A DNA stretch of 49,786 nt from Promethearchaeia archaeon. GTDB lineage: Archaea > Asgardarchaeota > Lokiarchaeia > Sigyniarchaeales > SOKP01. The DNA is taken from the NCBI GenBank assembly GCA_029856155.1, contig JAHQWL010000031.1:1-49786 (forward strand), given 5' to 3'. The notes beneath the pieces are model-generated. The model saw only the letters and a list, made by a program, of their open reading frames with translations. It searched no databases and was not told where the DNA came from. Of the stretch, positions 1-49,786 are shown piece by piece (position 1 is the first letter of the stretch; every line of letters starts with the position of its first letter). Both the position numbers and the translations under genes were made by a program.

Positions 1-2
1 CA

Positions 3-773
3 ACTGATCAAATTCAAATTTCAGAACTGCCTAGTAAAAAAAATTCTGTAATTAATTTAAAGTTTGATAAAAAGCCCTCTAAATTACCACAAGAAGTCAT
101 AGTTAAAATTTTTAGAACTGAAAATATAGCAATTGAGTACAACATTTTAACTAGGCTTTGGAATCAAGGTTTTCATGTTCCAAGTATTTTATTTTTTCAT
201 AATCCTTATTTATTCCTCGAAAAAGTTGATGGTACAAATTTATGTGATTTTATCAATGAAAGATTAAAAGGCACCAAGCACTTAGATGATTTGGAATCTG
301 AAGCAAGAACTCAAATTGTTAATAGTATAGAAAAACTTGCTGAGTTTATTGCTCAATTTCATGAAAAAAATTTTGTCAGAAAAATGCATGAAGAAAAAAG
401 AAAATACGTTCTTTGTAAAGGAGATACAAGGCTTAGGGATTTCATTTATGATTCTATGAATGATAATTTGTATGCCGTTGATTTTGAGGATGCATATGAG
501 GGTAATCATATGGATGATTTGGCTTGGATATGCACTTCCCTTCTTGATACAGATCCAGGGATCTTTGAAATGGAGGAACCAAAACATAAGGTTGACCTGA
601 TAAACATATTCCTTAGAAAATATTACCGAACTAATCCAAAATTTTCTTTTGACTTTAATTATTTAGCTGAGAAGATAATTGATAATTTAAATATAGTTAT
701 AGAAAGGAGAAATCTTCCCTATGGCACTATCAGCAGAACTCTTTTTCTAGATGATATTTCTAAAGAAATATAA
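3..773 (+). CDS. Protein-kinase-like phosphotransferase (APH/Kdo/Bud32-like), 5' end outside window
   Basis: Frame is open from base 3 (TDQIQISELPSKKNSV...VIVKIF...E...HVPSIL...LFLEKVDG). It has a catalytic-loop-like LCKGDTRLRDF, a metal-binding VDFE and a downstream DDLAW. The ORF-track TTG start at 291 is internal. Confidence 0.75.
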   Translation, partial: TDQIQISELPSKKNSVINLKFDKKPSKLPQEVIVKIFRTENIAIEYNILTRLWNQGFHVPSILFFHNPYLFLEKVDGTNLCDFINERLKGTKHLDDLESEARTQIVNSIEKLAEFIAQFHEKNFVRKMHEEKRKYVLCKGDTRLRDFIYDSMNDNLYAVDFEDAYEGNHMDDLAWICTSLLDTDPGIFEMEEPKHKVDLINIFLRKYYRTNPKFSFDFNYLAEKIIDNLNIVIERRNLPYGTISRTLFLDDISKEI

Positions 774-967
774 TCGTCTATTCCTATCTTAAAGATTAAT
801 TAAAAATATCTTATCTTTGCCAAAACACTATATTAATACTGAAAATTGTTAATTTAATATTCAAATCTGTAAGATTAAGTTTTTAATAAATCGAATGGTT
901 TAATATTTGGTAAATGCAATTAATTTATTATATAAAATTTAAATTTAAATAGAAAAGTTGTAAAAAA

Positions 968-1498
968 ATGGGAAGTAAAACATCATTGGGAGTGTTCTTT
1001 GCCTTAATTATTGGGCTTAGTGGTTTAGGAATTGGGATATTTTCATTCCTGAGAATTAATCAAATTGCTACGCAACCACAACAACTTAAAATAGGCTTAA
1101 AAGTATATGTAAATGTAAGTTATGATGAATCTGATTTAGCGACTCATATAATAAATTTTGAAAATAAAAGTTATGATTATCATAACGATTTTAATCTAGC
1201 TACGGATGTATTTACTGTACCAATATCTGGAGATTATCTTATTATAGGAACAGTAACTATCTCGGTTCTACAAGACACAGAGATATTGCTGGTCTCAATT
1301 TACGTTAATAATGTTAAAAAAGCCGAAGTTATTTCTCATGCTTCTACAAATCACCCTACTTCCGCTACTGTTACAGATATTCTAAGTTTATCTGCCGGTG
1401 ATGAAGTAACTCTTAGAGAATTTTTTTACGCATCGAATGTCAGAGAAATTCAAAGTGGTCAAGAAGCTACATATCTTACAATATACAAATTAGATTAG
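968..1498 (+). CDS. Membrane-anchored C1q/TNF-like globular domain protein
   Basis: N-terminal TM helix, then the C1q pattern INFENKSYDYHNDFNLATDVFTVPISGDYLI...IYVNN...ILSLSAGDEVTL...TYLTIYKL. Confidence 0.75.
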   Translation: MGSKTSLGVFFALIIGLSGLGIGIFSFLRINQIATQPQQLKIGLKVYVNVSYDESDLATHIINFENKSYDYHNDFNLATDVFTVPISGDYLIIGTVTISVLQDTEILLVSIYVNNVKKAEVISHASTNHPTSATVTDILSLSAGDEVTLREFFYASNVREIQSGQEATYLTIYKLD

Positions 1499-1636
1499 GC
1501 AATTTAGATAATTGAATATCCAATTTAAGTTCTAATAATATTTATTTTTTTTATCTTTCTAAAAATCAAAATTTAATAATACTCACACTATTATTTTATA
1601 AAAATTAATAAAATTTTATTGAAAGGAGAAATTAAC

Positions 1637-2383
1637 ATGAGTCTTACTGATACCAAATCATCTTTAAAGAAGATTATTTCTATTATTGAAGAACTTAATG
1701 GATTAAATTCAAATTCAATTCCTAAATTACAAACTCAACCAACCAACCTACTCGAACAGATAGGAAAACTTGAAGAAGCCAAAACAAATGATTTAAGAAC
1801 TATTGAATCTAATGATGATGAAATTAATTCTTTAAAAAATAAGATTTCTCAAAATCAAAGGGATATTGCCTCATTAGAAGAAAATAATGCTGAACTCCAT
1901 AATCAACGACAAACTCTTCTTGACAAAATTCAAGATGCACAAAATGAATTAAATGAAACACAAACAAAAATCACTGCACGAAGGGAAGAGTTAGCAACTC
2001 GCAGCAGTCGATTAGATCAATTAGAAAATAGACTTATAGAATTAAAAGATATTCAAGAGAAATTCGATAATAAAATGAAAGAACTTGAAACTCAACTTCA
2101 AGAAGAATATAATAAAAAAGAGAAATTTAGTAATTCATACGCTATGCGAACCGCTGCGATGAAGTCTCTGATCAAAGCTGGTTATGTACAATCTGCCCAA
2201 TTAAAACTTATTCAAGCATTGCAGCCTAATACTACTCTTGAACTTAAGGGCATTGTTCAAGCGATGGGTTTAAGAGAAGATGTAGCAAAAAGTATACTGA
2301 CAAAAATAGTTCAAAAAAATGGACCAATTGAATATGATGAGGGAAGTGGAACAGTAACATTAAAAGGGGAGGTTGATTTCTAA
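1637..2383 (+). CDS. Long coiled-coil protein with C-terminal winged-helix-like domain
   Basis: ATG at 1637 follows AGGAG. About 170 aa are heptad-like and rich in E/K/L/Q/N. The C-terminus has a helix-turn-helix plus hairpin (LELKGIVQAMGLREDVAKSILTKIV...IEYDEGSGTVTL). Confidence 0.7.
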   Translation: MSLTDTKSSLKKIISIIEELNGLNSNSIPKLQTQPTNLLEQIGKLEEAKTNDLRTIESNDDEINSLKNKISQNQRDIASLEENNAELHNQRQTLLDKIQDAQNELNETQTKITARREELATRSSRLDQLENRLIELKDIQEKFDNKMKELETQLQEEYNKKEKFSNSYAMRTAAMKSLIKAGYVQSAQLKLIQALQPNTTLELKGIVQAMGLREDVAKSILTKIVQKNGPIEYDEGSGTVTLKGEVDF

Positions 2384-3111
2384 TGGGTTCACAGGAAATT
2401 TTGGCATTAATCGAACAATTTGAGACCGCTTATGATACTTACTGGCAGGTTCTTCAAAAGCATAACGAAGAAGTGCTTTCGCAGTTAAGAGAAGCATGGC
2501 GTTTCATGCAAGCAGAACAAAAGGAAGAAGAAAGTATCAAAGAAAAATTAGGCTCTCAAAATTCAGAACTAACAGAATTAAGAACAAAGTCAGAAGAATT
2601 AGATAGAACTATTGAAGGATTAAAAGCTAAAAAGGATGAATTAACTTCGAAGATTTCTGAATTAACAAATAATTTAGAAACCAGTGTCAATGATTTAAAG
2701 AAACCGGCGTTCGAACTTACACAGCTTGAGGAAAAACTTGCAGCTGCTAATGAAAAGATTACAGCGAAAGAACAAGAGAAAACTATACTTGATCAAAAGA
2801 CAGTCGAAAATGAAAACCGAGAAGTAGAGTTAAAAAATACCTACCAGAAAAAGATGGATGAACAAGAATCTAAAATTGATCAATTAAGACAAAAGAATTT
2901 CTTTACGTCCTTTTTGATTGAAAATTCAGATGAGGAGATAATAGAAGTCGATATCCTCGCTACTATCATGGATAAGGGAGAAGCTAAATTAGATGATTTA
3001 AAGAAACTTCTTGATGTTCCACCAATAATGGCGGTTCGTACAATAAAACAATTAAGTGTACGGGGTATACTTAATCTAGACGAAAATAGTGGAAAGGTAA
3101 CTCTACCCTAA
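2383..3111 (+). CDS. Long coiled-coil protein with C-terminal winged-helix-like domain, coupled to upstream gene
   Basis: TAATG overlap with a GGAGGT SD. Coiled-coil body followed by AKLDDLKKLLDVPPIMAVRTIKQLSVRGILNLDENSGKVTL. Confidence 0.7.
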   Translation: MGSQEILALIEQFETAYDTYWQVLQKHNEEVLSQLREAWRFMQAEQKEEESIKEKLGSQNSELTELRTKSEELDRTIEGLKAKKDELTSKISELTNNLETSVNDLKKPAFELTQLEEKLAAANEKITAKEQEKTILDQKTVENENREVELKNTYQKKMDEQESKIDQLRQKNFFTSFLIENSDEEIIEVDILATIMDKGEAKLDDLKKLLDVPPIMAVRTIKQLSVRGILNLDENSGKVTLP

Positions 3112-3342
3112 ACTGGTTTTAATTATTTTTTCTATTTTTATTTCTTGAATTTACAGCTTTAAGCGAATATTCAGTAATAGCTATTTTTTAACATCTATAA
3201 ATTTTACATATAAATCTGATATCCTAATAGAAAATTTTTTATTTGGATATACTTATTTAAACTCTTATAAACGAAATCTTTTGAAAATTCTAACTTTAAA
3301 ATCATTTAAAAATTCTAAAAAAATTAAAGAGGGTGATAAAAT

Positions 3343-3840
3343 ATGGGAAATTCTGGAAAGATACTTGGGTTAATTGCTCTATTAATCGCAATTGGGGCAT
3401 TAGGTTTAGGTGTATATCAAACATTTTTCACAATACCTGATGATGGACCAGAAATTTTTATCGTATCAAATGAAGAAATTATAAATCTAGATACTGGTGG
3501 TTGGAAAGATATTCCTAAACTTAATATTACCTATAACACTGAAGTGGGTGATCTTGTCTTATTTGAATATACATGTCAATATAAATTAGACATTATTGGG
3601 ACTACTTCCCTTCAAATTTGTTTTTTTATTGACAGTGTAAGGATAAATATTGAATATTATATTTATATTATTGGTGTGAATGCAGAAGATTCGCAGGATA
3701 TATATAACTCCGGTATTATGAAGTATTATATCCAATATAGTAGCACGGGAGCGCATACTGTAGGAGTTACTACCTGGATTGACGATAGTTTTACCGCTAC
3801 ATATGTAACTTCTAGTGTTCTAAAGGTCGAAATTTATTAA
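3343..3840 (+). CDS. Membrane-anchored beta-sandwich (jelly-roll/C1q-BclA-like) protein
   Basis: GGTGA SD. The N-terminal TM (MGNSGKILGLIALLIAIGALGLGV) resembles that of 968..1498. The C-terminal domain is all beta (WKDIPKLNITY...GAHTVGV...LKVEIY). Confidence 0.6.
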   Translation: MGNSGKILGLIALLIAIGALGLGVYQTFFTIPDDGPEIFIVSNEEIINLDTGGWKDIPKLNITYNTEVGDLVLFEYTCQYKLDIIGTTSLQICFFIDSVRINIEYYIYIIGVNAEDSQDIYNSGIMKYYIQYSSTGAHTVGVTTWIDDSFTATYVTSSVLKVEIY

Positions 3841-4038
3841 TTCTTCTCAATATAGTTTATTTTTTTTTCATTTTTTCCTAATTTTTTCATTTTTTTATAT
3901 TATAAAGATTATAAAAATTAAACCTTAGTCTCCTTCTTATTCTTTTTAATTAGTTTTCTACAATAAATTAACAAATTGAAAAATTTTATCTTATATTAAA
4001 TATTGAAATTGGATTCCTTTTTTCAACTATTGAAATAA

Positions 4039-4938
4039 TTAATCCTTAATTTTTGCATAAACTATGCAATGTGTTCCATTTACTTTCCCCAGGATATTGC
4101 CGTTTTTGTCCTGAAAATGCTTCTCTTCTAACTTGTGGGAATCCATATGCTCTATTAATTCTAATCCTCGTTGTTGAAGAAAATTATTAATACCTCCCTC
4201 AGCTATTCCAAAGGTCCAGCCTTCACCAGACTTTTTAACTCTTTGATATATTTGTTGTTCTCCATAATACAAATTCTCTTCTTCAAGAACTGATTGATAT
4301 ATATAATCAAAAACAGCTTCACTTCCCATACCAGCACTTTCGGTGATGAACTTAAAATCCTCGTTGATTGCAGATTCATTCAAATACATAGTAATTCCTT
4401 CGAGTATATAGAGTGTTTTTTTATCATATTGGAAACCAGCTGTTTTAAGTTTGTTCTCGATCTTCTCGGTATTAAAATCTATTTCAACAAATATAATCTT
4501 TCCAGGGTCTATTTTTCGCTTTTTGTATTGTTTTAATTTGTCAGATATAGTGGTTTTTACATCTAATTCAAAAATACGTGTCTTTTCATTTCCATCAATA
4601 AGACGAATACCACGAGAATCAAAACCCGCTCCAAAAAGAAGGATCTGGTCAAAATTATTTGAAATTGCATTTAAGAAAATTTCATCAATTATTTTCGTTC
4701 GAGCAATAACATATTCATAAATTCCCTGTGGGCCTACTTTCTTAAGAAGAAGAGATCTCATCCGTTTAGATTTGATTAAAAGGTGAATAAATTTGGGTAA
4801 TAACTTGAGAGCTATATAATCATTACTCTTATAATTTGGTGATTTCTCATAAAATGAAGATGCTCTGGAAACACAAGTCATAGCGGCTGTTCTAGACGAC
4901 TTTTTCTCGATCCGTCGTTTAACTTTTCTTGAATCCAT
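4039..4938 (-). CDS. SAM-dependent methyltransferase, leucine carboxyl methyltransferase (LCM/YktD) family
   Basis: Motifs TA...RA, ARTKIID, LFGAGFDSR, FELD and ILEGITMYL. Confidence 0.85.
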   Translation of the reverse strand: MDSRKVKRRIEKKSSRTAAMTCVSRASSFYEKSPNYKSNDYIALKLLPKFIHLLIKSKRMRSLLLKKVGPQGIYEYVIARTKIIDEIFLNAISNNFDQILLFGAGFDSRGIRLIDGNEKTRIFELDVKTTISDKLKQYKKRKIDPGKIIFVEIDFNTEKIENKLKTAGFQYDKKTLYILEGITMYLNESAINEDFKFITESAGMGSEAVFDYIYQSVLEEENLYYGEQQIYQRVKKSGEGWTFGIAEGGINNFLQQRGLELIEHMDSHKLEEKHFQDKNGNILGKVNGTHCIVYAKIKD

Positions 4939-5120
4939 AAGATCTAATATAATGAAGGAATTTTTATCTTTTAAATTGAATCGATTAATTAATGATAAAG
5001 TCAGTGAAATGAATTTAAACAGCTTTCTAAAAAAAATTATAGAAATTTAATAAAGAATTTAAATTATCGTTATTTCCTACCAAACATAACGCTATAAAAA
5101 TTAAAAAAAATCTGAATAAA

Positions 5121-6338
5121 ATGAATAAAAAAGACATTATAATTGGAGTTTTACTTATAGGAATCGTTGGCATATCTGGTGGCTTAGGATATCTTTTAAT
5201 TGCAGGACCTGAAATATTTGGTCCACCTTCAGAAGGACCCACAAATCTATTTGGTCTACCAGATGACTGGAGTACAGCACCGAATGCATCCTATTTTATG
5301 ATCTATAATCAAACTGGAGCTTCTATAAAAGTAACATTGAAAGATATATTAGATGGTGTTGCCTTAGCTATAGAAGAACAAGCAGCAGAAGGACCAGAGA
5401 TTAATGCGTATAAAGATATTATATATCCTTATACATATCTAGATCCAGGAACTGGGCTTTATATAACTGGCGTGGATTTATTAGATATTTTAGAAAAATA
5501 TGACACTAATTTCGGTTGGGACTTAACTATTACTTCCAGTTATGGTCATACATTAGAATTAACGACGGGTGAACTCATTTCAAGAATGTATCATGGAGAT
5601 GAAGATCCTATTATTGTAGCTATTGCTGCAAATAAAGAATGGTTAGGAGAATCTCCATTAGGCCCAAATTGGGGTAATTTTACATTCATTGGCAAACAAT
5701 TTCCTTCAGCGATATATGATATCTCTCAAGTTGAGGTAATGAGCAATTGGACTGTTGAAGTAGTTGTAAATGGAAATGTGAATTACACAATTGATCAAAC
5801 TAATATGATATTAAATGAATATGACGATGAATACCACTATGACAGAGAGGATTGGTGGGATTTTCATAGACACTATTGGGCAAGAAATATTTCGGAAATC
5901 ATATCTCATACATCTGCAGCTGGTAAAAATTATACTGTTAGATTTTGGTCTGCTGATGAATGGGCGACTCCATGGCCATTCGGTGGAAAGAAAGAACTCA
6001 GATATAATAATACTCACGTAGAAGAAGGAATAATTCCTCCTTATCCTCAATGGGCTGATGGGTATTTAAACTCAACTGCAGATTTAATTAATGAGACTTT
6101 AGTTCCAATGCCTGAAACTAATCTTTTGATGGCTTTAGTCCATGCTGATCAAGAACTAGGAGAATCAGGACAAGGAATTACAGATCCTATCTGGCCATAT
6201 AGACGAACATGTGGTTATCATCGAGGACCGTTTTATTTAATTATTCCAGGAAGGCCAAGAAATACGTATCTCTCACATATTGTTCGAATAGAAATTACAT
6301 CATATACAGGACCAATTCCATCGGGGTTTTACCTATAA
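5121..6338 (+). CDS. Membrane-anchored extracellular protein with two degenerate sulfite-oxidase (molybdopterin-binding)-like domains
   Basis: N-terminal TM and many N-x-S/T sequons. Domain 1 is ITGVDLLDIL...TSSYGH...IIVAIAANKEWL; domain 2 is WTVEVVVNG...VRFWSADEW...LMALVHAD...GPFYLIIPG...LSHIVRIEI. These match 11374..12423 (WKGVPIKDLL...FYAADDY...LLAYEMNG...GFPLRLVAP...VKWVVRMEI) but lack the Mo-ligand Cys. Confidence 0.55.
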   Translation: MNKKDIIIGVLLIGIVGISGGLGYLLIAGPEIFGPPSEGPTNLFGLPDDWSTAPNASYFMIYNQTGASIKVTLKDILDGVALAIEEQAAEGPEINAYKDIIYPYTYLDPGTGLYITGVDLLDILEKYDTNFGWDLTITSSYGHTLELTTGELISRMYHGDEDPIIVAIAANKEWLGESPLGPNWGNFTFIGKQFPSAIYDISQVEVMSNWTVEVVVNGNVNYTIDQTNMILNEYDDEYHYDREDWWDFHRHYWARNISEIISHTSAAGKNYTVRFWSADEWATPWPFGGKKELRYNNTHVEEGIIPPYPQWADGYLNSTADLINETLVPMPETNLLMALVHADQELGESGQGITDPIWPYRRTCGYHRGPFYLIIPGRPRNTYLSHIVRIEITSYTGPIPSGFYL

Positions 6339-6347
6339 ACAAAAACA

Positions 6348-6370
6348 ATTTATTTTTTTTTTTAATTTAT
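6348..6370 (+). terminator. Oligo-T tract, archaeal-type terminator candidate
   Basis: Long T run just after the stop of 5121..6338. Similar tracts follow 1498, 3111, 3840 and 32622. Confidence 0.4.
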
Positions 6371-6400
6371 TGTAGTAAAAGTCAGAAGTAATGAATAGAA

Positions 6401-7300
6401 ATGAAAAAGCGAAATATCTTAAGATTATTTATTATTATATTTTCACTCTTAATATTAATTAGTATTAAATTTCACTCAGTTAATGCTTTTCCCCCTGATG
6501 GAGATTGTAAGGATTATCATAAAGTTGTAAATATCATCCCATATTATGAAAAATCGGCTTCCATAAATTTAGACGGATTACCTAATGAAAATTTTTGGAC
6601 AGTGCATACTCATGAAAATGAAAATGGAACGTTGATAATTCCCTTAGCTTCTGAATCTTATGGTCCTGATTTCTTCGTAGTATACCTTAACATGACTTTT
6701 GTATTAACAGCTACTTATCTTTATGTATTATGCCAGTGGTCTGACAATTCAACAAAACCAGATCTTGGTGCAAGTATTTATGATGGGTTATATTTCTGTT
6801 GGAATATAAATGTACCAAATTTTTCATCATATTTTCCAACTGGAATGAGTACTTTAGATATGGGAGGTGGTGATGTAGATAGCTGGGATTGGTCATGTTT
6901 AATCTCATCTCCTCCTAACGGTTCATCCTATTATTGTCGGGATAAATGTTTTGGTACCTACGTGTGGTATAGTCCAAGTTTAGAAACTGAAGATGTAGAA
7001 GTTGCTTATACGTATAGGACAAATACCTCATATACACTTGAGATTAAAAGAAAGCTAATTACAAATGATCCTTATGATGTTCAATTTGATCAATCTAAAA
7101 TTTATAAGTTTAATATGGGAATTATGGATGATGGAAACCATGAAGATCACGCAATATCTTGGACACATGCACTAGACTTAAGATCTCCCGAATCCTCAGC
7201 AGTAATACATGCCTATAATATTATTATAATTTTATCATTTTCAGCAATAGCTTTAGTAATTATAAAAGGAAATATTAAATATAATATCAAAAAGAGTTAA
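6401..7300 (+). CDS. Secreted ethylbenzene-dehydrogenase-gamma-like (DOMON) heme-binding protein with C-terminal sorting tail
   Basis: Signal peptide, then INLDG...W, LYVLCQWSD, GMST (Met ligand candidate), DSWDW, YTLEIKRKL, DVQF and HEDHAIS (His ligand candidate). Ends in IHAY-TM-basic tail. Confidence 0.7.
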   Translation: MKKRNILRLFIIIFSLLILISIKFHSVNAFPPDGDCKDYHKVVNIIPYYEKSASINLDGLPNENFWTVHTHENENGTLIIPLASESYGPDFFVVYLNMTFVLTATYLYVLCQWSDNSTKPDLGASIYDGLYFCWNINVPNFSSYFPTGMSTLDMGGGDVDSWDWSCLISSPPNGSSYYCRDKCFGTYVWYSPSLETEDVEVAYTYRTNTSYTLEIKRKLITNDPYDVQFDQSKIYKFNMGIMDDGNHEDHAISWTHALDLRSPESSAVIHAYNIIIILSFSAIALVIIKGNIKYNIKKS

Positions 7301-7308
7301 CTTACAGA

Positions 7309-7872
7309 ATGGAAAAAAGAAATTTCAATATTATGGTTATGAGTGTTATAATTGGAATGTCAGTGTTTTGGTTAAGTCTATATGCATTTATTATTTTAGA
7401 CATTGATCCATTATATCACATTAAAACCACATTTGGGGGAGAAGATACAATAATCCTTACCATAAAAGGAAATGTAAATAGAGAATTAGAGTTATCTATA
7501 TCTGATATTAAATCTGATAAATATCAACAAGTAAAGGATAGAACTTTTCATTTTATAAATGCTATAGGGAGTGAATTTGACGAGGTATACTCTGGTGCAT
7601 CATTATGGAGTATATTCGAAGAGGAAAATATATTAAATGAAGATGCTTCAAACTTCCTTTTTATAGGAGGAGATGGTTACTGGGCTGAAACTTATCTACC
7701 CTTAAATCTTGCTGAAAACCATACAGAACAAATAATTGTAGCTTATGAAAAAGACGGAGAACCAATCTATTATGATGGACCACTTAGAAGTATTGTAGAT
7801 CATGAATTAATTCCCGAAAAAGCAAATACTCATTATGCGATAAAATATTTAAAAACGATATTAATTCAATGA
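7309..7872 (+). CDS. Membrane-anchored molybdopterin-oxidoreductase-fold protein, Cys-less
   Basis: TM, then LTIKGNV, YSGASLWSIF, GGDGY, IIVAYEKDGEPI, GPLRSIV and IKYLKTI. The protein contains no cysteine. Confidence 0.75.
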   Translation: MEKRNFNIMVMSVIIGMSVFWLSLYAFIILDIDPLYHIKTTFGGEDTIILTIKGNVNRELELSISDIKSDKYQQVKDRTFHFINAIGSEFDEVYSGASLWSIFEEENILNEDASNFLFIGGDGYWAETYLPLNLAENHTEQIIVAYEKDGEPIYYDGPLRSIVDHELIPEKANTHYAIKYLKTILIQ

Positions 7873-7885
7873 ATTTTAAGAAAAA

Positions 7886-8512
7886 ATGAGAAAAGAAAAT
7901 ACAGACACAAATGAAATTGATTTAAAAGATGGTTATAAACCGTCAGGATATTTACATGAAAAGACTAAAGGTCTAACGCTTCTAGATCTTCTCTATTCAA
8001 CAATAATAGGAGTAATGGGTGGAATCATATCTAGTTTAATCCCATTTTCTTTATTAATAAAAGTTTGGTACCCATTAACTGGTGGTACACAGCTAGTAAG
8101 TGGACATCATGTTATCTGGGCGACAATAGTCTATGGTTTAACTCGGAAAAAACCAACGATAATGTTAATTATGATTACTAAAGGAATTCTAGAGTTTTTA
8201 TTTGGAGATGCATGGGGTTTATTAATTATTCTCGTGAACTTGATGGAGGGGTTCTTCTTAATAATTGGGTTTGAGTTAATGGAAAAGATTGGAGAAGGAG
8301 AAACTAAACTTGGATGGGCTATTGCAGGAGGATTTGGCAACTTTTTTCAAGCCCCATTTTTCTGGATTATTAATCAACGCTGGTATTTACATTGGGTACT
8401 TTGGGTTTTGGCTTTTATGTTTGCCTTTATATCAGGGATGCTAATAACAGGATTATTAGGTAGAACAGTGAAAAACTATTTGATTAAAGCGGGGGTACCT
8501 ACTACTTTTTAA
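7886..8512 (+). CDS. ECF transporter S component (YkoE-like)
   Basis: About 200 aa with 5-6 TM helices, LTLLDLLYSTIIGV start and C-terminal LIKAGV. Lies directly upstream of ECF A and T genes. Confidence 0.75.
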   Translation: MRKENTDTNEIDLKDGYKPSGYLHEKTKGLTLLDLLYSTIIGVMGGIISSLIPFSLLIKVWYPLTGGTQLVSGHHVIWATIVYGLTRKKPTIMLIMITKGILEFLFGDAWGLLIILVNLMEGFFLIIGFELMEKIGEGETKLGWAIAGGFGNFFQAPFFWIINQRWYLHWVLWVLAFMFAFISGMLITGLLGRTVKNYLIKAGVPTTF

Positions 8513-8518
8513 AATGAG

Positions 8519-10333
8519 GTGGCGCGTTTTCTCTCTAATCAAAAAATAGCTCTAGATTTTGAAGGCTTTTCTTTTATTTATGGAAACAATCAACATCAAA
8601 AACCTGTGGTTTCTGATATCTCTTTCAAATTAAAAGAAGGAGAAGTATTAATATTAGCTGGTCCAAGCGGAAGTGGAAAGTCTACTTTATCTTATGCTAT
8701 GAATGGTATAATTCCATGGCGTCAGAAGGGATTAGTTAAAGGAGATGTTAAAATTTTTGGAAAAAGTATTTGGGATTATGATTTTTCAGAATTATCAAAG
8801 TTAGTGGGATTAGTTAAACAGAATCCCAATGATCAATTAATAACTTTCAATGTTAAAGATGAAATTGCATTTGGTCTTGAGAATCTTAAGTTCTCACATG
8901 AAGTTATCGAAGAAAGAATTAATAATATTTCAAATTTGATGGGGATTAATCACTTATTAAATCGCGATATCGAACAACTCAGTGGCGGACAAAAACAACT
9001 TGTAATTTTAAGCTCATTCTTAGTCATGAATCCGAAGATTCTAATCCTTGATGAGCCAATCGCCTTCTTGGACCAACAATCCGAAAGTCTTTTGTTAAAT
9101 AGATTAAAAAATCTCATAGAATCAAAAAAAATTCCTCTAACATTAGTAATAATTGAACACAGATTATCAAGGGTAATGAATATCGCTGATAAATTAGTGG
9201 TTTTGGATGATCAGGGTAAAATTTCCTTAAAAGGAGATATTAAAAAAATTATCACTCAAAATTTTGAAGATTTACGTGCTAATAATATAAGAGTTCCATG
9301 GATAATAGACATTTTTCATGATTTTATAAAATTGAATAGAAGTACAGAAATTATTAGTTATCCTACAACTTTTCAAGAATTATTAGACATTATTCCACAT
9401 TTAGATAAAGAAGATTTGCGAAAATTATATCAGATTGTTATAGATAAAGAGATAGAACCAAAAGCTTTCCAAAAGTATGACAAATTTGAAGAACTAATAG
9501 AATTTAAGGATATTTATATAAAATCCTTGAAAAACACCGAAGATAAAGAAAATAATAATCCTCCCGAAGAGATTAATGAAATATTAGAGACAAAAAATCT
9601 TACTTTTAAATATCCCAACAGTGGAATCGTTGCTTTAAAAAACTTGAATATGAAAATAAACCAGGGGGACTTTATAGGGTTAGTAGGTCCAAATGGTTCA
9701 GGAAAAACTACTTTATTATATTTGCTTGCTAATTTATATGAACCAACCTCAGGTCATATTTACTATAATAACAAGAATTTAGAAGAGATCAATCAGTTTG
9801 AATATGCTAAAAAAATTGGTTTTATCTTTCAGAATCCAGAAAATATGATCTTTAGACCTACAATTGAAGAAGAATTATTATATGCACCAAAAAATTTCGG
9901 GTTGCTTAGTGATATCAAAGAATCTTATATTTCTAAGCTGTTAAAGTTAATAGGGAAAGAAGATCCTAAAAAAAATCCATATAATCTAAGTTGGGGTCAG
10001 AAACGTAGATTAAATCTAAGTTCTATTTTCATATATAACCCCGAGATTATTTTACTAGACGAACCATTTATAGGTCAGGACCAAAGAACCATAGACGCTT
10101 TAATCGAAACACTTTATATAGAAAATAAAAGGGGAAAAACAATTATTATTTCTTCACATGATTACCACTTACTTTTAAAATATACTAGAAGAATTATTGA
10201 ACTAAATAAAGATGGTACTCTACGAGATTATGATTTCAGCACTAATTATTTTCAGAAACATAGAAATTTAGGACCAATTATATTATTGGAGAAAATTGAA
10301 AAACAAATTGAACAAGAAGACAATGAGAAATAA
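8519..10333 (+). CDS. ECF transporter fused double ATPase (A-A')
   Basis: Two ABC domains: GPSGSGKS/QNP/LSGGQ/LILDEP/EH and GPNGSGKT/FQNP/LSWGQ/LLDEP/SH. Confidence 0.93.
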   Translation: MARFLSNQKIALDFEGFSFIYGNNQHQKPVVSDISFKLKEGEVLILAGPSGSGKSTLSYAMNGIIPWRQKGLVKGDVKIFGKSIWDYDFSELSKLVGLVKQNPNDQLITFNVKDEIAFGLENLKFSHEVIEERINNISNLMGINHLLNRDIEQLSGGQKQLVILSSFLVMNPKILILDEPIAFLDQQSESLLLNRLKNLIESKKIPLTLVIIEHRLSRVMNIADKLVVLDDQGKISLKGDIKKIITQNFEDLRANNIRVPWIIDIFHDFIKLNRSTEIISYPTTFQELLDIIPHLDKEDLRKLYQIVIDKEIEPKAFQKYDKFEELIEFKDIYIKSLKNTEDKENNNPPEEINEILETKNLTFKYPNSGIVALKNLNMKINQGDFIGLVGPNGSGKTTLLYLLANLYEPTSGHIYYNNKNLEEINQFEYAKKIGFIFQNPENMIFRPTIEEELLYAPKNFGLLSDIKESYISKLLKLIGKEDPKKNPYNLSWGQKRRLNLSSIFIYNPEIILLDEPFIGQDQRTIDALIETLYIENKRGKTIIISSHDYHLLLKYTRRIIELNKDGTLRDYDFSTNYFQKHRNLGPIILLEKIEKQIEQEDNEK

Positions 10334-11198
10334 AAATAAAATTTTAGATCATAGTTTATACACATTTGCTTATTTTCCTGGAAATTCATTAATGCATAAA
10401 TTAAATCCTATATCTAAGATTTTTTTTTTAATTTTGCTTACAATATCCATTTTTATGGTTAAAAGTTTGATAATGTTTTCAATAATTTTTATTCTGATTA
10501 TTCTTTTAGCACTAATCAGTAGTATATCCCTTAAGAATTTATTAAGAAAACTTAAATTCATAATTATTATTCTCATCATAAGTATAATATTGAATATCTT
10601 CTTCAATGCAATTCCAAGTAATCAAGAAACAGTTTTATTTTATCTTTTTAATATCCCCTTCCTACCAATAAGAAGATTAGCTGTATATTATGCTCTAAAG
10701 GCATCAATGATTGTACTTATATTATATACTTCTACAATCATATATACTAACACAACATCACCAAAGGATTTCTTATACTCACTTATTAGATTAAAAATAC
10801 CATATAGATATTGTTTTTCATTAATGGTTGGAATCAGATATATTCCATTGATTGAACAAGAAGCTAAAACAATAGCTTTAGCTCAAAGAGCAAGGGGTTT
10901 TGGACTTGAGAAGGTAAACTCAATTAAAAAAGCCTATAAGCTGATTTTTGAAAGATTAGTGGCAACTTTAATTTCAATCCTGAGAAAAGGGCACATAACT
11001 TCAATTTCAATGGAAAATCGTTGTTTTGGACTTCATAAAAAAAGAACTAATTTAAAAATTATAAAGTTCAGACTAATTGATGGCTTTTTTATCATTTTCT
11101 GTATATTTATTTTTTCTTTTTTTATATTGTATTTACTTCAATCACTACCGATCCCTGTATTACCTTCCTTATATCATTTATTTTTAACAATTTTCTAA
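10323..11198 (+). CDS. ecfT: ECF transporter T component (EcfT/CbiQ family)
   Basis: MHKLNPISK, RYIP, AQRARG and MENRCF coupling motifs. ATG at 10323 overlaps the end of the ATPase gene. Confidence 0.9.
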   Translation: MRNKNKILDHSLYTFAYFPGNSLMHKLNPISKIFFLILLTISIFMVKSLIMFSIIFILIILLALISSISLKNLLRKLKFIIIILIISIILNIFFNAIPSNQETVLFYLFNIPFLPIRRLAVYYALKASMIVLILYTSTIIYTNTTSPKDFLYSLIRLKIPYRYCFSLMVGIRYIPLIEQEAKTIALAQRARGFGLEKVNSIKKAYKLIFERLVATLISILRKGHITSISMENRCFGLHKKRTNLKIIKFRLIDGFFIIFCIFIFSFFILYLLQSLPIPVLPSLYHLFLTIF

Positions 11199-11373
11199 GA
11201 TTACTAGGATAGATACTAAGGAGGTTTAATTCAATTATTATAATTGAACTCTTATAATTTATAGCAAGGAACTTTTAAAATTAGGAAAGCCTAATTGACA
11301 TAATAAAAAATAGTATCATTCTCCGTTATTAATCTTATAAGATATTACAAAATTTAGATTCGAAGTAGTTTTT

Positions 11374-12423
11374 ATGGATAGGAAGAGACAGATGTATTTA
11401 AAATACATTGGAATTCTAATTTTATTATGTTTTCCCTTATTTGGACTGATGGGGCTCGTTTTGAGCAGAAATATTATTACTCCTAATGATGAGTTTTTTG
11501 TTGTGTCCAAGGGGGAATCTCCAACTATTCCTGTCAATACGTGGAGCTTAACGATATATGGACATGTAAATAACACTTTAATTTTTACTTATTCCAACTT
11601 TACATCCTTACCTTCAAAAGAAGTTATTGCGACACTACAATGTGTTGATGGACCTTCTGGTACCGCCAGGTGGAAGGGTGTTCCAATTAAAGATTTACTA
11701 GATTTAGCACAAGTACAAATAGGGGCTGTGGATGTTGTTTTTTATGCTGCAGATGATTATTCCTCCTCACTAACTATTGAAGAGGTAAGTGTAGAAAATG
11801 TTCTATTAGCATATGAAATGAATGGTGAACCTCTTCCGGTTGATCAAGGATTTCCACTAAGATTAGTTGCTCCAAACCACCTAGGATATAAGTGGGTGAA
11901 ATGGGTTGTTAGAATGGAGATTGTAGATTATAATTATATAGGTTTTTGGGAGAGTCGTGGGTGGAGTGATAATGCCTATCGTACACCTGTCACTGATTGG
12001 ATTTACCATTCTGCATTATTGGCGATTTCTTTTCTCTTGGGGGGGATTGCGTTAATGTCAGGATTAAAAAAGTCTCCAGTTACTGAATTCTTTCATGGTC
12101 TTCCTAAGTTTGTAAATAAGAAATTCCATATTACAATTGGAATTGGATATTTAATCACCACTTTAAGTAGTTTCTTCTATTGGGTTATCTCCACAATATT
12201 AAACAGAGGCGCTATTTTTTATACAATTCATGGTATTACAGCTTTAATATCTATTATTCTTGTAATACCCGGTGCTATTACGGGCTTTAAAAAATCAAAA
12301 AAAAGAGATTATGAAAAAAGAACATGGCATTATAAATGGAATTTATATTCCTTTTATTTCTTTTTAACTACAATTATTCTAGGATTTTTATTGATTTTTA
12401 TTAGATGGCTTTTTTTATACTAA
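11374..12423 (+). CDS. Molybdopterin-dependent oxidoreductase (sulfite oxidase/MsrP family) fused to a C-terminal 4-TM His-containing domain
   Basis: ITPNDEFF, TLQCV (Mo-ligand Cys), WKGV, LLAYEMNGEPLPVDQGFPLRLVAP, GYKWVKW and GFWESRGW. Followed by four TM helices, each carrying or adjacent to a His. Confidence 0.9.
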   Translation: MDRKRQMYLKYIGILILLCFPLFGLMGLVLSRNIITPNDEFFVVSKGESPTIPVNTWSLTIYGHVNNTLIFTYSNFTSLPSKEVIATLQCVDGPSGTARWKGVPIKDLLDLAQVQIGAVDVVFYAADDYSSSLTIEEVSVENVLLAYEMNGEPLPVDQGFPLRLVAPNHLGYKWVKWVVRMEIVDYNYIGFWESRGWSDNAYRTPVTDWIYHSALLAISFLLGGIALMSGLKKSPVTEFFHGLPKFVNKKFHITIGIGYLITTLSSFFYWVISTILNRGAIFYTIHGITALISIILVIPGAITGFKKSKKRDYEKRTWHYKWNLYSFYFFLTTIILGFLLIFIRWLFLY

Positions 12424-12549
12424 CTTGGAAAAGTATTAAAGAAGCTTTCCATATTCATCATTCAATATCAAAATACGAGCAGATTGTTAAATAATTTATG
12501 GTTTCTTGAAAGCCTTATTATTAATATTTATTAAAAGTCTAATTAAAAC

Positions 12550-12828
12550 ATGGAAGTAGAAGTTCTATATTTCGCTGAATTTAAGGATATAACTCGAAAA
12601 GAGAGAGAAAAGTTTAAATTATCCAATTCCACTTTAGCGGGATTATTAAGTTTATTATTTGAAAAATATAAATTGAGAAATTTAATTTGGGATGAAAAAA
12701 ATCAAAAGATGCATAATTTGATTTCAGTTATAATTAACAATCAAGCTACCCATGAAAAAGATCCATCATCAATTAATTTAAATGACAGAGATACAATTGC
12801 CTTCTTATTACCAGTTTCAGGAGGATAG
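12550..12828 (+). CDS. moaD: MoaD/ThiS family sulfur carrier (SAMP-like)
   Basis: VEVLYFAEFKDIT...DTIAFLLPVSGG with a C-terminal diglycine. Confidence 0.88.
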   Translation: MEVEVLYFAEFKDITRKEREKFKLSNSTLAGLLSLLFEKYKLRNLIWDEKNQKMHNLISVIINNQATHEKDPSSINLNDRDTIAFLLPVSGG

Positions 12829-12992
12829 AAGTAAATGAATTCAAACGAGAAAATAAAATTATGGAAGAGAGAAGCCTTTAGTAATTAATTCATTAAAAAT
12901 GGTCTATTGAAAATTAATTAATGAAAATTGACTATTTTTAAATTAGATTAGAAAAATTTCTTCTAAATAATTTTTATGAAATTAGAAATTAG

Positions 12993-13562
12993 TTGATTAG
13001 AATGATAAAAAAATCAAAAATTTCCGAAGACCCTATAAAGAAAACTCCTCAAAAAATTAATTTAGCTCTAATTATAGTAAGCACAAGTCAATTTCATGAA
13101 CTAAAGGAGAAAAAAAAAACTTCAGATAAGATAATTCCTAAAGTAGAGAGATTATTGAAGGATAACCAATCAATTTCATTAGCTTTTTCTGAAATTATTA
13201 CAGATTCAGAAGACCATATAAATAAAGTTTTAGTAGAATTAATGAAAGATGATAAAATTGATGCTATACTATTTAGTGGAGGCATGGGATTATCAAAAAA
13301 AGATATTACATATGAAACTTTAGAGCCTCGTTTCGAAAAAAAAATAAATGGTTTTGGAGAACTCTTAAGATCACTCTCGTATAATGAAATTGGTACTCCA
13401 GCTATGTTATATAGAGCAACTGCAGGTATTTTGAGAAGTAAGAAAAAGAGTAAAGCCATTTTTTTACTTCCAGGTTCTCCAGATGCTGTGAGCCTTGCAC
13501 TTCAATATATTATAATTCCCGAATTGGGAAATATTCTAAATTTAATCAATAAAGAAGAATAA
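12993..13562 (+). CDS. moaB: MoaB/MogA family molybdopterin-binding protein
   Basis: IDAILFSGGMGLSKKDITYE, GFGELLR, RATAG and LLPGSPDAV. Confidence 0.85.
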   Translation: MIRMIKKSKISEDPIKKTPQKINLALIIVSTSQFHELKEKKKTSDKIIPKVERLLKDNQSISLAFSEIITDSEDHINKVLVELMKDDKIDAILFSGGMGLSKKDITYETLEPRFEKKINGFGELLRSLSYNEIGTPAMLYRATAGILRSKKKSKAIFLLPGSPDAVSLALQYIIIPELGNILNLINKEE

Positions 13563-13663
13563 GTTCATATAAAGTATCTTATAACTTACCAACTATAACC
13601 TAAAATTATGGGAAAAGCATTCAATACCTTCTCCATAATTACTTCAATCTTCTATTGAATTAG

Positions 13664-14683
13664 TTAAGAATTAGATGTTTCTTCTCTCAATTTTCTTTCT
13701 AATTCTTCTTTTTCTTGTTCTAGCCTTGCAATTTTTTTGTCTTTTAATTGTATTTTTACTCCGCTAATAGTAATTCCCTGTAAATTAAGTATTTTTTTAA
13801 TAAAGATGAATGCTGCTAAACTAATTCCAACTAAATATAGAACATTTACAGACCAAAAATAGGGATCTATCGTATTCCAAATTTCTTCTACATATGGAAA
13901 GCTTAAGAAGGGTAAAATTATAGCAATCAATCCAATCCATATCATTCCAATTAGCAGGAGTGCTTTTTCCCATAATCTAATTTGCATTCTATAAAAAACA
14001 TATAAATGAAGCCAATACATTACACAGATAAATCCAATAGGCATGAATAAAACTGATCCAATTGCTAAAATCAACAATAAATTAACAGCAAACTTATTTC
14101 GCCATAAATCTAAAATATCTTTTACAGCCATTTGATCTTGAACTTGGGCTTTCGCATATTCTTTTCTTAATGAAAAATACTCTTTTTTTATTTTCCTGGC
14201 AACATTTTTTGCTCCTTTCTTCCAGAAAGAAAGTTTACCTATTTCCGCTGCTTTATGAAATTGTTCACTCGCTAAAGGGATAATGTAAAGATTTAGCAAT
14301 AGGGATATTATTCCATAAATGTAGATAATATTATCAAACCATAACCATAAGCCTGTTTGAGTAACTGCAGCTGCTTCAGTATAACTTGCAATAATTTTAT
14401 AAATCGCATAACCGATTAAAAGTGCGGGAATGATAATCTCTAATATGATTAAAACAATAGTGCCTCGCTTTTTTAATTTACTGCTTAATTTATCCATAAG
14501 TAATAAGAAACCATTTGATATACTCAATAATAAACCAAAACCAGCTAAAAACTTTACAACCCAGAAGAATATAAGAAATGTAAAGTTTAATGACGTATCT
14601 CCAGTAAAAAGTAATAACAACATTAATGCTAAAGTGATGACTAATCCAATAATATAGATAATTTTGTATTTTTTTTCCTCCAT
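13664..14683 (-). CDS. Hypothetical multi-pass membrane protein with C-terminal coiled coil
   Basis: 339 aa, 7-8 hydrophobic segments and a charged tail. Confidence 0.7.
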   Translation of the reverse strand: MEEKKYKIIYIIGLVITLALMLLLLFTGDTSLNFTFLIFFWVVKFLAGFGLLLSISNGFLLLMDKLSSKLKKRGTIVLIILEIIIPALLIGYAIYKIIASYTEAAAVTQTGLWLWFDNIIYIYGIISLLLNLYIIPLASEQFHKAAEIGKLSFWKKGAKNVARKIKKEYFSLRKEYAKAQVQDQMAVKDILDLWRNKFAVNLLLILAIGSVLFMPIGFICVMYWLHLYVFYRMQIRLWEKALLLIGMIWIGLIAIILPFLSFPYVEEIWNTIDPYFWSVNVLYLVGISLAAFIFIKKILNLQGITISGVKIQLKDKKIARLEQEKEELERKLREETSNS

Positions 14684-14831
14684 GATTTATCAAAAAGAAA
14701 GAGGTTATTTAATTTCTTAATTAATTTTTTATAAATTCGATTCTGAATTTAAAATTTCCTAACTATATTTTTCTGTATCAACAATCTTATACAATCTAAA
14801 ATTTTTTTAGAAATGGTTAATTCTTAAACAT

Positions 14832-15713
14832 ATGGTTGATACAACCAGAATAGTAAAAGAAATACAAGAAAAATATAATATTATTGGTAGAACAGAAGAA
14901 CTAAAACAAATTGTTTTAGCTCATGCTGTAGGCAAAAATATATTATTGGAAGGAAACGTTGGAGTAGGCAAAACTACATTAGCGAAAGCCATTTCTGAAT
15001 ATTATGGTTCTGATGCTTCTAACTTCTATAGAGTAGACTGCAGTGAAGAATTACTCCCTCATAATCTTGTTGGATACTTTGATCCACCTCTAGTAATTGC
15101 TAAAGGTTATGTCGAAGATTCATATAAATACGGACCTTTAACCTTAGCTATGATAAATGGTGGATGCTTGTTTATAAATGAAATTAATAGAATGCCAGAG
15201 AGCACTCAAAATTCGTTGTTAACATCATTAGATGAAGGTATTCTTGAAATATCAAAATTAAAAACTATTAGAGCTCATAAGGATTTCTTTGTTATAGCAA
15301 CTCAAAATCCAGCAGCACATGTAGGAGTTACAATATTAGGCGAAGCACTAAAGGATAGATTTATTTGGATTAACTTAGATTATCAAACACCTGAAGAAGA
15401 ATTCTTAATAATTAAACAAGAAGCAAAGATGAACAGTAATAATGCTGATAAACTAGCCAAAATCTCTCAAAGTATAATCCAAATAACGAGAGAAAGTACT
15501 TCAATTCGAAGGGGAAGTAGTATTAGAGGAGCAATAGACTTAGCAACTTTAGTAAATCAATACGATAATAGTAACAGCTCTAAAAATTGGGTTGAAGCGA
15601 CTGTAATGGCATTATATAACAAGATTGAACTTGAGGATGGTTTGACTCAATCAAAAAAGGAAATAATCACGAATATTGTCTTAGCTGTATTGAATAAATC
15701 GGATTTTCAATAA
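14832..15713 (+). CDS. MoxR-family AAA+ ATPase
   Basis: IIGR, Walker A GNVGVGKT, Walker-B-like LFINEINR, IATQNP, EALKDRF and SIRG. Confidence 0.9.
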   Translation: MVDTTRIVKEIQEKYNIIGRTEELKQIVLAHAVGKNILLEGNVGVGKTTLAKAISEYYGSDASNFYRVDCSEELLPHNLVGYFDPPLVIAKGYVEDSYKYGPLTLAMINGGCLFINEINRMPESTQNSLLTSLDEGILEISKLKTIRAHKDFFVIATQNPAAHVGVTILGEALKDRFIWINLDYQTPEEEFLIIKQEAKMNSNNADKLAKISQSIIQITRESTSIRRGSSIRGAIDLATLVNQYDNSNSSKNWVEATVMALYNKIELEDGLTQSKKEIITNIVLAVLNKSDFQ

Positions 15714-16822
15714 TCGATGATTTCTCTGAGGAAGAATCTGAAGAGATTGAGAAAAGGCTGCATGTTAGACTAACCAAAAGTAAACCGGATAAAGAAATTT
15801 TAGAGTATGAAATAATCCGAAAAAAAAAGAAAAAGCCTGATTATTATAAACACCTTGCCAACACATTAGATTATAAGCAAATAAAGGAGCTAACGTATCT
15901 AGCAATACAACATAAAAATCTTGAAGCTTTAATGGGACTACTTAAAGCAAATGTTTATGCTTCTACAGATGCTTTAGATACTGAAGAAGGTGTTCAATTT
16001 TTCTCAGAAAAAGCTGCAGAATCAGGAGACTTTATGCCAGAGGTCTATTTTTTTATAAGACGCCCTATATCTAATAAATACAAATCAATTTTTAGACGGT
16101 TAGCACGTCAGAGTATTTTAAAACTCTCTTTAAAAATAACCAGTAAGGGAATTAGAGGGGAATTCAAAAAAACTGTTCCCTATTATCAAATGGGTATGCC
16201 AGAATTTAGCATGGATGAGACTATTCAACATAATCCATTAAAAATCTATAAAAGAAGCTTGAATTATAAAGACATTTATGGAATTGAGAGAAAACGGCAA
16301 AAAAGAAAAGTAGTATTGATACTGGATACTAGTGGTAGTATGTATGGGCGTTTGTTGCTTAATGCCGCTCTAACCACCTCCGTTTTAGCATATAATATGG
16401 AAAGAGAAGACTTTGCTATAGTTTTATTTAATTCTACAGCAATGATAATGAAAAAAATTAATCAAAAAAGACCTATAATTTCCATTATTGATGATATTTT
16501 AGATTCTGAAGCAGTTGGCTTTACGAATATTTTTATTGGATTGGAAAAAGGATTAAAAGAATTAAATAAAATAAAGGAAAAGAGAAAAAGTCGTTTTGGG
16601 ATATTAATAACAGATGGTAATTATAATCGAGGCGATGATCCCATAACTTTAGCAAAAAAATATCCAAAACTACATGTTATAGGAATGCCCGCTGAAAATG
16701 ATGCTGATCAAGGAATTGAAACTTGCCGAGAAATTGCCAAAGCAGGACGAGGTAAGTTTTATGCCGTTAATGATTATAAAGAAATTCCAAGAGCTTTAAT
16801 AGAATTACTATCTCAAACTTAA
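15710..16822 (+). CDS. von Willebrand factor A (vWA) domain protein, MoxR partner; start uncertain
   Basis: MIDAS motifs DTSGSM, GFTN and ITDG. The frame is open from 15698 with no ATG/GTG/TTG until 15932. Confidence 0.85.
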   Translation: MIDDFSEEESEEIEKRLHVRLTKSKPDKEILEYEIIRKKKKKPDYYKHLANTLDYKQIKELTYLAIQHKNLEALMGLLKANVYASTDALDTEEGVQFFSEKAAESGDFMPEVYFFIRRPISNKYKSIFRRLARQSILKLSLKITSKGIRGEFKKTVPYYQMGMPEFSMDETIQHNPLKIYKRSLNYKDIYGIERKRQKRKVVLILDTSGSMYGRLLLNAALTTSVLAYNMEREDFAIVLFNSTAMIMKKINQKRPIISIIDDILDSEAVGFTNIFIGLEKGLKELNKIKEKRKSRFGILITDGNYNRGDDPITLAKKYPKLHVIGMPAENDADQGIETCREIAKAGRGKFYAVNDYKEIPRALIELLSQT

Positions 16823-17002
16823 TTTAAATTTTGCTTTGTTTTTTTAAAAAAGTGATTAAATTAAGTATTTTTTCAATTCTATAGTCTTAAAAATATAAAA
16901 TTTATTATATTTATAAGTTAAAAGATTAAAGAATAATAATCAAAAGATACTTTTATTTTAAAGATTTATATGAAATATCTGATTTGATAATGGTGATTTG
17001 TT

Positions 17003-17581
17003 ATTTTTAATCAAGAAGACTATAGTTATATCTTTAAGGTTTGTTTGATTGGGGCCGGGGGTGTAGGAAAGACTTGTATTGTTCGACGATTATGCTATGA
17101 TACATTCAATTTAAACACTCAATTAACTGTTGGAATAGATTTTTATACACATGATATTTCTTGTATAGTAAATGGAAAGGAATCTAAAATAAGACTTTCT
17201 ATCTGGGATTTTGGAGGACAGGAACGTTTCAAATCACTTTTTAGATATTACATTAATGGAACAAATGGGATCTTCTTAGTGTTTGATTTATTACAAATGG
17301 AAAGTCTTATTAATTTAGACTGGTTTTATGAGAAATTGGTAGAAAATAACGTTGCGGATCGCCCGAAAATTCTTATAGGCACTAAGCTTGATTTGGCTGA
17401 AAGTGAGAATAACTTAGTTAAAATTGATGAATCTATCATTAACGATTTTCTTAAAACACATGATGTAAAAGATTTCATTAAAACTTCTTCTTTAGACAAT
17501 ATAAATATTAAACATATTTTTAACGAGATCGTTAAGAAAATATTTGATGTTCATGAATTCGATTATGAAGAAATACGTTAA
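17003..17581 (+). CDS. Rab-like small GTPase (paralog 1)
   Basis: YIFKVCLIGAGGVGKT, TVGIDF, IWDFGGQERF, GTKLD and KTSS. The beta-1 strand lies upstream of the TTG at 17045, so the start is probably ATT 17003 or GTT 17000 after GGTGA. Confidence 0.9.
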   Translation: MFNQEDYSYIFKVCLIGAGGVGKTCIVRRLCYDTFNLNTQLTVGIDFYTHDISCIVNGKESKIRLSIWDFGGQERFKSLFRYYINGTNGIFLVFDLLQMESLINLDWFYEKLVENNVADRPKILIGTKLDLAESENNLVKIDESIINDFLKTHDVKDFIKTSSLDNINIKHIFNEIVKKIFDVHEFDYEEIR

Positions 17582-17747
17582 CTTTCATTTTTAAATTCTT
17601 TACGATCACTTAAAATTAAAAGATATTTTTGTACTAGAATTATATATAGTAGATTTTTTTTATTGAATTAGGTATAATAAAATAGTATATTAGATATTCT
17701 AAAAATTCAAAAAGTAGGTCTATCATAGACATATAAGTGAGAATAAT

Positions 17748-18332
17748 ATGGCATTCCAACAAGAAGAAAAACCCGCTTACATTTTCAAACTAGTTTTAAT
17801 AGGATCAGGTGGGGTAGGAAAGACTTGTATTGCTCGAAGATTATGTTTTGACGCATTCGATGCAAATACTCAATTGACAATTGGTATAGATTTTTATACC
17901 TATAATATCCCAATCATTGTAGAAGGTGAGGAAACATTTGTAAGGCATACTATCTGGGACTTTGGAGGCCAAGAACAATTTCGGGCGCTATTTAATTACT
18001 ATATTGATGGAGCGAACGGTATATTTTTAGTTTTTGAGTTAATAAACATTGAAACACTCACAAGGTTGGATTGGTGGTATGATCAGTTAATAGAACATAA
18101 CCTTCACGAACGTCCTAAAATATTAATTGGTACTAAACTTGATTTAGTCCAAAATGCTGGAAAGAAACATAAAATAGATGAATTAATAATTGACCAGTTT
18201 CTTACAAATCATAATGAACAAGATTATGTGAAAACATCTTCAAAGGAAAATGTAAATATACTTCATAGTTTTAAAGAAATGACGAAAAAAATCCTTGATT
18301 CTCATGAATTGGATTATGATAAAATCTTATAA
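17748..18332 (+). CDS. Rab-like small GTPase (paralog 2)
   Basis: YIFKLVLIGSGGVGKT, TIGIDF, IWDFGGQEQF, GTKLD and KTSSK. Confidence 0.92.
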   Translation: MAFQQEEKPAYIFKLVLIGSGGVGKTCIARRLCFDAFDANTQLTIGIDFYTYNIPIIVEGEETFVRHTIWDFGGQEQFRALFNYYIDGANGIFLVFELINIETLTRLDWWYDQLIEHNLHERPKILIGTKLDLVQNAGKKHKIDELIIDQFLTNHNEQDYVKTSSKENVNILHSFKEMTKKILDSHELDYDKIL

Positions 18333-18373
18333 TTGATTTTGTCTAACCTTCAATTTTTAATTTCCGAGACTAT

Positions 18374-18919
18374 TTAATCAACTATTAGGTATTCTTTTGG
18401 GATTTTTTGTCCATATCCCGCATTTTTAAATTTTTGACCATTTTCTGCATAAAGATTAGTACTAAATTCATTCAATCGTTTGTTGGGATAACCTTTCTTT
18501 TTGATTGCAGGTACTCCTGCGTATAATGAGAAGTCTTCAGTTTTATCTCTAAGGACGGAACCTGCTGCCAATACGGATCCATCTCCGAGTTTAGTTCCTT
18601 GCAATATGGTGGCATTAATTCCAACTAAAGAATAATCTCCTACAGAGCAAGCTCCATGAACCATACAGGAATGTGCCAACCTTACATTATTACCAATCTT
18701 ACAAATTTCATTTGGTCTTGAATGTATTACAGCATTGTCTTGAATACTTGTATTTTTTCCTACAATAATTTTTCCCCAATCTCCACGAAGTTTCGCACCA
18801 AACCATATATTAGTATAAGCATCTATTTCCACATCTCCAATTATTACAACGTCCATAGCAATGAAAGCAGTAGGATGAATTTTTGGAATTTTACCATTGA
18901 AAGGACTTTTAATTATCAT
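18374..18919 (-). CDS. Gamma carbonic anhydrase family protein (hexapeptide repeat; YrdA/PaaY-like)
   Basis: VIIGDVEI, IWFGAKLRGD, IQDNAVIH, LAHSCMVHG (three Zn-ligand His) and AGVPA. Confidence 0.9.
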   Translation of the reverse strand: MIIKSPFNGKIPKIHPTAFIAMDVVIIGDVEIDAYTNIWFGAKLRGDWGKIIVGKNTSIQDNAVIHSRPNEICKIGNNVRLAHSCMVHGACSVGDYSLVGINATILQGTKLGDGSVLAAGSVLRDKTEDFSLYAGVPAIKKKGYPNKRLNEFSTNLYAENGQKFKNAGYGQKIPKEYLIVD

Positions 18920-19185
18920 TACTTAACCACTCAAAATAAGAATATCTAAAATATATTATGTATAGTAGATAAAGCTTATGATGATAATAGTTTCTAGCAC
19001 AAAATTACCATGGGAAATTATTCCACATTTTTTTTTCATAAATGTATGTGTGACGATATCACGTTCATTCATTAAAATTACTTTTATTAATTAGTTAAAA
19101 TAATTAATTGATTTATAGCGTACTTTCTTAATTCGGTATAACTTTATAATATTTTCAAATTATTAGTATAATAGGTGTATTTCAA

Positions 19186-19800
19186 CTGGCTAAAATATCA
19201 AATTTCTTAACTCAATTAAAAAACGCCAAAAGATTAATTCGAATGACGATTGTAGGAGATGGAGCAGTAGGAAAGACAACATTAGTACAAGCTATGCTTC
19301 AAAAAACAACTGAATATAATCATAATCATTCAGGTCATAAAGTGGTGGAAGATAAAAAAATTACACGCACCCCCTTTATGGAGATTGAATCTTGGTCCTA
19401 TAAAGATTTAGTATTTCAATGCTATGATTTAGCTGGACAAAGAACTCCTGGTATGCATCCATTAGATATATTACAGAGTTCAGTTTTATCATATATCGAT
19501 ATTTACGTCTTTGTTTTTTCAATAGATAGATATGAATCCTTTGAAAATCTTAATAATTGGCATCGATTAATGAATCTAGATTCTAGATTCAAACATAATA
19601 ACATAGGATTTATTCTAGTAGGAAATAAAGTTGATTTAGAAAGAAACGTTTCAAAAGAATTAGTTCATACTTTAGTTGGTGAGGATAGATTCTTTCACTC
19701 TTATGTAGAAACAAGTTCTATTGAACCCTTTGTGGGTATTGATATAGTATTAGAAGAAATTGTAGGTATGGGTAGAAAACTCCTTAATTTATGTGATTAG
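19186..19800 (+). CDS. Small GTPase (Ras superfamily) with N-terminal extension
   Basis: GDGAVGKT, DLAGQ, GNKVD and ETSS. Probable CTG start at 19186, 8 nt after AGGTG. The ORF-track ATG at 19243 lies inside beta-1. Confidence 0.85.
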   Translation: MAKISNFLTQLKNAKRLIRMTIVGDGAVGKTTLVQAMLQKTTEYNHNHSGHKVVEDKKITRTPFMEIESWSYKDLVFQCYDLAGQRTPGMHPLDILQSSVLSYIDIYVFVFSIDRYESFENLNNWHRLMNLDSRFKHNNIGFILVGNKVDLERNVSKELVHTLVGEDRFFHSYVETSSIEPFVGIDIVLEEIVGMGRKLLNLCD

Positions 19801-19865
19801 GGCGAATGTATGGAGTATTAAAAGACTCTCATCTTCTAAATAAAAAGAAAGGATGAGGTGCTAAA

Positions 19866-22082
19866 ATGACCGAGATTAACTGTAAAATTTGCAATAAACG
19901 AATTAATTTTGACCCTCAAAATCCTGATACTTTTATTTCCCGATCTGAATCGGGTAATTTATTGATTGGGAAGCTCTATACAATCAGATTGGGGCATCAA
20001 ACAGATTCAGGAACATCACATATTAATGTTGTAGTTATCGATGAAAATGGAGAATATCGAGCTCATAAAGATTATTATGAAGAAAAAATTAATATTAAAG
20101 GAACACCAGATGTCTGGAATAAGCTTCAGCGTTTTATTCCTTTAGAACTTAGGTTATACTTATCTCTAGCAGGGGATGAGGAGAAAAATATTCTTTCTAC
20201 CATATCAGAACCATTCAACAAAACACCAAAAGAATGGTATGAATGTTTAAAAGAATTAAAAAATAATAACCCTAATAATCAATTGGTAACCTTTTTAGCT
20301 GTAAAATGGGGTTTTATAATAGGAAAAGGTAAAGAACTTCTAAATTATAAATATGAACCACGTTCTTGGAGTTATCCAATATATTTACGCTTACAAGCTA
20401 GGTTTGCACCCTCTCAAGAATTAATATTGATAGCCAAGAGAATCGATTTTGACTCTGCTCCATTAATAATTCAACTAGAAGCTGCAATAGCTAAAGCTGA
20501 AGTTTTTCTTCGTTTAAGTGCATATGATCTTTTAGAGGAATTATATGATAGATGTCAAAAAGAATGGAGTGATCAGACTTCTATTGAAGTGAAAACGGGA
20601 TTAATGCTATTACAAGGATATTATGGATTCCGTTTATATTTTCTAGGCAAAATAAATGAAGCTTTAGAAGTAATAGAACCTGTATTTAATTTTGGACAAT
20701 TATTAGGAAATCGAGAAATAATAATGGTTGTTGGAAATTTTTACGCAGCTGTTAATCAATCTAGTGGTGATCTAGAAAATGCCCTAAATATCTTTGAAAT
20801 TGTACTAAAAGTTAGTGAAGAGATGGGTGATGAACGAACTAATGCAGTAATTTCATCGAATATGTCTGTCATTGAATCCAAACAGGGATTATACGATCAG
20901 GCTCTAAAACGCCAACGAGCTATATTAGAACTGCCAATTGTCAATGAAGAGTTCTTTATTAGAATTTCTTTAATGAGTATAATTGCTGAAACACTTTTTA
21001 TATCTGATAGGTATGACGAATCAGAAGAAACATGCAAAAAACTTCTTTCAGAAGAAAATATACCTACTTATTATAAACTCGATATACTTTCTACTCTGAA
21101 AAGAATTGCAGGTAAAACAGATTCTCTTGAATTAATAGATTTTGTAAGAAATAATCTACCAAATGATCCCGACTTTTTAGCTTCACCCGTAGGTAACATT
21201 TTTATGCATGATCTGGAAGCAATAGAGGGAGAATTACGAAGTAACTGGTCAAAATTGATAGACAACTTGAAAGAAGAAAGAGAAATAATGTTTAAGAATC
21301 AGTCTGTAGAAGACGCAAGCGATATTGAAATTAGGCTTGGTGAAGGTTATTTTAAATATTTTCAAGAGACCGGAAACCTTGAATACTTGAATCATGCCTA
21401 TAATCACTTGGATTTAGCAAAAACAATTGCAATAGAAAATCAGAGCTATCTAGATCTCTGTAGATTAGTTATGCTCAAGGGATTATTAGCAGCAGAAAGT
21501 AAACTACCCGCACAAGCGAAAATATATTTCGAAGAAGCGCTAAGGAACGCACAAGAATACAATTTATCAGGTTTAGAAAAAGAAATAATTGAAAAAATAG
21601 AAATGATAAATACGGGTATTATTGAAAAATCAGCTGATTCTGTATTACGCAGAATGTTTCAAAGACTAACATTCAGGAAATCTGAAGATAAAAAATCAAA
21701 AAAGAAAAGTGTTATTTATTCTCTTTTTATAGGAACACAAGATTCTGCTTGGGAAATCATATTAAGAAATGAAAAGAGTGGTTCTCTTAATGATACTATA
21801 TATCTGGTAGGAATTCATGATCTATGGAATAATATACGGAAAATTATGATACAACAACAAGTTAATTATTTCACACTTCGAAGAGGTGCCGTGTTAATCG
21901 AAAATTCAACTCACTTTCAATTATGTGCATTATGTGATCAATTGGATTATCTTACTAGATTGACGATTCAAAATCTCTTACCAGAATTAGAAGAATTTTC
22001 TTTTAGACATATTCCAGAAGAATTAGAAACCAAAGTTCTAAAAATGCTTAGCAAAGATCTGGGAAAGTTTTCTAAAGTATAA
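19866..22082 (+). CDS. Large TPR-like protein with N-terminal Cys/His zinc-binding-like domain and C-terminal longin/roadblock-like domain
   Basis: GAGGTG SD; CKIC...H...H N-terminus. TPR-like helices include GDLENALNIFEIVLKVSEEMGD and QGLYDQALK. The C-terminal ~125 aa follow a beta-beta-alpha-beta-beta-beta-alpha pattern. Confidence 0.65.
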   Translation: MTEINCKICNKRINFDPQNPDTFISRSESGNLLIGKLYTIRLGHQTDSGTSHINVVVIDENGEYRAHKDYYEEKINIKGTPDVWNKLQRFIPLELRLYLSLAGDEEKNILSTISEPFNKTPKEWYECLKELKNNNPNNQLVTFLAVKWGFIIGKGKELLNYKYEPRSWSYPIYLRLQARFAPSQELILIAKRIDFDSAPLIIQLEAAIAKAEVFLRLSAYDLLEELYDRCQKEWSDQTSIEVKTGLMLLQGYYGFRLYFLGKINEALEVIEPVFNFGQLLGNREIIMVVGNFYAAVNQSSGDLENALNIFEIVLKVSEEMGDERTNAVISSNMSVIESKQGLYDQALKRQRAILELPIVNEEFFIRISLMSIIAETLFISDRYDESEETCKKLLSEENIPTYYKLDILSTLKRIAGKTDSLELIDFVRNNLPNDPDFLASPVGNIFMHDLEAIEGELRSNWSKLIDNLKEEREIMFKNQSVEDASDIEIRLGEGYFKYFQETGNLEYLNHAYNHLDLAKTIAIENQSYLDLCRLVMLKGLLAAESKLPAQAKIYFEEALRNAQEYNLSGLEKEIIEKIEMINTGIIEKSADSVLRRMFQRLTFRKSEDKKSKKKSVIYSLFIGTQDSAWEIILRNEKSGSLNDTIYLVGIHDLWNNIRKIMIQQQVNYFTLRRGAVLIENSTHFQLCALCDQLDYLTRLTIQNLLPELEEFSFRHIPEELETKVLKMLSKDLGKFSKV

Positions 22083-22167
22083 TTAACATATTTTTATCTT
22101 CTTTTTTTATATTAGCTTTATTTTAAGGAGATAACTTGTTCTTTAATGTTTATAGAGATATTGTAGC

Positions 22168-22209
22168 AGAAAAATACTCCGCCAAGTCGAACACCCAGAG
22201 GAGAATTTG
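22168..22209 (-). other. GC-rich RNA hairpin followed by a U-tract
   Basis: Minus strand reads CTCC-T-CTGGGT-GTTCG-ACTTGG-C-GGAG-TATTTTT. The inner stem pairs fully only with G-U wobbles on this strand. Confidence 0.4.
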
Positions 22210-22293
22210 TTAAAAAATGTATACTTTTAAAAAATAACTGATAAACTTTTTTTTAATCTTCTATTTATTAAATTAAAGTAAGATATTTGTATT

Positions 22294-23238
22294 ATGGACA
22301 TTTTCACTCATTCTGTTTTTGGCGCTCTACTGTACATACTCTTTTTAAAGGCGGTGACCTTTGAATATATCATAATAGCTATTTTTTTCTCATTTTTACC
22401 AGATTTAGATATTTTTTTATTCCCATTGAAAAGAATTTTTAAATCGAATTATCTTGAACATCGCGGAGGTTCCCATTCATATGTAGTTGGTATAATAATA
22501 TCAGCTATTTTAAATATATTTTTCTCGATCTTTAGAAATAAATCATTTTTAATAGCGTGGATAATCGGATCGGCATTTTATGGATTACACGTTTCAATGG
22601 ATCTCCTTACGACTACGAAAATTCCTTACTTATATCCCCTTTCTAAAAAGGAGTATAGTTTTTATGTTGAAAAGGCTGGTAGTTCATTTACCTTTATGCT
22701 CTCATTGATATTTCTTATTATACTTCTCGTAATGTACCATAATTCTGCATCACTCTCCCTTTTTGTGAGTGTTATTAACTTTTATACCTATTTTTATCTA
22801 TTCTATTATTTATATCGAATTATTGCAAAGATTTGGATAAATCTGCATCTTAAGGATAACCAGAAATACTTTCCAGGCGTATTACCATTTTATTTTACTA
22901 TCTTTGAATACGATATTACTCCTGATGGAGTATCATTATGCATTGAAAAAAAGTCACATTTTTTAACATCTAAGGTGATATATAAAAACCATTCTGTTCT
23001 AGAATTAGAGGAAATGATTCTTTTTAAAAAGGCGATCGAATTGTGCAATCAGCATTATTATTATGCAAAATGGACCGTTTTACCAATATTTTTTAGGGAG
23101 AATGGGATATTTTCTGTGAGATTTTTCTTTTTAGAGACGATGGTACGTGGAAGGACTCATTATATTCAATTTAATTTTGATACAGATACTCAGCAATATA
23201 TTGATTCTAATCAGGGTTATGGACATATTACATCTTAG
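22294..23238 (+). CDS. Membrane-bound metal-dependent hydrolase (YdjM/DUF457-like)
   Basis: MDIFTH, LPDLD, HRGGSHS and HVSMDLLT motifs with TM helices. Confidence 0.85.
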   Translation: MDIFTHSVFGALLYILFLKAVTFEYIIIAIFFSFLPDLDIFLFPLKRIFKSNYLEHRGGSHSYVVGIIISAILNIFFSIFRNKSFLIAWIIGSAFYGLHVSMDLLTTTKIPYLYPLSKKEYSFYVEKAGSSFTFMLSLIFLIILLVMYHNSASLSLFVSVINFYTYFYLFYYLYRIIAKIWINLHLKDNQKYFPGVLPFYFTIFEYDITPDGVSLCIEKKSHFLTSKVIYKNHSVLELEEMILFKKAIELCNQHYYYAKWTVLPIFFRENGIFSVRFFFLETMVRGRTHYIQFNFDTDTQQYIDSNQGYGHITS

Positions 23239-23402
23239 AATCTTAATTTTAGAAGAGTAAGCCAATCTATAAGCATTTTATAAGTTTGAGAAAAAATACT
23301 AATTTTTTAATATAAGTATTAAAAATTTAAACTCTTATACCTTTTTTATAATAGAAGATACTAATTTTCAAATAGGAAACTCTAATTTAGAGAGAGAAAA
23401 GG

Positions 23403-24734
23403 TTGGTAAGACCCCCGACAGAAAAAAATGTTTGCCTTCGATGTAAGGGTGCACGTTTATTATGCGGAAAGAAAACATGCCCAATCTTATTAAAAAAGTC
23501 TGTAATGAAATCTTTAGTCCCCTTTGAATTAGATAAAACAAGAAGAGATGTTGAAATTTTTGGAGCTAGTCCTCCGGGATTCTTCGTTGGACATTTCAAT
23601 TATCCAAATGTATACCTTGGACCATTAGTACCATTCCAAGAATTTGAAACGGGACTTGACATATCCGACTATCATATTTTAGATGCACCTGAACTGTGGT
23701 TTGGCAAAAAAATGGTTGATGTTATTCGATATAGAAGCAGTTTAGTGAGGAGTAATTTTAAAACAAATGTATTTATAGGTAAAAAGTCAAGAAAAAACAC
23801 TCCTTCACTGAAAACCCAAAAACTTCTAGAAACATCGCAGGAATTATCAATGGCCGCCAGACCAGTAGACACTGAAACTAAATTAGAAAGAATGAATCTG
23901 AGAATGATGATGGATAATCATGCCTTACCAATGGGACCTTCTGGAATAACAGAAAAAATAGAAATCACTGAAAATACAAAAGTGCATCCTCAAGTAGATT
24001 ATTGCGTTTCAGATACAGATCTAAAAGCATCTGAGGCAGTCTCAGAAAATCTATATTTTAAAGGACACGTACCTGAGTCTACAATAAAAAGAGTATTTTC
24101 AGCGGGACTTCTAGGTGAGAAAAATAGGCGGAGGATTGTTCCGACTAGATGGTCAATAACAGCTGTGGATGATATCATTTCAAAAGCTTTAATTAAAGAA
24201 ATCAAAAAATTTCCAGAAATAGATGATTACCAGATCTTCGAAGCAACTTATCTCGATAACCATTTTAAGATTTTATTATTTCCAGGTAAATTTATATATG
24301 AAATGAATGAAGTATGGGCACCAAATACCTTGTGGAACATCTCTCTTGACGGAAATTATCGTAGCTTAAAACCCCAAATAATGACTGATTTTGAGTTTTA
24401 TGGTGGAAGAAAATCTTATGCGAGTAATATTACAGGTGCTTATTATGCAGCAAGAAAATCAGTGTGCGAATATCTCTATAAAATAAGAAGACAAGCAAGA
24501 GTTCTTATCTTTCGAGAGGTTAGTGGAGGTTATGTAGTCCCTTTAGGAGTATGGGTGATAAGAGAAACCGTAAATAATGCTATGTTTACAACTGATCCGA
24601 TTAAATTAGATAATTTTAATGATTCAATAAAAACAATGACAGATGGGTTTATGGTTGATTATAAGTATTGGAAAAACAGTAGTAAATTAATTAATTTCAT
24701 GAAAACTCAGAAAACTATTGATAGCTTCTTGTAA
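23403..24734 (+). CDS. nreA: Nre family DNA repair protein with C-terminal PIP box
   Basis: CLRCKG..LCG...CP N-terminus, GASPPGFFVG..NYPNV..GP, VPTRWSITAVD, YYAAR and VPLGVWVIRE. C-terminal QKTIDSFL matches the PCNA-interacting motif. Confidence 0.9.
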   Translation: MVRPPTEKNVCLRCKGARLLCGKKTCPILLKKSVMKSLVPFELDKTRRDVEIFGASPPGFFVGHFNYPNVYLGPLVPFQEFETGLDISDYHILDAPELWFGKKMVDVIRYRSSLVRSNFKTNVFIGKKSRKNTPSLKTQKLLETSQELSMAARPVDTETKLERMNLRMMMDNHALPMGPSGITEKIEITENTKVHPQVDYCVSDTDLKASEAVSENLYFKGHVPESTIKRVFSAGLLGEKNRRRIVPTRWSITAVDDIISKALIKEIKKFPEIDDYQIFEATYLDNHFKILLFPGKFIYEMNEVWAPNTLWNISLDGNYRSLKPQIMTDFEFYGGRKSYASNITGAYYAARKSVCEYLYKIRRQARVLIFREVSGGYVVPLGVWVIRETVNNAMFTTDPIKLDNFNDSIKTMTDGFMVDYKYWKNSSKLINFMKTQKTIDSFL

Positions 24735-24786
24735 TGTTTTTATCAAAAAAAAAAAGTTTAAAATAGAGTTTTATACTTGTTTAAAT

Positions 24787-25071
24787 TTACATTTTCTTGC
24801 GATTTCTCTGAATTAGGAATGAAACGCCTAACAATATTGCTATAGAAGTTAAAATGATTGAGTATCCAGGTATTTTAGTGGCTCCACTTGGAGCTGTATA
24901 TTGAATTTGTATTTGGTCTGATGAAACACCATACATATTTTTAACTTCCATTGTAATATCATAGTTTCCAGTTGCTACATTACCAAGATTATAGTCTATT
25001 GTAGCGGGTACTGTTGCCCAATTAGTCCAATCTGTTCCATTATATATCCGATATTGATAGTCTGTATCAAT
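24787..25071 (-). pseudogene. 3' fragment of a cell-surface protein (beta-sandwich domain plus IPGY-TM-basic sorting tail)
   Basis: My translation: IDTDYQYRIYNGTDWTNWATVPATIDYNLGNVATGNYDITMEVKNMYGVSSDQIQIQYTAPSGATKIPGYSIILTSIAILLGVSFLIQRNRKKM*. No signal peptide; an in-frame stop lies just upstream at 25096-25098. Confidence 0.7.
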
Positions 25072-25106
25072 TTTTTCCAGGATTACTAACTGGCACTATT
25101 GCACCT

Positions 25107-26729
25107 ATGACAGGACGATTCATGGTTGCTGGGAAATCCCCCCTAACAGGAACATGGGGAGATTCAAACTGTGGAGGATATTTTGGACCAGAAATAAAAA
25201 AGTGTGGTTTTGATGCAATATTGATTAAAGGAAAAGCGAATGGCCCTAAATACGTTGCCATTATTGATGATGAAAAATTAATTTTAGATGCTACCGATCT
25301 ATGGGGCTTAGATGTAGTCCAAACAGAAGAAAGGTTAACTGAAAAACATGGAAAGGTTCAAGTTGCAAGTATTGGTCAAGCGGGTGAGAATATTTCTCTT
25401 ATTTCTGGTATTGTTAATGATAAAGCTAGAATAGCTGGAAGATCTGGTTTTGGTGCAGTTATGGGTTCTAAAAAATTGAAAGCTATTATACTTAAAGGAA
25501 ACCGGAAAATCCCAATAGCAGATAAAGAAACACTTAATAACCATGCAAAAGAATATAACCAAGGTATAAATGATAACACTAGTGGTATGATTTACATATT
25601 CAAGACTTTAGGAACGAGTGCAGGTAATACATTCATGGCTCAATCAGGAGATACTCCTATAAAGAATTGGGGGGGTACATCAAAACAAGACTTTCCTGGA
25701 GTTAAGTTAAATAAAATTTCAGGGATGGAAATAGATAAATATAAACAGAAAGCCTATGGCTGCTTTTCATGTCCAACCCGATGTGGTGCTATTATGAAAG
25801 TTCCAGAAGTAGGACTAGAAGAAACTCACCGTCCAGAATATGAAACTTGTGCTAATTTTGGTTCTATGTTGTTAAATGATGACCTAATGTCTATTTTCAC
25901 AATTAATGATTTATGTAACCGAGCGGGGATAGATACAATTTCAGCGGGTACTACTGTTGCTTTTACAATAGAGTGTTATGAAAATGGCATTATTTCCAAA
26001 GATGAGACTGATGGACTTGAGCTAAATTGGGGAAATTCACCAGCAATAATAAAACTAGTGAAAAAGATAATAAATCGTGAGGGTATTGGGGATGTTTTAG
26101 CAGATGGGGTTAAGGTTGCTTCAGAAAAAATTGGGAAAGGAAGTGATAAGTATGCTATTCATTCAATGGGTCAGGAACTAGGTATGCATTCGTCAAAGTT
26201 CTATAAGAGCATGGGAGCAACTTTTGCTTTTGATCCTACTCCAGGGAGACATACTACACCCACTCTGGACTTTAGCACGGCTGGACCCATGGCAAAACCT
26301 AATGGATTGTTTGAGGGCTTTTCATTACCGGAAGGATTCAAAAAATCTGGTGATGAAAGAAGTGAAGCAGAAAAGCTAGTAGTTGGCATTTGGCAATCTT
26401 TAAATAGCCTGGGATTATGTGAGTTTATGGGGTCATTTCAAAAATACCCCCTTTTACAGATTATGAAAGCTGTGGTTGGGTGGAATATTACAATTGATGA
26501 ATTAGTAAAAATTGGTATAAGAATTCAAACCCTTAGACAAGCGTTTACGTTAAGAGAGGGCATAGACATTATTAATAATAAGTTACCGGAAAGAGCTGTT
26601 GGTATCGATTATTTAGCAGATTATAAAGGATACTGTAAAAAGATGGGTTGGAATCCGGAGAATGGTTACCCTTTAGAAGAAACTTTAACTGATCTTAATA
26701 TAGATTTCGTTATTGAAGATCTATATTGA
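25107..26729 (+). CDS. aor: Tungsten-type aldehyde:ferredoxin oxidoreductase family protein, N-terminus apparently truncated
   Basis: KSPLTG, AGRSGFGAVMGSKKLKAI, CFSCPTRC, PEYET, CNRAGIDTIS and LGLCEF. Family-like sequence extends upstream only to FFPGLLTGTIAP at 25071. Confidence 0.88.
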   Translation: MTGRFMVAGKSPLTGTWGDSNCGGYFGPEIKKCGFDAILIKGKANGPKYVAIIDDEKLILDATDLWGLDVVQTEERLTEKHGKVQVASIGQAGENISLISGIVNDKARIAGRSGFGAVMGSKKLKAIILKGNRKIPIADKETLNNHAKEYNQGINDNTSGMIYIFKTLGTSAGNTFMAQSGDTPIKNWGGTSKQDFPGVKLNKISGMEIDKYKQKAYGCFSCPTRCGAIMKVPEVGLEETHRPEYETCANFGSMLLNDDLMSIFTINDLCNRAGIDTISAGTTVAFTIECYENGIISKDETDGLELNWGNSPAIIKLVKKIINREGIGDVLADGVKVASEKIGKGSDKYAIHSMGQELGMHSSKFYKSMGATFAFDPTPGRHTTPTLDFSTAGPMAKPNGLFEGFSLPEGFKKSGDERSEAEKLVVGIWQSLNSLGLCEFMGSFQKYPLLQIMKAVVGWNITIDELVKIGIRIQTLRQAFTLREGIDIINNKLPERAVGIDYLADYKGYCKKMGWNPENGYPLEETLTDLNIDFVIEDLY

Positions 26730-26942
26730 CTCTAATCTTTTTTTTAATCAATATTTAAAACACTATTGTTTTTAATGGATCTAAAATTAATCTGAATCAA
26801 ATTTTTTATGAGTTAGGAAATTGACTTTTTTGCATGGTTAAACCTTATTTAAGAATTCTTTTTTAAACTTTAAATGGATTTAAGTTAAATATATGAATAT
26901 ACTATACAATATATTAAATAAAAAATAATTTATGTGAAAATT

Positions 26943-28154
26943 ATGGCTCTTGCTGGCGAAAAAGTTGGAATTCCTTCCGCAGATGAGGCGCCTATGATTG
27001 TTATGGCACGTTATAAACAACCTCTTGCGGGAATTTTATCAATATTAATAGTATTTATAATAAGTTGGATAACATGGTTAATATTCTTCGATCCACGTTG
27101 GCATAATCCTTATCCTACCCATGAAATGGAAATTACTGCGTGGGCAACTGTAATTGGTGGTTTTGGTCTAATAGGAGTAGTTTGGGCAATCTGGTTTGAA
27201 AATTGGCCTTATTATGGTTGGTTTCGTACTCCATGGAAAGTAGGACTTGTAGGAACAGCTATTAATTTTGTGATTATATTGATTTTCACACTTATACTTC
27301 TACCATTATTTAATTCATTTTATGGAAGTCAAATTACAGATCCATATATAGCATGGTTCGTTGGTGCCTCAATTTTTGGAGCATTAAGTGGCTCCTGTTT
27401 TTCTTTTGCCGTTCTTTGGGTTGCTGGTACTATGTATTGGCCTTTTTTTAAAATTAAACAACCAAAACGGGGAATTATTGTTTGGATTATAGGGACAGTA
27501 ATAATGTTAGTGGTTTGGTTTTTAATATTCTTTCCTGCAGGCGAACGTACAGCTACATCTGAAGCTAGCGCTGTTAAACCTATTACTTTCTTTCCAAGTT
27601 ATGCATTTTCCTTGGGGTGGACACAGTGGATAATATTCTTCTCGTTATTGACGATGATGGTTTTCGAATACTGGCCGTGGAATAAATTAGGTAGGAAACA
27701 ACCTTTTATGGGTATTATAGCATTCATATCTTGTGTATTATTGGGTTTATTAGTTTCATACTTTTTCCCATATATCGCTCAAAATATCTTTGATCCTTTC
27801 TTTGTTGCGATTGGAGGAACACCACCCGATGCGGTAACTAGACTTAAAGGTTGGTATATGATGAGTATTACTTATGCTATTTTTCTCATATGTGCTGTTG
27901 TGTTAGTATCATTATTTTTTGACAATTGGCCAAAAAGATTTCCTCAATGGCAAAATTTTCTATTTAGGTTTCTGTTGGTCATTGGAATCGGTACTTTGAC
28001 ATTTTTTGGTTATTATCTCTTATCTCCAATTCTATTTGGAGATACAACAGATTATTGGCGAATGAATCCTACTCCCTTTACTTTATGGTTTCTTTGGATT
28101 GAAATTTTGTTTGCCTATGTTTGGAGGAAATGGCCAATTTATAGAGCAGTATAG
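26943..28154 (+). CDS. Trp-rich multi-pass membrane protein with internal xxWP repeats (putative transporter)
   Basis: About 10-11 TM helices, with repeated FENWP, TMYWP, FEYWP, FDNWP and WRKWP. First gene of a three-gene operon. Confidence 0.65.
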   Translation: MALAGEKVGIPSADEAPMIVMARYKQPLAGILSILIVFIISWITWLIFFDPRWHNPYPTHEMEITAWATVIGGFGLIGVVWAIWFENWPYYGWFRTPWKVGLVGTAINFVIILIFTLILLPLFNSFYGSQITDPYIAWFVGASIFGALSGSCFSFAVLWVAGTMYWPFFKIKQPKRGIIVWIIGTVIMLVVWFLIFFPAGERTATSEASAVKPITFFPSYAFSLGWTQWIIFFSLLTMMVFEYWPWNKLGRKQPFMGIIAFISCVLLGLLVSYFFPYIAQNIFDPFFVAIGGTPPDAVTRLKGWYMMSITYAIFLICAVVLVSLFFDNWPKRFPQWQNFLFRFLLVIGIGTLTFFGYYLLSPILFGDTTDYWRMNPTPFTLWFLWIEILFAYVWRKWPIYRAV

Positions 28155-28167
28155 GTGAACTTACAAA

Positions 28168-29718
28168 TTGTTTAAAGCAGGAGATTATTCAATTTCGAAT
28201 GATTTCTCATGGATAGGAGATTGGGCAAAGCGTCGTGCACTTTTAACTCCCAATCGGGAAGCATTATTCGATAATATCGAGAAAAAATTATATACTTACA
28301 AGGATCTTAACTTACGAGCGAATAAATTAGCTCGTTTATTATTAAATGAGGGGGTTTCGAAGGGAGATCGCGTCGCCATGTTTTCTACCAACAGAATCGA
28401 GTGTGTAGATCTTTTTTTAGCGACTGGAAAAATAGGAGCTGTACTTGTTCCGTTTAATGTAAGACTCTCAATACAAGAATTGGAATATTTAATTAATAAG
28501 ACTGGTCCTTCAATTTTTTTTTATGAGACTAAATTAATAGAATCAGTTTCAAAGTTAAAAGAAAATTCATTGATAAAAAAAAATATAATTTTTGGAACCG
28601 AATCAGTACTAAATGATCCCACAACAAAGGATTTAACAAAATCTATATCAGATTCAGAAGTTAATCGTCCTGTTTTAAATTTTGAAGATCCTCACCTTAT
28701 TTTATTTACAGGGGGGACAACTGGCTTACCTAAAGGAGCTGTACTCTCTCATAGACTAATATTTTGGAATTCTATAAATACTATCCTCTCATGGAATTTA
28801 AAACCTGATGACGTTCAACCATTATTATTTCCACTATTCCATACTGGGGGATGGAATGTCTTGCTTGTTCCATTTTATCATCAAGGAGCAAAAACAATTT
28901 TAATGGGAGATTTTAATCCCGAAGAGACTATTCGCATCATAGAAGAAGAAAACTGTACAATTGTAATAGGGGTTCCTACAATGTTCCATATGATGGCAAA
29001 TTCTCCATTATTCGAAAAGACTAAATTTGAATCTGTAAGAATTTTCATATCTGGAGGGGCACCTTGTCCTGTTGCAATAATGGAAAATTATTGGGCTAAA
29101 AATAAACATTTCAAAATGGGATATGGTTTAACAGAGGTAGGGCCAAACAATTTCTATTTACCTGAAGGCTATATTAAAGACAAGCCGACATCAGTAGGTT
29201 TACCTGTCTTACATTGTGATATGAAAATAATTAACACGAAAACAGATGAAATTGTTAAACAAGGGGAAGTAGGCGAATTACTTCTTAAAGGACCCCATAT
29301 TTTTTCTGGATACTGGGATGAACCGGAAGATACAAAAAAGACCATTGAACCTGATGGATGGGTACATACAGGAGATCTGGCTATGCAAGATGATGACGGG
29401 TTTTACTATATCGTAGGTCGCAGGAAAGAAATGTATATTAGTGGAGGGGAAAACGTATATCCCGTTGAAATTGAGGAGATATTATTCAAGCATCCTGCAA
29501 TTGATTTAGCGGCTGTCATTGGAGTACCTGATGAAAAATGGGGTGAAGTCGGTAAAGCAATCTTAACTCTAAAATCAGGAAAATCCTTAGACTTGGATGA
29601 AATACGTAATTATTTAAAAGAAAGGTTAGCAAAATATAAAATTCCAAGATATTTTGAAATCCGAGATTCTCTCCCAACTAGCGCTACGGGAAAAATTTTA
29701 AAACGAGAATTGAAATAG
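28168..29718 (+). CDS. Acyl-CoA synthetase (AMP-forming, long-chain-fatty-acid--CoA ligase-like)
   Basis: LFTGGTTGLPKG, PLFHTGG, GYGLTE, HTGDLA, ISGGENVYP and ATGKILK. Confidence 0.93.
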   Translation: MFKAGDYSISNDFSWIGDWAKRRALLTPNREALFDNIEKKLYTYKDLNLRANKLARLLLNEGVSKGDRVAMFSTNRIECVDLFLATGKIGAVLVPFNVRLSIQELEYLINKTGPSIFFYETKLIESVSKLKENSLIKKNIIFGTESVLNDPTTKDLTKSISDSEVNRPVLNFEDPHLILFTGGTTGLPKGAVLSHRLIFWNSINTILSWNLKPDDVQPLLFPLFHTGGWNVLLVPFYHQGAKTILMGDFNPEETIRIIEEENCTIVIGVPTMFHMMANSPLFEKTKFESVRIFISGGAPCPVAIMENYWAKNKHFKMGYGLTEVGPNNFYLPEGYIKDKPTSVGLPVLHCDMKIINTKTDEIVKQGEVGELLLKGPHIFSGYWDEPEDTKKTIEPDGWVHTGDLAMQDDDGFYYIVGRRKEMYISGGENVYPVEIEEILFKHPAIDLAAVIGVPDEKWGEVGKAILTLKSGKSLDLDEIRNYLKERLAKYKIPRYFEIRDSLPTSATGKILKRELK

Positions 29719-29729
29719 GTGAATCTTAG

Positions 29730-30758
29730 TTGGAATATCGTATTGTAGGTTTAGAATCATGGGGGGTTTACATTCCTAAAGAGAGACATACAAGTGAATA
29801 TATCTCAAAAGAAACTGGAATTCCAAAAAACATTATTGAAGAAAAATTTGGACTTTTAGGAAAGACAGTTCCTGGACCAGATGATCATACAGTTCAAATG
29901 GGAGCAAATGCAAGTCTTCAAGCCCTTGAAAGAGCAGGAATAACATCTGAGGATTTAGATATAATTATTTGGGCAGGAGAAGTCTATGCTGAACGACCGA
30001 TGGTAGTAAATGGCATAAAGCTTCAACAATTATTAGGAAATCCAATGAATTCATGGGCTTTTGATGTTAATCAGAGATGCGGAACTTTTTTAGTAGGAAT
30101 GTTGATTGCCAAAAGTTTGATACAAACGAACCCAAATATAAATAGAGTATTAGTAGCAAGTGGTTATAGGAATTGTGATTTGATAAATTATAAAAATCAG
30201 AGATCTAGATTCATGATTAGTTTAGCTGCTAGTGGTGTGGCAGCAGTTATTCGTGCAGATTATAAAAAAAACGAGATTTTAGGTATTAGTGCGATTTCAG
30301 ATGGTAGATTTGCTGATGATGTTTTCGTTCCCGCAGGAGGTACAATTCAACCTATTACAGCAAAAGCATTGGAAGATGGATTAAATTATTTGGATGTTCC
30401 TGATCCCGAAGGTTTGAAGGATAGATTAGATAAATATTCTATGGATTCATTTGTAAAGGTAATTGATAATGTATTAAAACAATCTGGACTTCTACGTGAA
30501 GATATAGGCTATTTAGCTTTATTACATATGAAACGCAGTGCCTTTGAGTATGTGGCTAAAACCGTAGGTGTGGACCCATATTCTCAATCAACCTATTTTG
30601 AAGATATCGGTCATAATGGACAGAATGATAGTATAATTTCAATTGAGTATGGAATTAGAGATGGAAAAATCAAAAATGGGGATATAGTTGTAATGGTGTC
30701 AGCGGGGATAGGATGGGCATGGAACGCTGGAGTTATTAGGTGGGGGCTCTCGGACTAG
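29730..30758 (+). CDS. 3-oxoacyl-ACP synthase III (FabH/KAS III)-like condensing enzyme
   Basis: GVYIP, catalytic Cys in FDVNQRCG, LLHMK, IGHNG and SAGIGWAW. Confidence 0.85.
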   Translation: MEYRIVGLESWGVYIPKERHTSEYISKETGIPKNIIEEKFGLLGKTVPGPDDHTVQMGANASLQALERAGITSEDLDIIIWAGEVYAERPMVVNGIKLQQLLGNPMNSWAFDVNQRCGTFLVGMLIAKSLIQTNPNINRVLVASGYRNCDLINYKNQRSRFMISLAASGVAAVIRADYKKNEILGISAISDGRFADDVFVPAGGTIQPITAKALEDGLNYLDVPDPEGLKDRLDKYSMDSFVKVIDNVLKQSGLLREDIGYLALLHMKRSAFEYVAKTVGVDPYSQSTYFEDIGHNGQNDSIISIEYGIRDGKIKNGDIVVMVSAGIGWAWNAGVIRWGLSD

Positions 30759-30780
30759 AGTTATTCTTTTATTATAATTC

Positions 30781-31560
30781 TTACTCTTTATTCCAAAAAG
30801 ATAGTACAAGGTTATTAAATTCCTTAGGGTGATCAAATATTGTTAAATGTCCCGCTTCTGGGATTATTACTAATTCAGATTTAGGTAACCACTCATGTAT
30901 CATTTCACTTGCCCACACAGGAGTGGTGATATCTTTTTTTCCCACAAGAACTAAAACAGGTATATTAAGATTTTTCAAGTTTTCACAAATATTAAAACCT
31001 GCTGAAGCCGCTGTAGCTTGTAAGCAAAGCTTCTTTGTCATATGATCTGTAACTAACTTAGCAACATATTGAGCAATTTCTTCATTATAAGGAATTAAAC
31101 CCCTGATACTAATTCCCAAAGCGAATTTCTCCAATTTGCTACTATTAATCCGTCCCAAAACATCTGTGATTGCTTCTTGACTAATGAAACAGAAACTATC
31201 TGCTACTACCATTTTTTTAACATGGGAAGGATTCTCGAGACCATATACTAGAGCAATCATACCCCCCAATGAATGCCCTACTAAATAAAGCTCATTCTTC
31301 CAACCTAAATGTTGTAATAGAGCGAACATATCATCAACATAATTACGGATTGTAAAGCGCTCCTTTGGTTTAGTAGTTCTTCCATGACCCCGTAGATCAA
31401 ACCTGAGTATATTAAATTCTGATTCTAATTCATGGAGTTGGAATTTCCATGTATCACTATTCAGAAAAAGTCCATGAATTAGAACCATCTTAGGACCTTT
31501 ATTATTTCCACTAATTTCATAATAAATTTCAAAATTTTTCTCAGGTGAAAAAGTTGGCAT
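30781..31560 (-). CDS. Alpha/beta fold hydrolase
   Basis: LIHG, DLRGHG, nucleophile elbow GHSLGG, GKKD and AGH (Ser-Asp-His triad). Confidence 0.92.
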   Translation of the reverse strand: MPTFSPEKNFEIYYEISGNNKGPKMVLIHGLFLNSDTWKFQLHELESEFNILRFDLRGHGRTTKPKERFTIRNYVDDMFALLQHLGWKNELYLVGHSLGGMIALVYGLENPSHVKKMVVADSFCFISQEAITDVLGRINSSKLEKFALGISIRGLIPYNEEIAQYVAKLVTDHMTKKLCLQATAASAGFNICENLKNLNIPVLVLVGKKDITTPVWASEMIHEWLPKSELVIIPEAGHLTIFDHPKEFNNLVLSFWNKE

Positions 31561-31755
31561 AATTCTCCTTTTTATTTTTAACTAATTAAGTATATTGATT
31601 GAATGTTATTATTTGTAAACAATTTTTTAGTATAATCAAATTTGAATCTTTAATTCGAAATGATAAAACTAAGCTTTTAGTAATATTTATATAATCAACT
31701 AATAAATAATAACTTAATTTAAAATCATATTATAAAAAAAAAAGAAGGGTTAATA

Positions 31756-32622
31756 ATGAAAAAAGGAAAAATTTTATTATCTTTTCTAATAATATTCAGT
31801 TTTACTTTAGCAATTACTCAATCTGCTACTCCCCAAGTCGGAACTTACACTTTCTCTGGAGCACCTGGAAATCAAAAAATCTTAAAAGTCACAACAGTTA
31901 ATAGTACTAGTCTTACAGCCTTGTTCGGTGCCAACTGGGATGATATACTTCAAGAATTCTTTGGATTAGGATGTCACCAGTTAGGAGCGAGGTTGAAATC
32001 TGTTGTTGTTTCTGTGAATACAAGTGCTAAATTCGACACAAGTACCTTGTTTCTAGCGCTTGGAGTATTAGATGTGGCGGTTTATGTGACTAATAGTTGG
32101 AATTGGACTACGGGAAGTTTTGCTAATACTCCTGATAGTTATAATCAAACAGTTATGTCTTTTTATGATCCTGACGAATTAACTGCATTTGTTCAAGCTT
32201 TCTATGCAACCTGGTACTTAATGTCAGTTAATGTGTCAATACAAAATGCTGGTGCTTATTTTGCACAGCTTCCTACACCAGTACCTCAATATTTAGGAGC
32301 AATAGTCTGGGAAGACAAATGGGAAAATATAGGAAATACGGTAACTCATCATGCGGAAGTAGGAGATTTTTTAGTTAATTATCTTACCTTAGACTTTTAT
32401 GCCTATTTAGAGAACTGTACAGAAACCTGGACTTATGATACAACTTATGGTGCTTGGATTGGGTATAATATTAAGGATAATGAAGGTAATGTAATATATG
32501 AATTTTCGATAGAATTACCTAGTGGAGCCGAAATTGCGGGATATGAACTTCTAATAGTTATTGGTGTTGCGAGTATTGGAATAATTAGCTTAATTTTCAT
32601 TGTTATGAAAAAGAAACGATAA
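31756..32622 (+). CDS. Secreted/surface glycoprotein with C-terminal sorting tail
   Basis: Signal peptide, several N-x-S/T sequons, and an IAGY-TM-KKKR tail. Confidence 0.75.
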   Translation: MKKGKILLSFLIIFSFTLAITQSATPQVGTYTFSGAPGNQKILKVTTVNSTSLTALFGANWDDILQEFFGLGCHQLGARLKSVVVSVNTSAKFDTSTLFLALGVLDVAVYVTNSWNWTTGSFANTPDSYNQTVMSFYDPDELTAFVQAFYATWYLMSVNVSIQNAGAYFAQLPTPVPQYLGAIVWEDKWENIGNTVTHHAEVGDFLVNYLTLDFYAYLENCTETWTYDTTYGAWIGYNIKDNEGNVIYEFSIELPSGAEIAGYELLIVIGVASIGIISLIFIVMKKKR

Positions 32623-32763
32623 ACTCTATTTTTAAAATAAATAATTTTTTTTTATTTAATCTTTAATTCTTAATCTTATTTTTAATGATATTTTAAAATA
32701 CTAATTTAATAGTTGTTATACCTTAATTATAATAATATTAAAGTAATATTGGAGTTTTGAAAA

Positions 32764-33282
32764 ATGAGTAGTGAAAATGAATTTATTGAAAAAAAATCAT
32801 TAGGTTTTGAACAAGGCAGCATTAGCCTTAGAATTGCTTTAATAGCTATTACTGCAGCATTATATACCGCTTTAGGTTATATTTTCCAGCCAATAAGTTT
32901 TTTGGAATTCCAATTCCGCGTAGCTGAACTAATAGTAGGGATGTGTATCATTTTCCCCTTTGAAGGATTAGTTGGGAATGTTTTAGGAGTGTTCTTTGTT
33001 AATTTGACTTCTCCTTTAGGTCCCATTGATTTAATCAGTTGTTTTGTAAATATCCCTGCATTATATTGTATTATATTTTTTAAAAATAAAGGATTTTTGA
33101 AATATTTAGGCGGTTTATTATATGCCATTATCATCTCGCTATATGTAGCAATAATTTTATATATTGTTCTTAGTTTGCCTATTTGGATAAACTTTATTTA
33201 TGTTCTAATTCCAGAGTTAATTTTAGCGACAATTGGAATAGCTTTATTTGAGATTGTTAAAAGTAGATTTAAAATAGAATAA
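32764..33282 (+). CDS. queT: QueT family ECF S component (7-deazaguanine precursor transporter)
   Basis: TAALYTAL...PISF..FQFRVAE...G...G.F.VNL.SPLGPID; about 5 TM helices. Confidence 0.8.
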   Translation: MSSENEFIEKKSLGFEQGSISLRIALIAITAALYTALGYIFQPISFLEFQFRVAELIVGMCIIFPFEGLVGNVLGVFFVNLTSPLGPIDLISCFVNIPALYCIIFFKNKGFLKYLGGLLYAIIISLYVAIILYIVLSLPIWINFIYVLIPELILATIGIALFEIVKSRFKIE

Positions 33283-33394
33283 AATATAAATTTAATTTTA
33301 AGCTCAAATATTTCTTATAAAATTTTCATTTGTATAAGAAAGTCTAGATCATTTTCATAAAATAATTATAATATTAAGATAAAGGGGGGAATTT

Positions 33395-34642
33395 ATGGAA
33401 GAAAACACTAAATGGTTTAATGAAAGATGGTGGATATCACCTTTAAATTATATTGATAAGGTAAAAAATTCTTTTAATCTTCCTGAAAGGGTTTATGTGA
33501 GGGATTCCACTATTCGAGAAGGAGAAGAAACTCCAGGTGTATATTATACTTTAGATCAAAAGATTAACATAGTAGAAAAATTAGAAGAGTTAGGTGTTGA
33601 GCATATAGATTGTGGTTATATAGGTCAAGTTCAAGATCAATGGGATTTAGCTAACCAGATTAAAGAATTAGGTCTTAAATTAAATACTTATTCTCATTTA
33701 AGTTCAAATCCTTCACGTTGGAATGATGAAATCAAAAAATCTTTAGAAGCCAAGCTTGATTATATTGGATTTGGTATTGTTTTAACAAAGTGGCAACTTG
33801 AGTTATTCACTAAAGATCAAAATATAACACCCGAAGTTATGATTAGTTTAATCCCTTCTGTTTTAAAAAGGATTAAACGATTTGGTGGGAAAGCTATCTT
33901 GGACTGCGTAGATGCTACCCGTTCTGAATTACATATTCTGGAAAAAGCAATCGAGAAAGGTATTAAATTTGGCGCCAAAATGATAATGCTTTATGATACG
34001 GTGGGTGCTTGTAATGTACCGGCAATTTCGTATATGATAAAACAATTAAAACCTATAACTAGAGATATCCCAATTGGAATTCATATTCATGATGATTTTG
34101 GATTAGGCACGGCAGCAACAGTCGCTGCTATAGAGCAGGGCGCAACTTACATGGATTTAGTTGTTAATAAATTAGGAGACCGAGCAGGGAATTCATCCTT
34201 AGAAGAAGTTGTTGTAGCTTTAGAAATGCTATACGGCGTTGATACAGGAATCACCCTTTCGAAACTTTATAATTTGAGTAAATATGTAGAAAAAGTATCT
34301 GGTGTTCCATTACCATATAATAAACCAGTAGTAGGTAGAAATACATTCTTACATGAGAGTGAACTTCATGTTATGAGCGCTTTAGAAAAAGAGAAATTTT
34401 GGATGTGTTTCACCCCTTACAGACCAGAAGTAGTGGGGCAAGAAGAACAAATTATTTTTGGTCCCACAACACTACATGGAGACGCTATTAAAATGAAATG
34501 CGAACACATGGGAATTCATAATTACGATGATTATTTTGATAAAATCTTAGAAAAAGTCCATTCAATTATTTCTGAAAAGAAATTAATTACAGAAAGAGAA
34601 TTAGAAGATCTAATCAAGAAAATAGTATATACTAAGAGGTAA
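33395..34642 (+). CDS. Homocitrate/isopropylmalate synthase family enzyme (DRE-TIM), no C-terminal regulatory domain
   Basis: RDSTIREGEETPG, DTVG, HIHDDFGLG, GDRAGN, KPVVG and HES. Confidence 0.85.
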   Translation: MEENTKWFNERWWISPLNYIDKVKNSFNLPERVYVRDSTIREGEETPGVYYTLDQKINIVEKLEELGVEHIDCGYIGQVQDQWDLANQIKELGLKLNTYSHLSSNPSRWNDEIKKSLEAKLDYIGFGIVLTKWQLELFTKDQNITPEVMISLIPSVLKRIKRFGGKAILDCVDATRSELHILEKAIEKGIKFGAKMIMLYDTVGACNVPAISYMIKQLKPITRDIPIGIHIHDDFGLGTAATVAAIEQGATYMDLVVNKLGDRAGNSSLEEVVVALEMLYGVDTGITLSKLYNLSKYVEKVSGVPLPYNKPVVGRNTFLHESELHVMSALEKEKFWMCFTPYRPEVVGQEEQIIFGPTTLHGDAIKMKCEHMGIHNYDDYFDKILEKVHSIISEKKLITERELEDLIKKIVYTKR

Positions 34643-34648
34643 TTTGAT

Positions 34649-35950
34649 ATCAAGGAGAATGATGTCCAAGTTATTTTAAAACTAATTGCTAAATTTATTA
34701 GAAAAGAATCTAGTATTTTACCTGTCGAATTACGTAAAAATTCAGTAGTTGTTCATTATTACAATGAGATTATTCGATTTTGGAACAAAATAAATTTCAT
34801 AACTAAAAGAAATCTTAAGAAAATTGTTTTTTTAGAAACCAATGAATTACCTAAATATCTATATGCTACTTATAGAATGTTATGGGAAAAAGCTTCTGAG
34901 AAAACAATCACCAAGGAATTAAAAGTAATTGACAAAAAATTTCTAAAAAGAGTCAGGATATTTTCTTGGAAAGAAGTACTTAATAATAAAAATGAGTTAG
35001 AAAAATTTAGTATAACAGAAGCAATCCCTAGCTTTATGATTGAACGGTTGCGTCCTGTAATGAATATTGAAGTTCTAAGAAATAATGTTAGATTTATGAA
35101 CGGATTGGAAAAAAAAATTAACACTACATTGCGTATTAACAAACTTTGTGTAAAACCAAATTACGAGGCTTTACCAATACGAATCAGAGAGAATTTTAAG
35201 AAAAATAAAATAGATTTTCGAGAAGATTCTGATATTCCAGAATTATTTTGGATACCCTATACACAAAAAAATAAAGTTATTAGAAATTCTTATTACCAAA
35301 ATGGTAGTCTAATTTTGCAAGATAAAGCATCAGTAGCAGTTATTCAAGTATTAGCACCTAAAAAAGAAGATAAAATATGTGATATGTGTGCTGCACCTGG
35401 AATAAAAACAAGTCTAATTGCTCAATATATGAATAATAAAGGGCATATTATAGCGGGTGAATTTCTTACTGAAAGGGTAAATATGATGGCTTTATTACTT
35501 AAAAAATTAAATGTTTTAAATGTACACACACTAAACACTGATAGTATTATTTTTCCTATCCGATTTCCGAATTATTTTGATCGTATATTATTAGATGCTC
35601 CTTGTACGGGATCAGGAGCCTTTTTAGCTAGTCCAGAATTAAAATGGCGGCAAAATCGAGAATTTCTACATCAAAATATTATTATACAAAAGAAATTGAT
35701 CGAGAATGCGATAAAAATATTAAAACCTGGTGGGATTTTAGTATATTCTACTTGTAGTCTTTACGCAGAGGAGGGAGAATTCCAAATTTTAGATTTTATA
35801 GATTATTTAGAACCTTTAGATTTACCTAATTGGTTTTCTCCAAGTTATAAAGTTGAAGATAATACAATACCTGGTACAGGTAGATTATTTCCATCACTGC
35901 ATCATACTCAAGGTTTTTTTATAGGAAAGTTCAAAAAAAAGGAAATATGA
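34649..35950 (+). CDS. RsmB/NOP2 (NOL1/Sun) RNA m5C methyltransferase
   Basis: TLRIN, LQDKAS, DMCAAPGIKT, LLDAPCTGSG, VYSTCS and GFFIGK. The frame is open from 34643, and the ATG at 34877 is probably internal. Confidence 0.88.
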   Translation: MKENDVQVILKLIAKFIRKESSILPVELRKNSVVVHYYNEIIRFWNKINFITKRNLKKIVFLETNELPKYLYATYRMLWEKASEKTITKELKVIDKKFLKRVRIFSWKEVLNNKNELEKFSITEAIPSFMIERLRPVMNIEVLRNNVRFMNGLEKKINTTLRINKLCVKPNYEALPIRIRENFKKNKIDFREDSDIPELFWIPYTQKNKVIRNSYYQNGSLILQDKASVAVIQVLAPKKEDKICDMCAAPGIKTSLIAQYMNNKGHIIAGEFLTERVNMMALLLKKLNVLNVHTLNTDSIIFPIRFPNYFDRILLDAPCTGSGAFLASPELKWRQNREFLHQNIIIQKKLIENAIKILKPGGILVYSTCSLYAEEGEFQILDFIDYLEPLDLPNWFSPSYKVEDNTIPGTGRLFPSLHHTQGFFIGKFKKKEI

Positions 35951-35968
35951 CAATATTCATTCTAATTA

Positions 35969-36811
35969 TTGATAGAATTAGAGGATTTTATGATGGAAGA
36001 TACACCTAGAAAATATATGACAATTGGTGAGATAGATGCAACCGGAGTAAGAGGTCCACATGAAAAAGAGTTAGCAGATATAAGTAATGCAAAACATCAT
36101 TTATTTATTAACTTAGAAATGGATAAGTTAAAAGAGATTGTAGAGGAAGTTATTGGAGCTAAAATTGAAAATATCGGTTTTAATGAAGATTGGACGATAA
36201 CTATTGAAATGTTTCCAGAAGTAAATATTCACATGGCTTATTCGTATTTTGGAGATGAATTCGGTGAAGGGATTGAAGCAGAATTCAAATTTTTCTTTTC
36301 GGGCAAGCGAGTTTTTTGGGTACCTGGAGAAGATAGCGCAACGTTTATAGATATAATCATGAATATTATCGAAAGAAAAATAAAGGGACAAGAACCTTAT
36401 GAAAAAAAGTATGAGGAAAAAACAGATTTAATGGAAAAAGTTTTACTGCAAAGAAAAGAACCATTTATTCTTCTCAAAGATGCTGATAGAGAGGAATTAG
36501 CTAGATTTCTTGGAGCAAAAGTATGGATAACTGAGACTGGATGGAGAATAAAAAAAGAATTTTTCCCAGAAATTTTCATAGAAATTATTTGGGATGCACA
36601 AAATCATTTAGATATTAAATTTTCAGGCACTAACCTCTCTAAAAATATTGATAGTTATCATGTGGAATTTATTGGTATATTTTTGATAAATCATATCCTT
36701 AGGTTTATTACTGTTAGTAATATTGATAAGGATCTACCTGATATTTGCTATATTATGTTCTCACGATACTATACTAAAAATATTGGAAAGTGGAATCATA
36801 GAGTGAGATAA
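35969..36811 (+). CDS. DUF3786-like protein (two tandem domains)
   Basis: Repeated unit WTITIEMFPEVNIHM..GDEF / WRIKKEFFPEIFIEIIWD. Confidence 0.55.
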   Translation: MIELEDFMMEDTPRKYMTIGEIDATGVRGPHEKELADISNAKHHLFINLEMDKLKEIVEEVIGAKIENIGFNEDWTITIEMFPEVNIHMAYSYFGDEFGEGIEAEFKFFFSGKRVFWVPGEDSATFIDIIMNIIERKIKGQEPYEKKYEEKTDLMEKVLLQRKEPFILLKDADREELARFLGAKVWITETGWRIKKEFFPEIFIEIIWDAQNHLDIKFSGTNLSKNIDSYHVEFIGIFLINHILRFITVSNIDKDLPDICYIMFSRYYTKNIGKWNHRVR

Positions 36812-36842
36812 AATTTAAAAAAGATATGATTGGCAATATAAA

Positions 36843-37406
36843 TTAAATTGCCGTCCAGAGTATTGACCTCCCCTTTTTAGCCGCTCGTGTAATTTTTTTA
36901 GAATTTTCTAAATCTGACATTACTTTCCAAATTTGTGAATTGCTTAGTTTAAAGTACCTTCTTAATTCTGGAGTCGTCATTTGTGTACCACTCAATAAAT
37001 TTGGGATTATTCTTATTATTTCTTCAATTGTATTCTCATCAGAATCAATATCTATCCCCTCTTTGTCCTCTTCTTCATTTGATTCCATTTCTGTAATTAT
37101 TCGTGAGGCAATTTTATTTAACTGCTTAATATTATTATCAACATTCTGAGGTTTCATGAAAAGACAACAAAGTTCTAAATCTCTTGGAAAAGCAACAATG
37201 TAAAATTCATCATATAGGATTGCTCGTGGTTTTTTAACAGAATTATTTCCACCACGAAAAGCTAAATAAAAATTCATTGCGAAATCATTTAAATTTACTT
37301 GATTATTTATTTTTGAAAATTCCTTTTTCCATTTTAGGAAAGGGCCATCTATCATATCGAAACCGATTAAAGCGGCTCCAAACATTTCACTTTCGGTAAA
37401 ATTCAA
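36843..37406 (-). CDS. Longin/uDENN-like domain fused to a C-terminal winged helix-turn-helix
   Basis: N-terminal AALIGFDMIDGPFL (F-D-x-x-x-G-P), an acidic linker, then MTTPELRRYFKLSNSQIWKVMSDLENSKKITRAAKKGRSILW. TTGA overlap with the GTPase gene. Confidence 0.6.
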   Translation of the reverse strand: MNFTESEMFGAALIGFDMIDGPFLKWKKEFSKINNQVNLNDFAMNFYLAFRGGNNSVKKPRAILYDEFYIVAFPRDLELCCLFMKPQNVDNNIKQLNKIASRIITEMESNEEEDKEGIDIDSDENTIEEIIRIIPNLLSGTQMTTPELRRYFKLSNSQIWKVMSDLENSKKITRAAKKGRSILWTAI

Positions 37407-38002
37407 TCTTTTAATCTCCTCCTAATTGCTATTTTATCTAATTCTTTTTTAATTATATTTATCAATCTAAGCCGTTCTGAAGGATTAATAGCAGTTAATC
37501 CATAAGTTTTACAATGAAGTACATCCTCAACACGTTTTATATCCATTCGCCCATCATTTTTTACTAGGTCTTGCTTATTTGCAATTGCAATAATAGGACA
37601 TTCCTTTCCTACGAATTTACAAGCATAGTTAATAAGTTCCCTTGAACTTAGAACATTTCGAGGAGTCGAGTCAGTTACTATGAAAATAATATCTGATCCT
37701 AAAAGATAATCTTTTGAATATGCCCTAAGATAACCGCTCTGACCCGCTAGATCCCAAACTCTTAAAAAATAATCTTCAAACTTAACTGTTTTGAGATCTA
37801 ATCCATGAGTTGGAATGTATAGTCTGTCTATCGTCTGTTCAGATAGTAGTTTTAACATTGTAGTTTTTCCTACAGCTGGAGCTCCAATGAACGTAATTTT
37901 TACGAGCCGACTTATTTCAGAACTTAAGATTTTATCTCTTCTCTTTTTTTTTGACTTATTAAGAAGAAATGAAAAAATAGAGAATATGAATCTGGATAAT
38001 AT
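37403..38002 (-). CDS. Arf-like small GTPase with hydrophobic/polybasic N-terminus
   Basis: KITFIGAPAVGKTT lies upstream of the ORF-track ATG. Also YIPTHG, VWDLAGQ, ANKQDL and TA. The start is inferred at ATA 38002 because no ATG/GTG/TTG is in frame before the P-loop. Confidence 0.85.
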   Translation of the reverse strand: MLSRFIFSIFSFLLNKSKKKRRDKILSSEISRLVKITFIGAPAVGKTTMLKLLSEQTIDRLYIPTHGLDLKTVKFEDYFLRVWDLAGQSGYLRAYSKDYLLGSDIIFIVTDSTPRNVLSSRELINYACKFVGKECPIIAIANKQDLVKNDGRMDIKRVEDVLHCKTYGLTAINPSERLRLINIIKKELDKIAIRRRLKD

Positions 38003-38177
38003 CCAAGTATTATAAGTAGATTATATTTTTATATAAAAATTGATGCCAGTAATTACTATTTTTTCCTTAAGAATTCAATATCTTTTTTAATTAATTTTAA
38101 AAATAGGTTAGATTTTTAACATTATATACTAATTTTGTTTAGTTAGATATTGAGAATATATAAATTGTGGAAATTAA

Positions 38178-39857
38178 ATGAGTGATGATAAACGTATTAA
38201 TAAGAATGATAGGAAGATCATAGAAGAAATTGAATCAGTTTGTGGAATATCATTTAGAAGAGTTAATATGGACTCTTATACTACAGTAGAAAATCTCTTT
38301 AATTTTAATGAAGAGGGTTTTATCACTATGCTTGGCTTCGATTTAAAAGAATTAAACTTAGATGATTATAAATTAAAGCTTTTAGGAGATTCTGTAAAGA
38401 ACTTGAGAAATGTAGAGAGATTTCTTTTAAATTGTCCCGAGGGTAAAGGAGTACCAGAATGGTTAAAGGAGTTAAATTATATTAAAACTTTGGTTTTAAC
38501 AGACAGTGATTTATCTAAGATTCCTGAATATATAAAGGAATTCAAAAATCTCAATGCCCTCTATTTAATGGGCAATAGGATCACCAATTTACCTGAATGG
38601 TTAATCACATTAAGTGATTTAAAAATATTCAATTTAAATGATAGAGCTCAGACTCTTGATTTAACAAAATCGAATATGGATATTCTGAGGACTTTACATG
38701 AAAGAAATGTAAAATTATCTGATCCCACATTTAGATTAAATCTCATCATGGGAGTTCCTCTAGATCAAATCAAAATAATCAAAGAGATCAGTTGGTATGA
38801 AGATGGGATAAATCGAGTTTTTTCTGAAAAACTTAATTCTATTAATGAACCTTGGAGAGATCCTCGCACTTATGGCGTATGTCTTCGGATTTTTAATGGT
38901 AAAATTTTACAAATGAGTATTAGCGACACTAATTTAGAGAATCTTCCAGAAGATTTTGGAAACTTAAAAGATCTAAATTTTATATCTATAATAAAAAATC
39001 AATTAACTTCTTTACCAGAATCAATTGGGGTGTTAAATAATCTAAAGGAACTCATGCTATCTGGTAACAACTTAACATCACTACCCGAGTCGTTTGTGAA
39101 TTTAATTTCACTCCAAAAATTAGATTTGAGTAATAACCAGTTCAAAGAGATTCCTACACAATTATGGGCCCTTAAAAAATTAACACAATTAGATTTAAAT
39201 GGAAATCCTTTAAGTAGCGAAGAAAATACAATAATTCAAAAAGTTCCTGATTTAATCAGAGAATACCTAAGAAAGAAAGCTACAATTAGAGTTTTTATAT
39301 CTCATGCAGTAGTGGATTTTGAACCCTATCGTATAGGAGATCTTGTAGAATATCTGGAAAAGCAAAAAGAAATTTCTCAAGTTTACTTCTGTGAGGAAGA
39401 CCTTGCTGGAAATATTGATGAATGGATGTTAGATGCTGTGCAAAAATGTCAGTTGTTGTTGTTTATAGCAACCAATAAATCTGTATTTAATTCTGTGGAT
39501 TGTGCTAATGAATTACAACTCGCGGATAAATTTTCTATTCCAATTATACCTATAAAAGGCTATGATGTAGATTGGACAAATTTAGCAGAAAAGAACCTTT
39601 CTCGCGAACTAGGATTAGAATTTGATAGGGATAATTTTGAAGTTTTTTGTGAGAATTTATATAAATACATTGAGAATTTTAAACGAGAAATTGATTTATT
39701 GGAAAAAGAGGCTAGAGAAAAAGGTATTACAGATATTTATGAGCGATTCCGTCTCATACTAGATGAAGTCGTTAGTGATTTAAAAAGAAATATTTCTAAT
39801 ATTACAGATAAGATGGATAGTCTAGCAGAAAGAATAAATAACCTCGAAAAAAGATAA
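38178..39857 (+). CDS. Leucine-rich-repeat protein with C-terminal TIR domain and coiled coil
   Basis: LRRs such as LKELMLSGNNLTSLPESF and LQKLDLSNNQFKEIP. TIR: RVFISH...LLLFIAT..S..S.DCANEL..A...IPIIPI. Confidence 0.88.
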   Translation: MSDDKRINKNDRKIIEEIESVCGISFRRVNMDSYTTVENLFNFNEEGFITMLGFDLKELNLDDYKLKLLGDSVKNLRNVERFLLNCPEGKGVPEWLKELNYIKTLVLTDSDLSKIPEYIKEFKNLNALYLMGNRITNLPEWLITLSDLKIFNLNDRAQTLDLTKSNMDILRTLHERNVKLSDPTFRLNLIMGVPLDQIKIIKEISWYEDGINRVFSEKLNSINEPWRDPRTYGVCLRIFNGKILQMSISDTNLENLPEDFGNLKDLNFISIIKNQLTSLPESIGVLNNLKELMLSGNNLTSLPESFVNLISLQKLDLSNNQFKEIPTQLWALKKLTQLDLNGNPLSSEENTIIQKVPDLIREYLRKKATIRVFISHAVVDFEPYRIGDLVEYLEKQKEISQVYFCEEDLAGNIDEWMLDAVQKCQLLLFIATNKSVFNSVDCANELQLADKFSIPIIPIKGYDVDWTNLAEKNLSRELGLEFDRDNFEVFCENLYKYIENFKREIDLLEKEAREKGITDIYERFRLILDEVVSDLKRNISNITDKMDSLAERINNLEKR

Positions 39858-39916
39858 TAAAACTTAAATCCAAACTTCTTTTTATAAAAAAAATTATTTT
39901 TTTTGATAAAAACGGA

Positions 39917-40642
39917 TTATTTACTTTTTAAAAGGAAGTTTTTCATCCATTTGGGTAATAAGAATCCTCCATACCAACAAATTGCACTTAAAATCAAAAT
40001 TAATCTAATAATAATGATCGTTGCTTCACTAAAAGGTACAGACGCGTCTAACAATGCTCCAACTGAAAAAGTAATAAAAGCGATTATTAATAGTTTCCCC
40101 TTGAGTTTTACTTCTGGATCTTCAGATTTTAGAGAAAGATTGGCAAATAAAGAGCCTGTAATTACGACGATTAAAAGAAAGATTATTAGGAATACCATTA
40201 TAAAAGACTTATAATTTACATCTACTGGACCATTCAAGTCTCCTATTAAACTTTGATTTAGAAATAGAAAAGTGAAAAACAGGATCTCAAAGATGGTTCC
40301 AATTATGGCAAAGGTCGAAAGAATTATCTTACGTTTTTCAGAATACAAGAACTCCGTAAAAGCTAATAACCAAAAAACTATTGCTAGAGGGATAAAAAGA
40401 TTTCCTATTAGAAAATATACCCCTTCAGGAATTCCAACACCATTAATTAGTGCTACCAGAAAGGAGAGGCTAGAGGGCCACCATGGTTCAGATATAAAAA
40501 TCCAGGTTGCTCCAACTAAAAAATAAATCCTTTCTTTATATTTAAAGAATCTCGAGAGTATTATTAAACCTATTAATAAAGAGATCGCTACAAAAATAAG
40601 AGAAAATACTCCATTTATAGTATCTAAAGGACTTAACGACAT
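39917..40642 (-). CDS. Hypothetical 7-TM membrane protein
   Basis: Seven hydrophobic segments in 241 aa and no soluble domain. Confidence 0.7.
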   Translation of the reverse strand: MSLSPLDTINGVFSLIFVAISLLIGLIILSRFFKYKERIYFLVGATWIFISEPWWPSSLSFLVALINGVGIPEGVYFLIGNLFIPLAIVFWLLAFTEFLYSEKRKIILSTFAIIGTIFEILFFTFLFLNQSLIGDLNGPVDVNYKSFIMVFLIIFLLIVVITGSLFANLSLKSEDPEVKLKGKLLIIAFITFSVGALLDASVPFSEATIIIIRLILILSAICWYGGFLLPKWMKNFLLKSK

Positions 40643-40739
40643 ATTCTAATTTTATTTAATTTAATTTGTATAAATAAAAATTAAGAGCTTGGATTATTTA
40701 AATTTTGAATTTTTAGAAAAAAAAATATTATTAATTAAT

Positions 40740-42632
40740 TTAGAGAGCATATAAAAATATTAAAAATATCAATGAAAATAATGTTGGGGCAATTAAACTT
40801 ATGGTTAATAGACTTTGAGATACCCTGATACATTCCTTAAGAGTACTGATTATAGCATTGAAATATAATGGGTCTCCCCAAATCTTAACCTTTTCAAACG
40901 AGTCCTTATAAAGGAATTCTACAGGTTCTAAATTATCCTCAGCCTTTTTGATCAATTTTTCTAATTTTGCTAAAATGTAATTTATTTTTATCTTATCTCC
41001 AATCGGAGAATAACCTCGATTTGAAAATTGCCTAGCTACTGTATGAGAATCTGATGTGGTAATTTCTGCTCTTTCAATACCCTGATTTTGTAGAAAATTT
41101 AAGATATTGGATCGTATTTCTACATAGGCATTGTTTCCGTCGAAATGAATTAATACAGTTTTTTGGTTCGTGATTGTGTTTTTAAATAAATGAAGTACCA
41201 TTCCTCCATATCCAATCCCATCATCTTCAGAAAATTCCTCTAAGTGATCCTTTGCAACACCATATAACTTAGGAGCATATTGGATTTTTTTAACCGTTTC
41301 ACTCTCCATGTACTTTTTAACGACATCAATTAAATCATGGGCTTCTATAGTATTTTTTTTTATTAAGACTTCATCTCCAATTATGGCATTGTGAGAATCT
41401 ACAACGATTATATCTCTATAACCTTTAGATTTAGCAATATTTCTTATATCATTTCCAACTTCTAACTCAATATCATCTGACGGAAGTGGATGTCTTGTTA
41501 TAAACACAACTGGGACATCTCCAACTTCAGTACCAATAAGTTTAGCTGAGTTAGAAATTTTCCTCGTGAAACCCCTAATTTCTTTAATCCATTCAATTTC
41601 TACGTTTTTGGTGATTTCATTTATATCTTGTTTGATTTTCTTAATTATCGCTTCAACATACCCGTGAGTTGTTAAATTTTGAGAATGATCATTGGTTGTA
41701 TGATAAACTGTAGTTCCGGGAATATCTTGAAATGCTCTATAAATATGTTCTGGTAAATCTGAGGATCCACATGTCTTAAAAGGTCCAAAATGAATGTTTG
41801 GTATTACGAATAATCCTTTTATCTTTTTATTATTGATACTTCGGATTATTAAATATTGTATTTTTACTTCAGATTCTTTACCGATATCATCAAAATAACT
41901 CTCAATAAGCTCATCATTTCTATCTGTCAACATAGAAAGTACAAATGCTCTAATAAATGCGTATCCTCTCATTCCTGTTGCTACTTGGTAGATGTTGCTT
42001 ACTTTGAATAATCCTCTTCTGTAAGGGACCGCAAAAAAAAATGCACAAACTATGAAAACTATCATAGCTCTTATGAAAAAATTCAGATTAAATTGCCCTG
42101 TATATAAGCTGTAGGTAATTATTATTGTAAGTGGTTGAATCAGCGCCAATATTATATTTCCACTACGTCCAATAGTAGTGAATGAGAAATAAATAACGAA
42201 GGCAACAATATAAGAGAGAATAGAACCTAATATGAGAAATACTTCCTGCATGGTAATATTATCTACAAGTATAGCAACAATTTGTCCAAGAATAAATGTT
42301 ATTTCTATTATGCCACTAAAAAATGCATTCATTTGAATGGACCATCCAGACGGAGGTGCTTTTAAAAGTGGTGATCTTTTTGAATAAAATCCCATAGAAA
42401 ATAACGTACCAATTCCAGATGTCAAAAAAAAAAGAAATGTAAAACGGAAAAAATGAAGAGGATCAAAATAACTCTTTATTAGAAAATAATGCAATAGTAA
42501 TGATAATAAACCCAATGCAATTGGTATACCAAAAAAGATTGAATATGCTGACTTTCTTGATGAAAAAAATTCCATATATGTAATAATACCCGGAATTTGA
42601 CGACTCTTTTTTTCTTTTACAATCATAACCAA
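40740..42632 (-). CDS. DUF2070 family membrane protein (archaeal; predicted metal-dependent hydrolase domain)
   Basis: N-terminal TMs, then IHFGPF..GSS.LP, HTTNDH, VDSHN, DGNN and TSDSH, with a C-terminal TM. Confidence 0.82.
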   Translation of the reverse strand: MVMIVKEKKSRQIPGIITYMEFFSSRKSAYSIFFGIPIALGLLSLLLHYFLIKSYFDPLHFFRFTFLFFLTSGIGTLFSMGFYSKRSPLLKAPPSGWSIQMNAFFSGIIEITFILGQIVAILVDNITMQEVFLILGSILSYIVAFVIYFSFTTIGRSGNIILALIQPLTIIITYSLYTGQFNLNFFIRAMIVFIVCAFFFAVPYRRGLFKVSNIYQVATGMRGYAFIRAFVLSMLTDRNDELIESYFDDIGKESEVKIQYLIIRSINNKKIKGLFVIPNIHFGPFKTCGSSDLPEHIYRAFQDIPGTTVYHTTNDHSQNLTTHGYVEAIIKKIKQDINEITKNVEIEWIKEIRGFTRKISNSAKLIGTEVGDVPVVFITRHPLPSDDIELEVGNDIRNIAKSKGYRDIIVVDSHNAIIGDEVLIKKNTIEAHDLIDVVKKYMESETVKKIQYAPKLYGVAKDHLEEFSEDDGIGYGGMVLHLFKNTITNQKTVLIHFDGNNAYVEIRSNILNFLQNQGIERAEITTSDSHTVARQFSNRGYSPIGDKIKINYILAKLEKLIKKAEDNLEPVEFLYKDSFEKVKIWGDPLYFNAIISTLKECIRVSQSLLTISLIAPTLFSLIFLIFLYAL

Positions 42633-42767
42633 AGATAGTGGATGAATTTAAATTGATAACACTTAATTGACAAACTTTCTTCTAATGTAATGAATAATTA
42701 ATACAAATTTATCTTTATGTAAAAAATTATAATATAATATAAAACAAAACATTCTTTTATAAGGAAT

Positions 42768-43856
42768 ATGGAAAAAAAAACACAAGAATTGATACATCTA
42801 GCGAATAAGAGGTTTACTGAAGTACTTTCCGATGGATTTAAATTATTTATTAAAGCTTACAAAAACTTGATAATACCATTAGCCCTCTTTCAGATATTTT
42901 TGATTGCTTTAAACGTTTTGCTATTAACCGATCTTAATTGGTATATCGATTCACTAAGAGTATCTATTGATGCAATTATGGAGAAATTTATTGAAAATAT
43001 ATCTCTTACGGAGAGCGAGTTAAATGAACTAGCTTACTTTCTTTTTATGACTTTAGCTCAATTTTTTCTTCAAAATTTAATAGGAGCTATAATCATTACT
43101 ATTGCTATGTGTTCAGTCAGTAATTATGTTTTTAAATTTTATATGAAAGAAGAGGTTAGGTTTACAGAATCGTTTAAATCAGCATTCAATAAAAAGATGC
43201 TAATTGTAATTTTAATTATTGGGATCTTTTTACCAATAGGATCTTTTCTCTTACTTTTTCCAGCTATCATTATATTTGGATTTTTCATTTTTCTAATTTT
43301 CACTTACAATATAGGAGACGGAAAAAGTCCAATCTCAGAAGCCCGCTCTATTGCTAAAAAATCTTTCTGGAAAATAATAGGAATTTTTGTTATTAATACT
43401 CTTTTCATTTTAATAATAGATTATATAGTTACAGCTATTTTAGATTTTTTTCTAATAAATGACTCAACCAAACCAATTATTAGTAGTTGGTATAATCCAG
43501 CAACTAGAAATTTTGGAATGTTAATTCTTTATAATATACTATACAGTATTGTTGATATTATTTTTGCACCACTATTTATCTGTCTATTAACCGCATTATT
43601 TTCTTCTTTAAAGGCAAAAAGAGATTTAAAAATTCAATATCAACAAGGTTATTATCCAGAAAGAGAATTATATCAAAAATCTTATAAAATTCTCAAGCAA
43701 AAACCCATTAATCGTGTTGAAACCGAAGGAACTACAATATCTCCAGATATAAGACTTGATAGTAGATTTTATTGCCCATTTTGTGGAGTTTCAATCGATA
43801 GTCCAAAGAAATTTTGTCCACGTTGTGGGGAGAGCCTAACATTTATAGAAGAATAG
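42768..43856 (+). CDS. Membrane protein with C-terminal zinc ribbon
   Basis: 5-6 TM helices and CPFCG...KFCPRCG. Confidence 0.75.
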   Translation: MEKKTQELIHLANKRFTEVLSDGFKLFIKAYKNLIIPLALFQIFLIALNVLLLTDLNWYIDSLRVSIDAIMEKFIENISLTESELNELAYFLFMTLAQFFLQNLIGAIIITIAMCSVSNYVFKFYMKEEVRFTESFKSAFNKKMLIVILIIGIFLPIGSFLLLFPAIIIFGFFIFLIFTYNIGDGKSPISEARSIAKKSFWKIIGIFVINTLFILIIDYIVTAILDFFLINDSTKPIISSWYNPATRNFGMLILYNILYSIVDIIFAPLFICLLTALFSSLKAKRDLKIQYQQGYYPERELYQKSYKILKQKPINRVETEGTTISPDIRLDSRFYCPFCGVSIDSPKKFCPRCGESLTFIEE

Positions 43857-43879
43857 CTAACATAAAAAGTTGATTAAAA

Positions 43880-44671
43880 ATGTACATAAATATTGAAAGG
43901 AAGTTTGAATTAGAAAAAAATAACATTAAGAATCCAATTGTGTTAATAGGATGGCCTGGAATTGCGTTAGTTGCTAAATTAGCAATTACTTCAATTCAAG
44001 AATCATTAAATGCAAAAGAATTTTTGAATATTACTTGTTTTGATTTTCCTCCAAAATCAATCGTAGAAAAAGGGTCATTAGAAATACCTTCAGCAAAGTT
44101 GTATTACAAGCCAACTGATAAAGAGGATGGAAATGATTTTTTCATTCTAACCGCAAGTTATCAACCCACCAATCCAGAGGGTGTTTTTGAATTTTCTAAA
44201 ACTTTTTGTGAAGAAATGGATAAAATAACTGGTAGAAACATAAGAATGTATGTGAGTACTGGTGCTATGATTTCTGATATTATACATGATACTCCCTTAG
44301 TTTATGTATGTGGAACTGACCAAGATTTAGTTCAAACATTTTTAAAAATGGAAAACACTAAACTGTATGAGGGAGGATATATCTCAGGAGCAAATGGTAT
44401 CCTCCCAGCTTGGGCGGGAGCAAATAATTTTGCTCCAGGAATTTGCTTATTAGCTGAAACTTTACCATTACCAATGATGACATTAGATCCGCGAAGTTCT
44501 AAAGCTCTGGTTACACTGTTAAAAGATTATTTTTCAATAGATATGGATTTTAGCAAACTTAATGAAAAAATAAAGGAAATGGAACATATATTTGAATCCT
44601 TTAAAAAACAAGCAGACCAGTTCATGAAACCGCCTACCGAGGATAGTGGGGCTGATTCATACTTCCGTTAA
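43880..44671 (+). CDS. PAC2 family proteasome assembly chaperone
   Basis: LIGWPGIALVAK, DFPP, YQP, ISGANG, ICLLAET, DPRSSK and a C-terminal YFR. Confidence 0.85.
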   Translation: MYINIERKFELEKNNIKNPIVLIGWPGIALVAKLAITSIQESLNAKEFLNITCFDFPPKSIVEKGSLEIPSAKLYYKPTDKEDGNDFFILTASYQPTNPEGVFEFSKTFCEEMDKITGRNIRMYVSTGAMISDIIHDTPLVYVCGTDQDLVQTFLKMENTKLYEGGYISGANGILPAWAGANNFAPGICLLAETLPLPMMTLDPRSSKALVTLLKDYFSIDMDFSKLNEKIKEMEHIFESFKKQADQFMKPPTEDSGADSYFR

Positions 44672-44763
44672 TTATATGTATAATAAATCCTATTTTAATT
44701 ATAATTTATAAAATAAAGAAAATTAAATAATATTTAATTGGAATTCTACTTAATTGATTCAAT

Positions 44764-45753
44764 GTGCTAGATACCAGTATTCTTGAGAATAATAAAGAAA
44801 TCAAAGATAAAATTTCTAACAAATTAAATGGAATCAAAGAACAATCCCGTAATTATATAAAGGATATTGTTACTCTAATTAATAAAGAGGTGGGCGTTAA
44901 TAAAGTCTTATCAATTTTACTATTTGGGAGCCAAAGAACTAAAAATTCTAAAGATGTAACAATAGTATCTGATTGCGATTTACTGATTATTTTTAAAGAC
45001 AGGGTCTCAAATCATCATATTAAAGAAATCGAGAAATATTTTATTGCGTTAGAAATTAAACATAATTTTAAAGAATATGATGACAACTTTTTTAAAAAAG
45101 TATTAGGTGTTATCAACCAAACTACTGGTATATTCAGGAGTCACTTTTTAACTAAAAAGAAATATTGGGAAAGTGTTACCTTTCATAAAATATTTCGCGT
45201 AAATAAAGTATTCTCATCTATATTTGCTCCCAGAAAAATTGTTCTTGGTAATATTTTGATAAATAGTTCAATCCTTTACGGAGATGATTTAAGAGAAGCC
45301 GTCAGGCCAACTATCCAAATTACTTTCCCAGAAATGTTAAGGAGTACTGTTATGAATCTAATGATATCCCTGTTTGCGATCGCAATATCATTCCTTAAAA
45401 AGTTGAATCCAACGAAATATCAATTAGAAGCAATAAAATGGGCTTTAAAAGCATCAAATTATTATTGTTATCGAGATTCAGAAGATCTAAAGACTATTAC
45501 TAAGCGATTTATCTTATTTGAAAAAAATAGATCTCAAAAAAAAGCGAGAAGATTTTTTTCTGATTTTCTTCAATTAAGAAGATCTCCTCATAATGATATG
45601 GGTTTTATGATTCGATGTCCAATTAGACTCATAAAAATTCACATTAAAGCAATACTATTTAAGAAATTGATTAAAAGAAAGGAAAAATTAAGGTTTCCTT
45701 CTAAATATGTTGAACCAATTATTCCTGATCATTCTTTTCCTTTAAGATTTTAA
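44764..45753 (+). CDS. Nucleotidyltransferase (Pol-beta superfamily) domain protein
   Basis: SILLFGS...SDCDLLII motif followed by a helical domain. Confidence 0.7.
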   Translation: MLDTSILENNKEIKDKISNKLNGIKEQSRNYIKDIVTLINKEVGVNKVLSILLFGSQRTKNSKDVTIVSDCDLLIIFKDRVSNHHIKEIEKYFIALEIKHNFKEYDDNFFKKVLGVINQTTGIFRSHFLTKKKYWESVTFHKIFRVNKVFSSIFAPRKIVLGNILINSSILYGDDLREAVRPTIQITFPEMLRSTVMNLMISLFAIAISFLKKLNPTKYQLEAIKWALKASNYYCYRDSEDLKTITKRFILFEKNRSQKKARRFFSDFLQLRRSPHNDMGFMIRCPIRLIKIHIKAILFKKLIKRKEKLRFPSKYVEPIIPDHSFPLRF

Positions 45754-45911
45754 TATTGGTATATAAATATAGAGATCTGATAAGTTTTTTTTGAAATTTT
45801 AAAAATAAAAATATAAATATTTATAAATCTATTTAGAATTGTGCTGTAAAAGAAAATTAAATTTACAATTGCGTAATAAAATAATAAGAATCTATTAAAG
45901 AGGAAGAAAAT

Positions 45912-46460
45912 ATGGCAGAAGAAGTTGATATACGAGAATTATTCTTTGATATATTAGATATTGTCAAATTCGAGCTAAAATTTTACAGATATAAGGAGTC
46001 TCCGATGTTTGAGCGCATCGTTAAGACAAGAGTCTTCCAGCAGAAGCTCCAAAAGTTAAAGGATTTTATTAATACATATTTTGATATCATGTACAAAGAC
46101 GAGGAGAGTCCTATAAATCAAACAGCCCTACATACTCAACTGGATAATATCGCTAGATTAACTAATTATTATGATGATTTATCAGAATTTTATACGGATC
46201 ATACAAAAATAATGATAACGAGAGATAAATTACAAGGGTTAGTTGAATATTCTCATGTTGAAGTGTTATTTCTTATATTCACTAATATTCTTGATTGGGA
46301 ACATTATAAAAGTAGTCTCTTATTTCCTACAGACAAATCTAAGGAAAAAATCTTAAAAGCGTTTCTCAGTAAGCTTGCGAGCTCTGAAATTAAAGATGTA
46401 GAAGATATTATTGACTTAGAACAAGCAATTGATAATTTTGTACAGAGTATTGAAGCTTAA
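45912..46460 (+). CDS. Hypothetical protein (alpha-helical, acidic)
   Basis: 182-aa ORF with a GAGG SD; no recognised motif. Confidence 0.65.
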   Translation: MAEEVDIRELFFDILDIVKFELKFYRYKESPMFERIVKTRVFQQKLQKLKDFINTYFDIMYKDEESPINQTALHTQLDNIARLTNYYDDLSEFYTDHTKIMITRDKLQGLVEYSHVEVLFLIFTNILDWEHYKSSLLFPTDKSKEKILKAFLSKLASSEIKDVEDIIDLEQAIDNFVQSIEA

Positions 46461-46634
46461 TACACAGCACGATACTCCTTAATTTTAATAACATCTAAAT
46501 TTTAATTTATAAAAAGAAAATTTATATTAAAACTGGCTCGTTGTATTCATAGGAATATACACTTTTTCACTGTCAGAGTTCAATTTTTAAAACCTTTAAT
46601 ATATTGAAAAATTCAACTTTTTGGGTAATATTAT

Positions 46635-46913
46635 ATGACAATCAAAATAAAACTATACGGAGCTTTAAGGGAAAAAACTACTCGATTTAATATAGATAAT
46701 GGAGTAACTAGTACTCTTACTATCGAGATCGATAAAATTAAAACTGTACTAGATATTCTAAATAAATTTAGTATAAAAGAGAAAGAAATTAGTCATATTT
46801 TTGTTAATAGTAAATATTCTGGAATAGAAAAAGGAGTAAAAAATGGAGATCGAATTGGAATATTCCCTAAAAGAATGGGAATATTGTTTGTGGAATTGAG
46901 AGATCCTTTTTAG
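46635..46913 (+). CDS. MoaD/ThiS-like ubiquitin-fold protein lacking the C-terminal GG
   Basis: IKIKLYGALRE...TVLDIL...IFVN...VKNGDRIGIFP, ending KRMGILFVELRDPF. Confidence 0.72.
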   Translation: MTIKIKLYGALREKTTRFNIDNGVTSTLTIEIDKIKTVLDILNKFSIKEKEISHIFVNSKYSGIEKGVKNGDRIGIFPKRMGILFVELRDPF

Positions 46914-47054
46914 AATAATAGAACTGTAATATACCTTTTTTCCTATGAGAAAAGAGACAATAAATAGAATTAAATATGGGATACATTATGTATCTGCTTA
47001 AGCAATGCTTAAATAAATAAAAATGTACTAGAATTAAGGGATCTTATATTCAAA

Positions 47055-47321
47055 ATGGCTGATTGTGTAGACAAAATATTGGAAATCTGTGAAAATAGTG
47101 AGATAAAAAGATATCAAGCTCTAATCAAATTAATGCAGGAATTAGATAAAGATATATCAAATGCAATACGAGTCAGAAATTGTTTGATCTTATTAGTAAA
47201 TTTATGTTTTAATCCAGATTCTCCCGATTATGCATATAATAAAGGTAAATCTACACATCACCTTTCTGAGGATGAAAAGTTCGAAATGAATGAATTATTA
47301 AAATGTGAGCTAAATAACTAA
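47055..47321 (+). CDS. Hypothetical protein
   Basis: 88-aa ORF filling an intergenic gap; no recognised motif. Confidence 0.55.
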   Translation: MADCVDKILEICENSEIKRYQALIKLMQELDKDISNAIRVRNCLILLVNLCFNPDSPDYAYNKGKSTHHLSEDEKFEMNELLKCELNN

Positions 47322-47327
47322 AAATTT

Positions 47328-49601
47328 TTAAAAAACCTTAAGATCTACTTCTTTCCATTCTTCATATTGATGAAAAATATTATCAATTTTCTCTAAGGTC
47401 TCAATCAATACATTTTTGGTTTCATCCTCTTGTTTAAAGGTATCAATAATCACATCACTAAGATCTACTTTATATTCTTGAGCAAGATTCGAAATTTTTC
47501 GTAAATCATCTCGATATATCCCTGTCTCTTCTAATTGATCAATAGCATATTCAATTTCCTCTTTTAACTTAATTGTAGCATTTAAAGATTTGGAACATTT
47601 ATCAAATAATTCCTTTTCTCTCTCAAGTACTAATGTTTCTTCTTCAGAAATATCGTGTTTTTCATTAACAATTTCAAGTCTTTCATTTAATAAATATTTC
47701 ACTCGTTCATAAATCTTAATTGCCTCTGATATCTTACTTAATCCTTTTATTAAGTCTATTCTCTGGTTTAATCTTGCTTCAACTATTTTTAAGTATGCGT
47801 CTTCATAATAAGTTTGTATCTTCCCAAATGTACTTTTTTCCCAATCGTTTATTTTATAATATAAAATCCTCAATTCATTATTTAGGTTATTCTTCTTTCT
47901 AGGATTTAAACCCTGATCTTCTAACTCTCTAAAAATCTTATTAGTGTCCTGTTTTAATAATAATATTCTTAAATACATAATATGTGCTTTTTTTTCTATG
48001 TTTGTTATACTCCTTGAAGTACCTTCACGCTCGCAGAATTTATATATTATCAAAGCATCCTCAAGTAATTGATTAAATCTACTTTGATCTTTTCGAATAT
48101 AATATTTAGAGTCTTGAACTTTTTGAATTGCCCTATCCATTTGGATTTCTAATTCGAAAATATAATCAATTAAACTAACTTGTTTTCTTTCTGATAAAAT
48201 TCTTGATTTATAAGTCATATCTTCTTCTACGTTCCTGCTTGCTAAAAGCCAAAATATCGCTGCTGGGACCCAAAAAAATATGCTAACAAATATCATATTA
48301 AATATACTTCCAAAAATGGAAATAAGGGTATATGATACTAATAGTGTCACTCCTTTACTCAATTGCTCTGACAGTTTAAAAAACGAAGCAGCGGTACCTT
48401 TATGTTCTGGCATATTAACATCTATCATTATTGCGTTTTTATTTGCCACAGGTCCAGCACCTAGCATTGAAGCCATTAAAGCAAAAATAAAGAAAATAAT
48501 ATATGTGGGGTATGCTACAAATATTTCACCAATAGTGCGCAAAATGTAAATAAAAAGCTCGTTAGTTGGAATGGGGTTAGGATATATGATATTTAATCTA
48601 GTCGGATTAATAGGCTGTAATGAAAGAAGCATTACAATAGCAAAAGGTATTGAAAAAATCAGACATAAAGTAGCTAACCTAGCTCGGTTTTTTTTATTTC
48701 GACGAAATAATGTATCTCCTAAACGAGCGAATATACTATTTCCAAGTATATATCCGATACCAACCATACCCGCAAAAATAGTTGCTGTTTGAAGCTTTAT
48801 TTCATCAGGAATTTGATAAAAAAATTGAATCATTAACATCGAAGTCGTAAAATAGACTAATACAGTACCAGGAATAACAGTGAAGAAACCCTGAATTATT
48901 AAATGACGATTTGACTTTTTCTGAATAATTGTTTTTAAATCCTCTTTCGAAATTCGATAACTATATTCTAAATCCAATTCAATTAGCTCTAACAATTCAT
49001 CTTCACTAGCTCCGCGTTGAGGCATTTTAACAAAAAAGAGAATTATCACTACTATAACACTTATTATAGAAAGCAAAATGAAAGGAAATCGCCATGTCAA
49101 TATTGGTCCAAGAAACGAAGATAAACCTTGCCCCGCTCCATTAGATATTGAACTTAGGATTGCTAAAGTCCCAAACCAACCCGATCTTTCTTCTGGAGGT
49201 ATCGCATCTGAAATAATAGAATACCCCACTGGTAATACACATCCTAATCCCGCACCACACGCTACTCTAGAAATTACCAACATAAGATAAGTACTTGAAA
49301 AAGCAGTTAACATCATGCCAATTGTCCATGAAATAGCCCCAGCCATAATAACTATCATTCTGTTTATTCGATCAGTATAATAACCCCAAAGTAAAGCAAA
49401 AAAAGCACTGATCAATACAAAAAAAGCATCAGGGACGGCAATTAATGCTTGGGGAATCTTAAACTCTTCTTGAATCGCAACATAACTAGGGATAAGCATA
49501 TTAGCACATGCTGTTGAGATGAAAAGCAACACCATGACTAAAATGATAGGTGCCAGATCCTTGAATTTCACCTTAGTTAGTTGAAATTTTCCAATAAGCA
49601 A
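47328..49601 (-). CDS. MFS transporter with ~300-aa C-terminal soluble helical domain
   Basis: Motif A-like WGYYTDRINR, SRVACGAG, ISDAIPPEERS, WRFPF and second-half LGDTLFRR. About 12 TM helices followed by a charged tail. Confidence 0.88.
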   Translation of the reverse strand: MLIGKFQLTKVKFKDLAPIILVMVLLFISTACANMLIPSYVAIQEEFKIPQALIAVPDAFFVLISAFFALLWGYYTDRINRMIVIMAGAISWTIGMMLTAFSSTYLMLVISRVACGAGLGCVLPVGYSIISDAIPPEERSGWFGTLAILSSISNGAGQGLSSFLGPILTWRFPFILLSIISVIVVIILFFVKMPQRGASEDELLELIELDLEYSYRISKEDLKTIIQKKSNRHLIIQGFFTVIPGTVLVYFTTSMLMIQFFYQIPDEIKLQTATIFAGMVGIGYILGNSIFARLGDTLFRRNKKNRARLATLCLIFSIPFAIVMLLSLQPINPTRLNIIYPNPIPTNELFIYILRTIGEIFVAYPTYIIFFIFALMASMLGAGPVANKNAIMIDVNMPEHKGTAASFFKLSEQLSKGVTLLVSYTLISIFGSIFNMIFVSIFFWVPAAIFWLLASRNVEEDMTYKSRILSERKQVSLIDYIFELEIQMDRAIQKVQDSKYYIRKDQSRFNQLLEDALIIYKFCEREGTSRSITNIEKKAHIMYLRILLLKQDTNKIFRELEDQGLNPRKKNNLNNELRILYYKINDWEKSTFGKIQTYYEDAYLKIVEARLNQRIDLIKGLSKISEAIKIYERVKYLLNERLEIVNEKHDISEEETLVLEREKELFDKCSKSLNATIKLKEEIEYAIDQLEETGIYRDDLRKISNLAQEYKVDLSDVIIDTFKQEDETKNVLIETLEKIDNIFHQYEEWKEVDLKVF

Positions 49602-49661
49602 TTACCACTATAATGTGATTATAATAAATAGCATTTCAATCTTAAAAAAACTTACAATGAT

Positions 49662-49786
49662 TTATTTTAATGATAAGTAATAATCCAGAGTTGCATCAAC
49701 ATGAATTTGTAATGTATCAAATAATTTAATTTCGACATCATCTTGACTTAATATTAACGGTAGCTCAGTGCACCCTAAAATAACTC
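49662..49786 (-). CDS. Aspartate/glutamate racemase family protein, 3' end only
   Basis: My translation VILGCTELPLILSQDDVEIKLFDTLQIHVDATLDYYLSLK* contains the GCTE catalytic-Cys motif. Confidence 0.82.
   Translation of the reverse strand, partial: VILGCTELPLILSQDDVEIKLFDTLQIHVDATLDYYLSLK

Follow-up and report, generated by a model that had tools for sequence, protein, structure and literature searches.

The window, that is, the whole stretch of 49,786 nucleotides that was analysed, belongs to the genome (97% complete) of a member of the Lokiarchaeia (Promethearchaeota). The nine co-directional open reading frames described in the original prediction are all present where it placed them. Together with a kinase gene at the contig edge and a pseudogene stub they make up the following features, which are referred to below by their first nucleotide.

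3..773, + strand: small APH/RIO-like kinase, loosely associated; 5' end truncated by the contig edge
5121..6338, + strand: tandem PruR-like surface protein, candidate outer cofactor collector; N-terminal TM anchor and two Cys-less sulfite-oxidase-fold domains (about 54-209 and 210-396)
6401..7300, + strand: DOMON/EbdC-like surface protein, accessory (weak Pfam, profile match, conservation)
7309..7872, + strand: single PruR-like domain, TM-anchored, candidate receptor on the S component (PF00174, alignments, complex model)
7886..8512, + strand: ECF S component, YkoE fold, distinct subfamily (PF09819)
8519..10333, + strand: fused A-A' ECF ATPase (TIGR04520/TIGR04521 over cut-off)
10296..11198, + strand: ECF T component (CbiQ/T; PF02361)
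11374..12423, + strand: intact sulfite-oxidase-family Mo enzyme with a cytochrome-b-like membrane domain (PF00174 E 3e-40, DUF4079, weak b561)
12426..12521, + strand: moaA pseudogene stub, deletion scar (last 32 moaA codons, two in-frame stops)
12550..12828, + strand: MoaD-like sulfur carrier with C-terminal GG, remnant of a deleted moa operon
12993..13562, + strand: MoaB-like protein with altered motifs GGMG and LYRA (alignment with 20 intact-operon copies)

From 5121 to 12993 the intergenic gaps are, in order, 62, 8, 13, 6, -38, 175, 126 and 164 nt, the overlap of 38 nt between 8519 and 10296 being counted from a TTG start of 10296. The S, A-A' and T genes lie in a single dedicated operon (a gap of 6 nt and one overlap), which is the layout of a group I ECF transporter. 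The core of the system is the segment 5121-11198, encoding the tandem and single Cys-less sulfite-oxidase-fold proteins, the accessory heme-DOMON-like protein and the YkoE-fold group I ECF importer. An Rfam scan of the window gave no match, a promoter scan of it nothing over chance level, and plasmid searches no match.

It had been proposed that 5121 and 7309 adopt the sulfite oxidase fold without the Mo-ligand cysteine, and this is confirmed by Pfam and profile matches, a structure model and alignments. Protein 7309 matches PF00174 (29.1 bits, cut-off 24), has one N-terminal TM helix and contains no cysteine. Its pterin pocket, about which the original prediction had asked, retains D122-x-Y124 as well as the phosphate-binding Arg160 and Lys179 in alignments, and this Arg and Lys align with the residues through which sulfite oxidase binds the MPT phosphate (alignment; PMC5856855). 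Protein 5121 has no Pfam match. Folded from its single sequence it reached a pLDDT of 38, and its AlphaFold model (AF2) from a 62-row alignment a pLDDT of 88; a structure search with this model (Foldseek/VIA), likewise suggested beforehand, returned PruR (7kom) as the best match (Z 13.2, rmsd 2.0 Å over 118 residues), with sulfite oxidases matched too. Each half of 5121 matches the 7309 family by profile (probabilities 90 and 89) and 5121 is therefore taken to consist of two domains; a direct comparison of the halves with each other gave no significant match. Its sole cysteine, Cys364, lies away from the Mo-ligand position and is kept in 35 of 62 homologues. The protein has 10 N-x-S/T sequons, and its domains lack the Arg at the phosphate position. 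PDB searches from the single sequences of 7309 and the S component found nothing significant.

The Cys-less SUOX fold of PruR (PDB 7kom, 7kp2, 7kos, 7rkb) has been shown to bind pterins (PMC11194511). As in PruR, the fold is located outside the membrane here, and 7309 keeps the aromatic at the D-x-Y pterin-stacking position. On the other hand, PruR is soluble, binds small unphosphorylated pterins and signals to a diguanylate cyclase, whereas the domains described here carry membrane anchors, occur in tandem or are joined to a transporter, and they have ECF genes as neighbours rather than a DcpA-type diguanylate cyclase operon. Moreover, PruR 7kom has Trp and Gln where 7309 keeps the phosphate-binding Arg and Lys, the PruR cleft itself is too short for Moco, and the PW motif that PruR has at the Cys position is absent from our alignment (A3). 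The sulfite oxidase enzymes (SorA, MsrP/YedY, chicken SO) share the fold and the GP-L-R and V-K motifs, but 5121 and 7309 lack both the Mo-ligating Cys and the dimerisation domain, and only 11374 is an enzyme.

The S component matches PF09819 (31.6 bits, cut-off 25.2) and, by profile, the YkoE structure 5EDL (E 2e-6). Like YkoEDC, the thiamine/HMP importer of Bacillus subtilis (PDB 5EDL, PMC5037267), the system combines a YkoE-fold S component, a fused A-A' ATPase and a T component in one operon, and relatives of it are under riboswitch control. The S component, a PF09819 member, is labelled a thiamine/HMP permease in some sources, PruR binds non-Moco pterins (PMC11194511), and a heme-DOMON gene lies within the operon, all of which would suit import of thiamine/HMP, of another pterin (folate, methanopterin, monapterin) or of heme, with an incidental link to Moco. 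Several lines of evidence make this very unlikely. Firstly, the YkoE ligands Tyr46, Trp49, Glu77, Gln95 and Asp131 (PMC5037267) align to Ser72, His75, Glu103, Glu121 and Trp160 of the S component; although the alignment is distant and single positions are approximate, four of the five thiamine ligands are replaced, and the Glu77 equivalent is not kept in all family members. Secondly, no thiamine genes or TPP riboswitch were found near any locus examined, and the riboswitch on relatives is of the Mo/W-cofactor type: RF01055 lies 155-245 nt upstream of three related metagenome operons and, in tandem, 0.9 kb upstream of a fourth. Thirdly, thiamine, other pterins or heme would leave unexplained why the importer and MoaC/MoeA exclude each other in several lineages, a distribution complementary to the Moco pathway that also sets the system apart from YkoEDC. 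Finally, about one in three Lokiarchaeia loci lacks the DOMON gene (a 6401-like gene occurs in 22 of 35 cassette loci), and none was detected in fused-type loci. The expectation that this is not a typical thiamine/HMP YkoE protein thus held. A quick tree with long branches and no thiamine YkoE row shows no more than that the 39 cassette-linked S proteins of Lokiarchaeia form one supported group. One row (L073) of alignment A4 is misassigned.

A further difference from YkoEDC is that outward-facing receptor domains stand beside the S component or are fused to it. A 7309-like gene is present with S in 34 of 35 cassette loci of Lokiarchaeia, a 5121-like gene is present in 27 of the 35 (some loci being cut by contig ends), and in 17 of 20 loci of other Asgard archaea, as well as in metagenome loci, S is fused to a Cys-less PruR-like domain. 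The linkage of S to Moco-fold genes is therefore conserved, as had been anticipated. In the fused domains of one Asgard family a Trp stands in place of the Arg, as in PruR; given this, and the lack of the Arg in 5121, the bound species may differ. A complex model of 7309 with the S component scored 0.68, the best control scoring 0.00. Among 80 solved complexes 58 attained this mark of 0.68, against 2 among 110 mismatched pairs. At least 95% of contacts agreed between runs, partner pLDDT was at least 86, and the DGY loop of 7309 contacts the outer loops of S. The model suggests that the pocket of 7309 docks on the S component, which would make 7309 a candidate receptor docked there. It is extremely improbable that the region instead holds an extracellular redox module merely neighbouring an unrelated ECF transporter: a heme-DOMON protein and a membrane-bound Mo enzyme are indeed encoded here, and some bacterial look-alikes carry FMN-binding domains, but the domains have no metal ligand, the 7309-like gene accompanies S almost invariably, PruR-like domains are fused to S elsewhere, and the complex model supports direct contact.

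Protein 6401 has TM segments at both termini, weak, sub-cut-off matches to PF03351/PF09459 (DOMON/EB_dh) and a profile match to nitrite oxidoreductase subunit C (E 9e-7). Met149 and His250 are conserved in the alignment and, judging from it, are likely heme b ligands. We regard 6401 as accessory, possibly involved in redox handling of the cofactor.

The host genome contains 16 AOR-family matches, most of them with intact motifs, and 7 PF00384 (DMSO-reductase-family) matches, and no MoaA, MoaC, MoaE, MoeA, TupA or TupB was found in it; its sole PF13531 protein had no NCBIfam match. Two MobA-like genes are present, and their products are retained downstream enzymes. The moaA stub matches MoaA residues 275-306 of three relatives (53-66% identity, E 1.6e-8 to 2e-6, tblastn), and genome L060 has a similar stub; the stub marks a true deletion of the pathway. 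An assembly gap as the cause of the missing pathway is ruled out by this scar and by closed genomes. In the MoaB-like protein, compared with 20 intact-operon copies, GGTG has become GGMG, LSRA has become LYRA and the N-terminal His pattern is lost; two Asp positions look retained in the alignment. It thus does not have the GGTG motif together with the family-invariant residues that mark an active MoaB/MogA MPT adenylyltransferase. The changes occur only in cassette-only copies, and the protein is, from its motifs, probably degenerate or repurposed. Neither the moaA 3' stub nor the altered MoaB motifs had figured in the original prediction.

Two parts of that prediction need revision. It had included an intact Mo enzyme, and 11374 does retain the ligand Cys90 (TLQC), but only in loci of the same genus does an 11374-type gene come after the cassette; it is probably a client and not part of the core. 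It had also assigned MoaB and MoaD the handling of the cargo inside the cell. However, moaD/moaB follow the cassette without a moa/moe operon only in same-genus relatives, and the majority of cassette loci have neither gene; MoaD and MoaB are leftovers of a deleted operon, not a processing arm.

These observations bear on the nature of the cargo, for which Moco, MPT or a precursor had been suggested. If a metal-free precursor (cPMP or MPT) were imported, the metal would have to be inserted inside the cell by MoaB/MoaD or another insertase. The moaD and moaB frames are open here, Cys-less pockets need no metal contact, and at high molybdate the metal can enter MPT without MoeA. Even so, we consider such a cargo unlikely, since MoaE (required for the step from cPMP to MPT) is absent along with both MoeA genes and TupAB, most cassette loci lack moaD/moaB, and MoaB is altered only in the cassette-only copies. 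That MoeA and TupAB have been lost indicates the metal-loaded cofactor, the Moco of the suggestion, as the cargo and makes a metal-free precursor unlikely.

Among 151 Lokiarchaeia, 51 have the importer only, 71 MoaC/MoeA only, 10 both and 19 neither, four weak S paralogues (G040, G116, G090, G130) being excluded from this class count and AORs being present in 150. The split repeats within genera (11 versus 36 with an overlap of 1 in g1; 20 versus 12 with an overlap of 0 in g4), although, with related genomes of which most are incomplete, these counts cannot be treated as independent trials. Of 157 further Asgard genomes, 52 had an S homologue and 74 had MoaC, without overlap, some matches of family f27 in this phylum count being another paralogue. 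Carriers thus mostly lack the synthesis pathway, in agreement with the prediction. Pathway genomes carry tupABC-moaCADE-moeA-moaB-moeA between kinase/coiled-coil genes on one side and MoxR-vWA on the other, and in this same slot other genomes carry the cassette; in four loci operon and cassette follow each other. Pathway loss is not always paired with the importer: in Asgard family f10, which has AORs in 21 of 21 genomes and MoaC in 2 of 21, no S component of the importer family is detectable, and four Lokiarchaeia that are 92-100% complete have neither importer nor pathway. In Promethearchaeum syntrophicum MK-D1, which is in culture, the importer is present and the pathway missing; an RNA run gave one 19-kb contig across genes and spacers alike at the MK-D1 locus and is for that reason uninformative on expression.

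A TupB-like gene was found in 0 of the 51 importer-only Lokiarchaeia; a TupB-like query was used in place of PF12849, which was not specific enough to serve as a tungstate marker (20 of the 51 gave matches to it, probably other binding proteins). The absence of TupAB wherever the cassette stands alone could mean that the cassette is a tungstate/molybdate importer replacing TupABC, with the pterin coming from an unrecognised pathway or the enzymes being inactive; metals are cargo of some ECF systems, and family f10 owns AORs without pathway or importer. We nevertheless find this highly improbable. The metal by itself is no substitute for MoaA, MoaC, MoaE and MoeA; the fold of the receptors is a pterin-binding one and that of the S component the vitamin-type YkoE fold; and two genomes (G138 and G048) keep TupB alongside the importer. 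Although TupABC, WtpABC and ModABC also serve Mo/W systems, and TupABC holds the same slot in relatives, they are of the classical binding-protein ABC class, and what they transport is bare metal, of no use to a cell that lacks MoeA.

Taken together, the sequence comparisons and models make it likely that the system is a dedicated group I ECF candidate importer, through which metal-loaded Mo/W pyranopterin cofactor (W/Mo-MPT, bis or dephospho form) would be salvaged, replacing de novo synthesis. The central idea of the original prediction, an ECF importer that has Cys-less receptors and takes up a Mo/W pterin cofactor, withstood all the genomic tests which that prediction had put forward, whereas the MoaD/MoaB role did not hold and the metal-free cargo is unlikely. 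In the mechanism that we propose, 5121 and 7309 would bind cofactor shed by neighbours or lysed cells via its pterin and phosphate; as no Cys locks the metal, binding would be reversible and protective. Anchored against S, 7309 would pass the cofactor to the S pocket, and A-A' and T would power toppling and inward release. For AORs and DMSO-reductase-family enzymes, MobA-like proteins would then assemble bis-MPT and bis-MGD; in family f32 a MobB-like gene lies within the cassette. The heme-DOMON protein may be an optional redox helper, and restoring the phosphate may fall to the small kinase. In Lokiarchaeia, members of the kinase family lie close to either the cassette or the moa operon, and in loci from other Asgard archaea and from metagenomes they adjoin the cassette, from which we infer that 3..773 is a candidate for re-phosphorylating dephospho-pterin.

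It counts against this reading that free Moco is chemically unstable and that its uptake is thought not to occur in most organisms (PMC9026282). De novo synthesis is held to be necessary in every cell that uses Moco, the sole cited exception being Caenorhabditis elegans (PMC9026282), an animal which, like the system proposed here, obtains ready-made cofactor from other organisms through dietary salvage (PMC9026282, PMC9793310). In a genome survey, about 300 prokaryotes were found to have Moco enzymes and an incomplete pathway, a finding for which no explanation was given (PMC6147048). A literature search, to which subscription journals were mostly out of reach, found no description of the system. 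To our knowledge, no microbe imports finished Mo/W cofactor. The system is a candidate transporter for this gap of orphan Moco enzymes and, if the reading is true, would be the first membrane importer of the cofactor and would add to the ECF transporters a design that includes a receptor domain of its own.

More broadly, it is fairly probable that many Asgard archaea, including the cultured P. syntrophicum MK-D1 and Ca. Lokiarchaeum ossiferum, are W/Mo-cofactor auxotrophs fed intact cofactor by their partners via an ECF class with a pterin-fold receptor for S, and that the same class operates in anaerobic bacteria under the Mo/W-cofactor riboswitch, which would make Moco/Wco a shared community vitamin. 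MK-D1 depends on a molybdopterin-dependent formate dehydrogenase, and the exchanged cofactors listed for it are B12, biotin, lipoate and TPP (PMC7015854). Because MK-D1 has the importer without the pathway, the reading is testable in culture. It predicts an unrecognised nutritional dependence of the cultured Asgard archaea, which would bear on their cultivation and on models of syntrophy.

The nine genes originally described here were borne out. The gene at 7309 encodes a protein with a transmembrane (TM) anchor, a PF00174 domain and zero cysteine, as predicted for a Cys-less, membrane-anchored protein of the sulfite-oxidase fold. No family match was found for 5121; its assignment to the same fold is upheld by a confident structure model, which resembles PruR pterin receptors and sulfite oxidases, and by its two halves, each of which matches the 7309 family. 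The 6401 product appears DOMON/EbdC-like, with Met149 and His250 conserved; 7886 encodes the S component, 8519 the A-A' and 10296 the T component of a group I ECF importer, and 11374 an intact Mo enzyme. The genome carrying them has a size of 4.1 Mb and is 97% complete; the names of homologues, together with Ras-type GTPases, assign the window to Lokiarchaeia (Promethearchaeota). It also contains a second ECF module (A, A' and T; G000:C1:19917-22418) without an adjoining S gene, probably a shared group II module. Other features of the window are:

1619-3111: a pair of coiled-coil proteins, one of which matches a winged helix at its C-terminus
12426-12521: moaA stub in the spacer before moaD (last 32 codons, two stops)
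14832-16822: MoxR-type AAA+ ATPase and vWA gene pair, the downstream edge, in both genome types, of the slot shared by importer cassette and cofactor-synthesis genes
25107-26729: short AOR gene (540 aa) whose family-model match begins at profile position 78; its sequence may reflect 5' truncation

Judged by its gene content, this organism is predicted to need the Mo/W pterin cofactor and to be unable to make it. The genome has 16 AOR-family matches, 12 of which keep the CxxCxxxC motif, and seven PF00384 matches. MoaC, MoaA, MoaE, MoeA, TupA and TupB were not found in it, and for those sought by protein family the controls were positive in at least 11 of 14 reference genomes; two MobA-like genes are left. 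The loss of the pathway is real: the spacer before moaD retains the end of moaA with its stops. The moaD and moaB genes keep the order of an intact operon from which the intervening genes have been deleted. Compared with 20 intact copies, MoaB is altered at GGTG and LSRA, as are two other cassette-only copies.

Among 151 Lokiarchaeia genomes, AORs are present in 150, the S gene in 61, MoaC in 74 and MoeA in 79. The importer alone occurs in 51, pathway genes alone in 71, both in ten and neither in 19, of which 15 are <90% complete; these are plain counts without a p-value, because related genomes are not independent. The split recurs within two genera, and none of the 51 importer-only genomes has a TupB-like gene. 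Both systems use the same slot, flanked by kinase/coiled-coil genes on one side and MoxR-vWA on the other, which contains tupABC-moaC-moaA-moaD-moaE-moeA-moaB-moeA in pathway genomes, the cassette in others, and the cassette followed by the pathway at four loci. The simplest reading would be differential loss from an ancestor that had both systems. The cassette is also present in P. syntrophicum MK-D1, Ca. L. ossiferum and Ca. H. repetitus, whose single-contig genomes gave no match to MoaA, MoeA or MoaE. The coiled-coil pair is a conserved neighbour of the slot across most Lokiarchaeia; in family f32 it adjoins the cassette (L258, L259).

At 35 Lokiarchaeia loci, some ending at contig ends, the S gene has a 7309-like companion in 34 cases, a 5121-like one in 27 and a DOMON gene in 22. 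The Mo enzyme, lone moaD and moaB follow the cassette in same-genus loci only. The core is thus 5121-11198, without the last three of the nine genes originally described. Several variations were observed. The A-A' ATPase and T are fused (about 850-875 residues) in Promethearchaeum and close relatives (L038, L040, L054, L073, L117, L118, L122); a second S-gene copy adjoins a PF00384 gene in some genomes (L042:7887-8513, L052:889-1500, L051:9504-10130); and in several a DUF364 (putative heavy-metal chelation) gene directly follows the cassette on the opposite strand (L032:5844-6695, L033, L044), with a distant homologue on contig C21 of the genome studied here.

Across the other Asgard classes, 157 genomes include 52 with an S homologue and 74 with MoaC, with zero overlap (S versus MoaC: 26 to 14 in family f12, 17 to 2 in f17). 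Outside Lokiarchaeia, a single TM helix usually links S, in one fusion protein, to a PruR-like domain that lacks Cys, downstream of a gene for a multi-domain PruR-like protein; in f32 the row is T, a MobB-like gene, a 7309-like gene and S. Fused-type metagenome loci share this design of the other Asgard classes, and S-layer-homology proteins suggest that some are Bacillota. Among 22 loci scanned, the Mo/W-cofactor riboswitch RF01055 (PMC2408646) lies 155-245 nt upstream of three of these operons and, in tandem, 0.9 kb upstream of a fourth. Family f27 has a separate, unfused YkoE-fold S paralogue (L155:8158-8790, L156, L163) near a MoaD-like gene and a 445-residue protein, RuBisCO-like by eye.

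The distribution has limits: besides the ten Lokiarchaeia genomes with both systems, family f10 (e.g. G263, G279, G271, G305, G154) has AORs in 21/21 genomes and MoaC in 2/21; MoeA was not found in the five tested, nor an S component of this importer family in f10. It possibly has a second route to the cofactor. In G154 and G281, PruR-like genes adjoin other ABC genes (L256, L257).

PruR demonstrates pterin binding by this Cys-less SUOX fold; it uses an Asn-x-Tyr motif together with a Trp, and its cleft was judged too short for Moco (PMC11194511). In a 27-row alignment of the 7309 family that includes the intact enzyme, Asp122 is kept in 26 and Tyr124 in 23, Arg160 in 19, and Lys or Arg at 179 in 21; pocket residues differ between subfamilies. 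The last two positions correspond in SorA to the GYPLR and WVK motifs, whereas PruR (7kom) has Trp and Gln there. Mapped by motif, their counterparts in chicken sulfite oxidase are Arg288 and Lys301, the residues that bind the phosphate of MPT (PMC5856855). The S component differs from the thiamine/HMP protein YkoE in four of its five thiamine ligands (PMC5037267). In a model of the 7309-S complex, the anchor of 7309 packs against S, and the DGY loop of 7309 rests on the outer loops of S, which supports a predicted contact between the two proteins. The model scored 0.68, against 0.00 for the best control; 58 of 80 solved complexes and 2 of 110 mismatched pairs attain this score. Contact agreement was at least 95% and partner pLDDT at least 86.

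The cassette is a real and conserved system and, on the best reading, probably a Mo/W-cofactor salvage importer. Its component families are known; no account of their combination, of the cargo or of the implied auxotrophy turned up in the literature searched. Reviews describe Moco uptake outside C. elegans as unknown (PMC9026282), and orphan-molybdoprotein genomes are a standing puzzle (PMC6147048). The most economical reading of the cargo is the metal-loaded cofactor, since cPMP would be of use only with MoaE, and MPT only with MoeA and a source of metal, and the genome lacks all of these. A small APH/RIO-like kinase, which accompanies the cassette in distant lineages and is also retained beside the moa operon, may restore phosphate. 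E. coli MobA turns Mo-MPT into bis-Mo-MPT and bis-MGD (PMC9103625); the two MobA-like genes left in this genome could thus supply both enzyme families.
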